In this document: one piece after another, positions 1-23,815 of the stretch
Position numbering within the stretch: the first letter of the stretch is position 1
How the letters are laid out: each line of letters starts with the position of its first letter
Origin: Candidatus Sysuimicrobiota bacterium
GTDB lineage: Bacteria > Sysuimicrobiota > Sysuimicrobiia > Sysuimicrobiales > Sysuimicrobiaceae
DNA length: 23,815 bases
Direction: 5' to 3'
NCBI GenBank assembly: GCA_040289515.1
Contig: PSLI01000033.1
Location: 1 to 23,815, forward strand
Program-made: the position numbers and the translations under genes
The notes under the pieces: model-generated
Told to the model about the DNA's origin: nothing
Database searches by the model: none
The model's input: the letters and a program-made list of their open reading frames with translations, nothing else

Positions 1-83
1 GCCGGTGGCCCCCTTTTGTCAAGGCGTGCTAGCCCTGGGCCCTAGGGCCCACGGGAATTTACACCACCACCCGGGGCTCTAAC
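1..83 (-). mobile_element. Probable left end of an IS256-family insertion sequence; transposase would start just outside the window
   Basis: The minus strand from 83 reads GTTAGAGCCCCGGGTGGTGGTGTAAATT, resembling IS256-type termini (…GTGGTGTAAA). Near the window edge is an SD-like AAAAGGGGG followed by CCACCGGC. The ndk-like fragment stops exactly at 84. No transposase or second end is visible. Confidence 0.4.
36..51. repeat. Perfect 16-bp palindrome TGGGCCCTAGGGCCCA
   Basis: Self-complementary, read directly from the sequence; lies within the putative IS end region. Confidence 0.85.
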
Positions 84-170
84 CTCGGCAAGCTCTTTGG
101 TGATCTCTGTCGAGCGGATACTCACGATTTTTAGCTGCTTGCGCTCTATACGGGAGACGATCTCTCCAAT
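84..170 (-). pseudogene. ndk: Internal fragment of a nucleoside diphosphate kinase-like gene
   Basis: 170->84 translates IGEIVSRIERKQLKIVSIRSTEITKELAE, matching the NDK N-terminal pattern (LIGEIISRFERKGLKIV…KELAE). About 51% GC by hand count. No start, no KPD motif and no C-terminal part. Confidence 0.6.
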
Positions 171-442
171 ACCACCCCAAGGTCGTGGAGGAGGATCTAC
201 CGCCGATCGCTCTCAATGTCCAGCGCCGAATCGCCCGCGCGCTTGAAGCCCGCCTCAGCACGACCCCCGAGCAGCATGGGGAGCCCTTGAAGGGGACCTT
301 GAAGGGATACTGGAAGCTTGGTGTCGGGGATTACCGCGTGGTGTACAAGATCGTGCGGGCCGAGGTTCGGATTTTTGGGATCCTCCACCGCAAACAGATT
401 TACGAAGACGTCCGCCTACAGACCATCTGGCGTCCCCGTTAG
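170..442 (+). pseudogene. RelE/ParE-family type II toxin, N-terminally clipped and orphan
   Basis: YHPKVVEEDLP…RRIARALEARL…GEPLKGTLKGYWKLGVGDYRVVY…ILHRKQIY is typical of RelE/StbE. Homology extends upstream of the GTG at 185 to YHP at 170 with no start codon or SD. No antitoxin lies upstream. LRVGDYR appears as LGVGDYR. Confidence 0.7.
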
Positions 443-477
443 CCCGGACCCAGGCCTTGGTGCTGGCTCTCTGAAGG

Positions 478-1392
478 CTATCGCGCGCCAGGGTGCCGCT
501 CCAGCAGGGCCACAGCGTCTTCGCGGCGCGGCAGCGACGGCTGCGCTCCGGGTCGGGTGACCGCCAGGGCCCCGCAGGCGTTGGCGAACCGAACGGCCCG
601 CGGCAGGGGCCAGCCCTCGGCCAGTGCCACCGCCAGGCCGCCCACGAAGGCGTCGCCCGCGGCAGTGGCGTCCACCACGGGCACAGAGAACGCGGGCTCG
701 TGCCCCTCGCCCGCAGCGCCGGCCCACACGGCTCCCTGGGCGCCCAAGGTGACCACCGCCAGCTGGACGCGGCGGGCCAGGGCGCGGGCTACGTCCAGGG
801 CTTCCGGAGGGCCTGCGGGCGGATCGCGTTGGGTGAGGGTGGCGGCTTCCGGTTCGTTCACCACCAATACGTCCGCCAGCCTCCACGCCTCCTCCGGAAG
901 GAGCCGGGCGGGAGCCGCGTTCAGAAGCACGCGTGCGCCGCGCGCTCGGGCCCGGGCCATGGCCCGGGCCACGGTGGGCCACGGGATTTCCAGCTGCACC
1001 ACCAGCAGCTGGACCGTCTCAAAGTCCTTCTCAGCCAGGTCTTCGGGACCGAACCGCGCGTTGGCTCCGGGTGCCACGGCGATGGCGTTTTGGCCCTTCG
1101 CGTCCACCAGGATAAATGCCACCCCCGTGGGGCCGGGGACGGCAGCTACGCCCTCTACGTCCACACCCTCCGCAGCGAGGCTTGCCAAAAGCGTGCGGCC
1201 GAAGCTGTCCTGCCCTATCCGGCCCACCATGCGAACCCTGGCCCCGAGACGGGCAGCGGCCACCGCCTGGTTGGCTCCCTTGCCCCCGGGATACGTCTGG
1301 TAGTCCTCGCCCAGCACCGTCTCACCGGGCAGGGGGAGGCGCTCCACCCGGACCACCAGGTCCATGTTCAGGCTGCCCACCACCACCATCAC
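478..1392 (-). CDS. rbsK: Ribokinase (PfkB family)
   Basis: VVVGSLNMDLV, PGGKGANQAVAAARLG, QLEIP, VNEPEA and DATAAGDAFVG motifs; GGGAGG SD upstream. Confidence 0.93.
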   Translation of the reverse strand: MMVVVGSLNMDLVVRVERLPLPGETVLGEDYQTYPGGKGANQAVAAARLGARVRMVGRIGQDSFGRTLLASLAAEGVDVEGVAAVPGPTGVAFILVDAKGQNAIAVAPGANARFGPEDLAEKDFETVQLLVVQLEIPWPTVARAMARARARGARVLLNAAPARLLPEEAWRLADVLVVNEPEAATLTQRDPPAGPPEALDVARALARRVQLAVVTLGAQGAVWAGAAGEGHEPAFSVPVVDATAAGDAFVGGLAVALAEGWPLPRAVRFANACGALAVTRPGAQPSLPRREDAVALLERHPGAR

Positions 1393-1426
1393 GGCGGCCT
1401 CCCGCCGGCCGTCCCGGCGGGCCGGC

Positions 1427-1594
1427 CTAGAACAGGTTCGTCAGGGGAATCCCCAGGAGGGTGTAGGCGGCGCCCAGGAAGGCGCCCGCCAGCAGGCGGT
1501 CCTCCTCTGGCACCTGCAGGAGGTGCAAAGACAGGTGGGTGAGGGAAGCGCTCCATGCTACCAGCAGCGCCGCCGCGTACACCAAGGGAGCCAT
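1427..1594 (-). CDS. Small 55-aa membrane protein with two hydrophobic helices, unknown function
   Basis: MAPLVYAAALLVAWSASLTHLSLHLLQVPEEDRLLAGAFLGAAYTLLGIPLTNLF*. Strong SD GGGAGGT 6 nt before the ATG, GC-rich third positions, and an extended -10-like TGCTACCAT at 1628-1636. Below the 60-aa ORF track cutoff. Confidence 0.7.
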   Translation of the reverse strand: MAPLVYAAALLVAWSASLTHLSLHLLQVPEEDRLLAGAFLGAAYTLLGIPLTNLF

Positions 1595-1649
1595 GCACCG
1601 ACCTCCCGTCCTGGTCTATGGCACTGGATGGTAGCATAATGCGTGCCAC

Positions 1650-1682
1650 AAAAAAGCCGCCTGGGCCTCCGACCCAGGCGGC
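1650..1682 (-). terminator. Intrinsic terminator after the SPW-repeat gene
   Basis: 10-bp stem GCCGCCTGGG/CCCAGGCGGC (1656-1665 / 1673-1682) with a 7-nt loop, followed by T6 on the minus strand. Confidence 0.88.
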
Positions 1683-1695
1683 AGCCGTACGGCGC

Positions 1696-2046
1696 TCACT
1701 TGGTGGCCGCTTCCTTGGGCAGCACGCCGAAGGCCAGCCACGCGGCCAGCACCACCGCGATGGCGCCCCCGATGACGGACGTCCACAGGGCCGCGCGATC
1801 CTGCGTGAACGCCAGGACCCAGGGGCTGATGACGAACCAGATGCCCACCAGGCCGTTCACGTACTGGATCCAGACCTTGCGGCGTGCCTCCTCGTTGCTG
1901 GCCGCCCACGCGCCGAGGATGAGAAGAATCAGACCGCCCACGATGCTGGTGCCCGTCCGCCCCGCGTCCGCGGAGTAGGCGAGCACGAAGGGCGACAGCA
2001 CGAACCACACGCCCACCAGGGCGTTGACCCAGTTCGCCCACACCAT
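1696..2046 (-). CDS. SPW-repeat membrane protein
   Basis: Two repeats WVNALVGVWFVLSPFVLAY and YVNGLVGIWFVISPWVLAF; four TM-like segments; SD AAGGAGGTGA. Confidence 0.85.
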   Translation of the reverse strand: MVWANWVNALVGVWFVLSPFVLAYSADAGRTGTSIVGGLILLILGAWAASNEEARRKVWIQYVNGLVGIWFVISPWVLAFTQDRAALWTSVIGGAIAVVLAAWLAFGVLPKEAATK

Positions 2047-2102
2047 CTGCCTTCACCTCCTTTCCGGGCCGGGTTCGGGAGGCAACCGCCTCCCACCTCC
2101 AC

Positions 2103-2130
2103 GGAATAGCACGCGGGACGAGATTGTCAA
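2103..2130 (-). promoter_or_regulatory. Putative sigma70 promoter for the SPW gene
   Basis: TTGACA (overlapping the ispG stop), 16 nt, then TATTCC preceded by TG. A 7-bp hairpin follows at 2077-2094. Confidence 0.45.
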
Positions 2131-3398
2131 GGGAATCGGTTTGACGAGACTTCCTTCGATCCGGGGGCGAAGCGGGTGGCCACGTAGGACTCCAGGATGG
2201 CGCAGAACTCCTGCACCAGGCCGTCTCCCCGCAGGGTGGTGAGGAGCCGGCCGTCCACGTACACGGGGGCCCGCGGCTCCTCGAAGGCGCCGGGCAGGCT
2301 GATGCCCACGTGGGCATGCCGGCTCTCCCCCGGCCCATTCACCACGCACCCCATCACCGCCACCCGCAGATCCTCCACCCCCGGATAGCGCTGCTTCCAC
2401 TCGGGCATGCGCGACCGGATGTACGCCTGCACCTGTTCGGCCATCTCCTGGAAGAAGGTGCCGTGGGTGCGTCCGCAGCCCGGGCACGCACTCACCTGGG
2501 GGAAAAAGCTGCGGATCTCCAGGCTCTGTAGGATCTGCTGCGCCACCCGGACCTCCTCGGTGCGGTCGCCTGCGGGCGGGGGCGTCAAGGACACCCGGAG
2601 GGTGTCGCCGATGCCCTCGTGCAGCAGCACCGCCAGGGCCGCGGTGGAGGCCACCACGCCCTGGGTTCCCATGCCGGCTTCCGTGAGGCCCAGGTGCAGG
2701 GGGTAGTCGCAGCGCGCCGCGAGGGCGCGGTACACCTCGATGAGGTCCACGGGCTGGCTGGTCTTGGCGCTCAGCACGATGCGGTCGTGGGGCAGGCCGA
2801 AGGACTCCGCGAGGCGCGCGGAGCGCAGGGCGCTTTCCACCATGGCCAGCCGGGTAACCTCCCGGGCGCTGAGGGGCTGGCTTCTGCGGGCGTTTTGCTC
2901 CATCAGCTCTGTGAGCAGGGCGCCATCGAGGGAGCCCCAGTTGACCCCGATGCGCACGGGCTTGTCGTAGCGCAGGGCCACCTCCACGATGGCCCGGACG
3001 TTCTCGTCGTGTCCCCGGGGCCCCACGTTGCCGGGGTTAATGCGGTACTTGTCCAGGGCCCGGGCGCAGGCGGAGTACCGCGTGAGCAGGAGGTGGCCGT
3101 TGTAGTGGAAGTCGCCCACCACCGGTACGTCCACCCCCGCGGCCCGGAGCCGGTCCACGATATGTGGGACCGCCCTCGCTGCCTCCTCGGTGTTCACCGT
3201 GATGCGCACCAGCTCGCTTCCCGCCTCCGCCAGCTGGCGTGCTTGCTGCACCGTGGCTTCTACGTCCGCGGTGTCGGTGCTGGTCATGGACTGCACGGCC
3301 ACCGGGGCTCCCCCGCCCACGGTGATCCGGCCGATGCGCACGGGTACGGACGGCCTGCGTCGGGAGGTCTGCAGCTGTGTGGACACGCTCGCGCTCAC
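2127..3398 (-). CDS. ispG: (E)-4-hydroxy-3-methylbut-2-enyl-diphosphate synthase
   Basis: [44 protein letters not shown] and [10 protein letters not shown] (4Fe-4S ligands). Start uncertain (GTG 3398 or 3386); an extended -10 TGGTATCCT at 3406-3414 favours a leaderless GTG at 3398. Confidence 0.95.
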
Positions 3399-3430
3399 CG
3401 CCTCGAGGATACCACCGGACGGAGGGCCGC

Positions 3431-3526
3431 AAAACAAATTGCCAGCGGACCGCTTGCCCCGAGTTAGGCCGGGTTACTCCTTCCGGAGCACCTCCTCCCA
3501 TCTCGGTGCCGCGCTTCCGCTGGCAC
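3431..3526 (-). ncRNA. Candidate small non-coding RNA: long hairpin capped by GGAA, SRP-4.5S-like shape but non-canonical
   Basis: Ends pair over 10 bp (UGCCAGCGGA/UCCGCUGGCA). Nested helices are CGC/GCG, GC-A-CCGAG/CUCGG-G-GC, UGGG/CCUA, GGU/ACC and GCUCC-GGAA-GGAGU. G-U pairs form only on the minus strand. Own promoter upstream and a UUUGUUUU tail. Confidence 0.6.
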
Positions 3527-3531
3527 ACCGT

Positions 3532-3560
3532 ACGATAGCACGCGCGGACGGTTTTGGCAA
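3532..3560 (-). promoter_or_regulatory. Sigma70-type promoter driving the hairpin RNA
   Basis: TTGCCA (3560-3555), 17 nt, then TATCGT (3537-3532) with an extended TG. The predicted start (~3526) coincides with the first paired base. Confidence 0.7.
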
Positions 3561-3594
3561 TCGGGAAAGTGCGTACGGTACCCATCCGCCGTCC

Positions 3595-3615
3595 GTACCA
3601 GTCTTCTGGTACAGT
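3595..3615 (+). promoter_or_regulatory. Inverted repeat overlapping the extended -10 of the sqr-like operon
   Basis: GTACCAG-TCTT-CTGGTAC (3595-3612) overlaps TGG-TACAGT (3607-3615). Confidence 0.45.
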
Positions 3616-3648
3616 TGCACCGGGACCCCGAATCGGAGGGAGGTGACC

Positions 3649-4779
3649 ATGGCACGGGTGGTAATCCTGGGAGGAGGGGTCGGGGGCCTTGCGGCCGCAC
3701 AGGCGCTGGCACCTGCGGCCCAAGCGGGGCACGAGGTGTGGGTAGTGGATCGGCGGGAGAGCTTCTTTTTGGGGCTGCGCAAGCTGTGGGTCCTGGCCGG
3801 TACCTCGGACCTAGCCTCCGGAAGCAGGCCTCTAGAGGGGCTGCGCCGCCACGGGGCGCGCTGGCTGCACGACGAGTTGGTCGCCGTGGAGCCGGACAGG
3901 CACCGCGTGCGCACAGCCGGCGCAGGGCTGCACTACGACTACCTTATTGTAGCGCTGGGAGCGCAGCCGCGGCCGGACATGGTTCCGGGCGCAGAGCACG
4001 CCCTGAACCTGTACGACGCGCACGAGGTGGAGCGCCGCGCGCCGGAGGTGCGACAGCTGCAGGCAGGCCGGGTGGCGGTGGGGATCCTGGGCCTGCCGTA
4101 CAAGTGCCCGCCGGCACCGTACGAGGGGGCCATGCTGCTGGACGACTTTTTCCGGCGGCAAGGCGTGCGGGATCGGGTGGAGTTGGTGGCCTTCACCCCC
4201 CAGCCCAGCTCCCTGCCCGCGGCTGGCCCCGCGGCGTGCGCCGCGGTGGAAGGCCAGCTGGCGGAAAAGGGGATCCGGTTCCAGCCGAACCGGAAGACGG
4301 TGCGGGTGGAGCCGGGCCGGGTGGTGTTCGAGTCCGGCGAGCTGACCTACGACGTGCTGGTGGCCGTCCCTCCCCACCGTCCTCCGCAGGTGGTGCTGGA
4401 AAGCGGCTTGGCGCAGGACGGGTGGATCCGGCCCGACCCACGGACCCTGCGCACCGCTTACGAGCGGGTGTTCGCAGCGGGCGATGTAGTGGAGATCCCG
4501 ATGGCTAACGGGATGCCCCTGCCCAAGGCGGGGGTGTTTGCCGAGTCGCAGGCCCGCGTAGCCGCCTCGTGGATTTTGCACGAGCTAGGGCTGGGGCAGC
4601 CTTTGGAGTTTGACGGGTACGGGTACTGCTTCGTGGAGGTGGGCGGGCAGAAGGCCGCGAAGGTCACGGGCCACTTCCTCACGCACCCGGCCCCGCAGGT
4701 GCACATGTCGGAGCCCACCCGGCAGGCGTGGGAGGAAAAGCGGGCCTTCGAACGGGAACGGCTGGAAGCGTGGCTGTAA
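3649..4779 (+). CDS. FAD-dependent oxidoreductase of the sulfide:quinone oxidoreductase / FCSD family
   Basis: N-terminal GGGVGG Rossmann motif, YDYLIVALG, YKCPPAPYE, VFAAGD, PKAGVFA and GYCF (two redox Cys). SD GGAGGTGA before ATG 3649. Confidence 0.85.
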   Translation: MARVVILGGGVGGLAAAQALAPAAQAGHEVWVVDRRESFFLGLRKLWVLAGTSDLASGSRPLEGLRRHGARWLHDELVAVEPDRHRVRTAGAGLHYDYLIVALGAQPRPDMVPGAEHALNLYDAHEVERRAPEVRQLQAGRVAVGILGLPYKCPPAPYEGAMLLDDFFRRQGVRDRVELVAFTPQPSSLPAAGPAACAAVEGQLAEKGIRFQPNRKTVRVEPGRVVFESGELTYDVLVAVPPHRPPQVVLESGLAQDGWIRPDPRTLRTAYERVFAAGDVVEIPMANGMPLPKAGVFAESQARVAASWILHELGLGQPLEFDGYGYCFVEVGGQKAAKVTGHFLTHPAPQVHMSEPTRQAWEEKRAFERERLEAWL

Positions 4780-5447
4780 CCCGGCAGTTTCCCTGTGCGG
4801 TGTGCTGGTCCGGGGGCAAGGACGCAGCTCTGAGCCTGCACCACCTGATCCGCCAGGGTGTACAGGTCCGGTGGCTCGTGAACCTGTTCGAGGGTTCCTC
4901 CGGCCGCGTGCGGTTCCACGGGGTGCGGGCGGAGCTTGTTCGCGAGCAGGCACGCAGCCTGGGGCTGGAACTGGTTCAGCGGCCGGTGCAGGCGGACGGG
5001 TTCGAGGCCGCCTTCTGCAGGGTGCTGGAGGAGCTGCGGGCAGCCGGCTGCGCCGCGGTGGCCTTCGGCAACGTCCACCTTCAGGACGTGCAGAGCTGGT
5101 ACGAGTCGCGGGTTCGGAAGGCGGGCCTGGAGCACGTGGATCCCCTGTGGGGGCGTCCGCCCGCGGAGCTGGTGGCGGAGTTCGTAAAGCTGGGCTACCG
5201 CGCGGTGGTGACCGCGGTGCGGCTGGGAGCCGGCAGGGTGGAGTGGCTGGGCGGGTCCGTGGACGGTGCGTTCCTGCAGGCTGCCTGCCAGGCCGGAGTG
5301 GATCCCTGCGGCGAGTTGGGGGAGTACCACACCTTCGTGTACGACGGGCCGGGCTTCGCGCACCCCGTCCGGTTTCGCTTGGGTGACCAGCGGGAGCGGG
5401 AAGGACACCGGTTCGTGGATCTGATCCCGGAAGGGGAAGACGGATGA
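4770..5447 (+). CDS. Diphthine-ammonia ligase-like PP-loop ATPase (DUF71/MJ0570 family)
   Basis: WSGGKD PP-loop, RFHGV, PLWG and DPCGELGEYHTFVYDGP. GTG start overlaps the end of the upstream gene. Confidence 0.87.
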   Translation: MAVTRQFPCAVCWSGGKDAALSLHHLIRQGVQVRWLVNLFEGSSGRVRFHGVRAELVREQARSLGLELVQRPVQADGFEAAFCRVLEELRAAGCAAVAFGNVHLQDVQSWYESRVRKAGLEHVDPLWGRPPAELVAEFVKLGYRAVVTAVRLGAGRVEWLGGSVDGAFLQAACQAGVDPCGELGEYHTFVYDGPGFAHPVRFRLGDQREREGHRFVDLIPEGEDG

Positions 5448-5854
5448 AGCCGGGGCTGCAGGCCGGGCTCAGCGCGCAGCTGGAGGTGGTGGTGGACGAG
5501 TCCATGGTGGCCCGGTTCGACACCCTGGGTTTGGTGCACCCCGTGTACGCCACGTGGGCGGTGGTCAAGCACATGGAGGAAGCCAGCCGCCGGCTGATCC
5601 TTCCGTACCTGGAGCCCCACGAGGACGCGGTGGGCCACGCAATACAGGTGGTTCACCTAGCCCCCACGCCCGTGGGCGAGCGGGTGGTGGTACGGGCCAT
5701 TTTGGATCGCGTGGAGGGCCGCCGGATCCACTGCAGGGTGGAGGCCTTCAACGCGAGGGAGCAGGTAGCGGAAGGCGTGCACGTGCAGGTCCTGGTGCCG
5801 CGGGGTTGGCTCAAGCTGCGCCTGAGTTCCCAGGCCCGCCAGCAGGCTCCCTAG
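5444..5854 (+). CDS. FlK-like hot-dog-fold thioesterase
   Basis: HPVYATWAVVKHMEEAS and VGHAIQVVHLAPTPVG (Thr/Glu/His triad pattern of the fluoroacetyl-CoA thioesterase family); ATGA overlap. Confidence 0.82.
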   Translation: MKPGLQAGLSAQLEVVVDESMVARFDTLGLVHPVYATWAVVKHMEEASRRLILPYLEPHEDAVGHAIQVVHLAPTPVGERVVVRAILDRVEGRRIHCRVEAFNAREQVAEGVHVQVLVPRGWLKLRLSSQARQQAP

Positions 5855-6567
5855 ACAGCTCCCAAGTACGCAGCCTGCACTTCGGGCCTCCGGAGGAGCT
5901 CGGCCCCCGCGCCCCGCAGGGTAATGGTACCCGTCTCCATCACGTACGCCACGTCCGCCACCCGGAGGGCCTGGTGCGCGTTCTGCTCCACCAGCAGGAC
6001 CGTGTAGCCCTGCTCTCGCAAATGCCCGATCACTCGGTACAGCTCCCGCACCAGCAGCGGCGCAAGGCCCAGGGACGGCTCGTCCAGGAGGAGCACCCGG
6101 GGGCGGGCCAGGAGGGCGCGGCCGATGGCCAGCATCTGCTGCTCCCCACCCGACAGGGTGGCGGCCACCTGCCGGTGGCGCTCCCGCAGCCGAGGGAACA
6201 GGTCGTACACCCGCTCCAGGTCCTGCTGGACCGCACGCCAGCCCTCCCCGCGCAGCCGCAGGTACGCGCCCAGCAGCAGGTTATCCTCCACCCGCATGGA
6301 CCCGAACAGCTGGCGCCGTTCCGGTACGTGCACCACGCCTGCAGCCACCACCTGCTCCGCGGGCCAGCCCGTGATGTCCTGCCCGGCCAGCCGTACACAT
6401 CCTGCTTGGGGTACCACTAGCCCCGAGATCACCCGCAGCAGGGTGGTCTTGCCCGCGCCGTTGGCCCCGATGACGGCGGCCACCTGCCCCGCGGGCACCT
6501 CCAGGGAGACCTCCCGCAGCACCACCAGCCGGCCGTAGCCGGCCACGATCCCCGCCAGCTCAAGCAT
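5851..6567 (-). CDS. livF: Branched-chain amino acid-type ABC transporter ATPase
   Basis: GANGAGKTT, LSGGEQQMLAIGRAL, LLLDEPSLGLAP, LLVEQNA. Confidence 0.92.
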   Translation of the reverse strand: MLELAGIVAGYGRLVVLREVSLEVPAGQVAAVIGANGAGKTTLLRVISGLVVPQAGCVRLAGQDITGWPAEQVVAAGVVHVPERRQLFGSMRVEDNLLLGAYLRLRGEGWRAVQQDLERVYDLFPRLRERHRQVAATLSGGEQQMLAIGRALLARPRVLLLDEPSLGLAPLLVRELYRVIGHLREQGYTVLLVEQNAHQALRVADVAYVMETGTITLRGAGAELLRRPEVQAAYLGAV

Positions 6568-7336
6568 CCTCGGGCTCCCCCAGGTACGCGGCCACTACCC
6601 GCGGGTCCTGTTGCACCTGTTGCGGCGGTCCCTCGCACAATAGCGCCCCGTGGTCCAGCACCGCCACCTCATCCGCCAGGCCCATCACCATGGGCATGTC
6701 GTGCTCCACGAGGAACACGGTAACGCCCTCCTCCCGCAGGCTGCGCACCAGGCGCGCCATGGCCTGCTTCTCGGTGGGGTTCAGCCCCGAGCTCGGCTCG
6801 TCCAACAGCAGCAGCTTGGGGCGGACTGCCAGGGCACGGGCCAGCTCTACCCGGCGCAGCAGGCCAAAGGGCAAAGTCTCCACGGGCACGTTCGCCCACG
6901 GGGCCAGCTCCAGGCGGTCCAGCAGCGCCTCTGCCTGCTCCCGGAGCCGGTGCTCGGTACGCCGCAGGCCCCCGGTCGGCAGCAGGTTCGCCAGCAGACC
7001 CGCCGGTGCCAGCCGGTGCAGCCCCACCAGGACGTGCTCCAGCACCGTCATCCCGGGGAACACCTGCACGTTCTGGAAGGTGCGCGCGATGCCCAGCTCT
7101 GCGGCCCGATGCGGGGGCAGCCCCACCAGGGACCGGCCGCAGAAGCGGATGTCGCCCGCGGTGGGTACAAGACAGCAGGCAATGAGATTGAACAGGGTGG
7201 TCTTGCCTGCCCCGTTGGGCCCGATAAGCCCCTTAATCTGGCCAGCCCGCACCTCCAGGGAGACGTCCGAGAGGGCCACCAGGCCGTCGAAGGCCTTGGT
7301 CACGTGTTCCACCTGAAGGAGGCTGTCCCGGTTCAC
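6560..7336 (-). CDS. livG: Branched-chain amino acid-type ABC transporter ATPase
   Basis: GPNGAGKTT, GIARTFQN, LLLDEP, VEHDM, VVAAYLG. True start is GTG 7336, overlapping the livM stop. Confidence 0.92.
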   Translation of the reverse strand: MNRDSLLQVEHVTKAFDGLVALSDVSLEVRAGQIKGLIGPNGAGKTTLFNLIACCLVPTAGDIRFCGRSLVGLPPHRAAELGIARTFQNVQVFPGMTVLEHVLVGLHRLAPAGLLANLLPTGGLRRTEHRLREQAEALLDRLELAPWANVPVETLPFGLLRRVELARALAVRPKLLLLDEPSSGLNPTEKQAMARLVRSLREEGVTVFLVEHDMPMVMGLADEVAVLDHGALLCEGPPQQVQQDPRVVAAYLGEPEDA

Positions 7337-8385
7337 CGCCCCGCCCATGCGGCCGTCCGACTCCGGCGGGAGCTCACCAGCCCCGCGGGCCAAAACAGCA
7401 TGATCACCACCAGCATCAGTCCGAACACCACGGGCTCCAGCTCCCCGGACACCGCCGGCACCAGACCCAGCACGTGGGTGCGCAGGAGCTGCTCCAGCAG
7501 CAGCACCGCGAGCGCCCCCAACGGTGCACCCCAGATGCTGCTCATGCCGCCCACCGCGGACATCACCACCAGCTCCAGGGAGGGCACGAAGCCGAAGGTG
7601 TCGGGCACCACCGCGGCCTGGAAGTGGGCATACAGACTGCCCGCGACGGAGGCCAGGGCGGCGCTCAGGGCGAAGATCTTGGCCTTCAGCTTTCCCACGT
7701 CCATCCCCACGCTCTCCGCGGCCAGCTCGCTGCCGTGGACGGCCCGCAGGGCGCGGCCCACGGGCGAGTGGACCAGGTTCAGGCCCACAGCCATGGCGCC
7801 TACGGCCGCGGCCCACACCACGAAGTAGTACACCTGCACGGGCCACAGCTCCGCACTTCCCACTCGCAGCCGCGGGACGCCCACGATGCCGTCAAACCCG
7901 CCGGTAAGGTTCAGGTGCGGTAGGCCCAGGTTCTCACGCAGGACGATGTACACGATGATCCCCAGCCCCAGGGTGGCCATGGCCAGGTAGTGACCCCGCA
8001 GCCGGAGGATAGCAAGCCCCACCACGAGGGCGAAGGCGCCCACCGCCAACGCCGCCACAGCCATCATCAGCCATGGCCACCACCAGGCTCCCGCCACATG
8101 GGACGGGATGTTCAGCGCACCTGTCCGAACGGTGAAGATGGCGGAGGCGAAGGCACCCATCCCGTAGAAGGCTGCCTGTCCCAGGGAGGCCTGGCCCGCG
8201 TACCCCATCAGGAGGTTGAGCCCCACCAGGACCACTGTGAACAATCCCGCGCGGATCAGCAGGTCCACGCTCACCAGGCCCCGCGAAAGCCGCGCCAGGA
8301 TGCCGGGCTGGACCAGCTCCACCAGCCCCACCGCGACCACCACCGCGGCGAAGGCAAGCCAGTTCGCAGCCCACCGGCCGTTCAT
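7333..8385 (-). CDS. livM: ABC transporter permease, LivM-type
   Basis: GLNLLMGYAGQASLGQAAFYGMGA, RLRGHYLAMATLG, SPVGRALRAV. ATG 8385 overlaps the livH stop. Confidence 0.9.
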   Translation of the reverse strand: MNGRWAANWLAFAAVVVAVGLVELVQPGILARLSRGLVSVDLLIRAGLFTVVLVGLNLLMGYAGQASLGQAAFYGMGAFASAIFTVRTGALNIPSHVAGAWWWPWLMMAVAALAVGAFALVVGLAILRLRGHYLAMATLGLGIIVYIVLRENLGLPHLNLTGGFDGIVGVPRLRVGSAELWPVQVYYFVVWAAAVGAMAVGLNLVHSPVGRALRAVHGSELAAESVGMDVGKLKAKIFALSAALASVAGSLYAHFQAAVVPDTFGFVPSLELVVMSAVGGMSSIWGAPLGALAVLLLEQLLRTHVLGLVPAVSGELEPVVFGLMLVVIMLFWPAGLVSSRRSRTAAWAGR

Positions 8386-9449
8386 TCTTGGCCCGGCTCC
8401 AGCCAGCCCGCAGGCCGCACCAGCAGCAGCAGGATCAGCACCGCGAAGGCGAACAGGTCCTTGAACCCGGCCACGGTGACCCCGGCCCACAGGCTCTCCA
8501 ACGCGCCCAGGACCAGCCCGCCCGCCACCGCGCCCGGCAGGCTCACCAGGCCTCCCGCGATGGCGGCCACGAACCCCTTCAGCCCCAGCTCCAGGCCCAT
8601 GTCGTACGTGGGGCGGGTGCTGGGCGCGATTACGATCCCTCCGACCGCGCCCAGCACCCCTGCCAGCGCGAACGCCAAGGTCGCCATGCGGTCCACCCGG
8701 ATGCCCATCAGGCGCGCCGCAATGCGGTTCACCGCGCACGCCCGCATGGCCTTGCCCACCACCGTGTGCTCGAAGAACAGCACCAGCGTCAGGACCGCAA
8801 GCGCCCCGATGCCCCAAACCCACAGGCTCTGCGCCTGCAGGCTTAGGCCCCCCAGCTGCAGCAGACGATCTGCCATGTGCAGAGTGGTGAAGGCGGGCAG
8901 CACGTACGGGCGCGGGCCCCACACCCGGAGGGCGAGGCCCTGCAGAGCGATGTACACCCCCACGGTGATGATGATCTTCGTGAGGGGAGAAGCGCCCCGG
9001 GCCGGGTGCAGGGCCAGCCGGTGCACCACGGTGGCTACGAGGGTGGTAGCCGCCACCGCGGCCAGAGCGGACGCCGCCAGCACACCTGCTCCGTGGCCTC
9101 CCAGGGTCTGGAAAAAGGTGATGGCCAGCATGGGGCCCAGCATCACGAAGGCACCCTGGGCGAAGTTGATGACCCCCGTGACGCGGTACACGACCACAAA
9201 CCCGACCGCCACCAGCGCGTATACGGAGCCGGTGACGGTGCCGTCCAGCACCAGCTGCAGGTAGTCCAGAGGGCCGTAACCCAGGCGGCGGCCCAGGACC
9301 CAGAAAGCCAGACCGGCCACGGCAGCCCCCGCGCCCAGCACCGCCCGCGTCGGCGCACGCCGGGCCGTAGGAGTACCCACAGCCCGGCCTGGCACCGCCA
9401 CGCTGCGGGTGGGTGCCTCCGTGGCTGTCGGCTCCACCACGAGCCTCAC
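8382..9449 (-). CDS. livH: ABC transporter permease, LivH-type
   Basis: GSVYALVAVGFVVVY…INFAQG, GKAMRACA, LKGFVAAIAGG, RPAG. Confidence 0.9.
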   Translation of the reverse strand: MRLVVEPTATEAPTRSVAVPGRAVGTPTARRAPTRAVLGAGAAVAGLAFWVLGRRLGYGPLDYLQLVLDGTVTGSVYALVAVGFVVVYRVTGVINFAQGAFVMLGPMLAITFFQTLGGHGAGVLAASALAAVAATTLVATVVHRLALHPARGASPLTKIIITVGVYIALQGLALRVWGPRPYVLPAFTTLHMADRLLQLGGLSLQAQSLWVWGIGALAVLTLVLFFEHTVVGKAMRACAVNRIAARLMGIRVDRMATLAFALAGVLGAVGGIVIAPSTRPTYDMGLELGLKGFVAAIAGGLVSLPGAVAGGLVLGALESLWAGVTVAGFKDLFAFAVLILLLLVRPAGWLEPGQE

Positions 9450-9456
9450 CGCAGGG

Positions 9457-10695
9457 CTACTTCCAACGGTTGGGCGGCAGCAGGACGAACCGTCCGCCCT
9501 GCACCGTCACGATGACGAAGTCCTTCGCGTCGAACCCCAGGTGGTCCTCCGGGCTGAGGGTCATGATCCCGTGGGTCCCCACGTAGTTCCGGATGCGCTC
9601 GATGGCGTCGCGCGCGAGCTCCCGAACCCGGGGCAGGGGCTGGCCGTCGGGCACCGCCCGCAGGCCCGCAAGCGCCCACTGCAGGGCGTCGTACGCATGC
9701 CCCGCGAAGGTGCTGATGGGTTGCCCGCCGGTAAAGCGGGTGTACTCCGCGATGAACTCCAGGTTTACCCGCCGGACGGGGTCGTTGGCCGGGAGCTGGT
9801 CCGCCACCAGGATCTTGCCGCATGGCATCACCGTGCCCTCCGCCGCCTGGCCCGCGGTGCGGATGAGGTCCGGGCTGCAGGCGCCGTGGCCGTGCACGAT
9901 CTTGCGGGGCCCCACGCGCCCCGCCACCGCCACGTTGATCACCGCCGCCGCGGGCGGGATGGAGCCGATGACCACTGCTTGGCAGCCGCTGGCCCGCACC
10001 CGGGTCACCTGGGGGAACTCGGTGGCGAACCGGTCGAAGGAGTCCCCGTACAGGATGCGGATCCCTGCCTTGGCGAACTCCTGCTTGGCGCTGGCGAAGG
10101 TGTCCTGGCCGTAGGCGGTGTTCTCGTACAGGTGGCAGACTCGGTCGATGCCCACCCCCTTCAGGTACTCCGCCTGCTTAGCCGCCGAGTGCAGGTTCTC
10201 CGGCACGGGCTTGAAGATCCACGTGCGCATGCGCTTGGTGGCGGGGTCCTCGATGATGGCGCGGGCGGAGGCCATGGAGATGGTGGGCGTCCGCAGCTCG
10301 GTGGCGATGGGAACGATGGCCAGGCTGGGCCCGCTGAGGGTGGTCCCCACCAGCACGTGCACCTGATCCTGCTCGATGAGCCGGCGGGCCAGGCTGGCGG
10401 CCACATCCGCCCGGCTCTGGTCGTCGTTGATGAGGATCTGCACCTCGTGGCGCACGCCGTCCGGCCCCGCCACCCCGCCTTCCCGCTCCAGCCGCTCCTG
10501 AAACATACGCGCCACGTCCCGCTCCGGGGCGCCCAGGCTTGCGCCCGGCCCGGTGACGGACGAGATGAACCCGATGCGGTATGGCGTTCCCACCCTCGCG
10601 GGGGCAGCCACCAGGGGGAACACCAGGAGCACCAGCAGGCTGGCCACCCCCAACCCACACGCGGCAAGCCACGCAGCCTTCCTGCGCGGACTCAT
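9457..10695 (-). CDS. ABC transporter substrate-binding protein (LivK / PBP1 family), possibly for aromatic or organic acids
   Basis: Signal peptide MSPRRKAAWL…, RIGFISSVTGPGASLG, DDQS, ENTAYG, FAGHAYDA. SD GGGAGGT before ATG 10695. Confidence 0.88.
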   Translation of the reverse strand: MSPRRKAAWLAACGLGVASLLVLLVFPLVAAPARVGTPYRIGFISSVTGPGASLGAPERDVARMFQERLEREGGVAGPDGVRHEVQILINDDQSRADVAASLARRLIEQDQVHVLVGTTLSGPSLAIVPIATELRTPTISMASARAIIEDPATKRMRTWIFKPVPENLHSAAKQAEYLKGVGIDRVCHLYENTAYGQDTFASAKQEFAKAGIRILYGDSFDRFATEFPQVTRVRASGCQAVVIGSIPPAAAVINVAVAGRVGPRKIVHGHGACSPDLIRTAGQAAEGTVMPCGKILVADQLPANDPVRRVNLEFIAEYTRFTGGQPISTFAGHAYDALQWALAGLRAVPDGQPLPRVRELARDAIERIRNYVGTHGIMTLSPEDHLGFDAKDFVIVTVQGGRFVLLPPNRWK

Positions 10696-10806
10696 ACGCC
10701 CACCTCCCTCTGTGGATTTGGCCGGCGTCCGGGAGGACGCACCGAACCCGGGAGCGGGCCGCAGAACCCACCCGCCCCCCCGGAATATACGCCGACGCCC
10801 GGCGAC

Positions 10807-10820
10807 CGACCTTCCGGTCG
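10807..10820. promoter_or_regulatory. Operator-like box 1, CGACCTTCCGGTCG
   Basis: Lies within the inverted repeat 10801-10822. Sits at the -35 position relative to a minus-strand TATATT (10784-10789) upstream of the SBP gene. Matches box 2 at 11 of 14 positions. Confidence 0.55.
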
Positions 10821-10938
10821 CCCAGCCTATTCGTCCGCCGCGGGCGGGGCCGTGTAATGGCTGAACCATTGTGGCTGCGCCGGACGCTCCATGCTACCCA
10901 GAGGGCTGATCCGCTCGCATCACCCCACGGACGGCTCA

Positions 10939-10986
10939 TTGAAACGGTCCTCCGGCAGGCCCAGGCTGGAATCGACCGAACGGTCG
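10939..10986 (+). promoter_or_regulatory. Promoter plus operator-like box 2 (CGACCGAACGGTCG) of the decayed operon
   Basis: TTGAAA, 17 nt, CAGGCT, then a palindrome at 10973-10986 over the predicted +1. Confidence 0.55.
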
Positions 10987-10993
10987 GGCAGCC

Positions 10994-11755
10994 ATAGGGT
11001 GCACCGTCGTTGAAGCCATCCTGAACCGGGCCGCGGGCCGGGCGGTCCGGACAAGCTGTGGGATCCCGATCGGGTGGCCGTGGTGCTGGACCACTTCGCG
11101 CCGCCGCCATCCGCGGCGGTGGCCAGCCTGCACCGGCGGATCCGGGAGAGGGTGCGCCGTTTCGGTATTCGCCACTTCTTCGACGTGGGAGAAGGGATCT
11201 GCCACCAGCTGCTGGTGGAGCGCGGCCTGGTGCGGCCCGGGATGCTGGTGGTGGGCACGGACTCCCACCCCCCACCTACGGGGCCGTGGCCGCGGCGGGC
11301 ACGGGGATCGGCACCTCCGAGATGGCTTACGCCCTGGCTACGGGAACCCTGTGGTTCCAGGTCGCCCCTACGATCCGCTGCGAGCTTTACAGGAACTTGC
11401 GACCCGAGGTGGGGTGGAAGGACCTCATCCTGCACTTGCTCGGGCAGCACGGTTCGGGGTTCGCCCAGTACCGGGCCGTGGAGTTCTGGGGCGAAGGCGT
11501 GGCCAGCGTGGACCTCTCGGGCCGCATAACGGTGGCCAACATGGCGGTGGAGGCGGGCGCCAAGTTCTTCTGTTTCCCCCGATGAGGTGACCGAGCGCTT
11601 TCTGGGCCAGCCGGTGTCCGGACCTCGCCCGAATCCCAACGTTTGTTACGAGCGCACCATGTCCGTGGACCTGACTCAACCGGAGCCGCTGGTGGCGCTA
11701 CCGCACCGCGTGGATCACGTGCAGCCCGCGCGGAGGTGCAGGGGATCCGCATAGT
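10994..11755 (+). pseudogene. LeuC/HacA-like aconitase-family large subunit, decayed
   Basis: ATA-GCTVVEAILNRAAGRAVR (start apparently lost), deletion, WDPDRVAVVLDH, GICHQ, GTDSH, frameshift, TYGA…GIGTSE, KDLIL, ANMAVEAGAK, frameshift, EPLVALPHRVD. The C-terminal half carrying the Fe-S Cys ligands is missing. Confidence 0.88.
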
Positions 11756-11786
11756 ATTACGGCTCCCCGGGAGCTGGAGGTGGGCG

Positions 11787-12020
11787 TTGCGTAGCGCCGC
11801 TGCACGTGCCCCTGCGGGGCCGCGCGTGGAAGTTTGGGTACGACATCAGCCGGGGTGGCAGCCCTCTTCGAGGACGGGGATGAAGCGGAGGTCGTATTGA
11901 CGAAGGCCCGCGTGCGGGACCCTGCCACGGGCCGGGAGCTGCAGGCCCAGCTCCTGCCGCTCCTCATGTTGGAGACCCTGCAGGCGGGCGGCATTCTGAA
12001 GCAGCTGGAGGAATGGGTGG
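11787..12020 (+). pseudogene. LeuD/HacB-like small subunit, decayed
   Basis: LRGRAWKFGYDIS joined out of frame to FEDGDEAEV…TGRELQAQLLPLLMLETLQAGGIL; the central region is deleted. Confidence 0.82.
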
Positions 12021-12059
12021 GTGCGGCCGGAGGACATCCGCTGCCTGGACGACCTGCGC

Positions 12060-12291
12060 GGCCGGAGTTCCTGCGGGTGGAGCTGCGGGACCGGAAGTGG
12101 GCGTGGTCACCTCCGACGTGTGTTACACGCTGGTGCGGGAAGTCCTCCTGGAGGCCAGCGTGCTCAGGCTGGGGATGAGCTGCCCCCTGCCCATAGACGC
12201 GGTGCGTTCCTTCGCCTCCCAGGTGCGGCGGGTGTTCGTGGTGGAGGGGGTGAGGCCGTTCCTGGAGGAGGCGCTGCGCGTGTTGGGGATC
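12060..12291 (+). pseudogene. iorA: Indolepyruvate:ferredoxin oxidoreductase alpha subunit, internal fragment
   Basis: RVELRDRK, frameshift, VGVVTSDVCYTLVREVLLEASVLRLGMSCPLPIDAVRSFASQVRRVFVVEGVRPFLEEALRVLGI resembles the IorA middle domain. Confidence 0.7.
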
Positions 12292-12700
12292 GGCGATGCT
12301 GCGGAAGCTGCACGACAGGCTGCCCGAACGGGGGCGGACGACCTGGAGCGCAAGGGTTACTTCGTGGAGGACGCGGAGGTGGTTGTAGTGGCGTACGGGA
12401 TCGCTGCATGGGCAGCGAAAGCCGCAGTGTGCCGCGCGGGGGGCTGCGTGTGCGAGCAGGGCTGTTCCGGCCCAGGGTGCTGTAGCCTTCTCCCGAGAGC
12501 CGCCTGCGGGAGCTGGCCCGCACGGCTTGCACCTTCGTGGTGGCAGAGATGAACTTCCGTCAGTGGGGGTGGGAAGTGGAGCGGGTGGTGGGCCGGTGGG
12601 CGGAGGTGTGCGCGTCAACCAGGTGGACGGCACGCCCCTGGAGCCGCAGGTGGTGCTGCAACACCTGCTGAGCCTGCACGCGGGCGCCCCCGCGGGAGGG
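12292..12700 (+). pseudogene. korA: 2-oxoacid:ferredoxin oxidoreductase alpha subunit, C-terminal fragment
   Basis: EDAEVVVVAYGIAA, AGLFRPRVL*PSPE (TAG at 12483 in place of Trp), VVAEMN and NQVDGTP across several frames. Confidence 0.82.
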
Positions 12701-12708
12701 AGGAACCC

Positions 12709-13547
12709 ATGGTCCCGGACGTCCGCACCTCCCTGCGGCGGCCTCGCATGCCCCACATCCTTTGCCGGGCTGCGGGCACGGGATCGTCCTGTGGTGCCTG
12801 CTGCGGGCAGCACACGCCCCGGAGATTCACCAGGATCGCCGGGTGGTGGTGGCGGGCATCGGCTGCAGTAGTCGGCTGGCGGGCTACGTGGACGCCTGCA
12901 CTCTGCACACCACCCACGGCCGGGCCCTGGCTTTTGCCACGGGGTTAAAGCTGGCGCGGCCGGAGCTAGCCGTGGTGCTGCTCACGGGGGACGGGGACGG
13001 GCTCAGCATCGGCGGCGGCCACCTCATCCCCTCAACGCGTCGCAACGTGGGCATCGCGTGCATCCGGTTCAACAGCGCGGTGTACGGGATGACGGGAGGG
13101 CAGGTGGCCCCCACCACCCAGGCCGGCTGGCCGGCTTCGACGGCCCCCACGGACACGTGGAGCCGGCCTTTGACAGGTGCGCGCTGGTGCAGGGGGGAGG
13201 CACCTTCGCGGCCAGGGGCCGGGCGTATGACCCCCCTGGAGTCTGGAGGCAATGCGGAGGGAAGCCTGCGCCATGAGGGCTTCAGCTACGTGGAGGTGCT
13301 GACGGACTGTCCGGTGTACTTCCGCCGCTACAACCGCCTGGGGGAGAGCGCGGATCTTCTGTGGAGCCAAAAGGCCAGGTTCACCGAAGTAGGCAGCGTG
13401 CTGGCGCACAAATAGTTCGTCACCCGGGACGGGGCAGCGCCGCCCGGATACGTGGAGGGGCTGTGGGTGGGGATCCTGCACCGCAGCCAGCGCCCGGAGT
13501 TCTCGCGGGTGTGCTGGGTGGTGGCCAGCAAGGGGGACGCGCGGTAA
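12709..13547 (+). pseudogene. korB: 2-oxoacid:ferredoxin oxidoreductase beta subunit, frameshifted
   Basis: SD + ATG 12709, MPHILC, frameshift, GCGHG, GIGCSSR, HTTHGRALAFATG, GDGD (TPP motif), YGMTGGQ and GFSYVEVLTDCP. Internal TAG at 13413; GILHRSQRPEF precedes TAA 13545. Confidence 0.88.
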
Positions 13548-14105
13548 AGCCCGTGACGGTGCGGCTTGCGGGTTCGGGAGGACAGGGCGTGATCCTGGCC
13601 AGCGTCCTGCCGGGGGGAGGCGGCCTTGCGGGAGAGGCGGTGGGCCGCGTGCTTCCACGCCTTCGGTCCGGAGGCCCGGGGCGCCGCTTCCCGCGGCGAC
13701 GTGGTGGTCTCAGACGAGCCGTTGGACTACCCTGTGAGCCGGGAGGTAGGCGTGCTGGTGGCCCTTACCCAGGACGCCCCGGATCGCCATGCCCCCCGCC
13801 GTGAGCCCGGGGGAACGCTGGGGGCGGACCTCATGCGGGTGTGCCAGCTCCCGGCGGGGGACTACCGAAGCTGCGGTGTGGAGATCTACCGAGCGGTGCA
13901 GGAGGCGATGGGCACCGAGCAGGTGGGCGACGTGGCGGCTTTGAGGGTCATCAGCGCGCTGGTGGGCGTGGTATCCGCGGGCGCCCTGGCGGAGGTGGTG
14001 CGCCACCGCTTCCGCGGGCCCGCGCGCCCTCAGAACCTGCGCGCTGTGGAGGTAGGGCCGGAGGTGGGCCGCTGGACGCTGGCCCGGGACGGAGAGGCAC
14101 CGTGA
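13544..14105 (+). pseudogene. korC: 2-oxoacid:ferredoxin oxidoreductase gamma subunit, frameshifted
   Basis: VRLAGSGGQGVILA, frameshift at a G-run (~13612), FGPEARGAASRGDVVVSDEPLDYP, LVALTQDA, NLRAVEVG. Confidence 0.85.
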
Positions 14106-14800
14106 GGAGCTCCCCACGGACCCGCGCGGCACGGCGCCGGGTACGGGAGGTGGCACCGGAGCTGGCGCCCTTGGATGGGGAGCGACGGCGGGAGCACATC
14201 CTGCGGGTGGCGGCGCACCTGTTCCGCACCAAGGGCTACAAGGGCACCAGCATGCGGGACATCGCGGAGGTGGTGGGCCTCACCAAAAGCAGCCTGTACC
14301 ACCACATCCGCGGCAAGCAGGACCTGTTGCTGGAGATCCTGCAGCACACCGTGGACCGCGCCATGCGGCGGCTGGAGCACATCGCGCGCAGCAACCTGTC
14401 CCCCTCCGAACGACTCCGCCTAGCGGTGGAGAACCACATCGTGCACCTCATTGAGGATCTGGACAACGTGGCCTGTTTCATCGAAGAGGGCAAGAACCTG
14501 GCACCGGAGCGCATGCGGACCTACGTGCAGCAGCGGGACCGCTACGAGCGGTTCTTCCGGGACATCGTGGAGGAAGGCATCCGGGTGGGCGAGTTCCGGC
14601 TCACGGACGTGCGTCTGGCGGGCTGGGCCATCCTGGGCATGTGCAACTGGGTGGCCAAGTGGTACCGGCGGGACGGGCCGTACACCGCCCAGGAGATCGC
14701 CACCCACTTCGGGGAGTTCGCGGTGCGGGCCTTGAGCCGGGGGTACCCCGTCCCGTGGGTACCCCCGCGGGAGGAGAAGGCCGATGGCACTGCCCCTTGA
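14102..14800 (+). CDS. TetR/AcrR-family regulator with a KstR2-like C-terminal domain, intact
   Basis: ILRVAAHLFRTKGYKGTSMRDIAEVVGLTKSSLYHHIRGKQDLL HTH; C-terminal GIRVGEF…ILGMCNWVAKWYRRDG. The GTG start overlaps the korC stop; the start could be slightly downstream. Confidence 0.9.
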   Translation: MRSSPRTRAARRRVREVAPELAPLDGERRREHILRVAAHLFRTKGYKGTSMRDIAEVVGLTKSSLYHHIRGKQDLLLEILQHTVDRAMRRLEHIARSNLSPSERLRLAVENHIVHLIEDLDNVACFIEEGKNLAPERMRTYVQQRDRYERFFRDIVEEGIRVGEFRLTDVRLAGWAILGMCNWVAKWYRRDGPYTAQEIATHFGEFAVRALSRGYPVPWVPPREEKADGTAP

Positions 14801-15763
14801 GGGCATCCGGGTGGTGGGCCTGAGCCAGGGGGCCGCGGGCCCTGTGTGCACGCAGCTGCTGGGCGACTTCGGCGCGGAGGTGGTGAAGGTGGAGCCGCCC
14901 GGCGGCGACTGGGGCCGCCAGCTGGGGCCGCCCTTCTCCCCCGTGCGAGGGGGCGGCAGCACCGCGGCCGCGTACGTGGGCATGAACCGAAACAAGCGCA
15001 GCGTGGTGGTGGACGTGAAGCACCCCGCGGGGCGCGAGGTGGTGCTGCGCCTGGCAGATGGCGCGGACGTGTTCGTGGTAAGCTTCCGGCCCGGGGTGGC
15101 GGAGCGGCTGGACCTGGGCAGCGCCACCCTGCTTGCGCGGAATCCTCGGCTTGTGTACTGCAGCATCCCCGCCTTCGGGCAGCACGGGCCGTGGCGGGAC
15201 CGGCCGGGGGTGGACGGAGTGGTGCAGGCCATGAGCGGGCTGATGAGCATAACGGGAACGGAAGACCGCCCGCCGGTCAAGGTGGGCGTGCCTGCCGCGG
15301 ACATGGTGGGTGGGTTCCTGGCCGCTACGGGCATCCTTCTGGCTCTTCTGGCGCGCCAGCGCACGGGTGCCGGCCAGGTGGTGGACCGGGCCCTGCTGGA
15401 CGCTCTGCTGGCCTTTCAGACCGTGCCCCTGGCCATGTTCTTCTGCTCCAACAAGCCGCCTGCCCGCACCGGCAGCGCAGCTCCCTACGCGGTGCCCAAC
15501 GAGGCCTTCCCGAGCCGGGACGCCTACGTGATGGTGGCCGCGTACAGCCCGGAGCGGTGGGAGCGCCTGTGCCGTGTCCTGGGCCGGCCGGAGCTGGCCG
15601 CAGACCCTCGGTTTTCTACCAAGGACGCACGGGTGCGCAACCGTGCCGCCCTGCGGGAGGTGCTGGAGCCCTGTTCCGCACCCGCACCACCGAGGAGTGG
15701 GTGGCTACCCTGGAGGCCGCGGACATTTTGTGCGCGCCCCTGCTCTCCTACCCGGAGCTGGTG
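14784..15763 (+). pseudogene. CoA-transferase family III (CaiB/BaiF), frameshifted and C-terminally truncated
   Basis: LEGIRVV, AGPVCTQLLGDFGAEVVKVEPP, NRNKRS, FRPGV, NPRLVYCSI and DGVVQAMSGLMSITG. Frameshift at ~15670 into FRTRTTEEWVATLEAADILCAP, then direct fusion to prpF sequence. Confidence 0.85.
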
Positions 15764-16560
15764 GACGCCCAGCCCACTACCCGGGTCCGGATGTTCAACC
15801 GGAACACCCGCAAGGTGCTGGTCGCGGAAGTTCCCGTCCGGGACGATGCGCCGCGGGTGGAGGGTGGCTGCCGCATCGAGGGCGTCCCGGGGCGCCGGGG
15901 CGGAGGTGGTGCTGGACTATGCGCAAACGGTGGGCGCCACCACGGGCCGGCTGCTGCCCACGGGCCAGGTGCGGGGCGAGGTGTGGGTGGGTGCCCGAGC
16001 TGGGGCGGTCAGTACCCGTGAGCGTCGTGGACGTGGCCAACGCCTGCGTTTTCTTCCCCGCGGAGGTGCTGGGCTGGCGCGGGACCGAAGGGCCCGGGGG
16101 GGGTGACGCCCGACACCCGCGCCGTGCGGACGCCATCCGGCGCAGAGCGGCGGAGCTCGTGGGCCTGCCCTCGGAGGGGCTGGTGCCGATTCCGGTGGCG
16201 GTGGTACCCCCGGCGGAGTACCGCACGGTGCAGGGGCAGACGGTGCGGGAAGACGAATCGGAGCTGCTGGTGCGCCTGCCGGGCGGCAGGCCCCTGAGTC
16301 TGCACAAGGCGTTTGCGGCCACCGCGGCCGCGGCCACCGCGGTGGCCGCGCCGCTACCCGGAAGCGTGGCTGCGGAGGTTAGCCGGGCGCAAGACGCTGA
16401 GACGGTTGTCCTGGGGCACCCAAGCGGCACCTTTCCCGTGCGGGTGCGGGTAACCCGGGCGGGGGACGCCTGGCACGTGGAGCGCGCCACCTACTCTCGC
16501 ACCGCCCGGCGGCTCATGGAAGGCTACGCCTTCGTGAAGGCTGCGGTGTTCGCGGAGCTC
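15758..16560 (+). pseudogene. prpF: PrpF / methylitaconate isomerase-like gene, C-terminal two-thirds, frameshifted
   Basis: TTRVRMFNRNTRK, GCRIEGVPG, frameshift, GAEVVLDY, TGRLLPTG, frameshift, SVVDVANACVF, LHKAFAAT, GHPSG and RTARRLMEG. The N-terminus is absent and the frame runs into hpaD until 16668. Confidence 0.82.
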
Positions 16561-16562
16561 GG

Positions 16563-17510
16563 TCAGTCCGGAGGTGCCTGCACGGGCACTGGGCCGCCTT
16601 CGAAGTCTTCCACCACGCTGCCTTCGCGGAACCAGCTGTCCGGAGCTCGCTGCCCCCACAGGGTTTGACGGCGCGGGTCGTCCAGGTCCCAGCGCAGGGG
16701 CTCGAACTCGGGGTCCACGGCCAGGTAGTCTCCTGTGTACAGCTCCACCCGGTGGCCGTCGGGATCCCGCAGGTACAGGAACATGGCGTTGCTGATCCCG
16801 TGCCGGCCGGGGCCTCGCTCCAGGCACTCCAGTCGGCCGTCGGCCGCCAGGACGTCCGCGGCGCGCAGCACCGCCAGGGGGTCGGGCACCCAGTACGCGA
16901 AGTGGTGCAGGCGCGGCCCGGCTCCTGTGGTCAGGGCCACGTCGTGCACGTTCCCCTTGCGCTGCAACCACGCGGCCCACACGCGCTCGGAGCGGTCCAC
17001 GGTGTACTCCGTGAGGCGGAAGCGCATCTGCTGGGTGTAGTACGCCATCGCCCGGGGTACATCCGGACAGAACAGGTTGAAGTGGTCCAGCCGCTGCAGG
17101 CCCGGCCCGCGGTAGCGGTGGTACGCGCGCAGCAGGGAGGCGTGCCGGCCCGCGCGGCGGTAAAACACCACGGGAAAGCCGAAGGGGTCCTGCAGCCGCA
17201 CCATCCGAGGCCGTTCGAAGTCCTCCTCCTCGCGCCACGGAAGGCCCAGCTCACGCGCCATGGCCACAGCCCGATCCAGGTCCTCCTCCTCCCCCACCTT
17301 GAAGGCCAGGTGCTTGAGGCCCGGCCACCGGTTTTGTTGCAGCTTCAGGCTCCACTCCCGCTCCTCGTACCCGCGCAGGTACGCCGCATCCTTCGTGGCG
17401 TGCACCGGCTCCAGGCCCAGGAGGTCCTCGTAGAACTCGCGGGATCGTACCAGGTCCGCCACGTACAGCACCACGTGCCCTGCGCGGACCACATGAGGCC
17501 GTTCCAACAC
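16563..17510 (-). CDS. hpaD: 3,4-dihydroxyphenylacetate (homoprotocatechuate) 2,3-dioxygenase, VOC type
   Basis: YLRGYEER, RLDHFN, HDVALTTGAGPRLHHFAY, GPGRHGISNAMFLYLRDPDGHRVELYTGDY (His/His/Glu metal ligands); hpa context. Confidence 0.92.
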   Translation of the reverse strand: MLERPHVVRAGHVVLYVADLVRSREFYEDLLGLEPVHATKDAAYLRGYEEREWSLKLQQNRWPGLKHLAFKVGEEEDLDRAVAMARELGLPWREEEDFERPRMVRLQDPFGFPVVFYRRAGRHASLLRAYHRYRGPGLQRLDHFNLFCPDVPRAMAYYTQQMRFRLTEYTVDRSERVWAAWLQRKGNVHDVALTTGAGPRLHHFAYWVPDPLAVLRAADVLAADGRLECLERGPGRHGISNAMFLYLRDPDGHRVELYTGDYLAVDPEFEPLRWDLDDPRRQTLWGQRAPDSWFREGSVVEDFEGGPVPVQAPPD

Positions 17511-17530
17511 CCCACCCCGCTGGGACGGGC

Positions 17531-17570
17531 TTGACAGCCCACCGCTGGACGCTGACGATTCTATAGGATC
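17531..17570 (+). promoter_or_regulatory. Promoter and operator candidate between the divergent hpaD and GntR genes
   Basis: TTGACA at 17531, 17 nt, GACGAT. The near-palindrome GATTCTATAGGATC at 17557-17570 lies directly before ATG 17574. Confidence 0.55.
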
Positions 17571-17573
17571 CGC

Positions 17574-18275
17574 ATGGGGCTGTCAACCGCGGCAACCCGG
17601 CCCGCCAAGTACCGGGAGGCGTACCGGCTTATCCAGGAGCGCATCCTGCGGGGGCAGCTGCGCCCCGGGCAGCGGGTGATCATCGATGTGCTGGCCCGCG
17701 AGCTGGGCATGAGCCCCACCCCCATTCGGGAGGCCCTGCGGCAGCTGGAGGCCGAAGGGGTGGTGGTGTACAGGCCGCACGCGGGCGCCCGGGTGGCGGA
17801 TGTGAACGCTCGGGCGTACGCGGAGGTGGTGTCCGTGCGGGCGGTGCTGGAGGGCTGGGCCACGGCGCTCGGGGCCCCGCGGGCGAGGGCGCAGCTTCAG
17901 AGGCTACGGAGCCTCAACGCGCGCATGCGGGAGGCCGTCCAGCGGGAGGATTTGGGCACGTTCGACCGGCTCAACCGGCGCTTCCACCGGGCCCTGTACG
18001 CGGGATGCGGTAACCGCCTGCTGCGGGAGCTGTTGGAGAACCTGCGCGCCCGCACGAAGCTGGTGCGCCAGTCTGTTTTCCCCTTCATCCCCCACCGGGC
18101 GTGGGAGTCCGTCCAGGAGCACGACCAGCTGCTGGACCTGCTGCAGGCGGGTGCAGGCGCGGAGGAGGTGGAGGCCTTCGCGCGGCAGCACAAGCTGCGC
18201 ACCTTGCAGGCGTACCTGCGTTGGAAAGCCGCGCAGCCTGCCTCGGGGGCAAGAGGCGATGGCGGTGGACGTTAG
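17574..18275 (+). CDS. GntR-family regulator with FCD domain
   Basis: ILRGQLRPGQRV…LARELGMSPTPIREALRQLEAEG wHTH; RAVLEG, NRRFH, GNRLL and EH motifs of FCD. Confidence 0.92.
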   Translation: MGLSTAATRPAKYREAYRLIQERILRGQLRPGQRVIIDVLARELGMSPTPIREALRQLEAEGVVVYRPHAGARVADVNARAYAEVVSVRAVLEGWATALGAPRARAQLQRLRSLNARMREAVQREDLGTFDRLNRRFHRALYAGCGNRLLRELLENLRARTKLVRQSVFPFIPHRAWESVQEHDQLLDLLQAGAGAEEVEAFARQHKLRTLQAYLRWKAAQPASGARGDGGGR

Positions 18276-19182
18276 GCGGCTGCGGGGGAGCATCGTCCCC
18301 CTGGTGACCCCCTTCCGGAACGGTCAGGTGGACGAAGCTGCCCTAGTACGGCTCATCGAGTGGCAGATCGCTTCCGGAAGCCACGGGATCTCCGTGTGCG
18401 GGACCACGGGGGAGCCCACCTCCCTGTCCAGCGAGGAGCGCAGGCGGGTCATCGAGCTGGCCGTGCGGACGGTGGCGGGGCGGGTGCCCGTGGTGGCCGG
18501 GGTGGGCAGCAACCACCACGGGGAGACTTTAGAGATGGCGCAGTTCGCCCAGCAGGCGGGCGCGGACGCCCTGCTGGTGCTCGTTCCCTACCACGTGCGT
18601 CCCACCCAGGAGGGGCTGTACCAGCACTTCCGCGTCGTGGCCCGCAGCACCACCCTGCCGGTGATCGTGTACAACATCCCGGGCCGCACCGCGGTGAACC
18701 TGGAGGTGGACACCCTGCAGCGTCTGCGGCGGGACTGCGACAACGTGGTGGGGGTGAAGGAGGCCAACCGGGACTTCGAGCACGTCAACCGCGTGCTGTG
18801 GGCGTGCGGGCGGGACTTCCTGCTGTTCAGCGGGATTGAGACCCTGTGCTACCCCATGCTGGCCCTGGGCGGCGCCGGGTTCTTCAGCGCCACGGCCAAC
18901 GTGGTCCCCGACCTGTGCGCCCGGCTCTACGAGCGGTGGGAGGCCGGCGACGTGGAAGGCGCGCGGGCCCTACACTACCACCTCTTACCCCTCAACGAGA
19001 TCCTGTTCGTGGAGACCAACCCGGGACCGGTGAAGTACGCCCTGGGGCTGTTGGGCCGCATCCACCCGGAGGTGCGGCTGCCGCTGGTGTTGCCTTCGGA
19101 GGCGAACCGGCGGAGGATCCACCAGACCCTGCAGCACTACGGGCTGGTACCGTCGGCGGGTGCGGAGGAGGTAGGTGGGTGA
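18259..19182 (+). CDS. hpaI: DapA-like class I aldolase, probable 2,4-dihydroxyhept-2-ene-1,7-dioate aldolase
   Basis: GSIVPLVTPF, GSHGISVCGTTGEP, YNIPGRTAVN, GVKEANRDFEH, ETNP; located within the hpa operon as in Thermus-type clusters. Confidence 0.8.
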   Translation: MAVDVRRLRGSIVPLVTPFRNGQVDEAALVRLIEWQIASGSHGISVCGTTGEPTSLSSEERRRVIELAVRTVAGRVPVVAGVGSNHHGETLEMAQFAQQAGADALLVLVPYHVRPTQEGLYQHFRVVARSTTLPVIVYNIPGRTAVNLEVDTLQRLRRDCDNVVGVKEANRDFEHVNRVLWACGRDFLLFSGIETLCYPMLALGGAGFFSATANVVPDLCARLYERWEAGDVEGARALHYHLLPLNEILFVETNPGPVKYALGLLGRIHPEVRLPLVLPSEANRRRIHQTLQHYGLVPSAGAEEVGG

Positions 19183-19925
19183 GGCGGGTGCGGTTCGCGG
19201 CCGCGGGGCAGGTGCACGCGGGTGAGTTCCGGGACGGCTGGCTGGTGGACGCATCGGGCGGGCATTACCGCCCGGAGGAAGTGGTGTGGCTGCCGCCGGT
19301 GCAGCCCACCAAGGTGGTGGGCCTGGCCCTCAACTACGCAGACCATGCGGAGGAGCTGGGCGTGCAGATGCCCCCCGAACCCGCCCTGTTCTTCAAACCG
19401 CCCTCCAGCCTGGTGGGGCACAGAGCCCCCGTGGTGTACCCCGCGGGCGTCCGGCACCTGCACCAGGAGGTGGAGCTGGCGGTGGTGATCGGCCGCCGGT
19501 GCCGCCGCGTCCGGCCCGAGAACGCCTACGGGGTGGTACGGGGCTACACCATCGCCAACGACGTTACCGTGCGGGACTTCGTGGGGAACTTCTACCGGCC
19601 TCCCGTGCGCGCCAAGGGCTACGACACCTTCTGCCCCGTGGGTCCCTGGGTGGTGGAGGGGGAAGTGGAGGACCCCCACCGGCTTGCGCTGCGGGCGTAC
19701 GTGAACGGCCAGCTGCGCCAGGAGGGGACGACCGCCCACCTGGTTTGGCGCATCCCGGAGCTGGTGGCCTTCGTGTCGGAGATCATGACCCTGGAACCGG
19801 ACGACCTCCTCCTCACGGGCACCCCCCGGGGCGTGGCGCCGGTGTACCCTGGGGACGTGATGCGGCTGGAGGTGGAGGGGATTGGGGTGCTTGAGAACCC
19901 CGTGGTGGCGGAGGACGAGGTTTAA
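19179..19925 (+). CDS. hpaG: Fumarylacetoacetate hydrolase-family isomerase/decarboxylase (HpaG C-terminal type)
   Basis: WLPP, GLALNYADHAEEL, EVELAVVIG, GYTIANDVTVRD, FYRPPVRAKGYDTFCP, LTGTP; GTGA overlap. Confidence 0.85.
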   Translation: MRRVRFAAAGQVHAGEFRDGWLVDASGGHYRPEEVVWLPPVQPTKVVGLALNYADHAEELGVQMPPEPALFFKPPSSLVGHRAPVVYPAGVRHLHQEVELAVVIGRRCRRVRPENAYGVVRGYTIANDVTVRDFVGNFYRPPVRAKGYDTFCPVGPWVVEGEVEDPHRLALRAYVNGQLRQEGTTAHLVWRIPELVAFVSEIMTLEPDDLLLTGTPRGVAPVYPGDVMRLEVEGIGVLENPVVAEDEV

Positions 19926-19937
19926 GGAGGGGTGGCC

Positions 19938-21434
19938 ATGCCTGCGAGGACCGGAGCACAGTACCTGGAGGCACTTCGGAGCCGTCCGCCGGAGCTGTGG
20001 TACGACGGGCGGCGGGTGCACGACCCCACGGAGCACCCTGCCTTCCGCAACATCACCCGCAGCATCGCAGCCCTGTACGACCTGCAGCACGACCCGCAGG
20101 CGGGGGTGGAAATGACCTACCCCTCGCCCACCACGGGCCAGCCGGTGGGTCTGTCCTTCTTGATCCCACACACCTACGACGACCTGGTGCGCACCCGGCG
20201 CATGATGAAGCGCTGGGCGGATGCCTCGGGCGGCTTCATGGGGCGAAGCCCCGACTACCTCAACCGCGCCCTGGTGGGCTTTGCTTCCGCGGCGGACTAC
20301 TGCGCCGAGCTGGACCCCCGCTTCGGAGACAACATCCGGCGCTACTACGAGTACGTGCGGGAGAACGACCTGTGCCTCACGCACACTCTCATCCACCCCC
20401 AGGCGAACCGGTCCGTGGGGCCCAGCCAGCAGTCCGATCCGTACCTTGCCTGCCGCATCGTGCGGGAGGACGCCTCGGGCCTGGTTCTGCGGGGCGCGCG
20501 GATGCTGGCCACCCTGCCTATCGCGGACGAGATCATGGTGTTCCCCTCCACCCTCCTCAAGAGCGGCCCGGAGGACGCCCCCTACGCTTTCGCGGTGGCA
20601 CTCCCGTGCGACGCACCGGGGCTGCGTTTCCAGTGCCGGGAGTCCTTCGACTACGGCCGGTCACCCGCGGACCACCCGTTGGGGAGCCGCTTCGAGGAGA
20701 TGGACGCGGTGGTGATCTTCGACGACGTGCACGTTCCCTGGAACCGGGTGTTTTTGCTGCGGGACGTGGACCGCTGCAACCGCGCCTTCGCCGCCACGGG
20801 GGCGGTGGCCTTCATGGCCCACCAGGTGGTTACCAAGAACGTGGCCAAGACGGAGTTCGTCCTGGGGGTGGCCTCCCTGCTGGTGGACACCATCGCCATC
20901 GAGGGCTACCAGCACGTGCACGAGAAGATGGCGGAGATCATCATCACCCTGGAAGCCATGCGGGCCTTCCTGGTAACGAGCGAGGTGGAAGCGCAGCGCA
21001 ACCGGTGGGGCGTGCTGCAGCCCGCGTGGCCCCCCCTGGACGCGGCGCGCAACCTGTACGTGCGCGCTTACCCGCGGATGGTGGAGATCCTCCAGCAGCT
21101 GGGGGCCTCGGGCTTGATGGCCATCCCCACCGCCAAGGATCTGGAGGGGCCCATGGGCCCCGTGATCCGCCGGTACTACCAGGCGGCGCGGGCAGACGCT
21201 GCGGAACGCATCCGGCTGTTCCGGCTGGCCTGGGACATCGCCCTCAGCGCCTTCGGCTCCCGCCAGGTGCTGTACGAGCGCTTCTTCTTTGGGGACCCGG
21301 TGCGGATGGCGGGCGCCATGTTCCAGTCGTACGACCGGCGACCCTACATGGAGCGGGTGCGGGAGTTCCTGGAGCGGGCAATTCAACAGGCTCCCGCGCT
21401 GCCGACAGAGGCGCCCGCGGGATCCCGTGAGTGA
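19938..21434 (+). CDS. hpaB: 4-hydroxyphenylacetate 3-monooxygenase, oxygenase component
   Basis: ARTGAQYLEAL, LYDLQHDP, GRSPDYLN, THTLIHPQANR, HPLGSRFEEMD and FGSRQVLYERFFFGDP; SD AAGGAGG. Confidence 0.95.
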   Translation: MPARTGAQYLEALRSRPPELWYDGRRVHDPTEHPAFRNITRSIAALYDLQHDPQAGVEMTYPSPTTGQPVGLSFLIPHTYDDLVRTRRMMKRWADASGGFMGRSPDYLNRALVGFASAADYCAELDPRFGDNIRRYYEYVRENDLCLTHTLIHPQANRSVGPSQQSDPYLACRIVREDASGLVLRGARMLATLPIADEIMVFPSTLLKSGPEDAPYAFAVALPCDAPGLRFQCRESFDYGRSPADHPLGSRFEEMDAVVIFDDVHVPWNRVFLLRDVDRCNRAFAATGAVAFMAHQVVTKNVAKTEFVLGVASLLVDTIAIEGYQHVHEKMAEIIITLEAMRAFLVTSEVEAQRNRWGVLQPAWPPLDAARNLYVRAYPRMVEILQQLGASGLMAIPTAKDLEGPMGPVIRRYYQAARADAAERIRLFRLAWDIALSAFGSRQVLYERFFFGDPVRMAGAMFQSYDRRPYMERVREFLERAIQQAPALPTEAPAGSRE

Positions 21435-21990
21435 GCCTCGCACCCCGCCGGACCCACGGGAGTTCCGACGGGTCATGGGGCTGTTCGCCACGGGCGTGAC
21501 GGTGGTGACAGCCTCCGCGGGGGACCATACCCACGCCATGACCGCCAACGCGGTGATGTCGGTTTCCCTAGACCCCCTGCTGGTATGCGTGTGCGTGGGC
21601 AGGCAGGCCCGCATGAACCGGTTCCTGGAGGAGGCGGGTGGGTTCGTCCTCAACATCCTGTCCGAGCACCAGGAGAGCCTGTCCCGGTACTTCGCGGGCA
21701 TGTGGCAGCCACCGGAGCCGCCGCCGTACCGGTTCGTCCCGTGGGTGAGTGGTCCCCGGCTGGAGGGCGCCCTGGCCAGCGTGGGCTGTTCGGTCTACCA
21801 GATCCTGGAAGCAGGAGACCACCGGCTGTTTTTGGGCCAGGTGCTGGCCCTGCATCGGGGCGAGGGCCCCCTGCGCCCTCTCGTGTTCTTCGCGGGCGGC
21901 TACCATCGCCTGCGGGAAGCGGCTTTCGCCGCCCGGGACCCCCTGGAGATCTGGAAGCCCGAGGAAGTGCGCATCTTCTACGAGGGGTAG
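21427..21990 (+). CDS. hpaC: Flavin reductase component
   Basis: FRRVMGLFATGVTVVT, MTANAVMSVSLDPLL, AGDHRLFLGQV, PLVFFAGGY; overlaps the hpaB end. Confidence 0.88.
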   Translation: MSEPRTPPDPREFRRVMGLFATGVTVVTASAGDHTHAMTANAVMSVSLDPLLVCVCVGRQARMNRFLEEAGGFVLNILSEHQESLSRYFAGMWQPPEPPPYRFVPWVSGPRLEGALASVGCSVYQILEAGDHRLFLGQVLALHRGEGPLRPLVFFAGGYHRLREAAFAARDPLEIWKPEEVRIFYEG

Positions 21991-21998
21991 GCCACCGC

Positions 21999-22973
21999 TC
22001 AACCGCCCAGCACCTCCGGGTTGACCACGTGCGGGGGCACCTCGCCCCGCAGGACCGCCAGCACGCACTCCGCCGCCACCCGGGAGGCGCGAGCGATGGC
22101 CTCCCGGGTGTGGGAAGCCATGTGGGGGGACAGGAGGAGGTTGGGCGCATCCAGAAGGGGTGAGGTCCGCGGAGGTTCCTCCTCGAAGACGTCGCAGGCA
22201 GCCCCCGCAATCCAACCCTCCCGCAGGGCACGAGCAAGGGCGGCCTCGTCCACCACGCCGCCCCGGGCGGTGTTCACGAGGTAGCTGGTGGACTTCATCC
22301 GGCGCAGCTGCGCCTCCCCCAGGAGGTGCCGGGTCTCGGGGAGCAGGGGTAGGTGCAGGCTCACGAAATCCGCCTCCTCCAGTAGCCGCGGGAACTCCAC
22401 CAGCTCCACGCCCAGCTCACCTGCCGCGGCCAGGTCAGGCTGTGGATCGTACGCCACCACGCGCAGCCCGAACCCCCTGGCCCGCTCCGCCACCCGCTGT
22501 CCGATGCGCCCGAACCCGACGATCCCTAGGTACTTGCCCCGCAGCTCCACCCCCACCAGGCGCGGCCACGCGCCGGCCCGCACCGCGCGGTCCGCTTCCG
22601 GAACACGCCGCACCAGGGCCAGAAGCAGGGCAAATGCGAAGTCTGCCACGCTGTCCGCGTTCACGCTGGGGGCGTTGGTGACCACCACGCCCAGCTCCGT
22701 GGCCGCCTGCACGTCCACGGTGTCCACCCCGATCCCGTTCCGGGCCACCACCCGCAGCCGGGGCCGGCCCGCCTGTAGGGACCTGCGTCCCACCCGGTCC
22801 ACGCCCACCACCAACCCGTCCACCTGGCCCAGCAGGGCTGCCAATTCCTCGTCCTGCAGCGGCCGGTCCGCGGGCGAGGGGATCACCTCCACGCCTGCGG
22901 TCTCCAGCAGCTTGTAACCTTCCCGGCCCTCCTCGAAGAAGGATCTCGGGGTCGCCAGCACCCGCCAACTCAC
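21999..22973 (-). CDS. D-isomer-specific 2-hydroxyacid dehydrogenase (phosphoglycerate dehydrogenase-like, no ACT domain)
   Basis: GIGVDTVD, NADSVAD, GIVGFGRIG, SLHLPLLPET, NTARGGVVDE, DVFEEEP and SPH; SD GAGGAGGT. Confidence 0.9.
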   Translation of the reverse strand: MSWRVLATPRSFFEEGREGYKLLETAGVEVIPSPADRPLQDEELAALLGQVDGLVVGVDRVGRRSLQAGRPRLRVVARNGIGVDTVDVQAATELGVVVTNAPSVNADSVADFAFALLLALVRRVPEADRAVRAGAWPRLVGVELRGKYLGIVGFGRIGQRVAERARGFGLRVVAYDPQPDLAAAGELGVELVEFPRLLEEADFVSLHLPLLPETRHLLGEAQLRRMKSTSYLVNTARGGVVDEAALARALREGWIAGAACDVFEEEPPRTSPLLDAPNLLLSPHMASHTREAIARASRVAAECVLAVLRGEVPPHVVNPEVLGG

Positions 22974-23085
22974 GGGGACCTCCTCACAGTTCTTTTCTAA
23001 GAGTAGGACCGCGGCCGCGCGACGGGAGAGGATCTGCGGTCAGCTCCGGTGAATCTTCTTGCAGATCCGGATTTCAGGGAGGGAA

Positions 23086-23815
23086 GTGTTGCACAACCCG
23101 CTCAAGCAGCGGTTGCGGGAGGGAAAGGTGGTGGTGGGCTACTGGCTCACCCTGCCCAGCCCCTCGGTGGCGGAGATCATGGGCAGCCTGGCGCTGGACT
23201 GGCTGCTGGTGGACCTGGAACACGGCCCCATCGGGTGGGAGACGTTGGAGGACATGCTGCGCGCCCTGCGGGGCACGCCCGTGGTCCCGCTGGTGCGTGT
23301 TCCCTCAGGTGAGCCACCGGTGCTGAAGCGGGCGCTGGACCGGGGACCGTTGGGCGTGGTGGTGCCCCTGGTGAGCACCGCGGAAGAGGCCGAGCGGGTG
23401 GTGGCCGCCTGCCGCTACCCTCCGCAGGGGATCCGGGGCGTGGCAGGCAGCCGCGCCAGCGGGTATGGTGCTACCTTGGCGGAGTACTTCGCTGCGTGGA
23501 ACCGCGAGGTGCTGGTGGCGTGCCAGGTGGAGACGGTGGAGGCGCTACAGCGGGTGGACGAGATCGCTGCGGTGGACGGGGTGGACGTCCTGTTCGTGGG
23601 GCCCAACGACCTATCGGCCAACCTGAACCGGTGGCGGGACCTGGAATACGAGGGCTTCCGGGAGGCATTGAATCGCGTGCTGGCTGCGGCGCGCCGCCAC
23701 GGGAAGGCGGCGGGCGTGATGTGCACCGGACCCGAGGACGCACTGGCCCGGGTGGACCAGGGGTTCCGGTTCGTGGCTTTGGGCTCGGACGCGCGGCTGC
23801 TGGCCGCGGCGGCCG
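23086..23815 (+). CDS. HpcH/HpaI-family class II aldolase (partial, runs off the window)
   Basis: Absent from the ORF track because it has no stop. MLHNPLKQRLREGK…DWLLVDLEHGP…LVRVP…KRALD…RYPPQGIRG…QVET…LFVGPNDLS…GSD; SD GGGAGG. Confidence 0.9.
   Translation, partial: MLHNPLKQRLREGKVVVGYWLTLPSPSVAEIMGSLALDWLLVDLEHGPIGWETLEDMLRALRGTPVVPLVRVPSGEPPVLKRALDRGPLGVVVPLVSTAEEAERVVAACRYPPQGIRGVAGSRASGYGATLAEYFAAWNREVLVACQVETVEALQRVDEIAAVDGVDVLFVGPNDLSANLNRWRDLEYEGFREALNRVLAAARRHGKAAGVMCTGPEDALARVDQGFRFVALGSDARLLAAAA

Follow-up and report, generated by a model that had tools for sequence, protein, structure and literature searches.

A single-copy, rod-shaped RNA with phylum-wide covariation in Sysuimicrobiota, a candidate protein-binding small RNA

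The minus strand of a short region (positions 3431-3560) in a Candidatus Sysuimicrobiota genome very probably carries a stand-alone small RNA gene that is under structural constraint. This region lies in a 23,815-nucleotide stretch of DNA, referred to as the window, that comes from a 2.0-Mb genome (assembly GCA_040289515.1, contig PSLI01000033.1) in 76 contigs with 96.7% completeness. We read the RNA as a single-copy rod of ~90 nt whose base pairs covary across nearly all of its phylum, that is distinct from the signal recognition particle (SRP) RNA, that matches no Rfam family, and that would act in trans by binding a protein. The probability of this reading as a whole is put at roughly 0.55. 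The features of the locus are:

3555-3560, minus strand: -35 hexamer TTGCCA (promoter with 9 of 12 matches and a 17-nt spacer)
3532-3540, minus strand: extended -10 element, TG (3540-3539) plus TATCGT (3537-3532), ending 6-7 nt before the helix
3440-3525, minus strand: RNA body, an 86-nt imperfect hairpin with its ends paired in a 10-bp terminal helix (from minimum free energy folding and covariation)
3431-3439, minus strand: AUUUGUUUU tail, the predicted 3' end, of intrinsic-terminator type (read from the sequence)
3490-3504, minus strand: 5' strand of the conserved core, GAGAUGGGAGGAGGU (invariant or near-invariant columns)
3461-3474, minus strand: 3' strand of the conserved core, ACCCGGCCUAACUC (from the alignment and pair counts)
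3481-3484, minus strand: apical GGAA loop, variable in the alignment of relatives and so no functional signature
3564-3576, minus strand: GTAC-GCAC-TTTCC, the decayed counterpart of a LexA-like box, whose left half-site is lost in the window's family
3406-3414, minus strand: TGgTATCCT, a possible extended -10 element of ispG, ending 7 nt before the GTG at 3398
2127-3398, minus strand: ispG (Pfam GcpE, 380.8 bits), the next gene downstream, outside the RNA
3649-4779, plus strand: sqr-like gene (Pfam Pyr_redox_2), next to the RNA on its upstream side, divergently oriented and outside the RNA

The promoter, which is of sigma-70 type and spans positions 3560-3532, is the sole promoter-like site (TTGCCA-17-TATCGT) in the interval 3250-3750, where 50 shuffled sequences yield a mean of 0.0. 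Pattern searches of 50 species loci find a TTG-type -35 element at the equivalent place in 44 and a TANNNT ending 4-9 nt before the start of the RNA model in all 50. The predicted transcript begins at the foot of the terminal helix and ends at the U-run. The intervening hairpin (3525-3440) has a minimum free energy of -55.4 kcal/mol, compared with a mean of -36.5 (standard deviation 3.8) for shuffled sequences, which corresponds to a z-score of -4.94; none of 200 shuffles is as stable. On the plus strand the same DNA folds more weakly (-45.0). An apical UCC-GGAA-GGA, five GGA motifs and GGGAGGAGGU can be read directly in the hairpin, which is followed by a tail summarized as UUUGUUUU. The sequence-only reading had listed this promoter, the terminal helix, the apex, the GGA motifs, GGGAGGAGGU and the tail, and all of them are present at this locus on the minus strand. 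It had also placed the gene between ispG and an sqr-like gene, as the Pfam matches of both flanks bear out.

The tail is less uniform across relatives. A scan for simple terminators made no call at the hairpin because it limits loops to 3-8 nt. Since the tail is U-rich (at least 6 T of 13) in only 23 of the 50 species loci, and weak in the other 27, the 3' end of the RNA may form otherwise than at a U-run. A search of sequencing runs for the locus listed no RNA run, and a single DNA run matched a small share of it. By blastn, the window's genome carries one full-length copy, and the 15 other matches are fragments of 14-21 nt. A 15-mer from the block upstream of the promoter, GCACTTTCCCGATTG (3561-3575, minus strand), recurs once in this genome, at C48:29860 on the plus strand, where a short GC hairpin follows it.

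Representatives of the RNA are found throughout most of the phylum. A blastn search recovers it in 23 of 40 relatives. Genome searches relied on a covariance model, R1, that was built in this analysis. R1 matches the window at 3433-3526 with 100.5 bits on the minus strand and 34.9 bits on the plus strand, in agreement with the weaker plus-strand fold and with the orientation that had been proposed. Searches at the level of the class and of the phylum returned an identical set of 94 genomes, so that CSP1-3, or 'Sysuimicrobiota', amounts to a single phylum with a single class and a single order. R1 finds the RNA in 81 of the 94, including 66 of the 73 that are at least 85% complete and 50 of the 54 of high quality (at least 90% complete and at most 5% contaminated); it has no match in the remaining 13, of which four are of high quality. 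By family, with f1 denoting the window's own family, f2-f7 the other families of the phylum, and the window's genome excluded, the counts are 10/11 in f1, 32/34 in f5, 22/22 in f2 and 15/23 in f4, together with 1/1, 0/1 and 0/1 in the single-genome families f7, f3 and f6. Relatives have one to three R1 matches per genome.

An exact pattern for the conserved core was also scanned against one genome per species from 185,579 species. It occurs at 58 loci, 51 of which are full-length matches to the covariance model with at least 46.9 bits. These 51 come from metagenome-assembled genomes labelled as this group (Candidatus Fervidifonticultor, Tepidifontimicrobium, Thermofontivivens, Geohabitans or 'Armatimonadetes bacterium CSP1-3') or just as 'bacterium', with two labelled otherwise. 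The seven other loci belong to other phyla, have odd spacings as expected by chance, and fail the model. As far as an exact-core pattern reaches, the RNA thus appears to be confined to this phylum; diverged homologues could escape such a pattern. Weak, diverged copies scoring 37-52 bits occur in one genus of f4 (L074:406-495, L075:3007-3096 and L076:1996-2085) and at L087:9932-10023. These four copies are without the conserved upstream promoter block and may be decaying or differently expressed paralogues.

Comparison of relatives defines a common architecture. All 27 sequences in the blastn set fold into the same rod. In their MAFFT alignment a 26-pair structure has 97.4% of its cells paired, and 13 of the 26 pairs have changed on both sides; none of 500 shuffles reaches the real value, and sliding one partner by 1-3 columns reduces pairing to 30-51%. 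RNAalifold independently arrives at 26 pairs and detects compensatory changes in 14. In 72 distinct sequences drawn from 83 forward matches and aligned by fitting to the covariance model, 96.0% of cells are paired (32-49% when slid), and 18 of the 26 pairs have changed on both sides (204 cells). The covariation that the sequence-only reading had suggested looking for in relatives is therefore present in each of these data sets, and the new small-RNA class that it had listed among its options fits both this conservation and the Rfam results given below.

The most conserved nucleotides form a core helix. Its 5' strand has the consensus G-N-U-G-R-G-A-G-(N)-G-A-N-G and its 3' strand A-R-C-C-C-G-G-C-Y-U-A-A-C, and the helix between them is interrupted by a 1x1 mismatch, a 1x2 internal loop and a 2-nt bulge and includes a G.U wobble. 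The G.U pair is kept in 71 of the 72 distinct sequences. Within the core, UGGG/CCUA is replaced by UGAG/CUUA in the f4 sequences and by CGGA/UCUG in a single f1 copy, and these compensatory changes fix the register. The terminal helix is conserved as well, with an invariant GCG/CGC centre. The apex, in contrast to these parts, is variable: relatives have GCAA, GAAA, UUCG, CCG or CCUCC-type loops, or a stem extension of ~35 nt. The extension characterizes a long f2 paralogue of 123-128 nt (loci L077-L082; for example, L080:3005-3130, ~125 nt). The longest conserved single-stranded run anywhere in the RNA is at most about 4 nt.

Two known tertiary motifs were considered for the core and dropped by eye. 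A kink-turn, by its usual definition, needs GA opposite the bulge, and here the strand opposite the bulge has GG. A tetraloop receptor, likewise taken in its usual definition, might have been read in GAUGG/CCUAAC, where the compensatory changes fit a plain Watson-Crick register. A small peptide encoded in the hairpin was also set aside, for no reading frame is conserved and lengths differ by 1-2 nt between copies, and by ~35 nt in one paralogue.

Because the conserved nucleotides lie in helices and in loops of 1-2 nt, with no seed-like run, the core helix with its G.U pair and small loops would serve as a docking site for a protein and not as a base-pairing seed. Protein binding, as the RNA component of a ribonucleoprotein (RNP), is our first choice of mode of action at about even odds, since the distal stem is expendable and conservation lies off any seed; pairing to other RNAs or mimicry of a Shine-Dalgarno (SD) sequence comes next, followed by action as a cis leader. 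The RNA resembles Y RNA in several respects. Y RNAs are rods formed by their 5' and 3' ends, with a bulged helix that is the site for Ro (Rsr), a variable distal part and a link to stress. The RNA described here shares the end-paired rod, a conserved helix with small bulges, the variable distal part and a putative stress link (see below). Unlike Y RNA, it has no Rfam Y RNA match, and a TROVE/Ro gene is found in none of the five genomes searched, with a control detected in Deinococcus.

The putative stress link comes from a box upstream of the promoter. A strict GAAC-N4-GTTY, with a spacer of variable sequence, is present at 35 of the 50 species loci (40 if RAAC is allowed), where it starts 49-51 nt before the model start and 3-4 nt upstream of the -35 element. 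The 50 species loci are numbered L088-L144, and relative to the RNA the box lies about 39-51 nt upstream. The lexA gene is preceded by one operator with this core, CGAAC(A/G)NN(T)GTTTGC, at 33 of 33 loci, and recA at three of five. The GAAC-N4-GTTY core is rare genome-wide, with 41 sites on both strands of the window's 2.0-Mb genome; with a leading C it has 36 sites in a 3.2-Mb relative, compared with 10 for the reversed control. Since the box shares its core with the lexA operators found in these genomes, partial control of the RNA by LexA, and hence by DNA damage, is proposed for most of the phylum. The boxes and the operators differ at two flanking positions, as judged by eye: 31 of 33 lexA operators have a T directly before GTT, where the RNA boxes are variable, and the base after GTTY is G in all 33 operators and C in the RNA boxes. 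Binding of LexA at the RNA box is, because of these two differences, only moderately likely. Decay of the box in the window's family leads to the prediction that the window's copy is constitutive, with no SOS control expected.

A second protein with a LexA_DNA_bind domain (about 75-91 bits) is encoded by most genomes in the phylum, and the window's genus has one LexA. The occurrence of this paralogue shows no clean correlation with an intact RNA box, and no strict GAAC-N4-GTTY box lies upstream of it in the three cases examined (L159-L161). The window's genome also has LexA-box-like sites in promoter-like settings elsewhere, at C8:27226(-), C9:3040(-), C64:6496(-), C17:11261, C37:23723 and C62:109871. 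The C8 site lies 3 nt upstream of TTGCGC-17-TATAAT, a layout like that at the RNA gene in other families.

This layout resembles that of the 6C RNA of Actinobacteria. The 6C study (PMC5014011) describes two stem-loops whose loops each contain at least six conserved cytosines. In Corynebacterium glutamicum, 6C (cgb_03605) has a LexA operator near the -35 element, ~50 bp from the transcription start, that partially represses a strong promoter, and its molecular function was left unresolved in that study (PMC5014011). Both RNAs are phylum-wide, stand-alone and highly structured, have lengths of ~80-100 nt and are driven by a strong housekeeping-type promoter. The box with a lexA core that 35 of 50 species have 49-51 nt before the RNA, a candidate LexA site that has decayed in the window's family, parallels the 6C arrangement. 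The two share no sequence or structure homology, however: the RNA here is one long rod with a G-rich internal-loop helix, belongs to another phylum, and gives no Rfam 6C match in the window. The protein-binding reading can be extended, tentatively and at less than even odds, to a stable housekeeping or stress RNP RNA of the whole phylum whose G.U helix would dock a protein and whose level would be tuned by LexA through an operator beside the -35 element, with promoter logic parallel to but independent of that of 6C.

The rival that survives best, though it remains unlikely, is a base-pairing riboregulator or SD mimic. In such a mechanism GGGAGGAGGU would open and pair with C/U-rich targets, such as the anti-SD tail of 16S rRNA or C-rich sites in mRNAs, and would thereby mirror the C-rich loops of 6C. 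Consistent with this possibility, copies from f1, f5 and f4 and the long copies of f2 all retain GAGGU, the long f2 form occurs in 21 of the 22 f2 genomes as judged by match length, and LexA-linked base-pairing sRNAs have been reported. Against it, the G-rich stretch is paired in every fold and covariation backs those pairs, and exposed conserved runs stay at or below the approximately 4 nt mentioned above. The SD-like AGGAGG is not universal, being AG(U/A)GAGG in f4 and GAUGU or GACGU in the short f2 copies. In addition, Hfq has no match in the window's genome and only two weak matches among five genomes.

A cis-acting leader or attenuator is a poorer prospect still, and the neighbouring genes bear on it. 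Neighbours were assigned by a Pfam scan of 98 open reading frames picked around 52 loci by a crude greedy procedure; many of these frames have no Pfam match and are probably spurious, including some at the window's own locus. Five different gene contexts emerge, with no shared downstream gene or pathway. In f1 (four loci and the window) the order is a divergent Pyr_redox_2 (sqr-like) gene, the RNA and ispG. In f5 an aminotransferase gene ends 30-32 nt before the RNA at 13 loci, and the next gene is a convergent LytR_cpsA_psr gene at eight of the 13, a glyoxalase gene at two and without assignment at three. Short f2 copies are upstream of a LonC-like protease gene at four of seven loci, and long f2 copies follow an ANTAR response regulator gene at three of six loci and precede the NAD synthase gene nadE, by 38-75 nt, at two. 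In f4 a convergent M20 peptidase gene follows the RNA (three loci). Two protein families without a Pfam match (E at most 0.01) are encoded directly upstream of the RNA on the same strand in f2 and f4. The f2 family has a conserved part of ~120-180 amino acids with 57-79% identity (L030:894-1445, L032:1686-2336, L084:444-1043 and L083:3163-4692), and the f4 family comprises ~390-450 amino acids with 47-51% identity (L070:913-2148, L071:883-2058 and L072:3107-4462).

A leader would use the hairpin and U-run as a regulated terminator ahead of ispG, the LonC-like gene or nadE, contexts in which a same-strand gene does lie within 18-91 nt of the RNA. Specifically, ispG was called at four f1 loci, where it begins 18-39 nt after the RNA, and in the window it begins 33 nt past the tail, and f2 copies are 38-91 nt upstream of same-strand genes. 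Read-through or cis effects may occur in these contexts. As a general function, the attenuation of ispG that had been suggested from the window is not supported: the downstream gene differs in every family and is convergent in f5 (eight loci, LytR-type) and f4 (three loci, M20), leaving nothing to attenuate. Moreover, the conserved structure consists entirely of the terminator-like hairpin, and no alternative folding partner is conserved in the flanks. Between the RNA and ispG lies the TGgTATCCT listed above, with GGTGNTA at the same place in six listed loci of the same genus, and ispG may therefore have its own promoter, an extended -10 of the form TGNTAT, and a near-leaderless mRNA; the promoter scan made no call at this site (3406-3414). 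Because neighbours differ between families and the downstream gene is convergent in two of them, the RNA is likely best read as a trans-acting gene and not as an ispG attenuator.

That the hairpin is only a conserved strong terminator, perhaps bidirectional, or an insulator without an RNA function of its own is very doubtful. Its position between convergent genes in f5 and f4, and the long GC-rich stem followed by a U-run in the window's copy, would suit such a role. Terminators, however, do not preserve their sequence, a G.U pair and small internal loops in unrelated gene contexts throughout a phylum, as this element does. It also has a dedicated promoter conserved at all 50 loci, a model score that depends strongly on the strand, and a U-tail that is weak at more than half of the loci.

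The first possibility raised from the sequence, an Ffh-binding RNA that is a divergent form or a paralogue of SRP (4.5S) RNA, has become highly improbable. The two RNAs do have much in common: both are hairpins of ~90-100 nt whose ends pair, each comes from one gene that has its own promoter and is present almost throughout the clade, and the window's copy has a UCC-GGAA-GGA apex. Rfam 15 (4227 models), however, yields no match at gathering score in the whole window and none at an E-value of 10 or below in 3300-3700, so that the locus fails the SRP model (RF00169) along with every other family. A canonical Bacteria_small_SRP gene (ffs) is present on another contig of the same genome with 66.8 bits, well above the RF00169 gathering threshold of 40, and five of five other genomes from five families have one canonical SRP RNA match each. 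The apical domain IV of SRP RNA, comprising the tetraloop and the Ffh-binding loops, is not conserved here; in relatives the GGAA loop varies together with the pairs that close it, or both give way to a long stem. The conserved part lies below the apex and does not look like the apex of the genome's own SRP RNA, from which the apex of the hairpin differs too.

Least credible are a sponge RNA that sequesters CsrA/RsmA and a repeat of REP or MITE type: the window's copy does have five GGA motifs, as the proposal of CsrA sponging had emphasized, but CsrA is found in none of the five genomes searched and the loop GGA is not conserved, and the single full-length copy per genome here, with one to three elsewhere, is unlike a dispersed repeat. 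The 6S RNA (RF00013) was likewise rejected, since it is ~180 nt long with a large central bubble and the RNA here is ~90 nt with no large bubble; RF00013 has no match in the genome at an E-value of 1 or below, with a model that detects 6S RNA in only five of 14 control genomes.

The protein-binding RNA that we favour would join a set of orphan, lineage-specific structured sRNAs in Rfam such as Acido-1, Chloroflexi-1 and Yfr1. It shares with them a covarying structure, restriction to one phylum and its own transcription signals, and differs in that no Rfam 15 model matches it and that its host phylum has no cultured members. A literature search for CSP1-3 together with RNA motifs found no description of this RNA, and the text of the paper describing the phylum makes no mention of small RNAs, ncRNA or LexA.

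Sysuimicrobiota (CSP1-3) is an abundant phylum of soils and hot springs without pure cultures. Presence in 50 of 54 good genomes, 18 covarying pairs of 26 and a dedicated promoter make the RNA a strong candidate for a new Rfam family. Annotators gain a model for a gene that has so far been invisible, and a false 'second SRP RNA' is removed. The RNA also offers a handle on a putative RNA-protein system. If the proposed LexA control is true, the SOS response would include, for a second time and independently, a structured RNA found across a phylum, and this would bear on the question of what 6C-type RNAs do.
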